This document shows, piece by piece, positions 1 to 64,000 of a DNA stretch of 64,000 bases. The position numbers were made by a program, and so were the translations under genes. Under the pieces are notes generated by a model. That model had not been told where the DNA came from, did no database searches, and was given only the letters and a program-made list of their open reading frames with translations. The DNA comes from a virus, in IMG/VR virus record IMGVR_UViG_3300030493_000012; one strand, written 5' to 3'. How positions within the stretch are numbered: position 1 is the stretch's first letter; each line of letters begins with the position of its first letter.

Positions 1-27
1 ATTGTTTGATTAAACCAGCGAGAGCAA

Positions 28-657
28 TTAATGATAACGATAAGCCACATTTTTAACTTTGGTTGACCAGCAAAGCCGACAATCCAAACATTTATTGTTT
101 TGTTTTGGTGCGCGGCAAGTCCAGCCATTCCTAACAACCGTTGATGTTGTAACACCAAGGCTTTGCGCCAAAGTTGTAAAGGCCGGGCCATCAATCATGT
201 AACTTGAAAGCCTAATATTCAGGTTTTTCGGAACCTTGTTACCCTTTTTAATATAAGAACTGACAATCGAAATCTCTTTAGTTGGCAACCAAAATTTAAT
301 CCGGCCACACAAAGAGGCAATTTCGCAAATTTGAGCCAGCATTTTTTCAGATTGCAAATCTCCCGAATCAAACCAACGAAAGTAACCGCTTGATTCTGTG
401 GCATTTATAACGGTTGCCATTGCCAGCACAAAATTAGGATGATTAAAAGCATTTAGCCGAAAATCATGGGCATTTTTAACATTATCATAAAGATAATTAC
501 CACGGCGAGCATAGCATTTATTGCAAACGCTTCCCTCAATTTCATATAATTTGCCGCCAGTAATGCATTTTAGTGCCGAAATTGAATAACCATAACAAGG
601 CATTTTGCTTGGTTCGCTCAAATTACCAATAATGGCCTTTGCTTCGTTTAATGTCAT
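28..657 (-). CDS. GP88-family (phage gene product 88-like) Cys-rich, putative Fe-S protein
   Basis: LSEPSKMPC...KC...CNKCYA, FRWFDSGD, FWLPTKE and C-terminal CRAP...KCLDCRLCW motifs typical of GP88-like phage proteins. Confidence 0.75.
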   Translation of the reverse strand: MTLNEAKAIIGNLSEPSKMPCYGYSISALKCITGGKLYEIEGSVCNKCYARRGNYLYDNVKNAHDFRLNAFNHPNFVLAMATVINATESSGYFRWFDSGDLQSEKMLAQICEIASLCGRIKFWLPTKEISIVSSYIKKGNKVPKNLNIRLSSYMIDGPAFTTLAQSLGVTTSTVVRNGWTCRAPKQNNKCLDCRLCWSTKVKNVAYRYH

Positions 658-663
658 ACTTAA

Positions 664-692
664 AGACTAATCTTTATTTACGTTTATGTCAA
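664..692 (-). promoter_or_regulatory. sigma70-like leaderless promoter for ORF 28..657
   Basis: TTGACA(692-687)-N17-TAGTCT(669-664)-N6-ATG(657). Confidence 0.75.
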
Positions 693-733
693 CTTATTTT
701 GTAAGGATTCACGCTTCTGGTGTAACCTAATAT

Positions 734-1624
734 ATGAAAACATTTATTTATGCTCTTTTCTGCCCAATAGACAATACGCCAAGATATGTCGGGAAATCTA
801 ACGAAATGAGATTTCCATACCGATTAAAAGAACACGTAAGGCCTTCAACACTAAAAACAAACACACATAAAAACAACTGGATAAAATGGCTTTTAAAACA
901 AGGTAAAAAACCGATTATTAAAATAATTGATATTGGTGACGAAAACACATACGCATTAAAAGAAAAATATTGGGTAAAATGCTATAAAAAGCTTGGATTT
1001 GATTTAACAAACGCAACTGAAGGAGGCGAAGGTATGGCGAGATTAAAAGACAAAAGAGTTATTAAAGAAGAACAAAAAATCAATATAAGTAACACATTAA
1101 AAAAGCTTTACAAAGAACATCCCGAAATAATTACAAAAGCAATTCCTAAAATAGTGGCGACCAGAGCAACACAAAACACAAACAAAAATTCAAAATTCAA
1201 AAAAGGGATTTCATTATGCCATCTTGGCTATAGAACATACGCTTCTAAACATCATAACCGAATAGAGATAGCCATAACTAAAACTCTGGAAGAGGCGGTT
1301 TTTATAAAAGATGTTGTCTATTTACTTTTATATCCAAACGCTTATGTTCCAATTAACGACATCAAAACATACGAAAATTTAGATAAATTAGAGTTTATTA
1401 AAAAAATCTTAAGAAAATCTTATTCAAGTAGGTTTTATGGCGTAAACAAATACGGAAAAAAATGGGCGGTAAGAGATAAAAATGACAATAGAGTTGGTGT
1501 TTTTGAAACCGAGGAAGCGGCAGCGCAACAATCCGCAATAATAAGAAATTCTAATATTGAAAGTATCACCAGAAAAGATAAATTTGATATTTTTATGGAA
1601 ATGCTCAGTGACAAAACTTATTAA
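734..1624 (+). CDS. Free-standing GIY-YIG homing endonuclease with C-terminal AP2-like DNA-binding region
   Basis: FIYAL...RYVGKS...RL.EH...E..W...LTN...GGEG; C-terminal SSRFYGVNKYGKKWAVR; antisense to neighbours. Confidence 0.85.
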   Translation: MKTFIYALFCPIDNTPRYVGKSNEMRFPYRLKEHVRPSTLKTNTHKNNWIKWLLKQGKKPIIKIIDIGDENTYALKEKYWVKCYKKLGFDLTNATEGGEGMARLKDKRVIKEEQKINISNTLKKLYKEHPEIITKAIPKIVATRATQNTNKNSKFKKGISLCHLGYRTYASKHHNRIEIAITKTLEEAVFIKDVVYLLLYPNAYVPINDIKTYENLDKLEFIKKILRKSYSSRFYGVNKYGKKWAVRDKNDNRVGVFETEEAAAQQSAIIRNSNIESITRKDKFDIFMEMLSDKTY

Positions 1625-1625
1625 T

Positions 1626-1721
1626 TCACTTTTTGTCACAAGTAAAGCCAACTGGCAGATTAAAAATTGCAATGTATTTAGGCAATTTGGCGTTACCGAA
1701 ACTGAATTTGAGTTTTTCCAT
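1626..1721 (-). pseudogene. Truncated 5' remnant of a second GP88-like gene (31 aa)
   Basis: Hand translation MEKLKFSFGNAKLPKYIAIFNLPVGFTCDKK*; own promoter TTGACA(1756-1751)-N17-CAATAT-N6-ATG(1721); stop lies 1 nt from the GIY-YIG stop. Confidence 0.65.
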
Positions 1722-1756
1722 GATTTAATATTGTATTTAATTTCCGAAAATGTCAA

Positions 1757-1996
1757 CTAAAACATTGAAGCAAAATCGGCGCGGCCATCGCTCCATCCAT
1801 AACTATAACCATTGGCAAAATTCCTAGCTTCTTTTTCTTCTTTAATATAGAAAGTTTTGACTAAGGTTTTTTGTTTGGTTTCGCCGTTTTCAACATAAAC
1901 AGCAATGCCTTTACCCCACAATCCGACACAAACCATTGATTGTGAATTACCTAGTTGAGCCGCAAAAAGCATTTCTTTAATGTCGTTAATAATCAT
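1757..1996 (-). CDS. Hypothetical protein with own leaderless promoter (2003-2031)
   Basis: ORF track; TTGACT-N17-TAACCT-N6-ATG. Confidence 0.6.
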   Translation of the reverse strand: MIINDIKEMLFAAQLGNSQSMVCVGLWGKGIAVYVENGETKQKTLVKTFYIKEEKEARNFANGYSYGWSDGRADFASMF

Positions 1997-2264
1997 ATTT
2001 TTAGGTTAAGCTAAATTCCAAACAAAGTCAACTTTTTATTTTATTTAAATAAGCGAGAGCAACTAGTCAAGCGCACAATTAATATTTTCTGTATCAATTT
2101 TAAAACTATCACTAACAAAAGTCCCCTCTGGTAATTCAGCGTTATCTGCCTTATTGATAGCCTCTTCCAGACAAGATGCCTCAATTTCCATGTCGCCGCA
2201 CATTGTCCAAGTAACAGGAATAGTAAATCTCATGTCTATATTTAAGGCTTAATTAACGAAAATG

Positions 2265-2543
2265 TCAAGTTTGTTCTGGCGCAAATCCGTCAATAGAAAT
2301 AATATTGTAAATCTCGGTTTTCTCAATTTTGAGAATTTCAATTTTGTCTCTCAAAGTTTGATTATGCATTCGCTCTAAAAACTCTATATACTCAATAGCC
2401 GCCGCTTCGTTTAGAAAAATACTATTAACATCAATATTGGCAAGAAATCTTTCTAACGGGTTTAAGTGTGCCGTGTATTCAAACTCAAAATACTTTTCAG
2501 TATTTTTAAGGCGCAAAACATAATAAGTGGAGATTTTCGTCAT
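2265..2543 (-). CDS. Hypothetical protein
   Basis: ORF track; TGA stop lies inside the next TTGACA box. Confidence 0.6.
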   Translation of the reverse strand: MTKISTYYVLRLKNTEKYFEFEYTAHLNPLERFLANIDVNSIFLNEAAAIEYIEFLERMHNQTLRDKIEILKIEKTEIYNIISIDGFAPEQT

Positions 2544-2578
2544 GTTCTAATGATGAATTAAAAAGATTAAGAAGTCAA

Positions 2579-2773
2579 CTATTTAATACCTAATTCCGGC
2601 AAAGAACCAACAATATTTTTCAAAACATTTCTAATTGGTTTTAAATCAACCATTACCGCCCGAACAGCGACGTTTGGATGAACAGTAGATTTAATTACAT
2701 TTTCAAGTGCTTGAACGAAAATTTTCTTTTCCGATTCTAACTGTTGAATCCGAGCTATCAAATTAGTATCCAT
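2579..2773 (-). CDS. Hypothetical protein (start revised to MDTNL at 2773)
   Basis: TTGACT(2808-2803)-N17-TATTCT-N6-ATG(2773). Confidence 0.6.
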   Translation of the reverse strand: MDTNLIARIQQLESEKKIFVQALENVIKSTVHPNVAVRAVMVDLKPIRNVLKNIVGSLPELGIK

Positions 2774-2970
2774 ATTTAAAGAATAGATTTTCGTAACAAA
2801 GAAGTCAATTATAAAAAGAAATAAGAGCAAGAAAAATCAAAGCTTCCAAATCTGATACGATGGGAAAGCAACAATAAATCTCACCCTCGACTATTTTACA
2901 CTTTTTAGTTATTAAAATCAATTATTTTGTTATGTTTTTCCAAGTTTTGAGTGTAAGATATTATGATACG

Positions 2971-3348
2971 ATGGTAATAACCCAAAATATCCTCAGTTAT
3001 GAGTCTGCTTGCCACTATGGCCTAAAAAGAGCAGAGAATAATGACATTAGAATAAGACAGGTAATTGATAGCGTGATTACTGTTAAGACAACCAAAGCCC
3101 GTAAAAAGGGTCTCCACAAACTTGCTAACATCAAGGAGGTATTTCGGGAGAACGCGCCTTCACAGTGGATGCAATCGAATAATAAATCAAATAAGATTGT
3201 TCTAAATGCTGATACCTTAAACCGACAGGGCGAAGGAACACAGTTAGAAACACAAGAACATAGGCATTGCCAGAACTTATTCTTTCAAACTAATCAGGTG
3301 AGTCTCAGAGCAAAGAGCAGAACTGAAGATACGCTACCGCGAGCCTAA
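2971..3348 (+). CDS. Orphan plus-strand hypothetical protein
   Basis: ORF in an A-rich (coding-like) plus-strand stretch; GTGTAAGAT upstream; no recognisable domain. Confidence 0.35.
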   Translation: MVITQNILSYESACHYGLKRAENNDIRIRQVIDSVITVKTTKARKKGLHKLANIKEVFRENAPSQWMQSNNKSNKIVLNADTLNRQGEGTQLETQEHRHCQNLFFQTNQVSLRAKSRTEDTLPRA

Positions 3349-3517
3349 AAGATACCGCGCTTGATTATTGGTTTATTTGGTAATTAGAAAAATTACTAAA
3401 TGGGTTTCCTTTGCTTGTTTCCTTAACCTCCAAGGCTATAGGCGAAGAAAGCACTAAATCGAAGGCGTTAGCCGAAGATTTATTAGCGGAGCTAATTAAT
3501 AAATATAAATAAATCAT

Positions 3518-3546
3518 TTGATTAGTCCGAAAACAGAGTGTATAAT
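3518..3546 (+). promoter_or_regulatory. Near-consensus sigma70 promoter on plus strand
   Basis: TTGATT(3518-3523)-N17-TATAAT(3541-3546), preceded by GTG. Confidence 0.65.
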
Positions 3547-3552
3547 CTATTG

Positions 3553-3596
3553 AGCCTTACTAGCAACTTCGGCTGGTTTAAAAGGCTTATTTTTTT
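3553..3596 (+). ncRNA. Candidate ~45-nt hairpin small RNA ending in an intrinsic terminator
   Basis: AGCCTT-ACTAGC-loop-GCTGGT-TTAA-AAGGCT followed by a T-tract, starting 6 nt after the TATAAT box. Confidence 0.4.
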
Positions 3597-3704
3597 AATT
3601 AAAATTAATTCGCGCCAGCCAAATCTAATTCATGATAAGTCCAAATACTCTCAATCATGTTGCTCTCGCTGATTGAATTAAAATTAATCTAAGAATTAGC
3701 CGCG

Positions 3705-4172
3705 TTAGCCAACATCAGCCAGTTTATAACTTCCAAGCCTCTCAATTGTCTCAGCCTCAGACATTTGCTCTCCATTATTATAAAGATTAAAATCACAACC
3801 TTTACAGCCACCAAGAACATATTTGTTTGAGCCTTCAACTGAAATAGGAACAATAAAACTTTTTTTGTTTGAATAATAATACCTCTTACCAACCTCAATT
3901 TTTGGTTTGTTCAGTTTTTCCAAGATAGAATCAATGTTGGAAAGTTCCGAAAATTCAACTAAATGGAAATCTTCTGGGGCATTGAAGGTTGCATTTATAT
4001 AAGTAGGATAATAATAAACAATTGGATAAGCATTAATACATACGTTTTTAATTGTATCTTCCAAGATGATTTCCGAAATTTTACAGCCAATTTTAGAGGC
4101 CAAAAAATAAAGCGCGGCCAGTTTTTCAGCCTGATTGTTTGTCTTAATAGCGATATTCTTAATAGTAATCAT
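3705..4172 (-). CDS. Hypothetical protein, paralog of 4231..4650
   Basis: Shared N-terminus IKTNNQAEKLAALYFLASKIGCKIS. Confidence 0.7.
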   Translation of the reverse strand: MITIKNIAIKTNNQAEKLAALYFLASKIGCKISEIILEDTIKNVCINAYPIVYYYPTYINATFNAPEDFHLVEFSELSNIDSILEKLNKPKIEVGKRYYYSNKKSFIVPISVEGSNKYVLGGCKGCDFNLYNNGEQMSEAETIERLGSYKLADVG

Positions 4173-4230
4173 AGTTTTGTGGTTTAATCTATAGTCAAAT
4201 AATACATTTTCGTGCTAATGAAGTCAAGGT

Positions 4231-4650
4231 TTAATTAGCGTCAAGCGAAAGTTTAGCCTTATACAATTCCTCAAGCACAGAGATAGGAAAACTTTGGCAT
4301 CCTACAACCACCTTATCTTTGTAAACTTTAGCTGTATGTTCTTTGTTGAGAACAACTTCCACAAACTTTAACGCTAAATAAGAATCAAAGTTTTTGAGGT
4401 CAGAAAACTTCACAATTGTTATATCGTGGCCAACGTCAGAACAGGTAGCGGTAACAATTTCGCCACTAATATAAACATAAGGATGTTGCATTACCAGACT
4501 ATTATTGGCAAGAGTATTTTTCAGAACAATATCTGAAATCTTACAGCCCGACTTTGCTGCCAAAAAGTACAAAGCCGCCAGTTTTTCAGCTTGGTTATTT
4601 ATTTTAATGCGAATATTGCTGTATTTATTGTTCATATTTTTGGTGTTCAC
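4231..4650 (-). CDS. Hypothetical protein, paralog of 3705..4172 (start may be ATG 4635)
   Basis: IKINNQAEKLAALYFLAAKSGCKIS. Confidence 0.7.
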   Translation of the reverse strand: MNTKNMNNKYSNIRIKINNQAEKLAALYFLAAKSGCKISDIVLKNTLANNSLVMQHPYVYISGEIVTATCSDVGHDITIVKFSDLKNFDSYLALKFVEVVLNKEHTAKVYKDKVVVGCQSFPISVLEELYKAKLSLDAN

Positions 4651-4875
4651 GATTTGTTACTATTAAGAGTATTGATTAAAAAGGATTAATTGTCAATCTT
4701 TATCTACATTAAATTCAACAATTTCAGAAAGCCCAACAACACAAGAGTCGCCATTTTCCAACCAAAAGTTCATATAACCTTGGCTCCATTCTAAATTAAT
4801 AATTTTAAATTGCTCGCTGGTTTTGTCTGTATAGTAAATAGTTAGTGTCATAATCAAATTATTGATTTTCGGAAC

Positions 4876-5286
4876 TTAATTGTCAATCTTTTTAACCAAT
4901 TTCACGCCATCACAAAACACTGTTTTCCAAGGGCAATTAACAACAATATTAGATTGATTAGTAAGAATAGTCTCGTTATTCCAAAATTCTATGATTATGC
5001 TTAAACGACTATTGTTACTCATTTTTCTCCCAATAACAGGATTCAAAACTTCGCACTCATAAATCCTAAGTTTTTCCATATTTCCGCAATAAGACATTGC
5101 CTCTGAAAAATCCGCAAAAACAAATAGTTTGGATTTTTTTAGCTTGGGGTAAACAAATTCATTTAATTTATATTCTACAACCAGAGAACTATCGGCAGTC
5201 CAAGAAGACCATAAACAATTATCAGAAGACTCAAAGACAACTTTGTAGTATTTTGTATTGCTCTCGCTAGTTGTGTTGTTTTCCAT
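4876..5286 (-). CDS. Expanded paralog family X, member 1 (start revised to 5286)
   Basis: YYKVV...EYKLNEFVYP...SKLFVF...IYECEV...TVFCDGVKLVKK; promoter TTGATT-N17-TATTCT-N6-ATG. Confidence 0.75.
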   Translation of the reverse strand: MENNTTSESNTKYYKVVFESSDNCLWSSWTADSSLVVEYKLNEFVYPKLKKSKLFVFADFSEAMSYCGNMEKLRIYECEVLNPVIGRKMSNNSRLSIIIEFWNNETILTNQSNIVVNCPWKTVFCDGVKLVKKIDN

Positions 5287-5361
5287 AATCAAAGAATAGA
5301 CTTTAAAAGCGGCCAAATCAAGTATTATTTATTGTAAACTTTTATAAACAAACCAAAACTA

Positions 5362-5547
5362 TTATTTAGTTCCGAAAAGTTCTGGCCGTCGCTGTTTTGC
5401 ATCACAGCCACAATCAAAGCCATTAGCAAAAGCTTTGGCTAGTTGCTCGGCATTGTGTTCGCCATAATAATCAAAACCATAAGACTCAAGTTTAATATCG
5501 TTAATATAAACAGCGTAGCAATATGTTTCGCGTTTGATTTTTGTCAT
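5362..5547 (-). CDS. Hypothetical small protein with own promoter (5554-5582)
   Basis: TTGACA-N17-TATCTT-N6-ATG. Confidence 0.6.
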   Translation of the reverse strand: MTKIKRETYCYAVYINDIKLESYGFDYYGEHNAEQLAKAFANGFDCGCDAKQRRPELFGTK

Positions 5548-5578
5548 AATTAAAAGATAGAGTAAATGAACAATGATG

Positions 5579-5686
5579 TCAATTCTTTTTAGCTCGCTTC
5601 TTGGCCTTCTTTTTAAGCTTAGATTCTTTCATTAAGTGTTGATAATAAGCATCTAACATCCAAGAGTATGATTGATTTTTTGTCAT
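5579..5686 (-). CDS. Unannotated 35-aa basic microprotein
   Basis: MTKNQSYSWMLDAYYQHLMKESKLKKKAKKRAKKN*; promoter TTGACT(5721-5716)-N17-TAATCT-N6-ATG; TGA stop inside the next -35 box. Confidence 0.6.
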   Translation of the reverse strand: MTKNQSYSWMLDAYYQHLMKESKLKKKAKKRAKKN

Positions 5687-5736
5687 GGTTTTAGATTAAG
5701 TTAAATATACACAGGAGTCAACATAAATTTTGAATC

Positions 5737-5850
5737 ACGACCTATTAAGTCGTTATTTGATTATTTCGGAATGACGACTAATTTAGTGTGTGTTTGAGTT
5801 TGGAATGACGACCAATCAAGTCGTTATTAAACCACGACCATTTTAGTCGT
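5737..5850. repeat. Array of four palindromic ACGAC-N7-GTCGT sites
   Basis: 5737-5753, 5808-5824 and 5834-5850 perfect; 5774-5790 has right half GTGTG. Confidence 0.85.
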
Positions 5851-6083
5851 ATTTCGGCGGAAAAGAGCGAGTTTCGACAGCCTCAATCAAATAACCTAAA
5901 TAACCAATTTCAATCATTCTTTATATGTATGTTATGGCTAATCTTAACTCAATCTGTGAATCTGAAAGTCTCTCTTTATTTGTAAGTCTCTCAAAACCAA
6001 ATATTTATATTTATTTTTAACCAATCTTAAAATTGTATTTTAGCCTATGTATTATCCTTATAACCGGCTCAATTTCTTATGCT

Positions 6084-6245
6084 ACGAAAATCAAAACCAA
6101 ATTAGCACGAAAATCAATTTTGTCAAAAATAAGAAACACTCTCTGTCTTATATTTAATGTCTTCAATTAGCTAGACTATAATCTTACTTAGCCCCGGCAA
6201 GGCTGTTTGTAATGCTCAATAGTCCGAAAATGATTAGTCCGAAAA
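6084..6245. repeat. Short direct repeats in AT-rich non-coding gap
   Basis: ACGAAAATCAA at 6084 and 6107; TAGTCCGAAAA at 6220 and 6235. Confidence 0.6.
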
Positions 6246-6296
6246 GCCTCGGCCAGCTAGTTTTTACTAGTACGAAAAGAGAAAAAAAGAATTATA

Positions 6297-7055
6297 TTAA
6301 TTTGTTTTCAGTCTATTAATTATAATCTCATAATACTTTTGTTCCTTCTCAATTCCAATAAAATTTCGATTAAGATTTTTAGCCGCAACCAATGTTGAGC
6401 CAGAACCGGCGCAGTTATCCAAAACTAAGTCGCCTTCATTTGAATAGGTCTTAATTAGATATTCTAATAAATCCACAGGTTTTTGCGAAGGATGCAATGT
6501 TCCTAATCTGTTTGGAATACTGGCAAACTTCTTAATTGAAGTAGGATTCCTTAATAAAGATATTTGTTTTAATGAGTCTTGTTTTTCAAGCCCGGTTGTA
6601 GATTCTCCATGATTGCGATAAGAACCAAAATTTTTACCAGTGGCAAATCTAGCCTTCGATTTCTCTGTGAAGCCTTCTCTTTCTTCTTGTATTGCATTAA
6701 ACGCACCATGATAAAAGACAGAAACGATTTCATGATTTCTCATTGGCTGCTTTTTTGATAAAGCAATTCCACTTGGTTTAGACTTATGCCAAATCCAGTC
6801 GTATCGGAAATTCTTAATATTGCTCATTCTCAAATACGAAGAAAATGGCTCGCTCCCGAAAAGTGCAATAACACAAGAATCTTTTCTTATTCTAATATAT
6901 TCTGGCCATAATTTTTCAAAAGGAATTATAATATCCCAAGAATTTGAAGTTGAGCCATAAGGAAGGTCGCAGATAATTAAATCAATTGATTTATCATCAA
7001 TTTCTTTCATCTTTTCAAGGCAGTCAGCACAGTAAACTTGATTAATTTCTAACAT
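6297..7055 (-). CDS. DNA N4-cytosine/N6-adenine methyltransferase (beta class)
   Basis: DLIICDLPYG motif IV; HPSQKP; VLDNCAGSGST SAM-binding motif I. Confidence 0.9.
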   Translation of the reverse strand: MLEINQVYCADCLEKMKEIDDKSIDLIICDLPYGSTSNSWDIIIPFEKLWPEYIRIRKDSCVIALFGSEPFSSYLRMSNIKNFRYDWIWHKSKPSGIALSKKQPMRNHEIVSVFYHGAFNAIQEEREGFTEKSKARFATGKNFGSYRNHGESTTGLEKQDSLKQISLLRNPTSIKKFASIPNRLGTLHPSQKPVDLLEYLIKTYSNEGDLVLDNCAGSGSTLVAAKNLNRNFIGIEKEQKYYEIIINRLKTN

Positions 7056-7303
7056 ATTTTATTTCAAAATACTTTCTTAAATGGTAAGCATAAGCTATTC
7101 TTTTTATTCTTAGTCTATAACTTTTCTCCCATTCTTCTGGTGCTTGCAAGATTGAATGAATTTTAGAGGCAAAATCCGCCGCTCTATCATAATAACAAAA
7201 AGGAATAAACCTACCATGATTAGCCTCAGAAAGAGCAATTTCCCAGTATTCAGAGAAAGTTAGCTTTTCTGGACTATAAATAAACAATTCTTTTTTATCC
7301 ATA

Positions 7304-7429
7304 TTAATCCTCTAATCCTAATGCTAGACTAAAACCTTCATTCAAGATTTCTTGAACTACGGACTCAGGAATATTGTGTTTGGCGGCTAACTCTTTGACC
7401 TTTTCGGCAATTTGTTCGGTTAAGTTCAT
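7304..7429 (-). CDS. Unannotated 41-aa microprotein
   Basis: MNLTEQIAEKVKELAAKHNIPESVVQEILNEGFSLALGLED*; TTGACA(7464-7459)-N17-AATAAT-N6-ATG. Confidence 0.6.
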   Translation of the reverse strand: MNLTEQIAEKVKELAAKHNIPESVVQEILNEGFSLALGLED

Positions 7430-10400
7430 GATTTAATTATTCGCTTTATTGCGTTTAATGTCAAGATTTAGTTACGAAAAGCCGCTCGTTAGTCAGTTAA
7501 AGCCATAAAAACATAATACGGCCACGCCAAAACTCGCTTCAAAAAGTATTTTCGGAAAGTCCAAAACTGATTAAATTTAATTAGCCCGAAAACAAAAGGC
7601 AATATTCCGAAAAGCCCACCAATGCCAAAATAAATAATTGGAATAAGAATTAAATCATCCATAAATCAGTAGTTTGTTTTAACTCATCCGATAGATAGTC
7701 CAACCAAAACCATTTTTATTCCATCGTTTTTTGTGCCAATCAATATGCACAATTTCGAGCAAAACTTCTAGTCCCAAGATATTTAGACCGAAAATAATAT
7801 TGTAATAATCCCAATGGCAAGTAGCACTAAACCACTCTGAATTATTGTAATGTCCGGTCAAGGCCCAAGGCCACTTTGGATTGTGAAAGATTGTCATGTT
7901 TTTAGTCTATGTTAAACAAACAACGATGTCAATCATAATTTTATTCAACCAGCCTCAAATATTCCACGTTGGCCAAAATACAAGAGACATAAATAGTCTC
8001 ATTTTGATTCCAAAACCCCTCGTCTAGTCTCACAACAACTGGCTTAATCGCAGTATCGCTCAACTCAATTGGCGAGCTAATAATAGTTCCAACTGTGTTT
8101 TGTGCAATATTAATTCTTACCTTGTCGCCAATTTTCAAATTTACCTTCATGCTTTAATAATTAACTTTTCGTCACTAAATGTCAAACGTTTATTCTGGCT
8201 TAATCAACCATTCTTTAATCTGCTCATGGCTAACACCATAAAGACCGTCATGCTGTGTCAACATATACTTGATAGTGCCAATCAGCATATCAGGCTCGCA
8301 AAAATCATCTGGATATTCCAAGTCGCCCAAAATATCAGAATAAAACTCAAAGGTTTCTTTTTTAGACCAGTTCTTTTCAATAGCCTTGGCTGCAACTGTT
8401 TTAGAAATGTCAAAATGTTGGCTCATAAGTTTTGTTTATTCTATAACCTCGCCTTCGTGAATAAAAGACTTAAGGTGTTTGTCTATATCTACTTTGTCTG
8501 AATAATTCTTTTTAAGATAAGCTAATTCACCGTCCAAAAGATAATTAGTTGCCAATTCTTTGGTTTTAAAAATTTTGTCAACCACCGCGCAGTTGTAACC
8601 GTCAGTTGTATAAGTAAAGTAAACTTTCATAGTTTATCACTCAAGCCTGTTTTTAATAGCATCCTCAATCTTATTCCATTCTTTTGAACAAAAATCGCCA
8701 AAAAACTCAGGATGGTTACGATGAATTTCTAAAAATACCTCTCTCAATTCTGGACAAGTACCATAGATATGGCCGGTAATTATTGCCGTATTCAAAACGG
8801 CCAAAAATTCCTTAGCCAGTTGGCCTGAAAAACGAACGTCAAATTCTACTTCCATTGTTTTTTTAATGTTTTTAACCATAATTTTAGAATAGTCTTAAAG
8901 ACCGCCAAAGTCAAGTTTTCCTTTATTGTCCATTATGATTTTTAGCTCTGTGACATGACAACCCTGTTTGTGGCCACAGATATAAGATTTAGCCTCTCTT
9001 TCCGACAAGGCACAATAATATTCAATGCCATCAATCAAAACCATGAAGAAATTATTATCTTGTTTTATTTCGTATTTCATTTTAATCAAAGAAACCGCCT
9101 TTTTGCTTGTGCCTGCAAACATAGCACAGCAAACTAATTAGCGCGAATAATCCAATGACCAAAAGAAAATTCATCTTATTTATTCTTAGAATCAAAACTC
9201 AACACAACACACTTCAAATTCGTCATATCAAGCCACCAACCCGGCTCAACCATATTTTCATTACCAACCGTAATTTTGTCAATTTCGGCAATTCTGGTAA
9301 TAATTTCGGCCTTTAGTTCTTCAAATTTCTGGTGTGGAATTTCGTTCATAAATTAAGATTCACTAAAATTTCTGGACTCTACCAAATAAATATTGCGAAA
9401 AGAACCTTTGTTTTTTGCGCTCTTTCTCATTAGTTCATAATGAAACGAAAAAGCCTCTCCAAAATCCAAAAATCCTCGGCAATTTCTTTCTCGCCAATAA
9501 TCGCCATCTTCACTTCCGATAGTCGGCCATTCATATTCATCGTAAATAACAAAGTATTTATACATAATTAAAGATTAGGCTTAAGTTACGAAAATGTCAA
9601 CTAAATTAAATTTAAATACGAATCCAAAGTTTTCTGAATTTCAAAAACATTACCAGTTCCAAAACTATCAGCCGGAAAAATCTGTTTTTCGTTCATAATA
9701 ATCAAAATACCTTTCAATTTGCGGCCACATAAATAACTTGCAATATTGCTAGTTTTTGCAAAGTGTTTAAGCGTCATGTCGTTTTTGTTAATAACAAAGA
9801 AAGGAAAGGTTTTGCTGTTCATAATTTTTAAGATTCGCTAAATTTCCGAAAATGTCAATGCTTTATTGAGCCATCCTTATGCTTGAAAAACTTAACTGGA
9901 AACCTGCAAGTTGACATCATCTGCCGCCTATTCCATTCTTTCCTTGAAATTGGTTTATTAAAGCTTTGGCCATCAACACGCCAGCCATCGCGGTCATAAA
10001 TAATAATTCCAGTAATTTTCTCCCAAGTTGAAGGTTTGTGCTTTTTGGTCATAATTGATTGTTGGTTTTTCCGAAAAGAATGTCAATAACTATTCCTGAT
10101 TAAACTATCAAAATCCAAGTCTAAACACAAAATCGCGCAAGTATGATTTAGTCCGAAAACATCCAAATGCTTGGCTTTGTCCTGCCACTCTCTAATGTCT
10201 TTTGTTAAAATTGTTGATGGGCAAAATAGAGCCAGATATTCTGCGCTATCTTCTGATAGATTGATTTCTTTTGAGCCGCGAGAGATAATATAGAAATTCT
10301 TCATAATTAGAGTATTGGTTTTAACAACAGACAAGTCAACCATTTTTCAATTCTCTAAAAACAGCCCAAAAATTACTAAAATCCTTTTTATCTGATTTTC

Positions 10401-12854
10401 GCGCTAAAGCCTTATATTCACTTATCTTATCCCCATGAATATTAAATGCCTCATTCCGAATTTCAAGATTATCTTGCTCGCCAGCCAATTCAATTGCTTG
10501 GCGATAAATGGGCTCTTGCTCGGCTGGAAAATTTGTTAGAATTTCTTGTGGCAAGTGAATACCGCGCTCAATATCAAATGTTAGGTTTTCTAAACTCTTT
10601 TGTTTATTTATTGGCCAATTAAATCTCATAATTTAAGTATTGATTTTCGTAACCATCAAATCAAGCAATTTCTCCAGTTTCAGCAAATTTAGTCAAGAAC
10701 GGCAGCAATTTCTTAACTTGGCTCTGTGTCAAATGCATTCTATCATAGACCAAAACCTCTTTAACCCCAAGTTTTTGGCTCAATTCTTTGAAAGTTACTT
10801 CTTGCCAAGGCATACCAATCATTATATGATTTTCTTCAACGCCAAGCCACAAAAGCCGCTCATCTTCAATAGCAGAAGAAATTTGCATATTGCATTTACG
10901 GCCATTTGCATCTTTAAATTCACGATAATCAAAGCCTCTGGCTGTTTGTTTTAGTTTCATATTTATATTCTGTATTTTTACCACCAAAGAGTCAAACCTT
11001 TTTCTTCAAATGCCAACAATTACAAACGCTACACAAATAAGCTGTCAACCTGTGAAATTCACTAGGCGGAACAACCTTTTTGATATGCTCGACATAACTA
11101 TAAGCATCTTTCTTTGATAAAAACCTTTGTTTGGACAAACAAACTTGCCTGCTGCTTGGCGGCACTAAAGATTTTTGTTTAAGCCTTTGATAGTGAGATA
11201 TTTGCATCTTTAATTACAAGCTACCAATTAGCCGTCACATTCACTGGCACGGTTTTGTAAAGTTCCAAGACTGCATTTTCCCCGTCTGCATCAATAATAT
11301 TAATATTATTACCTAAAACCAAGGCGTCAGACAAACCTTGTTCGGTAATTTCGATGAGTTTTCTTAATCCAGAATTACTTTCATAAACAATCTCTAAAAC
11401 AATATTGTTTGGGTTGCCGTTAATTTCATTGTCTCCAATTTGACAATTAAAGTCCCCATCCACGACAACGGTATTAAGGCTAATTTGTTTGGCTAGACTA
11501 AGGATTTTGTTTTCGTTCATAATTGTTTTCGCTAAATTGTTACCACCAACAAGAGATTAAACTTTCGGAACATTAAAGTCAACCATTAAAAATTATTTCT
11601 ACACCATTCCAAAAGCCATTCATCGGACTGTTGGCAGGCAAAATCATATTCGGCGCACCAACAAAAATCTTTATCTGAATAATCGGGCAAACTATCAGAG
11701 GCATAAGCACGACAAACCTCTTCTCTGGTCATGTTATCGAAAAAGAAATCCATATTTTTAGCTTAAACTTTTTATTCCAAAATGTCAAGTTCTATTTTAG
11801 AAGCATACAAATTTACTTCACAAACCACCGGAACGCCTCTTTGCCAGCTTCCCATGTCTGAACTGTAGCTATAATCATCATAGCTCTTATGCAGAGGATA
11901 TTTTTCGCTCTCAGCATCAATTACTAATTCTCTTTTTTCTGGCTGATAAGGCTCCGGGTTTTTTAATTTCAGGCTGAAAATTATAATGCGCCTTAAAGAA
12001 TTGCACAAAAATCGGATACTTCCAAGTAACCACAACCTCTTGATTGTCAGTAACTTTTGTTTCTAAGACTGGCTCGCCGCTGAAAATTTCAAAATACCCA
12101 CTTGGTTTTTCGCCCCAACCGCCGTTTTTAAACGCATAATAAGAAGTAATATTGCAATCTTCAAATCCTTTTGGTACATAACAAAGACGGCGAGGATTGG
12201 GAAGTGTCGCAGAAGTTTTAATTCCAGACAAAAACTTAATAGCCGCTTCTGGCGTCTTAAATAGCTTTTCTTCGTAATCGTCAATTACGGAATAAGAATT
12301 GTTGGTTTTCCAAACGGTAAGTTTCATGTTTTTATGCTAAACTAAATACTAAGACCTGTCAACCAAATTGTGCCATTTGTAGTTTTTAAAAACAAATCCT
12401 TGACCATTACAACTGCTACAAATTCTTTGTGTATAAGAGTTTATATAAGAACCAGCCCCGGCACATTCTGGACAACGCCGCTTGTTTTTCCAGAACGGTG
12501 AATACCAGAAATACCAAGTTTGGAGCCTATTCTTAAACTCATAATAAAAATGAAAAGCCCAGTCAGGCCAAGTGCTTGGCAGGAATCTCCAATAATGATT
12601 TTTGAGCCATTTAATCATTCTCTACCTTAGAAAGATTTGAAAGCGCACAACAAACAGTCGAAACATAAATTCTCTTATCTCTAATCCAGCCGCCAGTATT
12701 ATCGCCATAACCAAGAAAAACCAACGCAAAAGGATTTGGGCCTTTAATTATATGCGTAATTTCTCCTTTAATATCGTCATATCCGAAAATATGGACTTTA
12801 TCGCCAATTTTGAATTTTTTCATAATTAAAGATTAAACTTTCCAAACATCCAAA

Positions 12855-13706
12855 TCAACAAAAAACCGTCTTTTCTGTCAACTGATTAACATCTGTAATT
12901 TTAACCTTGGCATCCTTGGGCGGCTCAACAATCAAAGTATTGTATTTACCACCATACAAAGTCATGAATTGCAAACTTTTGTTTGTATTGTTTTCGTCAA
13001 TTAAAGTTAAAGTATTAGCTTCTGTGTTCCAAAGCCATTTTCGGTCATCAATAATAACTTCCGAATTGTCCTTAATTGTTGATAGATAAGCAGTTCGGCC
13101 TATATAATCTTGGTTAGTAATTGGCTTCAAATCTGGATTAGCCGCCAAAACCTTCTTATACATTTCATAGTCAAAACCAACCAAGTCTTGAAGAAAAAGC
13201 GGGACTACTTCTTTTTGATAGCTGGTAATTTCACCACCCATTAAGGCATAAGGTCGCGCTTTGATTATTTTTGTAATGTTTTCGACTGTCCAAGCGGAAA
13301 CCGGCAAGAAGGGAACGCCAGAGATAAAAAACGCACTATTTGAAACGAACGGCAAGCCTATTTGTTCCATGTCAACATGAGCATAGTCTAGCAGGATATA
13401 GTCGCCAATTTTGGCCATTTTAATAGTCGGAGCCTTTAGTTTATCCAGAATATCCTTATATTGCTCTTTGTTCTTATTAATCCAGCCAGAAAACTTGTTC
13501 GATAGGCGAGACGGGCCATGCTCAACACTGTATTTTCCATAAGTACATGACGCGCAAAGGCAGTTCAGCCGCCGACATTGGCCAGCCTTGAACAAATCGC
13601 ACTCTTTGGTTTTATCGCACCAAACTGTTTGAAGCTGCGCCGGTTCTCTTTTAGGCTGCTTGAAAAGAGCGTTGGCCGGGTTGTAAATGTGTGCGTTAAT
13701 GAGCAT
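12855..13706 (-). CDS. Hypothetical protein with Cys-rich N-terminus
   Basis: 283-aa ORF, C-x5-C-x7-C...C-x-C-x2-C; own leaderless promoter 13713-13741. Confidence 0.7.
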   Translation of the reverse strand: MLINAHIYNPANALFKQPKREPAQLQTVWCDKTKECDLFKAGQCRRLNCLCASCTYGKYSVEHGPSRLSNKFSGWINKNKEQYKDILDKLKAPTIKMAKIGDYILLDYAHVDMEQIGLPFVSNSAFFISGVPFLPVSAWTVENITKIIKARPYALMGGEITSYQKEVVPLFLQDLVGFDYEMYKKVLAANPDLKPITNQDYIGRTAYLSTIKDNSEVIIDDRKWLWNTEANTLTLIDENNTNKSLQFMTLYGGKYNTLIVEPPKDAKVKITDVNQLTEKTVFC

Positions 13707-15369
13707 AGTTAAAGATTAATCTTTATTTTCCACAATATCAATCTCCAAAACATTGGCATTGTCAATAAACTTGGTTTCGCCGTTTTCTGGAATGATGGCG
13801 TAATAATCTTTGGTCACAGAAAAGGACTTGGCCTTAAGATGTTGGATGTTGCCACTGGTATAGAGGATTTTAATTATCATATTTTAAGTTTAAGTTTTCG
13901 GAGCTAATTAGTCAAGTTAAATTGTCGCTGAAAATGATACCAAGATTGAATAATTTCGTGCATTTCTTCAAGGCTCAAAGTTTTGACACTCAAAGTAAGT
14001 TTAGTCTCGCCGGTTAAATCAGCCATTGTACCTAAATGAATTTTGTCTCTGGCTATGGACAAAACATTCTTTTGAGGATGAAAATTGAATTTTAACATAA
14101 TATATTCTAAATTTCTGGACTTACCGCCTGATTTTCGCCGCCAAACTTCTTTTTCAAACTCTCGAACACCGCTTTTTCTGCTTTAAGTTTTTTAGCCTTT
14201 TCCTCTTTAGCCTTGGCATCGTATTTGGCCAAAATATCATTAATATAATTGGCAATTTCTACATCTAGTTCAAGGCCAGTAAGTTGGAAGAAATTTACAG
14301 GAAAATGAATTTCATGATATTCAGTCTCGCCGTCACGATATTCATAATTAAAAGCAAATGATATTTTATCACTGGACGGCTCAATACTAATCCTATCAGA
14401 ATATTGAATCTTGTGATAGCTCCACTCTGCACTCTCTAGCTGCTGGCCATACAACATTTTGCAATAAGGATTTTTGTCAAACTTGGTTTCTAAGATAGTC
14501 CAAATTTTAGCGGAGATAGACTTTGCTTGTCGGATAAATTCATCAGCTTGGTGGTCATAATTCACCTGAGCAGTACAAAGTTCTTCTTTAAGTTGTTTAA
14601 GATTGTTAATGTTCATAGTTTAAGGATGGGTTTTACAAACAATAATGTCAACACTTTTCAAACTTCCAAGCGGCCAAATCACCTTTATCAGTAAAAATAA
14701 CCTGTAAATTAAAATTCCGAAATTCGCAGTAAAGAGTTTCAGCCATTTTTTCAATCAAATAGTGCGGAACACCTTGAGATTGAAGCATTTCTCTGATTTC
14801 AGAGGCGTCTTGGTTGTCAGAGATTTGGTAGGTGATTGTCATATTTTATCCAGCCAAAACAATTTTCTTGTTAATCCAAATACCTTTTCGTCTAATTTGT
14901 TTTTCGTATTCTGCAATTATTTGATTAGCCTTGGTTTTGTTTACTTTTTGCGATTCAAAACTCCAAAATTCTGGTTTATTAGTGCGACATTCCACGCTAC
15001 CAATTAAATTGCCATCTAAAAATACATGATTAGTGGCGAATCCTAAAGTTGCAAATACAATGTTCATAATTCAAAGAATAAACTTTCAGAACAAATACGT
15101 CAATCAGAATATTTCGGTATCAAGAAAATCTTTGATTCTTTGATTCATGTTGCGCTTCGCATTTTCATAACCTGCATTATGTCCATTGGCCCAACATTGA
15201 CCAAATTTAAGAAACAAACCAGAGTCTTTTATTTTCTTTTGGTCTTCTGACGACAGGCTTTCAAAAAACGTGCTGAACATTTTAATTTCCATATTTCAAG
15301 AATAGAGTTTTGTGGTTAGGTTGTCAAGAAAGAATCGAACGTGCAACGATTTTAAGTGTAATATTAGAT

Positions 15370-16287
15370 ATGAAACAGGTTCAAATAGACGAAAATAAAT
15401 TAATTGAATATCATTCGCAAGGTCTTGATTGCGATAAAATTGCCTCTATCTTTAACTGCGCCCGTTGGACAATATCTAAAAGGTTGAAACTATTAGGTTT
15501 AACTATTAATAAAGCCAAAAGAAATCCGCTTACCAAAGAAACAAAACTGGTAATGTCGGAAAAGAGAAAAGAATGGATTCGCAATAACCCAGATAAACAT
15601 CCGTGGCGAAATCATAATAAATTTAAATCAGTTCCTTGCGAGAAGGTTAAAGAGTGGCTGGTAAATAATAAAATTCAATTTATTTCCGAAATGGAGATTG
15701 AGTGCGCTGATAACCACACTTATTCTATAGACATAGCATTTCCAGAAAGAAAAATTGGATTAGAAATTAATGGAAACCAACATTATAACCGCGACGGAAC
15801 GCTAAAACCTTATTATCAACAAAGAGAAAATTTGATTAAAGAGCTAGGCTGGCAACTGGTTCAAATACATTATTCATTGTGTTTTAATTTAGCTAAAATA
15901 CAAAATATTGTTGAAAATGTTTTAGCCGGTAAAAATGAGGAATTTTTTAATTATAAAGAGTATTTTGAGGAAAAAGCCAAGAGAGAGCAAGAAAAGAAAA
16001 CACCTAAAAAATGTTGCGATTGCGGCTCTGAAATTCATAAATATGCAATAAGATGTCGGAGTTGTGCGTCTTCGGCTATAAACAAAACAAGAACAAAAAG
16101 ATGTGACAAAGAACAATTATTGGAATTAGTAAATAAATTTCCAATGACAGCAATAGCTAAAAAATTCGGAGTTTCCGGTGGTTCTATTAAAAAATGGTGT
16201 AACTTTTACAATATAACAATTCCAGATAGAAGAGGATATTGGGCCAAGTTACAATATGGCAAAACAGAGCCTCAAATAATTATTTAA
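15370..16287 (+). CDS. Free-standing DUF559/Vsr-like PD-(D/E)XK endonuclease with HTH and zinc ribbon (start revised to 15370)
   Basis: SIDIAFPERKIGLEINGNQHY...LGWQLVQI; CCDCG...CRSC; N- and C-terminal HTH-like segments; GTGTAATAT-N5-ATG. Confidence 0.75.
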   Translation: MKQVQIDENKLIEYHSQGLDCDKIASIFNCARWTISKRLKLLGLTINKAKRNPLTKETKLVMSEKRKEWIRNNPDKHPWRNHNKFKSVPCEKVKEWLVNNKIQFISEMEIECADNHTYSIDIAFPERKIGLEINGNQHYNRDGTLKPYYQQRENLIKELGWQLVQIHYSLCFNLAKIQNIVENVLAGKNEEFFNYKEYFEEKAKREQEKKTPKKCCDCGSEIHKYAIRCRSCASSAINKTRTKRCDKEQLLELVNKFPMTAIAKKFGVSGGSIKKWCNFYNITIPDRRGYWAKLQYGKTEPQIII

Positions 16288-16289
16288 AT

Positions 16290-16367
16290 TGGTGGTGTTG
16301 GCGGAAATCGAATCCGCATTATCCAATTATGCACATTCTGTTTAGAAGACAGAGCCATTACAACACC
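16290..16367 (-). tRNA. Aberrant tRNA-Arg(UCU): no D-stem at the normal position, D-arm-like element 3' of the anticodon arm
   Basis: Acceptor GGTGTTG/CAACACC + A-CCA; anticodon arm TCTGT-CTTCTAA-ACAGA; T-arm GCGGA-TTCGATT-TCCGC. Confidence 0.75.
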
Positions 16368-16428
16368 ATTAAAATCAACGACTTACAAAAGTTTTCGGAA
16401 TCATTTTCAGAACTACTCATTAGCTCAA

Positions 16429-18388
16429 CTAACTCTTCTGGCTATTGAAATAATCCAAAGTCTCAAACAATTTATACAGCGGCCTACTAACTTCTTGCCT
16501 AGTAAATTTCTTAGTTAGTTTTGCGGCGTAATCATATTGCAAATTACCAATTACCTTGGTCAAAATTTCAATTTCCTTCTCTGTAAGACTGATGTTTATG
16601 ATAGCGTCCATAGTTTTGATTATTGTCTTTTATAACTACAAAGTCAACTAATTTCCATCATGTCGCCCCGACTCAATAACTTGATTGCAAAATTTGTCAA
16701 TCGCCCACTCTATGTCTTTTCGTTCTAAAGTATCCAAAAACTTCAATTGTTCAGGCGTCCAGCCATATTTGTCGGTTTTCATTGCCATTTTGAAGGCTTC
16801 TTTGTAATTAATCTCTTCTAAGATAGCGGCCAAAATCAAAGATTCTCTTTCTGTTAATTCTATATTCATAAATTATCCCCAAGCCAGCCATGCTCGCAAA
16901 TCAAAAATTGAGCCGCTTTAACATGCTTAACTCCTGCTTTTTCTAGCTTTTCAATTTCTGAATCTTCAAGTTCGCTGGTTGGCGCACAAAAGATGTTCTC
17001 TGTGTCGTTCCAATACCTTTCGCCAAAAATTTCAAAAATCAAATCACTGGATTCTTTACCTTTCAAAACTAAACAGTTTGTTTCAAATGCTTCAATCATA
17101 GTTTTAGATTATACTTTCCGGCTCAAAATGTCAATCAATTTTATTAACCATTCTCTTAATATTCTGAATCTTACCTCTAAGCACAAGACATTCTTTATTT
17201 TTATATTCAAAAACGTCCTTAATAACCTTTAGGTAGTCACTCAATTGGCCATCGTATAAGTCCATACAGTTGGTTAAAGCCCACAAATCAAGTACGGATT
17301 GTCTATATTGTGGAGGCAGCATTTTGACCGCATCTTTGATTGTTTTAGCCATAAACTTTCTTAATTAACCGCAAACTCTTGCAAAACATCGTGCCTTTGT
17401 ACTCAGTTTCGTCGGCTCTCAAGCCGTTACAAGTTTCAAAATGCGGACTATTGGCTTTGACCTTCCAAATTTCAAAGGTTTCATTACCGCCTACAGAGTT
17501 TTTAACAAGGTCTAAAGCATTTTCAAAGGTGTCGAAAACAAACAAAAACTTATTTCTTAAATTTTTAGCATCAATTAGTTCATTTTCAAAATAGCGCAAA
17601 GAAGTTTCGGTATGAGCCGGGACTAAATGATATTCCGAATCCAGTATCCAAGAATGGTTATAACTAACCAATTCATTGGTAATGGTAATTCGGCTTAATA
17701 CTTTATATGCTATTTTGGATTTACTCATAATTGCTTTTACTGATTAAAGATTAAACTTTCGGCACAAGTTTGTCAACATCAAATCCTCGCATTTCCAAAT
17801 AACCTTTAACGCCAAGCATTTTTTGGTAAATTGGAAACCAAGCTATGTGGTATTCGCTGCCCATCATCCTTAATTTATCCTGCAAATCAAAGAAAAACCT
17901 ATATAAATCTTTGCACTCTTGGTCTGTAAGGCTGTTGCCAATTTCGAATTTGTGGATTAGTCCTTTCATCATGTTTTTAGCCTTCGTTTCTCAATTCCCA
18001 ATTCAAATCTTCCGGCTCGCCAAATTCACCCAAAATCAAATCGGCCTTGGTTTGAGCCTCCGACTCGGTTTTGGCATAAAGAGTATAAATGCCCAAAACT
18101 TCATCTTCCAAATCTGTAATCTTAAGGATAAACTTCATAGTTTTGAGAATAAACTTTTTATTAACTAAAGTCAACCTCTAATTTCTCGTAAATTTCAAAT
18201 CCACTCCAGTTAATTTTATTAAAAGCAACAAACTCATCTGATTCAACACCTTCGCCGCCACAGTCAGAAATTGCCACTTTAATTCCGTTCTTACTAACAT
18301 CAAAAACAGTTTCCCCAAAATACCAAACAAGATATTTATCAGAGGCTACAAATTCAGATAATTTATTTAGTTTTTCAAAATTTCGCAT
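16429..18388 (-). other. Block of small hypothetical ORFs
   Basis: ORF track; promoters at 17106-17134, upstream of 18138 (N7 variant) and 18395-18423. Confidence 0.65.
17345..17728 (-). CDS. Paralog family X, member 2
   Basis: AYKVL...FLFVFDTFENA...EIWKV...GTMFCKSLRLIKKV. Confidence 0.65.
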   Translation of the reverse strand: MSKSKIAYKVLSRITITNELVSYNHSWILDSEYHLVPAHTETSLRYFENELIDAKNLRNKFLFVFDTFENALDLVKNSVGGNETFEIWKVKANSPHFETCNGLRADETEYKGTMFCKSLRLIKKVYG

Positions 18389-18419
18389 ATTTAAATATTA
18401 GCCTTTTGTGTCAACAAAT

Positions 18420-20501
18420 TCAAGCATTATCTTTGATATACTTTTGCAACTCTTTAATAACATTTTCTGTAGTATCAACATACTGACAAAGAGCATGAGA
18501 ATAGAAATCAAACAAAGGATATTTCAGCCGCAACTTAACTATTTCAGCCGCGAAATCAACATTTGGCTCTGGCAACGTAACCGTCTTGCCGGTAATTCGT
18601 TGCAAATCACCCAATATAGAAATCAAATTGTCAAGGTTATTAATTACCGTGGTTTTATTGGCTTCCGCAACCAAATCATCAATCTGGCTATCAAGACCAA
18701 CAAAATCTTTTAGATGATTAATAAACTTGGACTCATTATTTGAAAGATCACTCCACTTTTTGTAATTGACAATTTTCTGAATTTCTGGACTATTTTTAAC
18801 AAAGTTTTCCAATTCCGTATGCAGATAAGAAAACAAGCTTTCCATATTGGGGTTTTTGGCCAACTTTTTGACCGCAGGCTTAGTATAAATCCCAAATATA
18901 TCATTAGGAAGGCTGATTCCCAAACACTTAAGTTTGTCTTTTAGTTCCGAAAATTGATAATCAGAAATACTCTCGCCATCACTAATCATGCCATAATGAT
19001 GCTTTTTGTAGCTTTGCAATACAATGTAATAGCCCGAATCATTCAGAATATCTAACTCACAAGGTTGCATTGCATTATAATAATTCCTTGCGCCGTCATA
19101 CTTATAACACTTAATAGTTTCAGTTCTATTATAAGACAATTTTTCGTCCTGCAAACTTGAGATTAAAATATAAGGATAAGAATCAAAGCCAGAATCTTTG
19201 GCCCAAGCATCAAACTTTGCCTTGTCAGTATATTCAATCAAACGTACCGGACTGCCTGAATTGATTGTGGAGCGCAACCGATTGGTCATTTTTTGCGGCT
19301 CAATATCTTTGACTACATATTTTATGCTAGGCCCAAAATCTAAATAACTATTGACATGAGCTTTGAGCTTAGTTTTGCCTTTGAAATAAATTTCTGAAAC
19401 AGTAATTCCTGGCGCAACATCCAGATGCCAAACATGAATTGTCTTGTTATGCCAAGTAATTTGACCGCCAGAACAGAATGACTCCATTAGGTACTTAAAA
19501 TTCGTACTTTTAATTTCGTTATAAAGACAGTGAACCTCATAAACAGTAGAACACTTTTCAAACTTATCCAAAATATGTTTTTCTACTTCTTGGGCAATAG
19601 AGTTGAGTTTTAAAGCAATATTTTTTGTAGTCCTTTCGTCATAGGAAAGACCTTCCCGGCCAGCATTAACATCCAAATCGCCAATTTTAAAAATAATCTG
19701 AATATCAGTGTCCAGCAATTTGGAACCAGCATCGGTCAAATCAGAAGAATGCCTAACTACGGATTTATCAACAGGATAAGAATAACACCCCATGATGGCA
19801 GTAACAGTTTTCGAGCTATAATAGTCAGACTTAAAAACTTTCCAGTCCGCGCCTTCCAAAATTACAGGTTTGTCAACAATATTAATTCGTGCGCCGGTAA
19901 TTTTAGGACGAGGATTAAAATATTGATAGATTTCAGCGGCTTTTTGTTGAAATTGACTATGGAATTGTACTGGGATTGAAATTTTTACTTCAAACCCTTG
20001 CGGTTCTTGGCTTTCTGATTCGCCAAGGAACATGATTTGAGGAATTCCATTGCTACCTTTAAATACTTGGTATGAACGCTTTTTGTTATCAAGAAAACAA
20101 GTGCAAACAAAGTTATCGGCAAATACCAACGATACCAATCGGCCCGCCCCGATGCTCCCAGCCACTTCATTACTTTTGTTTTTAGTCGAATAAAAAGCCT
20201 GAGTATAATTATTCATCATAAACTCGTGGCTCATACTTATTCCGTAATCTCTCACTTTTAGAAATGATTCAAAAGAATTCGGAACGTGGCATTCGATTGG
20301 AACATCACGCTTTCCAGCTTCAATATGTGAATCAAGCGCATTAGCACTCAATTCTCGAATAATAGCAGTAACCTTGTCTGAATAAATATTTGAAATTAGA
20401 ATATTAAAACTCTTGGCGTTAGCTTTAATTGTAAACTCGCCTTCAATAAGGTTGCCCGTGCCAATCTTCTCAATCTCAATTTCTGGTTGGTATGTAATCA
20501 T
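18420..20501 (-). CDS. rIIA: rIIA-like protein (GHKL/Hsp90-like ATPase N-domain)
   Basis: IYSDKVTAIIRELSANALDSH, VRDYGISMS, FYSTK, GSIGAGRL, GFEVKI, LDVNAGREGLSYD. Confidence 0.85.
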   Translation of the reverse strand: MITYQPEIEIEKIGTGNLIEGEFTIKANAKSFNILISNIYSDKVTAIIRELSANALDSHIEAGKRDVPIECHVPNSFESFLKVRDYGISMSHEFMMNNYTQAFYSTKNKSNEVAGSIGAGRLVSLVFADNFVCTCFLDNKKRSYQVFKGSNGIPQIMFLGESESQEPQGFEVKISIPVQFHSQFQQKAAEIYQYFNPRPKITGARINIVDKPVILEGADWKVFKSDYYSSKTVTAIMGCYSYPVDKSVVRHSSDLTDAGSKLLDTDIQIIFKIGDLDVNAGREGLSYDERTTKNIALKLNSIAQEVEKHILDKFEKCSTVYEVHCLYNEIKSTNFKYLMESFCSGGQITWHNKTIHVWHLDVAPGITVSEIYFKGKTKLKAHVNSYLDFGPSIKYVVKDIEPQKMTNRLRSTINSGSPVRLIEYTDKAKFDAWAKDSGFDSYPYILISSLQDEKLSYNRTETIKCYKYDGARNYYNAMQPCELDILNDSGYYIVLQSYKKHHYGMISDGESISDYQFSELKDKLKCLGISLPNDIFGIYTKPAVKKLAKNPNMESLFSYLHTELENFVKNSPEIQKIVNYKKWSDLSNNESKFINHLKDFVGLDSQIDDLVAEANKTTVINNLDNLISILGDLQRITGKTVTLPEPNVDFAAEIVKLRLKYPLFDFYSHALCQYVDTTENVIKELQKYIKDNA

Positions 20502-20557
20502 GTTTTAAGTATTTATTTTATTGCAGAAGTTGTCAAGTATTCTATGATACTTTATAT

Positions 20558-20627
20558 TGGCGAGCGCGGTAGGATTTGTCCTACATTTCTTTGGCCATTT
20601 TTGCGTCCTTACTTAGACGACACGCTC
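20558..20627 (-). tRNA. Degenerate tRNA-like RNA (Glu-like D-arm) lacking an anticodon stem
   Basis: Acceptor GAGCGTG/CGCGCTC + G-CCA; D-stem GTCT/GGAC; T-stem GTAGG/CCTAC with 6-nt loop ACAAAT; no pairing in the anticodon region. Confidence 0.6.
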
Positions 20628-20635
20628 ATTAAAAA

Positions 20636-20668
20636 GAAGCGTTAAAGGAATTGAACCTTTTCTACCAT
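20636..20668 (-). pseudogene. 3' part of tRNA-His-like gene interrupted by IS605
   Basis: ATGGTAGA-AAAGG-TTCAATT-CCTTT-AACGCTT-C (D-loop end, T-arm, acceptor 3' strand, C73). Confidence 0.65.
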
Positions 20669-20760
20669 AAATTTTTGTTCCAAAGGGGACACCGGAATTT
20701 ATTCCGGTGGTGAATTTGGATGTTGTTTGCTTTTTCAAGTTTTTAGTGTAATATAGATTG

Positions 20761-21171
20761 ATGGATGATAAATTAAACAAAATAACCAGAAAGCACGGTA
20801 AGCATACGGCTTACAATCTCAATTATTATATCGTTTTCTGTCCGAAATACCGGAAAAGTGTTCTCGTCGGTGATATAGCGATTCATACTGAAGAAATCAT
20901 ACGGCATATTGCGGATAAAGTCAACGTAAAAATCGAAAATTTAACGGTTGCGCCTGACCATGTTCGTGTTTTTCTGTCTGCGCCACCTAGATTATCACCG
21001 CAATCTATCGTCAAACGTCTTAAAGGAGCTACCGCCAACATCTTACGCCAAAAATATCCTCAACTTTTACGGTTGCCAACTTTATGGTCTAGCTCGTATT
21101 ATGTGTGTACGGTTGGCTCTGTATCTGATTCGGTAGTAAGTCTTTATATCGAAAACCAGCGTGGCAAATGA
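20761..21171 (+). CDS. tnpA: Y1 HUH transposase TnpA (HUH motif reads H-V-R, possibly inactive)
   Basis: NLNYYIVFCPKYRKSVL...APDHVRVF...KRLKG...LWSSSYYVCTVG. Confidence 0.9.
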   Translation: MDDKLNKITRKHGKHTAYNLNYYIVFCPKYRKSVLVGDIAIHTEEIIRHIADKVNVKIENLTVAPDHVRVFLSAPPRLSPQSIVKRLKGATANILRQKYPQLLRLPTLWSSSYYVCTVGSVSDSVVSLYIENQRGK

Positions 21172-22292
21172 TAACCTACAAGTTTCGCATCTTTCCAACC
21201 AGAAAACAAATGGCGATTCTCGCCAAGATGGAAGACGCGCATCTTAATCTTTACAATACCGCACTCGCCGAAAAGAACGACCAATACGAGAAAACCAAAA
21301 AATCTGATTCCGTATTTACGCAAATTAAACGATTTGTTCCGGCAGTTAAACAAACCGAAAACGGCAAGCTTTGCAATTATAGCTCGCTCCAGCAAACCAT
21401 CAGACGCCTTCACAAGAGTTTTAATGCTATCTATAACCGCAGAGGCGGTAAACCGCGTTTTAAAAAGACCGTTCCTCTCGAATACAGTACTTATGGAGAT
21501 GGCTGGAAAATAGTTAACGATAGTCTGCGTATTCAGAATGTTGGTTTTATTTCTCTCAAAACACACCGGCCAATTGACGGTAAAATTAAGAGTTTAGTAG
21601 TCAAGAAAAACGGAGACAAATTTTATGCTTGCGTTGCTTGCAAACGTATTTCCGCTCCGTTAAAACAGACAAACAAGGCTGTCGGCATAGATTTCGGTCT
21701 CAAAACGTTTTTAACAATGTCAGACGGTGAAAAAGTCGAGCACTCTTTACCGTTAAAGCGTTCGTTAAAGAATATCGCCAAAATTCACCGCCAAATCAAG
21801 AAAGCAGTCGAGTCTAAATCGGCTCGCAAAGAGAAACTAAAACGCAAAGCTTTACGTTTAACTTACGAAAAAACCAAGAATCGTCGGCTCGATTTCGCGC
21901 ATAAACTAAGCCGTAAAATCGTCAACGAAAACTCTTTTATAGCGGTTGAAGACCTCAATCTGCGAGGCTTGACGACCGGAATAAAGAACATCAACCGCAA
22001 ATATTCCGATGTCGCAGTCGGCATGTTCTATGATTTACTCGCCTACAAGGCTGAAAGTGCTGGTAGGCAATTCGTTCGCGTTAATCCAAAGAATACGTCT
22101 CAGGCGTGTTGCAAATGCGGAAAATTAGCCGGTCTAACTCTTAAAGACCGAGAAATTGTCTGTGATTGCGGACATTCCGAAGACCGTGATATTAACGCCG
22201 CCAAGAATATCTTGGCTTTAGGATTAAAAACCGTAGGACTATACGGTTCGTTAGAACTGAGTGCAAACTTGGTTCAAACCAGAAGCTCCTGA
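21168..22292 (+). CDS. tnpB: TnpB RNA-guided endonuclease with RuvC triad apparently intact
   Basis: TYKFRIFPT; VGIDFGLK (D); AVEDLN (E); CCKCG...CDCG zinc finger; DRDINAAKNI (D). Confidence 0.95.
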   Translation: MITYKFRIFPTRKQMAILAKMEDAHLNLYNTALAEKNDQYEKTKKSDSVFTQIKRFVPAVKQTENGKLCNYSSLQQTIRRLHKSFNAIYNRRGGKPRFKKTVPLEYSTYGDGWKIVNDSLRIQNVGFISLKTHRPIDGKIKSLVVKKNGDKFYACVACKRISAPLKQTNKAVGIDFGLKTFLTMSDGEKVEHSLPLKRSLKNIAKIHRQIKKAVESKSARKEKLKRKALRLTYEKTKNRRLDFAHKLSRKIVNENSFIAVEDLNLRGLTTGIKNINRKYSDVAVGMFYDLLAYKAESAGRQFVRVNPKNTSQACCKCGKLAGLTLKDREIVCDCGHSEDRDINAAKNILALGLKTVGLYGSLELSANLVQTRSS

Positions 22293-22334
22293 ATTTATTC
22301 AGGAGAGTAGTCACTACACTAAACGCTTCGCAAA
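22150..22334 (+). ncRNA. Predicted TnpB omega/reRNA; guide = flank TACACTAAACGCTTCGCAAA (5' boundary approximate)
   Basis: Established for IS605 TnpB: scaffold overlaps tnpB 3' end and RE hairpin, guide is the sequence after the RE (TCAC at 22311-22314). Confidence 0.55.
22315..22329 (-). pseudogene. 5' part of tRNA-His-like gene interrupted by IS605
   Basis: G-AAGCGTT-TA-GTGT-A; pairs with AACGCTT-C at 20636-20643. Confidence 0.65.
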
Positions 22335-22389
22335 ACTGCTGGTTTTAATATTTAACATTGTCAAGGCCAGCACCTATTTTCAGACAGGC

Positions 22390-23340
22390 TCAAGCATCAA
22401 CCTTTATAATGCTCAAAATTTTATCCCACTTAAAAGACCTTACTCCATGCCCAAAAGCGTAACAATTAACCTTATTTTCGTCACGGTCAATCGCTCCTGA
22501 GACTGTGTACATTTCATTATATCCATCCTTTTGATACAGGATTTCGTACCTTTCAACATCACCTAACGCCAGTTTTAAAGCTTGATTGTCAATTTTCATA
22601 TTTTGATTATTACTCTTTTCCCCATAATTGTCAACATTAAAATCAAAAACTTTCTTCTTCAAAATCACAGAGTCGGCAAATACTGTTCCTTTAAATGGTT
22701 TCTTTCCAAACACATAAGCATAAGGATGTTGAGACTCAATAATCTCACATTCGAAAATTAAAATTCCATCCTTGGCATTTTCTGTTTTTGCGTCTTCATA
22801 ATCATAATTTACATAATTAACCGCTGATTCCAAAGAGTCAAAACAAAATAATGGTTTCAAAACATCGTCAGTAAGAGTTTCCTTCCCAACAAAATATTCC
22901 TTGTGTCCGGATTTATCCGAGCAACAGGAGAAAAATTGGCCTGAATTATAGCTCATTAATTGTCCATTATAAGAGCGAACAATCTTAAACGCCTTCTTTG
23001 TCTTTCCGGCTTCTCGAATTAGCTTGACTCTTGAGGCCAAAACAGTTCCAATCTTCTCTTGGGCTAAATTATGATGCACTGGCTCTACATATCCTAAATA
23101 TGGCGTATATTCACATTCGTAAATTGGATAATGAATACTATCGGCCCAATGACATTCGTTTTTAAGAAACATCGCGGCATGTTCTAAGGTGTCGAATACA
23201 AAAATAGGACTATTTTCTGATACTGTCCACTTTTTGGTGCTGTATTTCAGATAATTCTCTCCGTCTAAATCACTAATATTAGAAGTTGTAAACGAGCACA
23301 ACACATTACCAATTTTTCGGACTATTTTATAGGCTTTCAT
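22390..23340 (-). CDS. Paralog family X, tandem two-domain member
   Basis: AYKIV...IFVFDTLEHA...IYECEY...VLASRVKLIRE, then AFKIV...LFCFDSLESA...IFECEI...GTVFADSVILKKKV. Confidence 0.75.
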   Translation of the reverse strand: MKAYKIVRKIGNVLCSFTTSNISDLDGENYLKYSTKKWTVSENSPIFVFDTLEHAAMFLKNECHWADSIHYPIYECEYTPYLGYVEPVHHNLAQEKIGTVLASRVKLIREAGKTKKAFKIVRSYNGQLMSYNSGQFFSCCSDKSGHKEYFVGKETLTDDVLKPLFCFDSLESAVNYVNYDYEDAKTENAKDGILIFECEIIESQHPYAYVFGKKPFKGTVFADSVILKKKVFDFNVDNYGEKSNNQNMKIDNQALKLALGDVERYEILYQKDGYNEMYTVSGAIDRDENKVNCYAFGHGVRSFKWDKILSIIKVDA

Positions 23341-23540
23341 ATTTTATAAGTTTTTTCAAGTTTTCCGCTTAATTCCATATTATGTTCACGGCAATAATTT
23401 TCGGCACATTGCCAGTTTTGTTCATAAATCGTTATGCTAAAAGTTCTGCCGCGAAATTTATAATAAGCAATAAACATCAGCAAAGAACTTGGCTCTTCTT
23501 GTCCGTCATTACCAAGAATCTGATTAAGTCTATTCATTGT

Positions 23541-23927
23541 CTAGAGTTTTAACTTTTCCAGCTTTTTTGTCAATGTAATTTCGGAACAAAAATTTGATAT
23601 ATCAACAATATGGCGAACTCTATTAAATATACAGCGCGAAATTTGGTCAACCCTATCTACTTGACATTCAAAAGCTTCTAATGGTTTATTAGGTCTGGAA
23701 TAGACGGAAGCATCATAAATTGCTTGCTCAGCATTCTCATAAATAAATAAATCTTTATTATCATCTGGCGCGTCATTTGAGGCGCAAGTTTTTTGTCCGA
23801 TTTTATATTCAACAAAATACCAAGGTTTTAGTCCTGTATTTACATAAATTAGATAGTCATTAAAATACATCTGAGAAGAAAAATATCTTCCGGCGTAAAC
23901 AGAAACAACTTTGTAGGCGGTCTTCAT
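23541..23927 (-). CDS. Paralog family X member
   Basis: AYKVV...VEYKIG...LFIYENAEQA...AFECQV...NFCSEITLTKKL. Confidence 0.65.
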   Translation of the reverse strand: MKTAYKVVSVYAGRYFSSQMYFNDYLIYVNTGLKPWYFVEYKIGQKTCASNDAPDDNKDLFIYENAEQAIYDASVYSRPNKPLEAFECQVDRVDQISRCIFNRVRHIVDISNFCSEITLTKKLEKLKL

Positions 23928-23933
23928 TTTTTA

Positions 23934-23962
23934 ATTCTAAACTTTCGGAACATTAAAGTCAA
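23934..23962 (-). promoter_or_regulatory. Leaderless promoter with TTCCGAA in spacer; 25 bp identical to 11558-11582
   Basis: TTGACT-N17-TAGAAT-N6-ATG(23927). Confidence 0.75.
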
Positions 23963-24349
23963 TACTCAATTTCTTTAAACACAACGGCCTTAAAAACCTC
24001 TGCGACTAGCTGTTTATAAACACTTTGAGCCTTTTTAAGAGGCATTTGTTTGGAATTTCCAACTTTGTAATAATTGTCGCCCGATTGAAGGTGAAAACGA
24101 TTATATACACAATCGTTATAATAAAAACGTGGCCTAAATTTATCTTCCAAATGCAATCTTAATGCGTGTTTTGCTTTATCAATACTGTAGAATAACGACT
24201 TTCTAGAATTGAGTTTAATAGGTTTTCCGTTTAGCAAAATAATTACTAACTTAGTTCCTTTTAACTCTTTGTCTTTAAGAGTCGCAAAGGCTTGTTTTTT
24301 AAGGTTTGTAATATCCATAATTTTAGGATAATCTTTATAAACAACAAAG

Positions 24350-24583
24350 TCAACTAGAAATTCTCCTAAATTTCAATCTCCACAATAAATCTTCAATAGC
24401 ATCAGCGGCGTTTTTGATTTTCTTTTCTTTCTTGTTCGGGAATAAAAGATGTAATGATTCGTGAATTGCGGTATTAAGCATCCTCTTTGCTGGCAAGCCC
24501 GACTCGACAATAATCATGTCATTTTTGCCGTGGTTAATAAGAGCCACGCCATAAGCCTTGCTAAGTTTTATTTTCTTTATCAT
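24350..24583 (-). CDS. Small HExxH (zincin-like) protein
   Basis: LNTAIHESLHLLFP. Confidence 0.5.
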   Translation of the reverse strand: MIKKIKLSKAYGVALINHGKNDMIIVESGLPAKRMLNTAIHESLHLLFPNKKEKKIKNAADAIEDLLWRLKFRRISS

Positions 24584-24881
24584 CTTTATTTAGAAATTCA
24601 GCAATTATATCGCCGTGACACTTTCCCGGCTTACAAAAACAACCTAGAACTTTATCTTTCAAGGCTAAAATTCTTTGTTTGTATTGTTTATCATTTTCTA
24701 TTCTTGAATAAAAGTCAACCTTAAAAGCGGCAATTGCCTCTGCTCTGGTATGAATTTTCTTACAGATGGGGCAATATCTATCTACAGGATGCTTGTTTCC
24801 AAAATAACCATCTTTGCCATGACCGGGTCGGCCAATATAAACATCGTATTTTTCAAAATTAAGATTTACAACCTTGGTCAT
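24561..24881 (-). CDS. DUF4326-family protein
   Basis: YDVYIGRPG...YFGN...RAEAIAAF...LKDKVLGCFCKPGKCHGDII. Confidence 0.8.
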   Translation of the reverse strand: MTKVVNLNFEKYDVYIGRPGHGKDGYFGNKHPVDRYCPICKKIHTRAEAIAAFKVDFYSRIENDKQYKQRILALKDKVLGCFCKPGKCHGDIIAEFLNKDDKENKT

Positions 24882-25245
24882 TTTTAGCCTCTGTAATTGG
24901 TTGAGCAGGAGCATCTTCAATGATAATTAGCTTTTCTTCCTTTGGTTTAGCCCACACATTAGTTTTTGGGTCTAAAACAACCAAAGATACACTTACCTTC
25001 TGGTCGCCAGTTAGGTTTTGGCCATAGAATAGGAAGTCTTCTGGCTTGTGTTTAATGCTTTCAAATACGTTTTTTTCGTTTTCTAAGCAATCTTCTGGAA
25101 TCTCATATTCCCGAACGATATTGTATTGATAACGGATTTTAACAGTTTTAGTTTTCATTATCTAAGAATAGTGCTTTTCGTAACGAAAGTCAAGAAATTT
25201 GCAAAAAAATACAGTAAGTTGCCAACATGCAGTGTAATATACAGT

Positions 25246-26271
25246 ATGAAAAAATGTTATAAGTGCAAACAGGAAAAGGAATTAAATGAATTTTATAATT
25301 GCAAGAGCCAGCCAGACGGAAAGCAACAAAAATGCAAAGAGTGCTTTAAGATATTCGGAAAAATACAAAATGAGAGAAAACATCAATTAGGTATTTTTAA
25401 ATATTATAATCATATTTTATCTAAAGAAGAAAAGTCGCAAATAGTTAAAGAGTACGCAGAAAATCATCTTTCAACGAAGTTAATTGCTGAGAAATTCAAA
25501 ACGAATACCACGACTGTATTAAGGCTATTGAAAAAAAATAATATAAAAATTGATAGATTAAATTGTCAACGCAAATATAAAATAATTAATATAAACTATT
25601 TTGACAACATAGATACTGAGGATAGGGCATATTTCTTGGGGCTATTGTGGGCTGATGGCTGTAATTATAAAGTAGATGGCAAAGCGCATCAAATTGTTAT
25701 TCATTTGCAAAACAGAGACAGACATATTCTTGAAGAATTTGCTACCAAGATTTATGGAGATACAAAAATTTTGTCAATTAGAAAGAAAAAAGACGAAAGA
25801 TGCCAATTAATGTGTTGCTTTAGAATACCTAATAAATATATCTCTGATGTATTATTTGAGCACGGGATGGTTCCAAGAAAAAGTTTGATAGTTGATTGGC
25901 CTAAAAACCTGCCGGAAAACATGATTAAGCATTTTATTCGTGGTGAATATGATGGCGATGGCGGAATAAGTTATAATTCTAATTCAAAAAATTATGAGGT
26001 TATGTTTATAGGAAGCGTTCTTTTTATCAGTAAGCTTCAAAACTATCTAAATAAAGAACTTAATGATAATTTTAGCCTGAAAATAGAAAAGAAAAAATTC
26101 TCAGTTCCAATGGCTTATTTAAGAATACATGGCAATCTTAAATGTAAAAAATTCCTAGACTGGCTTTATGATGGCGCGAAAACAAAACTAGACCGAAAAT
26201 ACCAGAGGTATCTCAGTCTATGTGAGTTAGTTCAAAAACTACATCCAGAATTAGGCGCAAAACCTGCCTAG
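25246..26271 (+). CDS. Free-standing two-motif LAGLIDADG homing endonuclease with N-terminal zinc ribbon/HTH (start revised to 25246)
   Basis: RAYFLGLLWADG and HFIRGEYDGDGGI; KKCYKC...KCKEC; GTGTAATAT-N5-ATG. Confidence 0.85.
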   Translation: MKKCYKCKQEKELNEFYNCKSQPDGKQQKCKECFKIFGKIQNERKHQLGIFKYYNHILSKEEKSQIVKEYAENHLSTKLIAEKFKTNTTTVLRLLKKNNIKIDRLNCQRKYKIININYFDNIDTEDRAYFLGLLWADGCNYKVDGKAHQIVIHLQNRDRHILEEFATKIYGDTKILSIRKKKDERCQLMCCFRIPNKYISDVLFEHGMVPRKSLIVDWPKNLPENMIKHFIRGEYDGDGGISYNSNSKNYEVMFIGSVLFISKLQNYLNKELNDNFSLKIEKKKFSVPMAYLRIHGNLKCKKFLDWLYDGAKTKLDRKYQRYLSLCELVQKLHPELGAKPA

Positions 26272-27087
26272 TGAATCACGCTTATTGTGATAATGAATTT
26301 GCTTTACCGTTTCCTCTGGCAGACTAGCTTGATTTGCCGCTGAATTACTGGTAAAACACCATCCGTTGTTTCGCACTTCTTGTACCGTTCCAATATGAGA
26401 AATTACCTCATATTCGCAACAGCGCAGCTTTTGATAACTATGGTCGGCAGGACAACTGCAAACGTTTTTCGGGTCTATTTTTACTAAAACCACCATAGAA
26501 TCATTGTCGCCATATTGCATGATATAAATTTGACTTCCCGCATGAAATCCGACGTGACAGCCAACATTACTATCATCGCTTACTTCTGTACGTGGCATTT
26601 TAGCAACCGCGCCAATATCATGCTTGAAAGTTTTGCCGGTGAATTTATCCCACAAATCAGGATTAACAGCCTTCATCGCCAAAAAACAACCATCGTCAGT
26701 TACAGGGAACTTGTATCGCTCAATATAGCTCCAAAGTTGCTCGCGACTCTTAAAAGAAGGATTCTCCATCAAATTATCCAAAAACCGACACAGCGGTTGA
26801 ATATCAAAACCCTCGCGCTTAAACTCAATAATCTTGTCACACACAGCATTATTAATAGCCTTTCCTTTATACAAAACCTCTCCATCAACAATCTGAACAT
26901 TAGTTCCTTGCATCTTGGTATTCAAGGATTTAGCTACGTTGACCAAATCATCAATAAGATGATAAGCCTTATCCTTAATGGCCTGTTTAATAGCCTTAAA
27001 ATTAGGATGTGAATCATCCACGGTGAAAGGCTGGCTGTTAAAATATCCAGCAATCCAGTTTTTACCAATTGTAAACGCATTATTCAT
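26251..27087 (-). CDS. rIIB: rIIB-like protein
   Basis: PLCRFLDNLMENPS...QLWSYIE...VTDDGCFLAMKAV...GFHAGS...VKIDPKNVCSCP...KLRCCEYEV; C-terminal YHNKRDSLGRF. Confidence 0.85.
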   Translation of the reverse strand: MNNAFTIGKNWIAGYFNSQPFTVDDSHPNFKAIKQAIKDKAYHLIDDLVNVAKSLNTKMQGTNVQIVDGEVLYKGKAINNAVCDKIIEFKREGFDIQPLCRFLDNLMENPSFKSREQLWSYIERYKFPVTDDGCFLAMKAVNPDLWDKFTGKTFKHDIGAVAKMPRTEVSDDSNVGCHVGFHAGSQIYIMQYGDNDSMVVLVKIDPKNVCSCPADHSYQKLRCCEYEVISHIGTVQEVRNNGWCFTSNSAANQASLPEETVKQIHYHNKRDSLGRFCA

Positions 27088-28290
27088 ATTTTTGTTTTTG
27101 TTGTTGTTTAACTATGTTTATTATTGACTAAATCTTGCTCGAAGTCAACTTCTTTTTGCAGAAATTTGAGACTTCTTTGGACAAATCACCATATTTGGCA
27201 ATTAAAATCATTAGCTCGGAACTTGGGCACTTAGGACAAGTGTTAAGACCGCCTTCAAGAAAGTCCCAGCCATCCAAAAATGCTTCTTTTGTACTATTAT
27301 AAGTGCCTGAAAATCCGCACATTGCACAATTTAAACTAAAATTTTTATCCATAAACATTAAGAATACAAACCATAACCAAACTGCACATTCAATTCTTTG
27401 TTCCAATAACCATTAATAACAGGAATATCATCTTTAACAACTTTTAGTCTAATAGCCGGATTGGCAATTTGAACAAACCAAATCCACAATTTAATAAAGT
27501 CTTTTTCACCAATATAATTATCTTCGTTATTCTTGTTCCATCCATGTTGCTTAAGGATTTCTAATGCTTTCATTGGAATTAGGCAATCCTCATATTCAGT
27601 ACAAATATTAAAATCTTTGCTATCTTGGTAATCGCGTTTAATTCCTGTAAAATTCTCGTCACCGCCGTCATGATTAAAAGAAACACCTGTCATTTTGCAG
27701 CTATCCTTATATGCTTTCTGGACAACATCAACAGGCAAATTTGATTCTAAAAGAATTTTGTCAGATTTACCATGACCGTCATTTGACCAGTCACCAAGAA
27801 CTAGATACATTTTGTATTTCATAATTTTGTAACTTCGCTAAATTTAGACTTTGCCTGCTCAAGTGTCAAGTACGAAAATCCAAAATCTCCCCAAGTCGAG
27901 GAACTAGGCATACACTCGGCGGCTTCAATTTTTGTTCCAGCTATCATGTAATCTCCATGTTCCTGAACCTTAATTACTTCAAAACTTGTGTGCGAATCTT
28001 TGGTTTTGGAATAAATAGCCCAGCCATTTTTTCGGACTAATTGTTTGAAAGAATAACCTTTTTGGTCAGCGCGGCCATCAAAGTTTGTCTGTAGTATTTT
28101 CATTTCTGTTAATTACGATTTAGGCAGCGGAAAAAGCTGGCATTTATATTTTTGTTCTTTGTCGTAAAAGTGAATCCGAAAAGTATCATTGTCAGGCAAA
28201 GTAACATCCACTAGTCTGCATCCCTCTTCTAGGTGCTTAAAAGCCAAGTCAATCAAGAATTTAGGACGTTTGGTGTATTTTTCAGCCATA

Positions 28291-28656
28291 CTATTCTACT
28301 TTCTTGATAAGTTTGACGGCATCACAAAAGATAGTCCCGCTAACTGCTTTATCTGCATAGCCTTTAACTGATTCTTTTCTATTTTTAGCGGCCCAAAAAT
28401 CTTCAATGCAAGATACAAATGTGGCCATATATTTTGCTTTAGAAGGATTAACAACTTCGCACTCAAATATTTTGTCCCAATCTTTATAAGCGAAATCCTT
28501 GGCGGATTCAAGGTTATCGAAAACAAACAACTTCGAGTTTTTTAGTGTCGGATAGACAAATTCGCCAATTTTATACTTAATTGAAAATCCGTCCCATTCT
28601 GACGCTCTTGCAGAGTCCAGAAACTTATTAACTACTTTATAATATTTTTCAGCCAT
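28291..28656 (-). CDS. Paralog family X member
   Basis: YYKVV...KYKIGEFVYPTLKNSKLFVFDNLESAKDFA...IFECEVVNP...GTIFCDAVKLIKKV. Confidence 0.75.
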   Translation of the reverse strand: MAEKYYKVVNKFLDSARASEWDGFSIKYKIGEFVYPTLKNSKLFVFDNLESAKDFAYKDWDKIFECEVVNPSKAKYMATFVSCIEDFWAAKNRKESVKGYADKAVSGTIFCDAVKLIKKVE

Positions 28657-28657
28657 A

Positions 28658-29038
28658 CTAAATAATTTCTCTTGTTAGCTTGACTGCATCACAAAAAATA
28701 GTGCCTTCAATTGCTTGTTCCGCGACTCTCTTTAAAGACTTTTTCTTACTTTTCAAATCCCAAAATCTTTCTACATTTGTAAAAAATCCAGATATATACT
28801 TTGCCTTGACCGGATTAATAACTTCACACTCAAATATCTTTTCTGAATAATTGGCAAAACTTCGTGCTGCTTCCAGATTGTCAAAAACAAACAGTTTTGA
28901 ATTTCTTTGTGTCGGATAAGCAAATTTGCCAATCTCATACTTGACTGAAAAATAAAACTTTTCGGGCCAAAGTGACGCCCTTGCTGAGCATCGGCTTTGA
29001 TTAGTAACTTTATAGTATTTTTGCATATAATTAAACAA
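28658..29038 (-). CDS. Paralog family X member (tandem duplicate of 28291..28656)
   Basis: YYKVT...KYEIGKFAYPTQRNSKLFVFDNLEAARSFA...IFECEVINP...GTIFCDAVKL. Confidence 0.75.
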   Translation of the reverse strand: MFNYMQKYYKVTNQSRCSARASLWPEKFYFSVKYEIGKFAYPTQRNSKLFVFDNLEAARSFANYSEKIFECEVINPVKAKYISGFFTNVERFWDLKSKKKSLKRVAEQAIEGTIFCDAVKLTREII

Positions 29039-30188
29039 TATTTACATTTTGAATCTGCCTTTTTCGTTGTCCCGTGACGCCATTAATAACTTCATCACTA
29101 GGCTTATTATGACCTTTTTGGTGCGCCAATGCAAGCGAAGATTGATAAAAATATTTTTCTAGCATTTTAGGTGTTGTCCAGCAATAACATACAATTGGAA
29201 AGCCGCCAACATCTCGCGCCCAAGAGCAACCTTGATTTGTAGCTCCGAAGTTAAAAAACGAATAACTCTGATAAACCAACCTTTCAAAATTATCACCGCC
29301 AGCACCTAGTACGATTTTCTTGCCGATTTGTTGTTTTATTAGTTTCATATTTTATAAGACCTATTCCGAATACTTTTCTGTGATTTCATGGCCCAAATGC
29401 TTGGTTATTGCTTGAATATCAGGAAATTGAAAAATAACCTCTTTTTTATTAGCGTCTCTAATAACCTTCAAAGACTCATGCAGAAACATTTCGCGCTCAC
29501 CAGTTCCAAAAGAGGCATATTGTTTGCACCACTTAATCATACACAAATGACCATTTTCAAGCTCGCCCTTCCAGCTATGAACCGGGCCAAATTCAGGATG
29601 GTTTATTTCTTCTATCTTTGTAAGGCAAGTAATTTTCATGAATTAACAGTAAAAGAAATAGCTCCAGACTCTTCATTATTCTTAACTTCTGGCTCTGCAA
29701 CCGCTTGGCTATCAAACAGAACGCCATATTTTAGGCTAACCTCTATAAGAGCATCTTCTTTGAACAAACTATTAAGGTCAGAAAGTTTGACCAGAACAGT
29801 TTTTGGTTTGTTTTTACTTCCGGCGATTCTCATATTTTTTAAGCAACACTAAACATTATAATTAACAATAAACAGCCAGCCAAACACAATGTCCACAAAG
29901 GCCAAGCCGCATATAGAAGAGCAATAGCTATTAGAAAAGCCATAAATAACAAAGTTCCTGCGGCAAATTTTAGATATTCTTTTGTTTTCATTTGACAATA
30001 CAGCCTTCAAAGCGGCGATATTTTCTGATTCTGAATTTGGAACCGGGATTCATTCCTTCGGCTGTCAATAAGAGATATTCGGCGTAGCGAATTGTTCTGG
30101 CGAACTCTCCCTGAGAATAATTCGGAAGTTTCCATCTTTTTTGATTTTTATTGTATTCTTGTATAATATAAAATACCATAGTTTTAGT

Positions 30189-31142
30189 TTAGACTTTCGG
30201 AACTAATGAGTCAATCAATTTCTGACCAAAATTCGTAATTTCCCGGCGACCGTCAATTTTGATAAGATTTTCTGACAATAAAAATTGCTCAATATCTTTT
30301 CGGACAGTAGAAACATCCAATCTAAGTTTTGCGCCAATGGCTGTAAGTGTTTGTGGCCCACGATTTTTGAGAAAACTTAAAAGTTCGATTTCATTACTTG
30401 TCAAACCTAAAGGCTTGATATTGAGAATACTTTTTAAATCAGACCATTCTTTAGCTCCAAAACTATCTTTCTTATTTTGAGCGCAATACTGCTGAATATC
30501 CTTTGAGATTTTGACAATTTCTCGCGGAGATTGGCGGCTGATAGGAATAATTTCCTCAATAACATTATCCTGCAAATTAATAGTTTTAAGATGTTTAAGT
30601 AGAATATCGCCAAGGTCAGAAAATGAATAAGGTTCTAATTCAATTCTTTTAAGCCTAGACAACAAAGGTTTTGATAACTCTTCTGGGTTTGTGCTAACCA
30701 TTATCAGTGAAAATTGCGTGAAATTAAATTCGAAAACCTCGCCGCCATGTGCGGCTGTAGTAGTATTATTTTCATTAGGCTGCAAAACAGAAAGCATCCA
30801 ATCTTTAACTTCGGACTCACTTGAATGACACTCATCCCAAACCAACGTAACCTGTTTACCATTAGCCACGTGCGGAATAATTATGTTATCTACTAAACCT
30901 TTAACCTTCTTAACTGACGCTCCATTAATTTCAATCCAAGGTTTTGTTTGTTTGGTGGTTGGGTCAATTAGATTTTTGGCAATAATTCGCGCCATCTCAG
31001 TTTTACCAGAGCCTCTTTGTGAAGTCAAAAGCAAAGGCGGCAAAATACCATTTGTTCGCTGGCCTTCAATATAAAAATTTACGCCGCGACGAGTATTTGA
31101 CTGGCCAATAAAACCTTGACCTAGATAGTCTGTTTGTGTCAT
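30189..31142 (-). CDS. ruvB: RuvB-like AAA+ Holliday-junction branch-migration ATPase
   Basis: Walker A GSGKT, Walker B LVWDECH, LSKPLLSRL, C-terminal winged helix LGLT...GPQTL...DIEQFLL...GRREIT. Confidence 0.75.
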   Translation of the reverse strand: MTQTDYLGQGFIGQSNTRRGVNFYIEGQRTNGILPPLLLTSQRGSGKTEMARIIAKNLIDPTTKQTKPWIEINGASVKKVKGLVDNIIIPHVANGKQVTLVWDECHSSESEVKDWMLSVLQPNENNTTTAAHGGEVFEFNFTQFSLIMVSTNPEELSKPLLSRLKRIELEPYSFSDLGDILLKHLKTINLQDNVIEEIIPISRQSPREIVKISKDIQQYCAQNKKDSFGAKEWSDLKSILNIKPLGLTSNEIELLSFLKNRGPQTLTAIGAKLRLDVSTVRKDIEQFLLSENLIKIDGRREITNFGQKLIDSLVPKV

Positions 31143-31148
31143 GTTTTA

Positions 31149-31177
31149 AGTCTAACTTTTCGGAACATACTTGTCAA
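31149..31177 (-). promoter_or_regulatory. Leaderless promoter of ruvB-like gene
   Basis: TTGACA-N17(contains TTCCGAA)-TAGACT-N6-ATG(31142); upstream TAG stop abuts the -35 box. Confidence 0.75.
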
Positions 31178-33082
31178 CTAAAAACCAAAAATACCTAGGT
31201 CAACTTTAAAAATAAGACTAAAAAGAACTGAAAACAAACAATATGCCACAAAAAGAAACAGTGCCTGAGAAAAACACCAAAAGAAACATTTAGTTACACA
31301 ACCAATATCCTCTTCAATAATTTGTCCAGATGTGCCGACCATCGCAAAAGCGACGGCCAAAATAAGTAGTACGAAAATAATAATAAAAGCCATAAATTTA
31401 ACTCCAATAACTACTCAAATACCAACTTGGGCCAGATTCAAATTTTAGATTATATTGAGCGCAAAAGTCAAGGAGTTTTTGCTTGTCTGACTCTTTAACG
31501 TTCAAAGATTCTGGCTCAATTTCTAAAGGATAACCTCGGCTGCATGAAATAAACGTGCTTTTTACCGCCAAAATATACATAGGACAATCGCCGCTACAAT
31601 AGTTTACAAGTTCAAAAATAAGGGGATTCTTTTCCTTCCACTCTCTTTTTTGCTGGCAGTACCATTTGAAAGTTTCTTCATCGGGTCTAATTCCATTAAT
31701 ATATTCGCCGTTTTCGTCATAAATTTCAGCAATCGGAATGAATGGCTTAATCTCCTTATAGTACCATTCTTCAACGCCATCAAATCTTCCCCAAGGAAAT
31801 TCGTAACCATCTTCAAACACAACACCGTAACAAATTTGACCATCAGTTGAGACGCTCATAATTTTAGTTTTTTATTAGATTATTTAATTCAAATTTCAAA
31901 GCCTCAAAGTCTTCTTTTTCAAAATCGTTATATGTAAATTCGCCGCCAACATGTTTAATTTCTAGTTCTTTTTTGTTTTTGTAATGAATAAGTCCGCAAA
32001 TCTTGTCAACAAACCAAATGTCGCCATAAATAGTTAGAGTTTTCATCTTTTGTTAATCTAGGTCGCCGTTGGCTTCGATTTTGCCATTTTCGTAACTTTC
32101 TGCCTTGCGCCTATAAAATTCCAATTTAACATTTTCAAGGATTCCAACTATATCATTGATTGTCTGGTAATTTTTGTCTATCCTAAAAAGCTCCCAAAGC
32201 ATGGACGAAATCAAATAATTTAATTCGCCAGCAGTTGGCCGTTTGGTCTTAAGAACTTCTTGAAATTCATCAAGCGTTTTTTCGTACAAAACTCGGCTTT
32301 TAGAATCAATGTAAGGCATATTGTTGTATTTAAAGGTTTGAGACAGAACCGCTTACTTCATTTTTTGGTCTCAGAATTTCCATAATTTTATCAAAAGGAA
32401 CAGTTACGCGCACAGCTTTAACTGATTCAAATTCGCCGCACTTATTGTATTCTTCTAGTTGTTTTTCTAGCCATTCAGGATTGTCATCAAAGCCAAATTC
32501 ATCATAGGCATCTAAAGTTTCAGGTGCATATTCACCATCATATTTTTCTTTGCGTTGAGCGATGATTGCAATTATGGTATAAGTGTTCATTGTTTTTACT
32601 TGATTTGAATAGCTTTTTTGTTCAAAACTTCTAAATTAGAATCTTTGTCCGAAAAGGGAATGTAATTAGTTTCTACCTTGGTAACAACTGCTTTTGTCAC
32701 CGCTGGAAAACCTACCATATTCGCGGCCAAAGATATAGCGTCTCTAGGCCCAAACTGTGTTTCTATGTCAACTTCAATAAAGAGTCTTGTTTTGTAGAAT
32801 GGTTTGTTCATAATTTAAGGATAAACTTTCGGAACTCGAAAGTCAAGGCTTTCTTCTGGTCGCTGGTGATTTTGATTTAACCATATTGTTTTTCCGGTTT
32901 TCAAGGAATGTTTTGGTGACGCTATGACTTCGTGTTTTGGATTTACTATTAATAATCTCTAAACCAACAGATTTTGCTGAGTCAGAGAGTTTAGAGACCA
33001 ATTTTTTTTGATTGACAGCGGTTTCTTGCGACATCAATCCTAAAATAGCCGCATCCTTTGGTGTTATCCAAGCGGTTTCCAT
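31178..33082 (-). other. Block of small hypothetical ORFs
   Basis: ORF track; promoter at 32818-32846. Confidence 0.65.
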
Positions 33083-34138
33083 TTATTGTTTATAATTCTG
33101 ATTAATAACTTTAACCGACCATTCTTTCTGTAATTTATCTGAATAAAAAGGCTCGACGCTTCTGATAACAATTCCTTCGCCTGCCGCGCCATTTGGATAT
33201 TTTACATTATTCGCAATTTGTTGGAAATACTCAACATTATGAATTTCTGGATTAAAATCCTCAATACCAATAACATCAACCATTTTTAGGCCAATCTTAT
33301 TACAGAATTCAACCATAGCATCCAAACCTAAATACTTTCGAGTATCAATATTGAAAATATTAAAAATATGAAATTCCGTGTCTGTTAGTCCAAGCCTGTT
33401 ACCGTTGAACTTGACACCCGTAGTTTCACCTTGAATAATCCAGTTGCCGCCATAATTAGTCATTTTGTTTTTAATATCAAACTTATCAGATACCAACCAA
33501 GGATAGCCATTACCTTCCTTCATTGACAGAGAGCGAGAGCAAGCCTGAAAATCTCCATTATTGTAAACAAAACTTGTGCTACTCCCGTCCCGCTTAATAC
33601 TTAGATAGATTTTTTTACCAATTAGCTCGTCCAAAACACCTTTTCGGCAAGATAGTAAGTTAGTTTCATCGGTTTTTCGGAAGCCAATAGCCGTTGGCAA
33701 ACCGCCCCGCGCTTCACCTTGTAGTTTAATATCTAATGGCTTTTCATAATAAGCGGTTTTGGTAATTTCAGTTATATCGTCACCAATATTAAAACTCTCT
33801 GGATTTTGACCATAAAACTCTAAAACAGAGGTAGGCACAACCAAACCTTGACTATAAACACCGCGCAATCTTGCTGTCCAAACTTTGAATTTGCGTGGCT
33901 CTAAAAATGCAAAAGCCGGGTTTTCCTTGTCAACAATACTATCAATGCAAATATAGACAACCTTCTCGTCTATCTTAAATTCATCTTTTTTAACAACACA
34001 TTTCCAAGAATTTTCATTTAATGAAGCCAAAACTATTTTGTCGGCATCAGGTATTGGCTCTAAGCCTTTGATAGTACAAATGGTGGCCAAATTTTTAGGC
34101 CAAGGTTCTGTTTTAATGCTTATATCGGTAATATTCAT
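33083..34138 (-). CDS. RNA ligase, DRB0094/Rnl2-like, with N-terminal OB-like domain
   Basis: LEPIPDADKI; motif I KRDGSS; QGE; FHIFNI; GEGIVIR; SVKVIN; own promoter 34145-34173. Confidence 0.85.
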   Translation of the reverse strand: MNITDISIKTEPWPKNLATICTIKGLEPIPDADKIVLASLNENSWKCVVKKDEFKIDEKVVYICIDSIVDKENPAFAFLEPRKFKVWTARLRGVYSQGLVVPTSVLEFYGQNPESFNIGDDITEITKTAYYEKPLDIKLQGEARGGLPTAIGFRKTDETNLLSCRKGVLDELIGKKIYLSIKRDGSSTSFVYNNGDFQACSRSLSMKEGNGYPWLVSDKFDIKNKMTNYGGNWIIQGETTGVKFNGNRLGLTDTEFHIFNIFNIDTRKYLGLDAMVEFCNKIGLKMVDVIGIEDFNPEIHNVEYFQQIANNVKYPNGAAGEGIVIRSVEPFYSDKLQKEWSVKVINQNYKQ

Positions 34139-34169
34139 GGTTCAAGAATAGGTTTTTATGCTCAAAATG

Positions 34170-36654
34170 TCAATACTCAATTAGCCTACCATTACAATCA
34201 TATTCTTGTAATATTTGTTTGGCTTTTTGAATCTCTTTTTGCTTCTTTTTCTCTCTTTTTTCTTGTTCGATTTTGTTTAGCTGCCTTTTCCGAATATCAA
34301 TTTGTTTTTGTAAAGCCTCTGGTACTTGACAGGATACCATCAGCCGATTATTGCGTTTCTCATTTCCGACAATTTCATCAATAATAGAAATCTTTACCTT
34401 TCCTTCTTTAACGTCAGCAATAGAAATCGGAACGCATTGAGTATAAACATTGAAATAATAATAGGTATCAGCCACAACAACCTCTTCTGTCTTTTGTGGA
34501 ATCTCGGATTTGAGAATAAAGCCCCAGTGTTCAGCTATTTTCTTAAAAATCTTGTTGTCTCGGAGCTTACCAATAAATTCATGAGCTACAGATTCAATCT
34601 GACTTTCTGACATTTTTTCGTCAATATCAAAAACATCAATTTTTACCTCACCGTCTTCGTAATTACTTCCGTCACAATATGCATCAATAATTTTCATAAT
34701 TAATAAATATCTTCAATAAAATTCCATTCAATTAACTGCAAATGACCAATCTTGCCAATCAAAACTCCTTTTTCTACAATTTCCTGAACAGGATGTTCTT
34801 GCCTTATGTCTCGTCCTAATTTTTGTGCTAATGTACTATTTTGAGAATTAAAACAAATAACGACTCTTAAATTTGAATGAGGATAACCAAGTTGTTCTGC
34901 TTTGTTGATTAGTTTATTCATTATAACCATTTTCGTTATAATCCCACTCAACACAAGGAAATTTTCGGCCTAAACCATCTGTAACTTCAATCCAATTTTC
35001 AGGCTTTTCTGCCTCTGGACTATTTCTATCAATTCCGTCTTTTAGCTCTTCGTTACAAGAACAACCGCGAGGCACACAATCATCGCAACAAAATCTATCT
35101 GATTCTTCCATTCCAGATGGCACAAAACACCAAATTGCCATTTTGCCACATTTGCAAAGCTTGTTCATTTTCTTAATATTCAAACTTAGAGCACCGAATA
35201 TATAGAGGAATAAAGCCAAGCAAGAACCAACCTTCATAGATTCTTGTTTCTTCTACCCTATCGCAACGGCGATTAAGTTTTTCGACCTTCCAGATTTTCT
35301 TAATTATCATAGTTTATCCTGAATTGATTTTAGACCAATCGCTCAAATCAAACAAGCTTTTTCCTTCAAAATCGGTTGTGGCTCTGACACTTTTGTTAGC
35401 CCAAAGAGTCAAGGCTTTATTTGCGGCATTAATTTGTTTTTTGTTCTCCAAAGAAAAATTGTAACTAATATTAGCCGCCAAATTTTCCAAACAAACTTCA
35501 TGTTTGACAAAATCAACTGCTTTAAGACAAATCTGGTCTTTCTTGAAAAAGTCCAGCCATGCAATTAGAGTCCAAATTTCTTCAATATTCTTCATTATTA
35601 AATCCCTCTCTTCGCCGCCGTTTATCAACTTTTCTGTCTAAATTTCTTTTAGTTGTGCGGCTGATTTTGTTCTGCATGTGCCTGCCCCAGCCACCTTTAA
35701 TAAAAGCATCTTTCTTATGTCCTGCCATATTTTATTGATTAATAAACTCCAAAAGATACACAAAATCTTCTTTGGTCAACGATTGCAACGCACACAACAT
35801 AAACAGATTTTCATTTGTTGGTGATTCATTGTAGATTTTATCAATATCTCGCATAATATTGTAATACTGTTTTTCTGGTTGTCCTTTGTTTATTGCGTCG
35901 GCAACCTTTCTCACAAAAGAATACCAAATATTGACGCCAAAATCAATATTAATCATTTTCCAAAGCATCGTGGCAAGAGGCGAGTCCATTCCTTTTCTAA
36001 AAAAAGTATGGATTCCTTGTGAAATTTCGCACTCTTTCTCTGTAAGGTTTTCCTGTTTTGTCAAGGAATTAAGATATTCCTGCAAATCACTGACCGCGCC
36101 AGAAACTTTTGATTTCACACTATGCTCCTGTGAGGAAGCTATCGCATATCCAAGTTTTTCAATCGCAGAACCAATATTAAGTTGTTTTTCGTCCATATTC
36201 TAAGATTAGTCTTTCTCGCCGCCCAAGTCAACAGCATTTTGACAAAAATATCCAATTCCAGCAAAACTTTCCTCTTTATTCTGTAAAGTCCGAAACCAGA
36301 CTTCTTTACCATTAACAAAGGTGACTTGGACAATCAGCCACAAACATCCAATGTATAATTTATATTGCCGACCTATTGCTGGTGTATCAATCATAATTTT
36401 ATTCAATATTTTTGCACTGGCGCACAACCAACATAAAAAGTAACTGGCTTATCGCCTTTAATCTTAAAATATTTATAAGACTTTGGTTTAGAAGAGCATA
36501 CGGCTGTAAGTTTTCCAAAAGGCCTATCTATAGATAAAACCTGAGTGCTAAATAAACTGTTTCGATTTTTGTTGTTGAAACAATAGATTCTGTCGCCTGT
36601 TTTTAGATTATTAAACTGTTGTTTGGTCATAATTAAATAAAATTCAAAATCCAA
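34170..36654 (-). other. Block of hypothetical ORFs
   Basis: ORF track. Confidence 0.6.
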
Positions 36655-37082
36655 AGTTGACTGCGGAACATTGCGTCTTTGAGCTTTTCTTTCTTAAACC
36701 ACCTATAAAGCGTTATCTCAGGCAATCCAACATCTTCCGAAAATGTCGAGCATTTCAAGTTTGTTGTTAGATTGGCAATGCATGAATCTGGTAATTCTAA
36801 TAAATAAACATAGACTATCTTTTCATATCTCTTTTTCTTAACGCTATATTTGCAAAGCAATTTCTCACAATGTCGGCGGCTAATTACTTTTTTCTTCAAC
36901 AAGTCGTCAATATTGATAAAACTTTCTTCAAAAAGCTCCCTCTTAGCTGTTTCAATTAAAGACTCTCCTTTATGCTGACCACCCTTAAAAATTGACCAAA
37001 ATATGCTATGGAACGGTCTTCCTAAAAGGAAATAATCATTGTTTTTTACTAAATAACCGGCTGATATTTTCAAATTCTTCAC
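36633..37082 (-). CDS. NUDIX hydrolase
   Basis: Nudix box KGGQHKGESLIETAKRELFEES. Confidence 0.85.
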   Translation of the reverse strand: MKNLKISAGYLVKNNDYFLLGRPFHSIFWSIFKGGQHKGESLIETAKRELFEESFINIDDLLKKKVISRRHCEKLLCKYSVKKKRYEKIVYVYLLELPDSCIANLTTNLKCSTFSEDVGLPEITLYRWFKKEKLKDAMFRSQLWILNFI

Positions 37083-37837
37083 AATTTAACCTTAATCCAG
37101 TTGCTCTCGCTATGCCAAACCAAGCATTTCCAGCTAACAACATATCTGTTAGGCTCAGCCACATAAAGATATTGGCGACCATTAATTTCAAAATCAACAA
37201 TTTGCTCAGGAACAGCTTTTCTGGAGTAATTTTCGTACAAATATGAGGCTATTTTGTGAGTTAGTATTCTTTGGCATTTATATTTTAGTCCAGAAACAAA
37301 TTCGTGCTTTTGGCTGGCTTGATAATGAGCTTGCCCTAATTCAAAATTGAGTTTAGTTTCAGGCTCTTTAACCCAATCAAAACTTATACCATCCATTTTC
37401 TGTCCATAATACTCGCTATTGCTAACCTTATATAGCCAAAAATTCTTGTCTTCGTGAACAAAAAACTTGTGTGTAGGCTGGCAATGTGCTTTTCGCTCTT
37501 TTGTTCCGGCAATAGCCTTAAAAGTTTCCTGCCATTTTTGAGTATAAGGCTCGACTTTTAAACATAAATGATGATAGATAAACTCAATCTCTGAAATTGA
37601 CCGGCTCTTTTTTATAGCATGGCCAGCAACTCTCTCTACAGAATTCAACCAATCCATTCTTTTTTGTGAATAATCTGTCATATCAATGATTGCCTTTATT
37701 TTTAAACCAATCTTTTATGAAATCATAAACTAAGTAAAATCCAATAAATCCAGTTAAGGAAAATATCAAAAATGTTGTCAATAAAACAATAATTAGTGTT
37801 TTCAATAATCTAAGTATATGGTTTTAGAACGAAAATG

Positions 37838-38299
37838 TCAACAATATTGTTCAATTTGGCCATTCCAATTGCTGTAATAAACACTTTTAAATGGAAAATA
37901 AGCAATCAAATTACGACAAAAATTACAAGGCCGCGCAAATGAAACCTCATTATTTCTATTTATTCTAACATTAAAAAGAACACAGTCTTTGGTTCTAATA
38001 TTAGTTAAATTTCTAAGTTTATTTATCGCAGAAAGCTCGCTACAGACGCCCTTCCAATCAAGAATATCTTTGTTTTTGCCTCTGTTGAAATTAAGCAAAT
38101 TAATAGGTGAAGTCTTGATGCTATTCTTACCAATCGAAACAACTCGGCTTTTTGACATTATAATCGAAAAATGCTGGCAACGCATTGTCGAATAAGGGTC
38201 ATAAAGAGCCTTAGCAATTTCGATGCTTTTGTTAAAATTATCAATAATAGCCATTTTACACGATTTTCCAAATTGTTTTTGAAACGGTTTGCGGCTCAA
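37838..38299 (-). CDS. CMP/dCMP (cytidine) deaminase-like zinc protein
   Basis: HFSIIM...VSIGKN...VCSELSAI...ARPCNFC (CxE and PCxxC). Confidence 0.7.
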   Translation of the reverse strand: MSRKPFQKQFGKSCKMAIIDNFNKSIEIAKALYDPYSTMRCQHFSIIMSKSRVVSIGKNSIKTSPINLLNFNRGKNKDILDWKGVCSELSAINKLRNLTNIRTKDCVLFNVRINRNNEVSFARPCNFCRNLIAYFPFKSVYYSNWNGQIEQYC

Positions 38300-39270
38300 C
38301 TAGATACGCATGAAACCTATTTCCAACATCATAAAAGCAGTCTCCGAAAGCTTCTATCTTCCAAAATTTTCCAGTTTTAATTTCTTTATAGACAGCGAAT
38401 CCATAATAACCATTAACCAAAAAAGTTTCATCAGCAATTTCAGTTTCTTTGGCCAGCCATTCTTTTAATTCTTTGATTGAATCAAATGTTTTGTTCATAT
38501 CAATAAATAGGCTCGCCGTCAGGAAAAACCCAACTTTCGGTAATAACAACAATTTTATTTACTTTTCGTACTGTGAATTTGTTTTTATTGCCAAAATCGT
38601 GCGAATATTTTGAACCATTGTAACTATTATGCGTTTCTACCATCCAAAAAAGTCCTTCTGATTCAAAAATGTCATATCCATTTTCGTTACCGTCTTTATC
38701 GCAATGAAAATTGTAGTCAACTAATGTAGCGGTTTTAGTCCAATCAAGAAGTTCTTGTTCCGAGTAAAATATTTTATTCATGTATCCTAGAATAAACTTT
38801 CTTAACAGGCTTGTCAATACCAACTCCCGCTTCTTTCAAAATTTCCCGCGCCTTAATTAACAAAATTTGTTTTTCTTTGTTTGAAAGATGGTGCTTTCGC
38901 ACTTCTAATTCATCAGCAACTTGCCTAAATCTGTCCATTACTGTATTGTATTCTTTGTTTTTCATCTTTAATGAGTTTTGTTGTTTCTCAAATTTGCGAT
39001 TTCTTGATTTTTGGCTTTTAGCTCGGCTTGGAGGCTAATCAATTCTTTATATCGCTTATCCGAAACAATCCAAGTTTGAATTGTATTTTGTGCTTGGTCT
39101 AGTTTTTGTGTTAGTCTATTAATTTCAAAACCAGCGTCCGTTAAATCTTGCTTTAAATCGTCAAACTTATCAGCCGCATCCATTAAATTTTTATATGTAT
39201 CACTCAAATAACCAAAATTTTTCTTGGCTATTTCTCTCAAAATTCCACTAAAGTTTCTTTCCATAGTCTA

Positions 39271-39299
39271 ATAATACATTTTCGGAACCTAAAAGTCAA
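39271..39299 (-). promoter_or_regulatory. Leaderless promoter immediately after the Hsp20 terminator
   Basis: TTGACT-N17(contains TTCCGAA)-TATTAT-N6-ATG(39264). Confidence 0.75.
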
Positions 39300-39300
39300 C

Positions 39301-39327
39301 AAAAAAAAGAGGCATATTCCAGCCTCT
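39301..39327 (-). terminator. Intrinsic terminator downstream of Hsp20 gene
   Basis: AGAGGC-tggaatat-GCCTCT followed by a T-run on the minus strand. Confidence 0.75.
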
Positions 39328-39351
39328 CCTTGTCTGTTGCGGCTTAACAAT

Positions 39352-39741
39352 TTAGTTAATTAGCAACTTTTTCTTTTGAGGCTTAACGGCTAATTTTGGC
39401 ACTTCGACTGTCAAAATGCCATCTTGGCATACTGCCTTTGCCTTATCTGGCACAATATTTAGCCCAACCAAAGAGCTTTTATAGTTGTACTGATAATTCT
39501 CATTAGCCGCATTAACTACAATTTGGTTTTCGTTGACCTCAACCTCAACTTTATCCTTTGAAACGCCAGCTACATTAAATGTAAAAAGATAAGAATCAAC
39601 GGTTTCCGTCATTTTTCTTACGTCCTCAAATGCTTTTCTTAGATAGTCAATGTAAGGTTTATTTGCTATTTCAAACGACTCAAGCAAAGAAATGCCGAGA
39701 TTAGGATTCCAGTCTGTTCTGCCTACTAACCAGTTATTCAT
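39352..39741 (-). CDS. Small heat-shock protein (Hsp20/alpha-crystallin)
   Basis: FTFNVAGVSKDKVEVEV...IVV...AKAVCQDGILTVEVPK. Confidence 0.85.
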   Translation of the reverse strand: MNNWLVGRTDWNPNLGISLLESFEIANKPYIDYLRKAFEDVRKMTETVDSYLFTFNVAGVSKDKVEVEVNENQIVVNAANENYQYNYKSSLVGLNIVPDKAKAVCQDGILTVEVPKLAVKPQKKKLLIN

Positions 39742-40473
39742 ATTTTTTTATTCAAAACCTGCGAGTTTTGGCTTTTTGTACCACCGTGGCACAAATATCT
39801 AGCCTAGACTAGCATTGTTAATCTTTATTAGCAGCCGGTGTGCCAACTAAATCGCTGTTTGGATAAGTATTTACAAAATAGGCGAGCCAATCTTGGTCTG
39901 TCATCACATCTTTATTCCAGTCTTTTTTCAAAACTAAACAATTATAGATTTTTTCTAATATTTCCGTGCTGCCTTCGCCAAAATCAAGTTGTCCTACAGT
40001 ATCGTGAAACCTATGCCCTGCAACATAGGCGGCTCTGGTATTTCCGTCATCTTCATAAGAAGCTGCAATACCGTTTAATTCGTAAGTCGTTGCGCCAAAA
40101 GCACTTTTAGCTTGATTTGTTAATTTCCCTGCTTTGGTTACAAATCCGAAAATTTCTTCAAATAGTTCAATATGTGTCATATTATTTTTTCTTTAATTCT
40201 TCAAAATATTCAAACCAACTTAACTTAGAAAGTCTAACATATTCTCGCGCCGATTTCAAGATTTCTTTTTGGTTATTTCCAGAGGCCACAGTATGTTCTT
40301 CAACAAAATCAAAATCAATTCTTTTATTTCCATCGCTCCAATAAGAGGTTTTGTCAGCGGCGGTATTTTTATTAAATCCAATAATTACAAACTTGCGTTT
40401 TTTAAGAGGCGCGGAAATCCTAATTGTATCGCATTTTAGGATTCTTTTAAGTTTTTTCTCAAAATTAGACATT

Positions 40474-40947
40474 TTATTTATTCGTTATTGTCATAGTCCA
40501 AACCGGATTACTTAAAAACATCTGATTTGTTGTTACATAAATATTAGTGACGCCATTAGTATCAACAGCACCAAAATTATACAACTGAATTTTAGGATAA
40601 ATATCAAAATTTTGTGCGCTGCTTGTATTTGCGCCAGATAAATAAAATTCTTGACCATATTCTAAGACCAGCGTTTGCTCTTTGCCTTTGTGTTTTAGCT
40701 TGACCACGGTATTTGTTTGAATATAGCCTTGAAAATTCTCAATCGGTGGATGATTAACTAAACACCCCATAACGGCACAATCATAATAAGTAGTCGAAAC
40801 CTTGTGCCAGTTTGTTTGAATTTGAGTAGATAAAACTCCAACTACAATGTTTGTTGGCGAGACTCTGTAATGGTTAGTGTCAACTTTTGGACTATTTTGA
40901 GCCGCCAAACTGACCGCTAAAAATGGTAGAATTAGGTATTTTAACAT
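40474..40947 (-). CDS. Exported Thr-Asn-rich protein
   Basis: Signal peptide MLKYLILPFLAVSLAAQ; 8 TN dipeptides in 157 aa. Confidence 0.7.
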   Translation of the reverse strand: MLKYLILPFLAVSLAAQNSPKVDTNHYRVSPTNIVVGVLSTQIQTNWHKVSTTYYDCAVMGCLVNHPPIENFQGYIQTNTVVKLKHKGKEQTLVLEYGQEFYLSGANTSSAQNFDIYPKIQLYNFGAVDTNGVTNIYVTTNQMFLSNPVWTMTITNK

Positions 40948-43852
40948 AAATTAGATATATTTAATAACCTCAACCTTTTCTGCAAAAACTTCGATAAAAA
41001 CAGGCTCATCGTATTCATAAGCCCGCTGTTCTTGACATTCCGTTGAGCCGACTGAATAATAGCTCTCAAAAAATTTGCCATCAGCAACACGCTTGACAAC
41101 TATTCTTTTGACTGTTGACCACCTTGTTTGGTCGGAAAGCTCTGTTAAGACTTCCTCAAAATTCGGATTGTCATTATAAGCAATATTTCGCGCTTGGTCT
41201 TTAGTGAATGTTATTTTTTCGCGTTGTTTTTCCATATTATTAAAATCCTTCTTTTTCTGCAAATTCAAGCGCATCTTTTATTTGATTTTTATTTTTAAGA
41301 GCAAGCACCAATTGTTCTATAAGTAATTCATAGTCATCAATCTTCAAAATAGCCTCGTCAACAACTTCTTGTGCCTTTTTGTCATTATTTTCGCGCAAAT
41401 AAGCCGATAGGTTATGGAGTTCCGAAAATAGCTCTGAATTTTCTTCATTCATTTTGATTTTGCCTCAATTATGCCGACCGCCGTACAAACTAACAAAACA
41501 ACCATAAGAATAACTCCATTTGAACCAAATTTACTATGAATAAACATAAAACCCTGAGAAACAAGAATGGCCAAAAAATAAATACAAATTATGATAGCCA
41601 ATCCAATAGAAAAACCTTTTATAAATTTCTTAATCATAGATTTTTAACAAAAACCACAATATCAGGTATATTCTTAAATTCCTTAAAAATACTGTGCCGC
41701 GCACTTTCTAATACTAAAACATAATCATCTTTGTATTTTAAAACCCTCCAAAAACCACATTCAGCAGTGTGTAGCTCGCCAATTTCAAGATTATTCATTC
41801 TTTCTAAATCCAAAGAAGTTGGCGAGTAGTCTGGTTTGTTTTCGGAATTAGTCATAATTTAAGGCCAAGTTTTTGAGCCATCTCTTTTTGTTCTTCCGGT
41901 GGCCAGTCTTTTAAAGTATAACTGGCTGCATTAAAAAATCCTTTTAGCGTCTTGTATTTGCTTAAGCGAACATCACCAAGACTGTCTTCAAATTCTTCAA
42001 ACGATTCATCAGGCTTAACAATATCATAAATCTGTCCGGTTGATAAATTTGGCCTTTCAGGCTTTTGCTCAACAATATCAGAGACAACAACTTTATTAAT
42101 TCTTTCTAACTTCTTAACTGGCCGATATTTGCAAATAAAACATTTATCACCAATGAGACTAAAATCAGTAGTTTCGGCCAACTTAATAGCCTCTTCTAAA
42201 GATTCAAACGCATCATCAAAGATTGGCTCAAAATTTTCGTCCGTGATTACATATAATGATTTCATATTTTTTTAATTTTGTTCAATATCCAACCATGCCA
42301 AATATTGCTCAACCCATTCTTCGATAAATTTAGGCTTGTCTATTTCTAAATGCTTCATATTTTCGGCATAGGCGTCAAAATGTCCAACAATCAAATCCTT
42401 AAACTCTTCAATAGACAGTTTTTCTGAATAAAATTCGTCTGTAATGTTTTTTCTAATTGGTTTCCCGAATAGTGTTCTCATATTTTTAATGAATAACCGC
42501 TCTTTTAATTTGCAATTGTTCAATCTTTTTAACTTCGCTTAAATCTAGTTTAACCTTATTACTGGACAAAAACCAGCCTTTATAATGTAATCTTTTACCA
42601 TTCAAAACTTCGGCAAAGTGGAATTTGGCATTTTCGTAATTGGGAAAAATACGCTTGCAAAAGGATGTAATTGACTTAGCTCGAACGCTTTGGTTTGTTA
42701 GATAGAATTTGAATGATACAGGCTTGCTTTTTATCAAGCTAGTTGTACACTGCTTGCAAACACCTGTTCTTTTCACGGTTTTATTTGGATTTTGTGATTT
42801 AATTTGTTTCCTACATTTTAAGCATTTAAAAGAATGTTCGTAATAATAAGTTCCGCCTTCTCTTTTCTTTAAAATTCCAACAGATTTCATATTTCGATTC
42901 TAAGTTTTATCAGCAGTTTTGTCAATAGTTTTAATTGTATAACCAACACATTTTAAGCCGCACCAATTCCATTCAATTCTTTGAGTTTCAGGATTAATCC
43001 AAGCGCCATTTTGCGCGGTCAAATAAGGATTATTATCTGGAAAAGGAACAAATACTAAGTTTTCGGCTGTTGTGTAAGAGTTCATAAAATCAAGACGTTG
43101 ATTATAAGCAAACTTGGCATCCTCTAAAACTTTTCGTAACCACGGTTTAGGTCTTCCCATATTTTTTTTATTATAAAATTATTGGCAAAAATCCAACAAA
43201 ATCACTAACCATCCATATTTTTGGATTTTTAATCACAAAAGAGCCTAATCTATATTCCTCAACTCCAAAAAACAAATCAGCCAATTCATGAAAGGTCTTG
43301 TCCGACTTTACAGGCACGGCAACATAATTGTCGCCCGATAAGATATAGTTATACATAATCAATTAATATGGTTAATATAATACCTCTCAATAGCTTCATT
43401 ATCAAGCTTTTGTAGTTGAGTCAAACATTGTTCAAGATGATAACAAGAAGACTCTTTTTTTAGATAGTCTAAAATAAAGCCAACAAACAAAGTTGATTTT
43501 ACCCAGCCTAAATCATTAAATGGAATTTGCCATTGAAAATTCGCCTCTGGTCTTGGTGTTAATTCTGATTCGTCAATTAAAGCCTCAAATTCTGAAACTT
43601 TAGTTTTAATTCTCAACAATTCTTTGTCAATTTCAGCCTTAAGATGTTCACGGCGGTATTTGACACTCGCTAAATGGTCTTTCAAATTCGGCATAGTTTT
43701 TTAATGTACAGTGTTGTGCTATTTCAGTTCTTATACTACCACTGATAGTTTCGAATGTCAATCCACAAAAACAATGACTTTTGCGCTCTGGTAATGTTTT
43801 GAATCTAAAATTTGGACATTCAAAGCACGAATTTATCTGTCTAACCATAAAT

Positions 43853-44395
43853 TTAGCGGAATTTGACATCTACTAATTTCCAATATTTGTTATTTATCGC
43901 TTCTGCACCAGAGTCAATTCTTAGAATATGATTGATTAAGGAATCTAAAGACTCAAAGATGTTTTCGTGAGGCAAAACCCCAAATAGCCAGCTTGGAATT
44001 TTAGCTTTGTCCTCTGTGAAAATGAAAACTGGCTTTCTTTGGTTTATGGCTAAGAAAATTTCGTGATAAGTGCCACAAGTATAAACATTTGGGTCAATGT
44101 GTGCAATCAGAAAATCGCATTTATCAACCATTGAAAGGTCACGGCGCACAATTTGTTTCATTAAGCTCGAAACCCCATCAAAATCTCTTGATTCTAAGCA
44201 GGCTTTTATTTGAGCCTTCAAAGCAGAATCTTCCAGCCGAAAATTCAGAAAAGGAGTTGTTAATGGCGACCAAACAATTATTTTGGCTTTCTTGAGTTTT
44301 TTCGCCACGGTCTTGCGCCAAACATCTTCACCTTTTTTGGCAAATTGGATTGGGCCAGCACAATAGACTCTGGTTTTGCTTAAGAAATTATTCAT
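43853..44395 (-). CDS. Nucleoside 2-deoxyribosyltransferase-like protein
   Basis: VYCAGPI...RDLSMVDKCDFLIA...GTYHEIFLA...KPV. Confidence 0.8.
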   Translation of the reverse strand: MNNFLSKTRVYCAGPIQFAKKGEDVWRKTVAKKLKKAKIIVWSPLTTPFLNFRLEDSALKAQIKACLESRDFDGVSSLMKQIVRRDLSMVDKCDFLIAHIDPNVYTCGTYHEIFLAINQRKPVFIFTEDKAKIPSWLFGVLPHENIFESLDSLINHILRIDSGAEAINNKYWKLVDVKFR

Positions 44396-45783
44396 TTAAG
44401 TTTTAATTCTGAAAATCTCAATTTCCTCAATGTTAATCCTATCTGGATAACCCGTATAAAAACTACTGTCTCTTAATTCTAAAATCTCAAGGTCTGGCAA
44501 AAATAATTGGACTTGACTATAAAGCAAAGTCTTAGAGTCGGAATTTTCCCATCGCCAAAAAATCCATTTTCGGTCTAAATCTAGCTTTTCAGGGTTTTTG
44601 ATTGGTTTAGCCATAAATCATTGCTCTTGAAGTTTGGAGCCACATTTTGTGCAGAAAATCGCTGGCATAACAAGCATTTGGTCATTTGCTGTACCAGCTA
44701 CAATTTTACTCACACGCCTAAACTTCATACCTTTCTGGAATATTGCAGAACCGCAAGCACAAACAACCTGCGTGGAGTTTTCTTCTGTAATTTTTGGCAT
44801 TTGAGGTTTTGGCTCGTTGAATGGTAAGTTAATAATGTTGTTTTTCATTTTTTATATATTTTTTGTTTGTTTAATTATGTCAGAAAGAATCTCAAGGTTG
44901 AAAGATGATTTTGGCTCTCCGTTTTCACAAACAACAAACCAGTCATCAGACACTTGGACAATAGTTGTGTTTTCAAACCTCAAAGATTTCATTTCTTTAC
45001 CGGCTTTAATAACTATATCCATCAGGCGACCAGTTGTTTCTAGATTGTCCATATTTTATCGAAATACTGCTTTATACTCTTTCATATAAACAGTGGCGTT
45101 TTTATCTTCAAAATCGGCAAGCCGCCTGTTGATTTCGGCCTTAATTTCGGAACATAGCTTACAACTTGGCAATTCGCCATCTTCTGCCTTCCAAGCCTTT
45201 TTGTTCAGAAAATAATTGGCCTTTTCCATTCTTTCGCTGCGAGCATAAAGTTTCTGCAACTGTTTGATATTAAGAGACTTGAGTTTTTCAGGCTGTTCAA
45301 AACTTAAATAGCCGCCAGCTTTGTATTTATTGAATGTTAGGTTCATTTTTTTTAATTACAATTCCAATATCGTCGTTGCATAAAGCGCCAAATACTTTAT
45401 TTTGTAAGTACCGCTCCATTTTCGGGTCTGGATTGTCTAGGTATTCTACAACCGAATCGCCAAGACGCCTGACGCATTTTAAACACCAGCCATCGTCAGA
45501 ATGTGGACAGTTTTGCATCCAAGGTATCATATCTTTTAAGATTAAGTTATAAGGTTAAAAACCACTCTTTCAAATGTTGAAATAAAGACTTATGATGTTC
45601 TTGCTCGCTGCCAAGCAAAGGATTTCTGATAATTTTAACAAAACCATGTTCCTCGCAAATGCCTCCATAATGCTTGCCTCGGCCACTTAATTTCCATCTT
45701 AAGTCAACGCCGCAAAATGGACAGTTCGCTTTGATTAATTCCATAGTTCGATGATAAACCTTTCAGCCAAGAAAGTCAACTAT

Positions 45784-46068
45784 TTAAAGAGGATAAAACG
45801 AAAAGTTATTGGTTTTAATATTTTCTTTGTACTTATTGGTCAATATTTGCCACTCTGCATCTGAAAATTTAATCAAAACCGCGCCATTTACCTGAATATA
45901 TTGTCTATTTGTTAAAACTAAAACCGGAGATTTCCAGTGGTAATCATTAGTAAGAACAAATTTCGAGCTAATATAATACTTGGTATTGTCAGAAACTTCT
46001 TCTTTTACATGCTGACTTAAAGCAGCAGCCGCAAATCCGAAAATAAGGATGTAAAGGTATTTTTTCAT
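45784..46068 (-). CDS. Exported Thr-Asn-rich small protein
   Basis: Signal peptide MKKYLYILIFGFAAAALS; LTND, LTNR, LTNK, KTNN. Confidence 0.65.
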   Translation of the reverse strand: MKKYLYILIFGFAAAALSQHVKEEVSDNTKYYISSKFVLTNDYHWKSPVLVLTNRQYIQVNGAVLIKFSDAEWQILTNKYKENIKTNNFSFYPL

Positions 46069-46358
46069 TCTTTAGAAAAAGCGATTATAAAAGCAAAAGT
46101 TAGGTAGATTAATAGCATTTTAGATTCTTTTGTTCAGAAAGGCAAGAAATTTTGAATTAAATTCGGGCACTTTGAAAAGACAACAAAGACAGAAAAAACA
46201 AGAAATAGCCAAGCCTAAGAAACCAAAAAAGGAGAAAATAAGAATAAAAGGAACATCCAAACTTGTCACACCTTCTTCTTCGCCTGCGTGTACATAAACT
46301 CTTGATATAAAGAGTGCCCCCAATAAACCACAAAGCCAATATAAAATATAATATAGAA

Positions 46359-47075
46359 TCATAAAAATTTAATCTCAACATTACCTTCCTTGTCTATCAT
46401 AAGATAAGTATAAACCTTTGCGGCCCAAGTGTCAATACAATAGTCGCCATTCTCTGTTTTGGCGGGGCTGAAAATCGGGCTGTGACCAAAGATTTGTTTT
46501 AAACCAGTAATTGGTTCAAATTCTCTTGAGAAGTCATCCCAGAGTAGTCCACCGTATGGTCTATAACCGCCTCTGGCTCTACCGGCCTCAAAAAACCAAT
46601 GACTCTTGCCGCCAAACAAAGCCTTTCGCGCTTCTGGTTCTTGTTCTTTCAAAAATTTTAATGGTTCAGCGCCAACTGGCAATAGCTTGTTATTAAAACC
46701 GGCGTGAGAAAACAAAAAGCCGTTTTCGTGGTGGAAGAACCTCATTCTCTTAAAATCAGCCATTTTTAAAATCTTCTTAATTGCCTTCTCTTTTTGTGGA
46801 GTATAGCCGGAACAGCGGCAGGTATTTGGAGAAATGTATGAGGTCGTGTGATTCCCAAGAATACAAATGGTCTTTTTATCGTATAGTTTAGCTTTTAACC
46901 ATTCCGCCGCTTCCATATTTTGTCTTGGCGTATCGTACCAGTTATCGAATTCATCACCGAGCGAAATATGCAGGTCATAATTCCCCTTTTCCTTCTCAAG
47001 TATTTGGTCAACAAATTGAAAAAAGGTGTGGAAATCCGGCGTTATAATCAACCTGTGTTTATAAATATTTTTCAA
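46359..47075 (-). CDS. Calcineurin-like metallophosphoesterase
   Basis: DxH (PDFH), GDxxD (LGDEFD), GNH, FSHAG, GHS motifs. Confidence 0.9.
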   Translation of the reverse strand: MKNIYKHRLIITPDFHTFFQFVDQILEKEKGNYDLHISLGDEFDNWYDTPRQNMEAAEWLKAKLYDKKTICILGNHTTSYISPNTCRCSGYTPQKEKAIKKILKMADFKRMRFFHHENGFLFSHAGFNNKLLPVGAEPLKFLKEQEPEARKALFGGKSHWFFEAGRARGGYRPYGGLLWDDFSREFEPITGLKQIFGHSPIFSPAKTENGDYCIDTWAAKVYTYLMIDKEGNVEIKFL

Positions 47076-48129
47076 TCAATTTTCTGTAATTCTTCTCGCT
47101 CAATTTATTTTTACCTTTAATCTCAAAAATAAAACTTGAGTTTTCCTTATTTTCGGCTAATACTTTGATAGCAAAATCTTTCTGTGATAATTCCTTGTTC
47201 TGGTCTATATATTTTCTGAAAACACCAATTTGGTCGCCTGCATATCTTTTAGCCTCCAGAATCTTCAAAATAAATCCTTCAACCAGCAAAAAACACTCAT
47301 AATCAAATTCCTTAATCAGCAAGTTCCGAAAATCACTATATTGAGGATAACCGAATTTGCAATAAAGGTCAAGTGTATGTTCTAGGCTGGCTTGGCTCTT
47401 GAATCTGTGTTTTAGCAAATAGGCGGCTGCTTTAATCTTATGTAACGACTGACCATTATTTGAGTATAGAACAACGCCTTCTTTGTCTTGCCATTTTGAG
47501 ACATTATCAATTAGCTCGTTGATAGAGCCAAAAGTAAAATATTCAGGTCTTTTTAAATCATTATCTCTAGCAAAACAGTCCAGAGTGGTTTGCTTCCACA
47601 AAGAGTAATCTTCGTGTTCAACCGCGCCAATAAATATAAAATCCGGCTCTGAATAGTCTAAGATAATCTTGTTAGTCGGGCTAACCCATTCAAACAATAA
47701 ACTAGAAGTCCAAGTTTCAAGATTTTTGGTGGCTTCAAGTATTGGATTTAGGTAATTGCGTAAAATGACCAATTCGTGGCTATTTTCATGAATGTTGGCA
47801 TCAAATGTATTTCTGGTTCTGATAATTAGCTCATTTTTATATTTAGAAACAACAATTAATGAGCCGTCCATTTTCGTAACAATCGAGCAATTATCTAAAT
47901 TTTCAGGAACAGGAAATTCTTTCGGATTTTCGGACAGCGAAACAAACTTAGGAAATCCGGCTGAAACAATTTCACCATTTTCGTTGCATATAACCGACCT
48001 CAATACCTTATTTTGCTGAGTCCAATCTGGATTGCCAATAGGATTAATTAAAAAGCATTTATCACCAGCTATTATTTTTTCTTTAATGCTGAAATTTTCT
48101 TTGTCTATATTTAAAAGGTCAATTTTCAC
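47059..48129 (-). CDS. T4 Rnl1-like RNA ligase
   Basis: RSVI...GFPKF; motif I TKMDGSLI; LLFEWVSP.N.I; EGVVL; KIK. Confidence 0.85.
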   Translation of the reverse strand: MKIDLLNIDKENFSIKEKIIAGDKCFLINPIGNPDWTQQNKVLRSVICNENGEIVSAGFPKFVSLSENPKEFPVPENLDNCSIVTKMDGSLIVVSKYKNELIIRTRNTFDANIHENSHELVILRNYLNPILEATKNLETWTSSLLFEWVSPTNKIILDYSEPDFIFIGAVEHEDYSLWKQTTLDCFARDNDLKRPEYFTFGSINELIDNVSKWQDKEGVVLYSNNGQSLHKIKAAAYLLKHRFKSQASLEHTLDLYCKFGYPQYSDFRNLLIKEFDYECFLLVEGFILKILEAKRYAGDQIGVFRKYIDQNKELSQKDFAIKVLAENKENSSFIFEIKGKNKLSEKNYRKLIEKYL

Positions 48130-48373
48130 TATTTTGGCCTATTTCAACTTTTGCTGAAACGGAATATATAACTAAAACCATCCAGTGTTTCTAATTGAAG
48201 CGCGGCATATTCTTTGTCCATGTCAGAAAAGACCTTATAATAATCTTCACGAAATCCATATTTGTGATAAGCCAAAGCTATAAACAGGCCAATACTGACG
48301 CTCTTACCTGTCTCGTCGCCAAAAAATCTAAATCCATTATCTTTAAATTTCTTGATTGTTTTTTCTAGTTTGT

Positions 48374-48757
48374 TCATTGGATAAAAAAGGCATTGCTTGG
48401 GCTGTTATATACAATCCGTCCATAACCATTAGTTAAATACAGCAAATTAGTCTCAACACACAAATTATATTGCCGCCCGTTGTGAGCCATAACCATGAAC
48501 AATTGTGCATAGACGCCACCATTCAAGATGCAATTATTGGTATGAGGATAAACAATATTAGTTGACATTGTTGAATTTGTGATTGGCACGAAACTATGCC
48601 AGTTTGTGGCTAGATTGACAACATAAATGCCGTTTGGGCGCATTGATTGTTGATTAAAGTATTGAGTTTGGTTTTGGCTATTTTTATGGACTTTATAGCC
48701 GGTGAACATTATAACAGCTAGTGCTGCTGCTAGGAGTGCGTTTTGTAGTTTAGTCAT
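48374..48757 (-). CDS. Membrane-anchored Thr-Asn-rich protein
   Basis: N-terminal hydrophobic helix; 6 TN dipeptides in 127 aa. Confidence 0.65.
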   Translation of the reverse strand: MTKLQNALLAAALAVIMFTGYKVHKNSQNQTQYFNQQSMRPNGIYVVNLATNWHSFVPITNSTMSTNIVYPHTNNCILNGGVYAQLFMVMAHNGRQYNLCVETNLLYLTNGYGRIVYNSPSNAFFIQ

Positions 48758-49296
48758 AGTTTTTAATTACAAAGACAAAAGGTTGTTGATATACTGCCTT
48801 GGAACGTGTCATAAAGACGGAATTTACGAGAATCAAACATTAGTTTATATAATTCTGCACATGTAACACCATTATAAACACTACGGTTTAATGAAGACTG
48901 AATTTGTTTAATTGTACGAGTTCCGTTGTTTGATAAATACTTGAAAACTCGCGCTTCTAGTTCTTTATTTACTTGGCTTTTAATGCTTTCGGAACTTTTG
49001 ATTTTAAGTTTCTTGTTGACTGAGGAAAATATCGAATCAAATACTTCGTCCAGATTATCTAATTTGGCTGGTTCATTAAAAGTTACCGCCTCTGGAACTA
49101 ACTCGATTTTAAAATCAGGCTGTTTTGGTGGCGCAGCATAGTGCCAGTTTGAACCGTCATAGCTAACCATCTCTTCCACAAAACCATCGGTATCAACAAA
49201 AAATTTAGAACAAACATGTTGATTTGAAGGCCAAGCCGGGTCTTCCGTGTACATTTTGTTTTTTAAGGAGTAGATTTTGTATTTCATCTTTATAGT

Positions 49297-49773
49297 TTAG
49301 CTGAGTTTGCAGGTTTTGTCAATCACTTTTCTCAAATACGGAGAATAAGAAATCATCGCCGGAGACACCATCCACGGCTCGATATTTTTCAAAATCGGCA
49401 CAGCCTTATTGATGGCGGCAAATACAAGTTCGGAGCAAAACCATTTTTGCTTGCTCTTTCTATGCTCTTGTTGGCGTGTCAAGAACCTAATTAGCATGGT
49501 AAAATCATACTTTTTGCCAATCTGTTCTTCCAAAAAATCCTTAATTTGTTTTTTATTATTGTTGACAATCGGCCAAATACACTCGAATTTGTCATAAGGT
49601 GTTTTAGCATAATGCATTAGCGCGACACCAACTGGCATTTTAACCACTCCTTTGCCTACAGCCTCATACAGATTGCCGTCAATTTCAATAGCGGCATGGC
49701 TGTATTCAGACCGACTTTGGAATTGAATCAATTTGCTGATAAGGTTGGTGCCTTTAAAAAGATAGATTATCAT
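49297..49773 (-). CDS. YiiX/YebB-like permuted papain-fold (NlpC/P60) enzyme
   Basis: YSHAAI...LYEA...GKKYDF...WFCSELV (His before Cys). Confidence 0.8.
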   Translation of the reverse strand: MIIYLFKGTNLISKLIQFQSRSEYSHAAIEIDGNLYEAVGKGVVKMPVGVALMHYAKTPYDKFECIWPIVNNNKKQIKDFLEEQIGKKYDFTMLIRFLTRQQEHRKSKQKWFCSELVFAAINKAVPILKNIEPWMVSPAMISYSPYLRKVIDKTCKLS

Positions 49774-51908
49774 ATTTTATTCTTCTTCAATAACCTTCTC
49801 AAAAATTCCAAATTTAAGATACGGAAGTTTTTCATTTTTCTTTGATAACTCTAACCACGAAACAAATCTCCAGCCATTTTGGCCCCAGCTATTTAATATC
49901 TCTAAAACAACAGAAGCGTCTTCCGTGTCAATAAAGGCTATATTGTATTCTAATTTCATTTTTTTAGAAACTAATCTTCCAAATTATCAACCAACGAACT
50001 CTCAATCAACATCTTCTCTCTTTTAGAAGCCTCTTCCCAGCATTTCTTGTGAACTCTAAAGAAATAACTCCTGTTTCTTTTGTTAAAGGGCATTAAACTA
50101 ATGGTTTGGAGAGGTTTACGGAGATTTTTAGCACAAACAGCGCAAATAGTTTTTAAGCCGGGGTCATGGACTGGCTTTTCCGATTTATCCTCAAAATAAC
50201 CAAAAATGTCTTTTCTAGGTTCTATCATCTTTTAACTTTGTTTGTTGTCCATTTCAATCGCTGCCAGCATAAAACTAGCGCCAGAAGACCAGCTAATTTT
50301 CCTTTGTTGGGCTAAGACTTTTTTAAGTTCATTATAAGACATTTTTATTTGACCAAATTCATCTGGCTTCGGAATTACTTCAACATTTGATATAGCTGCA
50401 TCGTGAAGCGCATAAATTTTTTCAAGTGCTTTTTCTGTCATTCTGCCGATTTTCATAAATTAACTTTTCTGGATTTGCATTAAATTTAACATATAACCGA
50501 CCTTTTTATTATGACTTACATCCTCAAAAATGTCAACCAAATCTTCTTCTTCGCGCTCTGTTTCTTGTAAAATACCGCCATTTCTATAAGTACAATCTAA
50601 ACACAAACAAAAAGCCGGATTGCAACTTTTACCACAAATTTGGCAGTTATTGTGTGTTGTTTGTAGAATTTTGTCACTCACAACTTCTTAATTTTCTGCA
50701 CTCTACGTTACTGCTACTACAAATACCTCCAAATCTTCCGCACTTAATAAAATCAATGCCATTAAATTTTCCAGTTTTAATCTCTTTAACCATTTCTTTG
50801 CTTGGAAATCGCGGTAATAGATTTGGATACTTTTCAAAGGAATGAAATTCAGTTTCGGAAGTTAATCCTTCTTTATAACATTTTCGGAACTGGTCTGCAA
50901 AAGGTTTTGTTTGCATATATTAAGGCGCAAATCCTTTAACTTCACCAGCCAGTTTGTGGATTGCAAATTGTTTGTTGTTTTTGACAAATTCAGTAAAATA
51001 ATTGGCATCAGCAACCATGAAATCAATAATTGCCGCAAATTGTTCATCGTCAAGGCTATACATTACAAGCAAATGAGTCTCTGGATTGACCTGAATAATG
51101 CTGTAATATTGCCGCCCCATCGGGCCAACATGATAGCTTGTACAAACAACCTTGTCCTTAAACTGGTCTAATACATCCAGTGAATAAGCGATTGGTACAT
51201 AAAAACACTTCAAATCCTTGTGTCCTAAGTCTCTGTTTACAAACTCAATATAGTCCTGAACAGTAACAACCCCAGCTTTGTGTTGAAAAAGATAACTTTT
51301 ATCTTCGACAAAAGAATAAAAAGCGCGGGTTAGTTTTTGGAAGTCATTATTGGTGGCGTTAAACATATTTTATTTTTAGGCCGCATTTTCGAAGCCGTCA
51401 TTTAGTAGGTGAAAAGAACTCTTTTCTGGCGAGGCTCGCTTACAGAATATTGGTCATCGAGAGTTTGCGGAACAGGAGTATTTATTTTGGTCTCGTCGTT
51501 AATAGCGTCAACCAGAGCAAACAAACAGGCTTTTACTTGCCTAGATTTAATTGCTCGCTTATATGGAGCCATATCTGTTTCTCCAGCGTCTTGGCAAAAT
51601 TTGTCATAATAGCTGTTGGCTAATTCTAGTGTTTTATTTTTGTCAATCATATTTTTGGCGTTCGCGGTTTAATTAAGATTACAGACAACCACCACTATCA
51701 TTTTCATTATAAATAAAAATATTTCCCTTATAATCGTCGGCCACCTTTTCGCCTTCCTCCGTTTGAATGGCATATATTACAGCATGTGTTAACGCTGGAA
51801 TATTAGTTTTATCAAATCCGAGAAATTTTCGGACAATCTTTTCGTTACCATTTTTAATAGTAATAAAACCTTCTGGTTCAAGTTTCCAATTCATAATTTT
51901 GTAAATAA

Positions 51909-52493
51909 CTAAACTGGCCAATAATATTTTTGTGTATCATCTTCTGTCCAACCGAATTTGCTATAATGATTATCACTTATTGTAACACCTAAATCAAGAC
52001 ATTTTCGTTCCAAACGCTCAATATCTTTGTGAGTGAAAACATTTTTTTGAGGATAGCCATTTTCGGAAAACCAAGTATTTATGCTTCTGACTTTTAGAAA
52101 TTTGCGTAATGAATAAGCGGCAGCATCAACCCGGCCCTTAAAAAGCAATCTTGAACGTGTCGAACTGCAAACTTTTTCAAGTCTTTCATCATTAAACCAA
52201 TCTGGATATTTTATGCTTTTTTCTTTAATCAAAATGTCTTTGTCGCAAATACTATCTGGCGAAACATTAATATTGCGAGCAAATAATTCACAAATATTAA
52301 AATAATGATAGAAGGCCACGGCATCATGGCAATTTTTCCACATTTTCATGATTGGGTGTGACTGCCACGCCTCTGATTTGCCAGTTAGTGTGTTATATAT
52401 GGAGACACATTCCAAAGATTGTTTGATGGCGCGTTGATTATCAAGAACTTGCGCCGATTGTTTAAAGTTAGGATATGGCAGAAAAATTTGCAT
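51909..52493 (-). CDS. Pyrimidine dimer DNA glycosylase-like (endonuclease V / MSMEG_6728-like)
   Basis: MQIFLPYPNF..SAQVLD..R..KQ.LE...HPIMKMW; own leaderless promoter 52500-52528. Confidence 0.75.
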   Translation of the reverse strand: MQIFLPYPNFKQSAQVLDNQRAIKQSLECVSIYNTLTGKSEAWQSHPIMKMWKNCHDAVAFYHYFNICELFARNINVSPDSICDKDILIKEKSIKYPDWFNDERLEKVCSSTRSRLLFKGRVDAAAYSLRKFLKVRSINTWFSENGYPQKNVFTHKDIERLERKCLDLGVTISDNHYSKFGWTEDDTQKYYWPV

Positions 52494-52591
52494 ATTTAAA
52501 GTCTAATCTATTAACAACTAAAAGTCAATCTTTATTGTTAAGCGTGTGTAAAGTTTTGAGGCTAAGTATGTTTTGGAGTGTAAATTGAAGT

Positions 52592-52780
52592 ATGAAGGCA
52601 TTTTTAATTATTGTTTTAGCCTTAACTACCACAATCTGCTTTTCAACACAGCCTGAAACTCCAAAATGCCAACAGCAAGGTGTTTGTCAAGGAAAAGGTA
52701 AAATGCATCAATTTGGCAAGAAAAATGGCGGCAAAGGTATGCAAAAAGGTAATTGCCAGAAATGCACTAAGACTTCTTGA
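52592..52780 (+). CDS. Small secreted Gly/Lys/Gln-rich cationic peptide with 4 Cys in the mature region
   Basis: Signal peptide MKAFLIIVLALTTTICFS; GTGTAAATT-N5-ATG; antisense to neighbours. Confidence 0.6.
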   Translation: MKAFLIIVLALTTTICFSTQPETPKCQQQGVCQGKGKMHQFGKKNGGKGMQKGNCQKCTKTS

Positions 52781-52982
52781 ATTTGTATTCACCACACCAA
52801 CTATCTGAAATTACAAGCGGCCAAAAATCTCCTTGGCCGCTTTGATACTTTTTCTGACTTTGATTTGGCGGAAATCGTTGGCAAGTACCTTCTGACAAGT
52901 TTAAACAACCATGTGGGAAAATATTTCCTTTTAGTTTAAAAAAGAATTTACAAGTACCGCAATTTTGGTTTTTCTTCATATT

Positions 52983-53951
52983 TTATAGAATAACCTGATA
53001 TTCAACAGTTTTTAAAGCAGATAAATCTCGACCGCCAGCATAAGAAACACTAGATTTTAGGCTTTGCTCTATTCTCTTCATTTTAGCCGCGATTGTCAAG
53101 CCTGAATCTTTGACTTTCGTAACTGTTCCTTCTACAAAATCATAATGCCCTTTGGCCATTGAGGTTGAATTTCCGAAATAACCAGTTAGTTGAGCAGGAG
53201 AATCAGAACATTGACTAAATAAACTACCTGACATAACATAATCTGCTCCAAACCTTATGCTTTTAGCGACATCGCCTGTCCAAATATCTCCATCTGAGCC
53301 TATTGTCAAACCGCCATCTGCAATAATTTTGATTTTATTTGCTGCGTGTTTGCATTTTACTAGGTCGGTTATCGTGGACGACGAAAATCCAGTAAATTCT
53401 CTAGTTCGGCAGGCTCCTTTGCTGACACCAATGAACATTTTGGCGTAATCACAACCCAAATTTTCTAGCCAATTAATCCAGTGTGGACTATCACCATTTC
53501 CAACAATTAGATAACATCCAATTTCCTCTTTAATCTTCTTAACAAAAGGAATCAATCTATCAGTCCAAGAGTGCGCCAAATCAATAGTTATAACATCAAC
53601 TCTAAATTTTGAACTAATAATAAAGTCTAAAAATTCATCGTCTTCTTCTTTAATCCCAATACTTGGTGACACAAAATTCCAGTTTTCAGCATTAGTTCTG
53701 GCAATGTACTTTTTTTGGCTATCAATTCCGCCTAATCTCGGAAATACATGAAACCATCCATTGTAGTCAAAAACGCTACAAAGTTCAATATCTACAATAG
53801 CGGGCATATTACTTGGAAAAACTGGACAATTTATTTTCTTGCCAGCTATTTCAGTAGTAATGTCACATTCAGAGCGCGAATCTACAATACATTTTCGGCT
53901 TTTCAAAACAATATTCTTATAGTTTAAGGCGAATGGAATGTTTTCAAACAT
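52983..53951 (-). CDS. guaC: GMP reductase (IMPDH/GuaC family)
   Basis: PSNM.AIVD; ITIDLAHS; IVGNG; IGVSKGACRTR; IIADGG; GDVAKSIRFGADYVMSGSLF; LKSSVSYAG. Confidence 0.8.
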   Translation of the reverse strand: MFENIPFALNYKNIVLKSRKCIVDSRSECDITTEIAGKKINCPVFPSNMPAIVDIELCSVFDYNGWFHVFPRLGGIDSQKKYIARTNAENWNFVSPSIGIKEEDDEFLDFIISSKFRVDVITIDLAHSWTDRLIPFVKKIKEEIGCYLIVGNGDSPHWINWLENLGCDYAKMFIGVSKGACRTREFTGFSSSTITDLVKCKHAANKIKIIADGGLTIGSDGDIWTGDVAKSIRFGADYVMSGSLFSQCSDSPAQLTGYFGNSTSMAKGHYDFVEGTVTKVKDSGLTIAAKMKRIEQSLKSSVSYAGGRDLSALKTVEYQVIL

Positions 53952-53954
53952 ATT

Positions 53955-55559
53955 TTAGTTTAACCTCCAAGATTCCTCAATTTTCTCGGTCTCAATTCTC
54001 CAAATTCTAATATTCTCGGAACTCAAATTCCTAATTACAGCCATTTGTTTGGCGTTTTCAACACATCTTTCAAAATTGTCAAATTCTCCATTTATAGGAA
54101 GCCAAGAACCACCTGAATCACGACCATAGATTTGATATTTGTAAATTTTCATGACTCTAGCACGAAAACTTGTTTAGCCACGGCTAATGGTTCTTTAATT
54201 TTCTTATAATAATAATGCTTGCCAGCCTTCAAATCTTCAATTTCAGCCTCGGCATCATCTTTCCTGTTATAAATTTCGTAACCATCCGGCCCCAAAATCT
54301 GCCACTTACCTTTTCTGAAAATGCAAACTACATAGCCGGATTCTATCCCCTGCAATACATAGCTTGTAATAAAACTCTCGCCGTCTGCTGGGTATAAATG
54401 CTGGCCAAGAATTGCCTTTGAACCTCCAATATAATATTTTTCTTTCATATTTTGTCAAAAATTTTGTCCATATTTTAATAAAAGGATGCAATATTCGGAA
54501 TCAACTTTTTAGCCTTTTTGAGCCAGTCTTTTTTCCACTTAATTTGTGAAGGACTTTCGGCTTTCCAAATTTCAATAATTTCAAAACAGCCATCAACCAA
54601 TTCTTCTAGTTTTTTGCATTTTTCAGCCTTATAATGGTATTTTATATACCTTAATTCTTCTTGCAAGCCAATTATAATTTCCTCATTACAAAGTTCTTGA
54701 ACACCATACTCAACAAAGCCAATTTTTTCTTCCAAATCGCAACAATACCTGATGGCCGACTGTAAATCTTTGAAAACTTTGGCGTTTGCTGGCGGCTCAA
54801 AGTAATAAACAGAAGCAGAACCTTCCCAAACTCTGTATTTTAGGTCTTTTGGGCTTTGATAATAAATTATTCTATTATCGGCACTCATGCTATTTTTACT
54901 TTTATTGGAGCACTTAATTCAACGGCATTTTTAACTGTTTTACGCTGTCTAAGAAACAAATCAACCTGTTTTTTATTATCAAACAACCAAAGATAGCGCA
55001 CAACCGGCTTGTGTCCGTTGCACAAATCAAACAACGCATAACAAGACTTACCCGCAACATCGTTAATTTCAAGTTTTATTGGTGCGCTTAATGTCGCAGA
55101 ATAGTTTCTTTTATCAAATTTGATATGCTCTAAAGCCTGTTCTTTGGTGTCAAACCAGCAATGGTATCTCCGAGACAATTGGTATGGATTAGCAAGGTCA
55201 AAAACAACATAAAACTCACTATTTTCAGGATGATATTCTGAAAAATTAGTTCTGTTTAATTCGTAATCAATTCTTTTGATTGCCTCATTCAAATATATCA
55301 TTCTCTCGTCGTCTTCAAAAATTCCATCGCCTTTGGTGGAGGCTCTATATACTTGGTTATATTTTTTATTAACAAGCACTTCGGCTGTGAATTTTCCGTG
55401 CCTAAGCCTCAAATAACCAACCTCTCGACCGTTTCTATAAACAGAATATTGTTCTGGACAAGCCCCGCCGCATTCAAGTCTATAACCGTTGATTACAAAT
55501 TCGCTCATAATTAAAGAATAGCGTATTTCGAAAAAAGAGTCAAGGTTCAAATTTGACAA
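53955..55559 (-). other. Block of hypothetical ORFs
   Basis: ORF track. Confidence 0.6.
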
Positions 55560-55893
55560 TCCTAACTGGTTTATGCTGGCCTGTTGCTAAATCCAGACTG
55601 TGCTTACTCCCTCGGCTCATCCCGTCCCAAAATATTACGAATTCGTCTGCTGTGTCCACGATTTTCTTATTTCTGATAAACCCGGCACTTTTGCCATATA
55701 ATTGCCAGTCTGGTTTGAATATAATTTTCGGAATATTATGATTATAAGCAAAATTAGCACTCAAAGAATCTGCTCCTAAAGCCTCACCGCTAACTATGGC
55801 CTCAATTTTTGTAATGTCGAAATTTTCAAGGATATATTTTTCCAACATTGGATAATCTCGAAAAGTTCTTGAGCCTATAATTGCAAGTTTCAT
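55540..55893 (-). CDS. SLOG-family (YspA/DUF2493-like) protein
   Basis: LAIIGSRTF...IVSGEALGAD...GKSAGFIRN..IV...FWDG.SRGS. Confidence 0.85.
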   Translation of the reverse strand: MKLAIIGSRTFRDYPMLEKYILENFDITKIEAIVSGEALGADSLSANFAYNHNIPKIIFKPDWQLYGKSAGFIRNKKIVDTADEFVIFWDGMSRGSKHSLDLATGQHKPVRIVKFEP

Positions 55894-55895
55894 GC

Positions 55896-56366
55896 TTATA
55901 AATAAAACGAACTGAATTTTGTATTTTCGGACTTCTTGAAAACAACTAAAATCAAAGGCTGAGGCAAGCCGTGTTTAGCGTCACTAAATTTCGGCCTACC
56001 ACAAATAAACTTCAATTCGGCGGCTTTCATGCAATAATTAGCAAACCATTTGGTGTTAGTGCGGCTAGGGATAAGCATTACAACAGTCAAATCTGGATTA
56101 TCTTGCGTCTCAAAATAAGCCTTTTTAATCCAATCAACCATTTTGGATTTTTTATCGCCATAAGGAGGATTCAGCCAGCAAATTCCTGTCCATTTTTGTT
56201 TTAAGCCATCATCTTGTTCTGTGTAAAATTTCTGACATAAAGCATTGTCTTTGGAAGCGGCTAAGTCACATTCAAAATTAAACTCTTGATTTAGCTTGTC
56301 AAACAGAACTTTTGGAGTATTCCAATCTTGCCTAATTGACGCAAATTTGTTATTGAAATTAGCCAT
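55896..56366 (-). CDS. Phage DNA N6-adenine methyltransferase (Dam-like; start revised to MANFNN)
   Basis: QDWNTP...FECDLAAS..NA...WLNPPYG...VMLIPSRT. Confidence 0.9.
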   Translation of the reverse strand: MANFNNKFASIRQDWNTPKVLFDKLNQEFNFECDLAASKDNALCQKFYTEQDDGLKQKWTGICWLNPPYGDKKSKMVDWIKKAYFETQDNPDLTVVMLIPSRTNTKWFANYCMKAAELKFICGRPKFSDAKHGLPQPLILVVFKKSENTKFSSFYL

Positions 56367-56370
56367 ATTT

Positions 56371-57473
56371 TTAAGAAACCCAAAGATAACCATTTCCACA
56401 AGATGGACATTTCACATGATAGGCACCTTCTGGCGAATCGCGGTCAACTAACAAAGTCGCTTCATTTTCGGAACATTCTATTAGACAACCACAATGCTGA
56501 CACCTACCACGCAATTTCTTTTGTTTTTTAGGTTTGCTGATAATTTTCATAATTAGTCTTTTGCCTCCCAAAAAGTCTCGTCAAACCATATAAAATTCTT
56601 TTTAGAAGGTTTAACTGGTTTCGCGCTGTATAAAGTATTCAAACTGACAACCTGTATTCCTAAAACATAATCTGGATTAAACAAATCGCACTTTTCTAGG
56701 TTATCACATAAAACATCTACGTCATCGAAAACACCCATAACTGCATGAGCGTCAAGGTCATAAAAGTATTGGAACAATATATAGATTTTAGTTTTTGGTT
56801 TCATTTTTCTTTAAATACAAAATAAGCGTCATAACTCTCACAATAAGCCGGTTTATCATATTCAACTTCCCAGCCATTTTGTTGATAAGCCGATTCGACA
56901 TTCAGCCAATTATAATTAAAATCAATTCCGTCTGGCATTAATTGCCTAATTAAGTTTTCAGCGTCTTTTTGAACCACTTTCGCTTGTTTGTTGTAGTAAT
57001 TCTCGGAAATTAGCTTATTGAAAGCCTCAAAAACAAAATCTGGAATTTCTTGCTTATTAGCTGCTTCAACTGGGGTTATTGGTTTTATTTTGTTCATTTT
57101 TCTGTTTTGCCATTCCTAATCTAAGTTTTTCTTCTAAAGCGGCGGAATCTTCGCGCCACTGTTTAACATGTTCAACAAGATAATTATTACCTAAAACCTC
57201 TGGAATGTCAACTGGTAATTTTGAATTTTCGTAAATCGCATCTTCAATACTCCACGTTTGAATGTTAATTTTGACACCAGACCTAACATATTTAGCGCCA
57301 ACAACATTATAATAAGGCTCTTTGGTTTTGTCTCTAACTAAGACCTGTAAACAGCCATCGTAATACGCTGGCATACCATAAACAGCCAAAATATCATGAT
57401 TTCCAACACAAACCTCTTCTTCACCGCTTGAGTCGGCTTTATTTAGGAGTTGGATTAAGTCTTTTGTTTTCAT
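56371..57473 (-). other. Block of hypothetical ORFs
   Basis: ORF track. Confidence 0.6.
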
Positions 57474-57476
57474 TTT

Positions 57477-58580
57477 TTAACATTTTTCCCAAAATAACTT
57501 GCCTTCTTCTTCTGTTGATGGCTGACCAATATATTCAAAAGAATAACATAATCTATCATCCTGTCTCCATGTCGAAGATTTTGTAGATGAATTTCCCATT
57601 TTTGACATTTTACCTTTGCTTGTGACTCTCCATTTATCTGATTTATTTCTATAGGCAATCATGGCCGGATGAGTAGTTCTGCTATAATATTTTCCATTAT
57701 TGCTTTTAATAATCGAGCCAAAATAGTCGGAAATTCTTACACCTATTCCTAATCCTTGATAATCAGGAAGAACTACTGTTCGACTCTCTCTCCATGCGTT
57801 CTTTAGTTTTGCATGAGGAAAAGATAGAATGGCCGTCAAGGCCACTGGATTATCATTCCACATAACCATAAAACATTTAGCCGCCTTATTCAAATCCGCA
57901 CTCAAATAATGATGGTGTTTAAAAAGCTGCCACGCTTCATATTTTGCTCTGAAAATCTTAAGTGAAATTTGAGGTCGCTGAAGAGACCCCCTTGGCATCA
58001 AATGAGTAATGCCTTCTGTTGGATTGTAAATCCAGTCTGGTTGTAGCCATTCAATAATATCAGAGTGACATGAGGCTAAAACAATTTTCTTATTGTTCTT
58101 TCTTACATATTTCTGTAAAGCATTACTGGCTGATTTTGCGACATTTCTATCCACTACCGATGTAAATTCATCTATAATTGCCAAATCGTTATTTTGAGCT
58201 ATTGTCAAGGCTAAATTAGCTCTGAATTGTTCGCCATTACTTAAACAATGAAAAGGTCTTAACCAAGAAGGAATAGAACTTAGTCCAACAGAACTTAAAA
58301 TTTCAGCCGCGCTTTCTGGAGTAGTTATTTGATTAAAATTACTTATAATTGGCAAATCAGACCAAGAATTTTGGCTGGTTTGTCCGAATTTTTTCAAAAT
58401 AGTAGATTTTCCGCTGCCAGATGGCCCATAAATCAGTCCAATATTAAAATTTTCTGGAACATCCAGATTATCAATGATTTGAGTTTCCGAAAAGTCAGCG
58501 ACCGGAACATCAAACATTTTGTTGGCAAACTCTGTAAAATTATCTTTTACAATAGGCGTTTTGAGACTAATAACGTTCAT
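57477..58580 (-). CDS. ABC-type ATPase fused to GNAT (Mom-like) acetyltransferase
   Basis: Walker A GPSGSGKS, signature LSNGEQ, Walker B IIDEF, H-loop SCH; GNAT HHYLS...SRTVVLPDYQGLGIG. Confidence 0.85.
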   Translation of the reverse strand: MNVISLKTPIVKDNFTEFANKMFDVPVADFSETQIIDNLDVPENFNIGLIYGPSGSGKSTILKKFGQTSQNSWSDLPIISNFNQITTPESAAEILSSVGLSSIPSWLRPFHCLSNGEQFRANLALTIAQNNDLAIIDEFTSVVDRNVAKSASNALQKYVRKNNKKIVLASCHSDIIEWLQPDWIYNPTEGITHLMPRGSLQRPQISLKIFRAKYEAWQLFKHHHYLSADLNKAAKCFMVMWNDNPVALTAILSFPHAKLKNAWRESRTVVLPDYQGLGIGVRISDYFGSIIKSNNGKYYSRTTHPAMIAYRNKSDKWRVTSKGKMSKMGNSSTKSSTWRQDDRLCYSFEYIGQPSTEEEGKLFWEKC

Positions 58581-58611
58581 TTTTAAATTCTAAACTATTA
58601 AAACAAAAGAA

Positions 58612-59064
58612 TCAAGCAAAAACATCGTTTCTGATAATAAATTTCTCAACGTCACGCCTTTTAACCAAAGCGCCCAAACTCTCGTATTTCTTATTTCTGA
58701 TAGTCTTCAAAACCAAATTTGGCTCATTCTTTTTCACAAACTGATATAAACCACCTACATCATACCACAAGAAAGTCTTATCCTGAATATAATAATAAAC
58801 AAAATACTTTACTTTGTCCTCAAATGCTCTATAAACCCCACCTTTTGTTTGTTTGTCAACATTCGAAACTAGCTCAATAAACAGATTAGGTGTTTCGCAC
58901 ATTTTCCACGAATCAAGTTTTAGCTCAATTCCATCGCCATCCAGTGAAAAATCCCATTTTAAGCCATCTTCTTTTTTAACACCTAAATAGGCGTAATATT
59001 TGAAAAAATCAGCCTCGCCTATTTTGCCTGCGGCTTTTTGTTTTGCAAATCCAAATATTGGCAT
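58612..59064 (-). CDS. Putative PD-(D/E)XK-like endonuclease
   Basis: WDFSLDGDGIELKLD...NLFIEL...GG...YFVYY. Confidence 0.55.
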   Translation of the reverse strand: MPIFGFAKQKAAGKIGEADFFKYYAYLGVKKEDGLKWDFSLDGDGIELKLDSWKMCETPNLFIELVSNVDKQTKGGVYRAFEDKVKYFVYYYIQDKTFLWYDVGGLYQFVKKNEPNLVLKTIRNKKYESLGALVKRRDVEKFIIRNDVFA

Positions 59065-59069
59065 ATTGT

Positions 59070-60053
59070 TTAAAAATCAAACAAATCTTCCGCTGTTTGC
59101 GTTTTCGTAACATGATATTTAGCGAAAGCTGGACAACCTTCGAAATGCTTTGTCTCAAATTTACCGCTCTTTGGTTTGAATAAGGTTTTTTCCTTGCCTA
59201 CAATATAATAATCAAAAGGATGTTTAAAGGGGCATTGGTACATTAAAGACAAATCTTTTTTTAATTGGCCGATTTCTTTGCCTCTGCCGCACATTAAAGG
59301 CCCGCCAAAACTACCATCTTTAGGATAATCTTTGTTTGCGGCCATGTCAAGTTTAGCTAAATCAAAATTCAAACCACCAATTTTCTTGGCTTGTTGCTCT
59401 AAAGTCATTTCAAAACCATCTAGTTCTGAGTCTGTAAATGGTTTAATCTCTAAAAATGGGTCGTCAGGCTGTCTAAGAAAGATAAACTTAATTCGCGCTG
59501 GCTTCTTGTATTTTTCTCTAATATATAAAGAATATACAAGCCCTTGAATATTAGCATCTAATTCTTCGCCCGCAAACTTTTTTTGGGACGATTTAAAGTC
59601 TCGAATTTCAATGAATTCACCATAATCAACATAAGCGTCAATTACGCCATTAACTTTAAAGTTTTCGCGGTCTAAACAAAACCTGCTTTCTGCTTTGAAT
59701 CTTTTTCCGCCTTCGCATAGAAAATCTGCCTTAAACCCAACTAAAACCATATCTTTAATCAATTCTTCTGAATTTTCATTTTTATGGCTTAATACAGGAA
59801 CATGATATTCTTGGATTGTTTTCTTAATAAATTCAATACACGAATTTGTCAGCGTGTTTGTGGCAATAATCTGCTTAACTTCATTCTCAAACTCTGGCTC
59901 CGAATAAACCTCTAATATTTTGTGAGTGGCAGAACCAATCATCAAAGCCGGTGATGGCTGTTGCGGAATCTTTAAAACGTACTGAAACCAGTACATGACA
60001 TTACAACTATCGAATGTTTTAAGTTTAGAAGCTGATAATGCTGGTTTAATCAT
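59070..60053 (-). CDS. PD-(D/E)XK RecB/Cas4-like exonuclease
   Basis: LSASKLKTFDSC; GSATHKILE; GVIDAY...IRDFKSS; QGLVY; C-terminal Cys cluster. Confidence 0.8.
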   Translation of the reverse strand: MIKPALSASKLKTFDSCNVMYWFQYVLKIPQQPSPALMIGSATHKILEVYSEPEFENEVKQIIATNTLTNSCIEFIKKTIQEYHVPVLSHKNENSEELIKDMVLVGFKADFLCEGGKRFKAESRFCLDRENFKVNGVIDAYVDYGEFIEIRDFKSSQKKFAGEELDANIQGLVYSLYIREKYKKPARIKFIFLRQPDDPFLEIKPFTDSELDGFEMTLEQQAKKIGGLNFDLAKLDMAANKDYPKDGSFGGPLMCGRGKEIGQLKKDLSLMYQCPFKHPFDYYIVGKEKTLFKPKSGKFETKHFEGCPAFAKYHVTKTQTAEDLFDF

Positions 60054-61308
60054 GATTATTAATGTATTTAACTGTTTTGTTCATATTCCGATTCTTCGTT
60101 GTCCAAAAGGTATTATCTTTTGTAAATCCTTTACTGGTATCCTTCCTTCTTAAACTAATTATTTTATCAGGATTTTCGTTTAAAACCTTTTGATACTCGT
60201 CAAATTTATCTCTTTTAAAATCCAAATAAAGACGCCAATCATATTCAAGGTTAAGTATTTTAACTGTTTTATTCATTCTTTGCCAAGCAACGTTGAATTT
60301 CGTTGCGCTATCACCATGTAATTTACCCGCACTCGCAAGTAAAATTCTTTTTGTATTTATTTCTCTTGTTTGGCGAGAAAGGCCGAAACAGCCACAGCTA
60401 GAGGTTCCTCTTCTTAGGCTTTTATATTTAAGTTGAATTTTATTACCGCATTCACATTGGCAATTCCAGAATGAAGTTTTATTAATAACCACCCTGTCTA
60501 ATGCAATGAGTTTTCCAAATCTTTGCCCTGTGACATCTTCAAATTTTATTATCTTTCCATTTTCGTCTAGTCGTCTAGGTGTAGTGGTCTGCAAATGATT
60601 CTTTTTATAAGTTTCATAAACTAGAAATTTCCTATCTAATCCAATACAATCGTTTTCTCTTCCTTTATAAATGTAATCGAGAAATAATTTACAATCATAT
60701 TCTGTATTAATAAAAAAAAGAGAACTTTGGTGGACTTTTCCGTTTTCAAAAGTTTTCTTTATTTTTTCTATTTTATGATTAATTTTTAACACTTGGCATA
60801 AATGTTCAAAAGATGACCAATCGAAATTAAAAGAAGCCGAAATACCAACGTTAAAACAACTTTTTTCAACAACCCCGTTGTGTCCGTCTCCGTCAAAAAC
60901 TCCCCTAAAAAATAAATAATGCAAATTATCTGGAATTAGTGATAGAATCTTTGTCGGTGATACTGTAGATTTTAAATGATAGTCGTTTTCAACCAAGAAA
61001 GCGTGAAATTTTTTATTACATAGGCAAAATTCTCCAAAAAATTTCTTGTCACCTTTCCGTTTTAGTTTATATTTAAGCCAATGTCCGAGCGTATCAAAAC
61101 TTTTTTCGACATTCAAAAAATCGTCAAACAAAATAGTAATACGAGATATGTATTGTTTAAACGATGGGTTTACTACATGTCCATCTGCCCATAAAAAACC
61201 TAGCACATAGGCGGCTTCTTTTGAGAAGGAGTCTTTTTTAAAATTTTGCCAAAAAATTTCAGAAGTTCTCGTCCATTTCTTTTCTTTATTTAGTCGTTTA
61301 AAATACAT
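60046..61308 (-). CDS. LAGLIDADG homing endonuclease fused to a degenerate HNH-type module
   Basis: AYVLGFLWADG and FFRGVFDGDG; DVTGQRFGKL...WNCQCECG...SSCGC; ISLRRKDTSKGFTKDNTFW. Confidence 0.8.
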   Translation of the reverse strand: MYFKRLNKEKKWTRTSEIFWQNFKKDSFSKEAAYVLGFLWADGHVVNPSFKQYISRITILFDDFLNVEKSFDTLGHWLKYKLKRKGDKKFFGEFCLCNKKFHAFLVENDYHLKSTVSPTKILSLIPDNLHYLFFRGVFDGDGHNGVVEKSCFNVGISASFNFDWSSFEHLCQVLKINHKIEKIKKTFENGKVHQSSLFFINTEYDCKLFLDYIYKGRENDCIGLDRKFLVYETYKKNHLQTTTPRRLDENGKIIKFEDVTGQRFGKLIALDRVVINKTSFWNCQCECGNKIQLKYKSLRRGTSSCGCFGLSRQTREINTKRILLASAGKLHGDSATKFNVAWQRMNKTVKILNLEYDWRLYLDFKRDKFDEYQKVLNENPDKIISLRRKDTSKGFTKDNTFWTTKNRNMNKTVKYINNHD

Positions 61309-62200
61309 TCCATTCCTTTATTTCATTTGTTGACATTTCTCCAAAGTCCTTCTTAATAGGAAGTTTGATAATAATCTGGCTGGCATCAAAAAATCTATTT
61401 AACTTTTTTTGAATTTTTTCTGCCGCTCTGTTTCCAATACCGCTTTCTTCATTATTGGTGGCTATTATAATTTTGTCAATATTAACTTTTAATAGAAAAT
61501 TAATAACAGCAAAACTTATCTCGGTTCCGAAAAGGCATATAACATTTTTAATTCCGCTTTCCCACATTTTCAACACACACCCCGGTGATTCAACCAAAAT
61601 AACAGATTTACATTTTTTGATATACTCGTAATTTATAAAAGCAGGCCAAATAAAGTTGTTTTTAGAGCCAACAATCTTATATTTCATTTCTGACTTATTG
61701 GTAACGTCTCTGGCGCAAAACCCAATTATCTCTTCCTTCCCATTGAAAATAGGAAACACATATCTATCTTTCATTTTACAGGTTTTAGTACACAAACCAC
61801 CTTTAAACTTTAATAGCGTTTCTAATGAAATTCCGCGATTTAACCAATAATCATGTACAGGAAGTAAATTTTGCAAAGTAGAAGGCTCGAATTTTTTAGG
61901 CTCCGAAATTTTGGGCTTAATCTGTTCTTCTTTCTGTTTTAAATCAATCTTATGTTCCGAAAACCACTTTTCTGTCTCTGAAATATCTTTATGGCCAAGC
62001 ATTAGCTTTACTAATTCTTTGATAGTGCCACGCCTGTTATCTACAAAATCGTACCAAAAACCAGTCTTAAAAATCTTAAGAGCGGTCATGTTGTCGCCAT
62101 TACAATAAGCTCTATTTGTTCGCCAGCCATCGCTTTCCTCTTTCAAAGAATGAAAGCCTATTTCGCGCAAAATATCTTTAATGTCAGCTATTTCAGTCAT
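61298..62200 (-). CDS. DnaG-like DNA primase (TOPRIM) with non-canonical acidic motifs
   Basis: YWLNRGIS...RYVFPIFN...IIGFCAR...KYK; VILVESPGC; IIIATNNE. Confidence 0.75.
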   Translation of the reverse strand: MTEIADIKDILREIGFHSLKEESDGWRTNRAYCNGDNMTALKIFKTGFWYDFVDNRRGTIKELVKLMLGHKDISETEKWFSEHKIDLKQKEEQIKPKISEPKKFEPSTLQNLLPVHDYWLNRGISLETLLKFKGGLCTKTCKMKDRYVFPIFNGKEEIIGFCARDVTNKSEMKYKIVGSKNNFIWPAFINYEYIKKCKSVILVESPGCVLKMWESGIKNVICLFGTEISFAVINFLLKVNIDKIIIATNNEESGIGNRAAEKIQKKLNRFFDASQIIIKLPIKKDFGEMSTNEIKEWNVF

Positions 62201-62223
62201 TATCTTTTGTTACGTCTGCTATT

Positions 62224-62538
62224 TCAACCATTAGCCTTTTCAACAACAAGAAGAGCGGCATTTTCCCAACGAATTTCTTTTCCTTGCAGTGTTTTTATTG
62301 TAAATACCTTACCGCGCTCTTTTGTTTCTTCTATTTTAACAAGTTCGCCTATTGCTGATAGCAAGCCAAGCCGGTGTTTGCATAGACCTAAAACATGAGT
62401 GTGTTCAACAACAATATCACCAATTTCTGGTTTTAAGAACGGATACCTTACTAAAGCTAATCTTACTATCCACAAAACAAGTGGCGAAGCTAGTTCTGGC
62501 TCACATCCGTTCTGCTTAATCGTTGTTAATAATTTCAT
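62224..62538 (-). CDS. Hypothetical protein between helicase and primase
   Basis: ORF track, coupled by overlapping stop/start. Confidence 0.55.
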   Translation of the reverse strand: MKLLTTIKQNGCEPELASPLVLWIVRLALVRYPFLKPEIGDIVVEHTHVLGLCKHRLGLLSAIGELVKIEETKERGKVFTIKTLQGKEIRWENAALLVVEKANG

Positions 62539-64000
62539 AAAGAAGCATCGTCTTTCTTGTCCTTCTTATCTTCCTCTTCTTGAACATCATATTTTTCTTT
62601 CAATAAAGAAACCATCGTCCTTAAATCTCCTTTATCTTCAAACCAAAAAGTTGAACTTTGCAAATTGACATAATTCTTTTCGTACTTACCTTTGGTTGTT
62701 TGGACTGGCGACAAGGCATTTTGATAATCTTCTCCTAAATGACGATGTTTGACAAACTTGGCAACCATATTACCAAAATCATGACCATGTTTGGCTATTT
62801 CATCTGTAACTTTTGGCCTCAAAATAATTGCGTGGCTGGATTGTTGTAAAATCTTGTCCGAAATACCAAAGGTTCCTTCATCTTCCTGAATTTGACCAGA
62901 TGTTTTGCCTGTGGTAATTCCGTATTTGTTTTGTTGTAAAGAAGTCCAAATGGCTATTTTTAGTTCATTAGTTATGAAGCTTTTTAGGTCTTGAATAAAA
63001 TGGCCCATTTGTTTCCACTCTGGCACATTATAATCTACAGTATCAAAAGGCTTCAAATAATCATAATCAGTCAAAAATTGATTATCGCGGCCAACCTTAT
63101 TTAATGAAAAGCGCCGAATAAAAGAAATAACCTCATTTGGTTTAAGCCCAGCCACATTCTTATAATAGAATTTAATCTTTTTGGCTCTAGCAAACGCTTC
63201 TTCCATTATTTTCTTATTAGCAATATCTCTATTCCAAGTGCCATGTTCGAGTGCATGAATTGAAATTTTGCCTTTTGTGAACATACAGGCGGCTCGAAAG
63301 ATTAATTCTTCTTCTGACATTTCGCCATTATCAAGATGTAAAACTGGCAAATCATACTTATCGGCCAAAAAGACATTATAAAACATTGCAAGCGAACTTT
63401 TTCCGACACTACTTCTGGCTGCAATAACAGTAATATTCCCCGGCTTTGACAAAGAACCATACATTCTGTTAATTGTAGGAAATGGCCCCATTAAAAACGC
63501 TTTATCATTAGGTGGATTGGCTGCGATATTTCTAATTGTCGGCTCTAAATCAGCAAAAATATCCTTTACCGCAGAACTTGTAGAAGCGAAGGCATTAATT
63601 TTCTCATTATTCAAGCCGTCAACCTCTTCAACGATTTTGTCAATAGATTTGCTGGCGTTTTCAACTATGTATTGCTGAACTTTCTGGCTTTGCCAATAAA
63701 TGTCTCGACACAGTTTTAGCTTCAATAATTGCTTAAAACTCTCGACAGTAGCAGGCTTAGTGATTTGAGTAAATGATATTGCTGATATATAATCAAAAAT
63801 ATTAATCTCGCTTTTGAACCTAATCCCTAAATTGGAGATTTCCTGAGCTAAAATTACCTTGTCCAGTTTATCTGTTTTACCTGCCGATAAGATGTTTCTG
63901 GCTACAGAGTAAATAACAGAATGAATATTGTCTTGGTCAGCAAAAACTTCTGGTGTAATAAAAGGCTCAACTTCTGTAAAAACCTCTGGATTACGAATTA
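62535..64000 (-). CDS. dnaB: DnaB-like replicative helicase (5' end lies beyond the window)
   Basis: Walker A AARSSVGKS, LDNGEMS, DYDYL, SLQQN, KHRH; frame stays open from 63725 to the window edge (IRNPEVFTEVEPF...). Confidence 0.85.
   Translation of the reverse strand, partial: IRNPEVFTEVEPFITPEVFADQDNIHSVIYSVARNILSAGKTDKLDKVILAQEISNLGIRFKSEINIFDYISAISFTQITKPATVESFKQLLKLKLCRDIYWQSQKVQQYIVENASKSIDKIVEEVDGLNNEKINAFASTSSAVKDIFADLEPTIRNIAANPPNDKAFLMGPFPTINRMYGSLSKPGNITVIAARSSVGKSSLAMFYNVFLADKYDLPVLHLDNGEMSEEELIFRAACMFTKGKISIHALEHGTWNRDIANKKIMEEAFARAKKIKFYYKNVAGLKPNEVISFIRRFSLNKVGRDNQFLTDYDYLKPFDTVDYNVPEWKQMGHFIQDLKSFITNELKIAIWTSLQQNKYGITTGKTSGQIQEDEGTFGISDKILQQSSHAIILRPKVTDEIAKHGHDFGNMVAKFVKHRHLGEDYQNALSPVQTTKGKYEKNYVNLQSSTFWFEDKGDLRTMVSLLKEKYDVQEEEDKKDKKDDASL

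What the first reader, a model, noticed from the sequence alone, without database searches (positions are those of the whole stretch)
16290..16367. tRNA-Arg(UCU) whose D-arm and anticodon arm are in swapped order
Minus-strand sequence: GGTGTTG-TAATGGC-TCTGT-CTTCTAA-ACAGA-ATGT-GCAT-AATTGGATA-AT-GCGGA-TTCGATT-TCCGC-CAACACC-A-CCA. Acceptor, anticodon and T arms are perfect and CCA is encoded. The D-stem is missing at its normal place, while an Arg-type D-loop (AATTGGATA, closable by GCAT/ATGC) sits 3' of the anticodon arm. Swapping two adjacent blocks flanked by TAAT microhomology (27 nt and 12 nt) regenerates a near-canonical cloverleaf. Perfect retention of all other stems argues against simple decay. 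Possibilities are a functional D-armless tRNA, a nuclease-resistant or decoy tRNA, or a recent rearrangement next to the inserted endonuclease. AGA is a frequent codon in this AT-rich genome.
Basis: partly seen in the sequence, partly recalled or inferred. Interest (0 to 1): 0.75.

Follow-up and report, generated by a model that had tools for sequence, protein, structure and literature searches.

The report
Rewired phage arginine tRNA (UCU)
This 78-base phage gene is very probably a working arginine tRNA whose D-arm pieces lie in a different order along the chain than in the textbook cloverleaf. It belongs to a widespread phage tRNA family that gene finders miss and that I found described in no paper.

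Summary
The sequence is exactly as described (window 16367-16290, minus strand). It is not a one-off rearrangement. The same layout occurs in about 50 distinct genes from unrelated phage contigs and in cultured Streptomyces and Microbacterium phages.

The layout is: acceptor, U8-A9, D-stem 3' strand, N26, anticodon arm, 4-5 nt spacer, D-stem 5' strand, D-loop (A14, G18G19, A20), 2-3 nt linker, T arm.

- **Structure:** the two D-stem strands pair across the anticodon arm. That helix covaries strongly, and RNAalifold predicts it de novo.
- **Function:** all members but one carry arginine anticodons. They sit in phage tRNA clusters and fill the arginine gaps there.
- **Annotation:** ARAGORN finds none of them. 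GenBank leaves them blank or mislabels them.
- **This copy:** it belongs to a UCU subfamily (UA-AUGG-C ... GCAU-AA). It is the only gene in this 182-kb T4-like phage that passes the Rfam tRNA model, and AGA is the phage's commonest arginine codon.
- **Neighbour:** the adjacent endonuclease belongs to a family that sits beside tRNA-Arg genes of either layout, so it did not cause the swap.

The local GCAT/ATGC hairpin and the "recent rearrangement" idea are not supported. This scan has found the same family before on other DNA. I found no publication. Function is inferred, not shown.

The parts
16290..16367 (-). Whole gene: rewired tRNA-Arg(UCU), 75 nt plus encoded CCA
   Evidence: RF00005 38.5 bits; model R1 71.9 bits
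16361..16367 (-). Acceptor stem 5' strand GGTGTTG (positions 1-7)
   Evidence: Pairs 7/7 with 16294-16300. In the family, every acceptor pair shows changes on both sides.
16359..16360 (-). U8 A9
   Evidence: Invariant in all aligned members
16355..16358 (-). AUGG: equivalent of the D-stem 3' strand (positions 22-25), here placed before the anticodon arm
   Evidence: Pairs A22-U13, U23-A12, G24-C11, with a G25.G10 mismatch. The same register is used throughout the family. xTGG is invariant in the UCU subfamily.
16354..16354 (-). C26 equivalent
   Evidence: C in most members
16337..16353 (-). Anticodon arm TCTGT-CTTCTAA-ACAGA; anticodon UCU at 16344-16346, with U33 and A37
   Evidence: the helix covaries in the family
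16333..16336 (-). 4-nt spacer AUGU (the variable-loop equivalent, now joining position 43 to position 10)
   Evidence: Spacers are 4-5 nt in all members. L078 has the same AUGU.
16329..16332 (-). GCAU: equivalent of the D-stem 5' strand (positions 10-13), here placed after the anticodon arm
16320..16328 (-). D-loop AAUUGGAUA (A14 A15 U16 U17 G18 G19 A20 U A21)
   Evidence: Invariant or nearly so in the family. A20 is the D-loop identity element for ArgRS (established knowledge).
16318..16319 (-). Linker AU before the T stem (a candidate U48 partner for A15)
   Evidence: A-U is invariant before the T stem in all members. Its tertiary role is inferred.
16301..16317 (-). T arm GCGGA-TTCGATT-TCCGC
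   Evidence: The pair at 53:61 is A-U here and G-C in the other 21 sequences of the first alignment.
16290..16300 (-). Acceptor 3' strand CAACACC, discriminator A73, encoded CCA
15310..16287 (+). 325-aa free-standing endonuclease gene (HTH modules plus a Vsr/DUF559-like core with D...(L/I)EI(N/D)G..H). It is convergent, and its stop lies 2 nt from the tRNA's CCA end.
   Evidence: Homologues lie beside tRNA-Arg genes in most of 33 viral loci.
16429..16611 (-). 60-aa ORF just upstream; the tRNA is probably co-transcribed with it
   Evidence: A promoter-like TTGACT-17-AATAAT site lies at 16647-16619 on the minus strand. This is a consensus match only.

Best explanation
The gene encodes a functional elongator tRNA-Arg(UCU) with a non-cloverleaf connectivity. 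The block that normally holds the D arm, anticodon arm and variable loop (positions 10-48) is circularly permuted. The chain runs: acceptor 5' strand, U8-A9, D-stem 3' strand (22-25), C26, anticodon arm (27-43), a 4-nt spacer, D-stem 5' strand (10-13), D-loop (14-21), a 2-nt linker, T arm, acceptor 3' strand, A73, CCA.

The two D-stem strands pair around the anticodon arm. They form one long D/anticodon helix with an internal loop, so the secondary structure is a three-way junction. The D-loop is now a single-stranded joiner in front of the T arm. It keeps A14, A15, G18G19, A20 and A21, so it can still dock on the T-loop and build the elbow of the L-shape (inferred).

With C35, U36, A20 and A73 the RNA should be charged by the host ArgRS and should read AGA, the phage's most used arginine codon (inferred). 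The layout most likely arose once, by tandem duplication and deletion within a canonical tRNA-Arg gene, and has since diversified in phages (inferred).

Shown here: the layout, its conservation, the covariation, the genomic setting and the anticodon complementarity. Not shown here: expression, folding, charging and decoding.
For: (1) The same layout occurs in about 50 distinct genes. They come from unrelated IMG/VR and metagenome contigs and from cultured Streptomyces and Microbacterium phages, and their acceptor stems all differ.

(2) Covariation on 22 sequences: 90% of cells are paired against 61.6% in shuffles. 18 of 21 pairs show changes on both sides. The score is 0.771 against 0.203 (0/500 shuffles), and it collapses when partners are slid by 1-3 columns. 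The enclosing D-like helix is Watson-Crick in 22/22 sequences at two pairs, with four pair types each. RNAalifold predicts the same helix de novo.

(3) Model R1 separates members (50-98 bits; window 71.9) from canonical tRNAs in the same loci (35 bits or less).

(4) The window's own subfamily (UA-[A/U]UGG-C ... GCAU-AA, anticodon UCU) appears in 11 more viral contigs. Acceptor stems there are 100% paired, with double changes in 6 of 7 pairs.

(5) All members aligned carry Arg anticodons (UCU, ACG, GCG, UCG, CCU) and GG-A (A20), except one GAU member, which has U20.

(6) The genes sit inside phage tRNA clusters and fill Arg gaps. Arrays of 19, 22 and 25 tRNAs have no ARAGORN-detected Arg. Where a canonical Arg is present it always has a different anticodon (L024, L034, L038, L040, L049, Mildred21).

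(7) In this phage it is the only gene that passes RF00005. AGA makes up 42% of Arg codons.
Against: - There are no expression, aminoacylation or structure data.
- Nearest-neighbour energies do not favour the 3-bp D-like helix in this copy: -19.5 kcal/mol with it, -19.9 without it, and an MFE of -22.6 with another small hairpin.
- This copy deviates from its relatives. It has G25.G10, A53-U61 instead of the almost universal G53-C61, and a Watson-Crick 28:42 pair where 9 of 10 subfamily members have a mismatch.
- The same phage holds other clearly defective tRNA-like genes, so decay of its tRNA set is possible.
- No close relative of this phage could be fetched to check synteny.
- Most members were found with patterns that fix the D-loop and T-loop, so conservation of those letters is partly imposed by the search.
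Confidence: 0.75

Rival explanations
1. In this particular phage the copy is a decaying or non-functional relic of the rewired family. It would be a pseudo-tRNA that still looks intact.
For: The phage carries other defective tRNA-like genes: an anticodon-stem-less one at 20558-20627 and a CAU one with an odd T-loop just outside the window. This copy has unusual A53-U61 and G10.G25 pairs and the lowest score among the AATTGGATA-type members.
Against: All 17 pairs of the three main arms are Watson-Crick. U8, A9, A14, A15, G18G19, A20, A21, U33, A37 and the T-loop are intact, and CCA is encoded. The A53-U61 change is compensated on both sides. G10.G25 is invariant in the whole UCU subfamily, so it is a feature and not damage.
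Confidence: 0.12
2. It is a tRNA mimic or decoy that is not used in translation, for example bait for a host tRNA-cleaving defence or a regulator.
For: The non-canonical core could change recognition by nucleases. The phage encodes two RNA ligases, as tRNA-repair phages do.
Against: Family members have complementary Arg anticodons that fill gaps in otherwise complete phage tRNA sets. The anticodon-loop signature and the ArgRS identity letters are conserved. A decoy would not need five different Arg anticodons.
Confidence: 0.08
3. The transcript is cut and re-ligated, for example by the phage RNA ligases, into the canonical order. On this view the gene is only permuted at the DNA level.
For: The window phage, Mildred21 and A3Wally all encode RNA ligases near their tRNA genes. 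Re-ordering the blocks would give a near-perfect cloverleaf with a 5-nt variable loop.
Against: It would need three cuts and three ligations at sites with no known splicing motif. The acceptor ends are already terminal, unlike the permuted genes of Cyanidioschyzon. The helix that encloses the anticodon arm forms in either order, so it does not require re-ordering.
Confidence: 0.03
4. It is an assembly artefact or a recent local rearrangement caused by the neighbouring endonuclease.
For: The endonuclease gene ends 2 nt from the tRNA.
Against: The identical order is seen in dozens of independent assemblies and in finished genomes of cultured phages. The endonuclease family also abuts canonical tRNA-Arg genes. 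No remnant of another tRNA flanks the endonuclease.
Confidence: 0.01

Closest known systems
Canonical class I tRNA-Arg(UCU) of bacteria and phages (E. coli argU type, phage T4 tRNA-Arg; Rfam RF00005)
   Same: 7-bp acceptor stem, 5-bp anticodon arm with the CUUCUAA loop, 5-bp T arm with a UUCGAUU loop, D-loop letters A14/G18G19/A20/A21, U8-A9, A73 and CCA. Presumably the same synthetase and codon. It passes the Rfam tRNA cut-off.
   Different: The D-stem strands are not joined through the D-loop. Strand 22-25 precedes the anticodon arm, and strand 10-13 plus the D-loop follows it. The result is a three-way junction, not a four-way one. ARAGORN does not find it.
D-arm-lacking mitochondrial tRNAs (nematodes, mites)
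   Same: No D hairpin between position 9 and the anticodon stem; only a short connector in its place.
   Different: Those tRNAs have lost the D-loop and the elbow contacts. This RNA keeps a complete D-loop and a covarying D-like helix, and it is of full length.
Permuted tRNA genes of Cyanidioschyzon merolae (3' half upstream of 5' half)
   Same: A tRNA gene whose segments are in non-canonical order, probably through duplication and deletion.
   Different: There the whole molecule is permuted and a canonical tRNA is restored through a circular intermediate. Here only the internal block 10-48 is permuted, the acceptor ends are terminal, and the mature RNA most likely keeps the new order.
Non-canonical bacterial and phage tRNAs with 8/4 or 9/3 acceptor/T branches (allo-tRNAs; PMC5389517)
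   Same: Natural tRNAs, some of them in phages, that depart from the standard cloverleaf and were overlooked by gene finders.
   Different: Those change helix lengths but keep the order of the arms. That paper does not mention a permuted D arm or tRNA-Arg.
T4 SegB-type free-standing homing endonucleases in phage tRNA clusters (comparison for the neighbouring ORF only)
   Same: A free-standing endonuclease gene lodged directly beside tRNA genes in a T4-like phage.
   Different: The fold appears different: a Vsr/DUF559-like core with HTH modules, not GIY-YIG, on weak matches. No cleavage data exist. The SegB comparison is from my own knowledge.

Membership tests
Canonical tRNA (cloverleaf, Rfam RF00005) | Score at or above the Rfam gathering threshold | tested here: met
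   38.5 bits against a cut-off of 29. The hit is hidden in the clan-filtered cmscan output.
Canonical tRNA (cloverleaf, Rfam RF00005) | D hairpin (10-13 / loop / 22-25) located between position 9 and position 26 | tested here: not met
   Only 5 nt (AUGG C) lie between A9 and the anticodon stem. ARAGORN finds no gene.
Canonical tRNA (cloverleaf, Rfam RF00005) | Acceptor 7 bp, anticodon arm 5 bp with a 7-nt loop holding U33 and R37, T arm 5 bp with a TPsiC-type loop | tested here: met
Rewired (internally permuted) phage tRNA-Arg family (unpublished; defined in this scan) | Order: acceptor, U8A9, 22-25, N26, anticodon arm, 4-5 nt spacer, 10-13, D-loop, 2-3 nt linker, T arm | tested here: met
   Segment-by-segment alignment with 21 other genes. 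Model R1 scores 71.9 bits, while canonical tRNAs score 35 or less.
Rewired (internally permuted) phage tRNA-Arg family (unpublished; defined in this scan) | Helix 22-25/10-13 enclosing the anticodon arm | tested here: met
   The window has 3 Watson-Crick pairs plus G.G in the family register. The family shows covariation and RNAalifold predicts the helix. Within the UCU subfamily the helix is invariant, so it is uninformative there.
Rewired (internally permuted) phage tRNA-Arg family (unpublished; defined in this scan) | Arg anticodon plus A20 after G18G19 | tested here: met
   UCU and AAUUGGAUA. The same holds in all Arg-type members aligned.
tRNA-Arg identity set for bacterial ArgRS (A20, C35, U/G36, A/G73; established knowledge) | Presence of the identity nucleotides | tested here: met
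   A20, C35, U36 and A73 can be read directly.
tRNA-Arg identity set for bacterial ArgRS (A20, C35, U/G36, A/G73; established knowledge) | Aminoacylation with arginine | not testable with these tools
   Needs an in vitro charging assay or acid-gel Northern blot
D-armless (mitochondrial-type) tRNA | Loss of the D-loop and D-stem elements | tested here: not met
   A complete D-loop and both D-stem strands are present, but relocated.
Class II tRNA with a long variable arm | Self-paired hairpin in the variable region | tested here: not met
   The local hairpin GCAT/ATGC has no covariation and pairs no better than shuffles.
tmRNA (tRNA-like domain) | Rfam RF00023 threshold; tag reading frame | tested here: not met
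   27.6 bits against a cut-off of 47. Only the acceptor and T arm match, with 30 nt in place of 326. ARAGORN in tmRNA mode finds nothing.

The most novel reading that the evidence does not exclude
The rewired layout is an old, phage-specific class of elongator tRNA. It builds the L-shape from a three-way junction. On this reading it is kept because it makes the tRNA, or its gene, insensitive to something that attacks ordinary tRNA-Arg. Candidates are a host tRNA-targeting defence nuclease or a tRNA-gene homing endonuclease. The layout would then be adaptive counter-defence and not a frozen accident.
Probability: 0.2. Interest if true: 0.92.

Novelty: new variant of a known kind. Interest (0 to 1): 0.8.

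Why it matters
The cloverleaf order of arms is treated as universal for cytoplasmic-type tRNAs. A conserved, diversified family in which the D/anticodon domain is circularly permuted, yet all tertiary-contact nucleotides are kept, would show that the L-shape can be reached with a different strand connectivity.

It would also matter in practice.
- It offers a natural scaffold for tRNA engineering.
- It explains 'missing' arginine tRNAs in phage tRNA sets.
- It exposes a systematic blind spot and mislabelling in phage annotation. One Mildred21 copy is labelled tRNA-Phe(gaa), another tRNA-OTHER, and others are blank.

Cultured Streptomyces and Microbacterium phages carry the family, so the question is directly testable.

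Tried and rejected
- **ARAGORN settings:** lowered thresholds, mitochondrial, intron and tmRNA modes gave no valid call.
- **blastn of the 1.1-kb neighbourhood against cultured phages:** no match.
- **Looking for close relatives of this phage through rIIA:** none in viral contigs. Cultured phages reach only about 30% identity. Synteny in a true relative is therefore untested.
- **Exact T-arm/acceptor pattern:** no hit.
- **Relaxing the D-loop in the pattern (TGGATA only):** 13 chance hits and no new member.
- **L004, L022 and about 20 of the 36 metagenome hits:** chance matches.
- **Genome contigs pattern scan:** all four hits were chance matches.
- **Model R1 on bacterial genomes:** nothing found in 302 genomes from two phyla. 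This is a weak test, because only 31 candidates per genome were scored.
- **L042 as a possible 'two D-loop' intermediate:** rejected. It is a tRNA-His with a normal D arm, and its TAATTGGATA lies in a variable-arm hairpin ATCC-TTAATT-GGAT.
- **Remnant of a canonical tRNA beside the endonuclease:** none found.
- **Idea that the endonuclease marks the rewired allele as the resistant one:** not supported, because the same endonuclease family abuts canonical tRNA-Arg genes too.
- **Literature:** five searches found no description of this layout.

Full report
**1. The observation**

It holds:
- a perfect 7-bp acceptor stem;
- a 7-nt connector UAAUGGC where a D arm should be;
- a perfect 5-bp anticodon stem with loop CUUCUAA (anticodon UCU, U33, A37);
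- 19 further nucleotides, AUGU-GCAU-AAUUGGAUA-AU;
- a perfect T arm with loop UUCGAUU;
- A73 and an encoded CCA.

RNAfold recovers the three arms at -22.6 kcal/mol, z = -2.6. ARAGORN reports no tRNA anywhere in the window and none at relaxed settings. cmscan at gathering thresholds also shows nothing. A search of the genome with the tRNA model alone gives 38.5 bits, above the cut-off of 29. In the clan-filtered output a sub-threshold tmRNA match (27.6 bits, acceptor and T arm only) appears to displace it.

The window lies in a 182-kb IMG/VR virus record estimated 98% complete. Its gene content is T4-like: rIIA, clamp loader, Rnl1-like and Rnl2-like RNA ligases, and a DnaB-like helicase. It has no close cultured relative.

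**2. The layout is shared by many unrelated phages**

I scanned viral contigs for a pattern that asks only for a UCU anticodon loop, then a D-loop-like AWTTGGWTA, then a T-loop. It returned three genes with the same architecture and different acceptor stems. A second pattern asks for a D-loop directly in front of a T arm with any anticodon. It added members in viral contigs and 14 distinct members among 36 metagenome hits. The four hits in 185,579 prokaryote species genomes were all chance matches.

Twenty-two distinct genes align segment by segment. The order is: acceptor 5' strand, U8-A9, four nucleotides, N26 (mostly C), anticodon arm, a 4-5 nt spacer, four nucleotides, AAUUGGAUA, a 2-3 nt linker ending in AU, T arm, acceptor 3' strand.

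The two four-nucleotide segments are complementary and covary: CCC/GGG, CUC/GAG, CGG/CCG, ACC/GGU, AAC/GUU, AGA/UCU, AUC/GAU, GCC/GGC and CCG/CGG.

Counting pairs on this alignment:
- 90% of cells are paired, against 61.6% in shuffles.
- 18 of 21 pairs show changes on both sides.
- The covariation score is 0.771 against 0.203 (0 of 500 shuffles reach it).
- The signal collapses when partners are slid by 1-3 columns.
- Two pairs of the enclosing helix are Watson-Crick in 22 of 22 sequences, with four pair types each.

RNAalifold predicts the same enclosing helix without being told.

**3. What the layout means**

Mapped onto standard numbering:
- The segment before the anticodon arm is the D-stem 3' strand (22-25), followed by position 26.
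- The segment after the arm is the D-stem 5' strand (10-13), followed by the D-loop (A14 A15 U16 U17 G18 G19 A20 U A21).

The internal block 10-48 is therefore circularly permuted, with a new start at 22. The spacer after position 43 has the length of a class I variable loop.

The result is a three-way junction: the acceptor, a long D/anticodon helix with an internal loop, and the T arm. The D-loop is a single-stranded joiner placed next to the T arm.

Established knowledge of tRNA tertiary structure says that A9 contacts the 12-23 pair, that A21 lies on the U8-A14 pair next to positions 46-48, and that 44-45 contact 26 and 10-25. The three new connections (9 to 22, 43 to 10, 21 to 49) should therefore join residues that are neighbours in the L-shape. 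This step is inference. I could not model it.

**4. Evidence that the family works as arginine tRNAs**

A covariance model of the layout (R1) scores members at 50-98 bits and the canonical tRNAs of the same loci at 35 bits or less. It also found further copies.

- *Identity.* All aligned members carry Arg anticodons (UCU, ACG, GCG, UCG, CCU) and an A after G18G19, the A20 identity nucleotide of ArgRS. The one exception has GAU with U20.
- *Setting.* The genes lie inside phage tRNA clusters, and ARAGORN misses every one.
- *Filling gaps.* Arrays of 25 tRNAs (L030), 19 (L058) and 22 (L062) have no ARAGORN-detected tRNA-Arg, and the rewired genes fill that gap.
- *Complementary anticodons.* Where a canonical tRNA-Arg is present (L024, L034, L038, L040, L049) its anticodon differs from that of the rewired gene.

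Cultured phages carry the family. A blastn search with one member hit 80 phage records, 75 of them Streptomyces phages and 3 Microbacterium phages, mostly with nothing annotated under the match.

Streptomyces phage Mildred21 holds four copies:

| Anticodon | GenBank annotation |
|---|---|
| UCG | tRNA-Phe(gaa) |
| ACG | unannotated |
| UCU | tRNA-OTHER |
| GAU | unannotated |

Its only annotated tRNA-Arg is CCU. Microbacterium phage A3Wally has an unannotated ACG copy.

**5. The window copy**

In the family register it has A22-U13, U23-A12, G24-C11 and a G25.G10 mismatch. These letters define a UCU subfamily (UA-[A/U]UGG-C ... four nt ... GCAU-AA). I recovered it in 11 more viral contigs, including Streptomyces phage isolates, at 55-71 bits. 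A plain blastn search with the window gene hit the same subfamily at unannotated sites of 14 Streptomyces phage records.

Within the subfamily:
- Acceptor stems are 100% paired, with double changes in 6 of 7 pairs.
- xUGG/GCAU is invariant, so G.G is a family feature and not damage.

The window copy is unusual in two ways. It has A53-U61 where the other 21 sequences of the first alignment have G-C. It has a Watson-Crick 28:42 pair where 9 of 10 subfamily members have a mismatch.

Nearest-neighbour energies are neutral on the D-like helix: -19.5 kcal/mol with it against -19.9 without it.

It is the only R1 hit and the only RF00005-passing gene in the 182-kb genome. AGA is the commonest Arg codon of the window's ORFs, at 42% or 15.9 per 1000 codons. 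A promoter-like site upstream of the preceding 60-aa ORF could drive it (a consensus match only).

**6. The endonuclease**

The 325-aa ORF at 15310-16287 (+) ends 2 nt from the tRNA's CCA end and is convergent with it. It has HTH modules and a core with weak similarity to Vsr/DUF559-type nucleases such as PvuRts1I.

Homologues abut rewired tRNA-Arg genes in L005 (42% identity, stop codon touching the CCA end, convergent) and in L034.

Starting from the protein, I found 33 viral loci.
- Almost all lie in tRNA clusters.
- By my reading of the two tables, roughly 26 have a tRNA-Arg, mostly UCU, close beside the endonuclease gene.
- That tRNA-Arg is either canonical (for example L094, L096, L108) or rewired (for example L086, L087, L092, L100, L106).

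L086 has the same subfamily and the same convergent, abutting arrangement as the window. The endonuclease family therefore appears to home beside tRNA-Arg genes whatever their layout. It did not create the permutation, and no tRNA remnant flanks it here.

**7. Known or new**

Five full-text searches found no description of a tRNA with this order of arms. The paper on non-canonical 8/4 and 9/3 tRNAs does not mention it.

This scan's own notes show that other agents reached the same family from other genomes and also found no paper. My family evidence was gathered before I read those notes, so it is an independent re-derivation, but it is not independent experimental support.

I file it as a new variant of a known kind: a tRNA with a non-cloverleaf connectivity.

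**8. Limits**

Function is inferred from sequence, covariation and genomic setting only. Most members were found with patterns that fix the D-loop and T-loop, so the true breadth of the family is not measured here. The Mildred21 and A3Wally copies show that the D-loop does vary. No close relative of this phage could be examined. 'Not found in cellular genomes' rests on one pattern scan and on a lightly scored sample of 302 genomes.

Noticed in passing
L002:1501-1572 (G000:C1:142483-142554, about 475 nt outside the window's low-coordinate end): A second tRNA-like gene of this phage. It has a 7-bp acceptor GGGCCTT/AAGGCCC, a D arm, an anticodon loop CTCATAA (CAU), an encoded CCA, and a non-canonical 8-nt T-loop CAACTCAA. 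RF00005 gives 24.8 bits, below the cut-off, and ARAGORN finds nothing.
   Followed up: partly
window 20558-20627 (-): A CCA-ending tRNA-like RNA with good acceptor, D and T stems. Where the anticodon arm should be there is an unpaired A-rich stretch, and the T-loop is ACAAATC. So this phage holds several aberrant tRNA-like genes besides the rewired Arg.
   Followed up: partly
window 15310-16287 (+); L086-L118: A family of free-standing endonucleases (HTH modules plus a Vsr/DUF559-like core) lies directly beside tRNA-Arg genes, canonical or rewired, in most of 33 viral loci. It is often convergent, with its stop codon touching the tRNA 3' end. This makes it a candidate tRNA-Arg-gene homing endonuclease.
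   Followed up: partly
L071 (Streptomyces phage Mildred21, MF155946.1, 66000-100000): 25368-25443, 20380-20454, 28858-28934, 7704-7780: GenBank annotation errors caused by the rewired layout. 'tRNA-Phe(gaa)' (SEA_MILDRED21_169) is a rewired tRNA-Arg(UCG). 'tRNA-OTHER' (_147) is a rewired tRNA-Arg(UCU). Two further rewired genes (ACG and GAU) are unannotated.
   Followed up: yes
L071:7704-7780: A rewired-layout gene with anticodon GAU (Ile-type) and U at position 20 in place of A. The layout is therefore not strictly limited to arginine, and both Arg identity letters have changed together in this copy.
   Followed up: partly
L042:1641-1729: An 89-nt tRNA-His(GUG) with an 8-bp acceptor, a normal D arm and a long variable-arm hairpin ATCC-TTAATT-GGAT. 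Its T arm, GCGGA-TTCGAAT-TCCGT, has the same unusual A53-U61 pair as the window gene. A fragment of the same endonuclease family lies 110 nt upstream.
   Followed up: partly
L088:2348-2439, L089:2351-2442, L106:52-144: Longer variants of the rewired layout (92-93 nt), with insertions in the spacer or in the D-loop joiner. They score 40-44 bits with model R1.
   Followed up: no
window 16290-16367: A pipeline quirk. At gathering thresholds cmscan lists no hit, although RF00005 alone scores 38.5 bits. The likely cause is that a sub-threshold tmRNA match wins the clan competition on E-value and is then dropped.
   Followed up: yes
L057:7570-7645 and 12205-12280; L058:4095-4172, 8343-8419, 8431-8508: Some phage contigs carry several rewired Arg genes. 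L057 has two near-identical UCU paralogues. L058 has three with different anticodons (UCU, GCG, UCG), two of them in tandem, and no canonical Arg among the 19 tRNAs of that stretch.
   Followed up: partly
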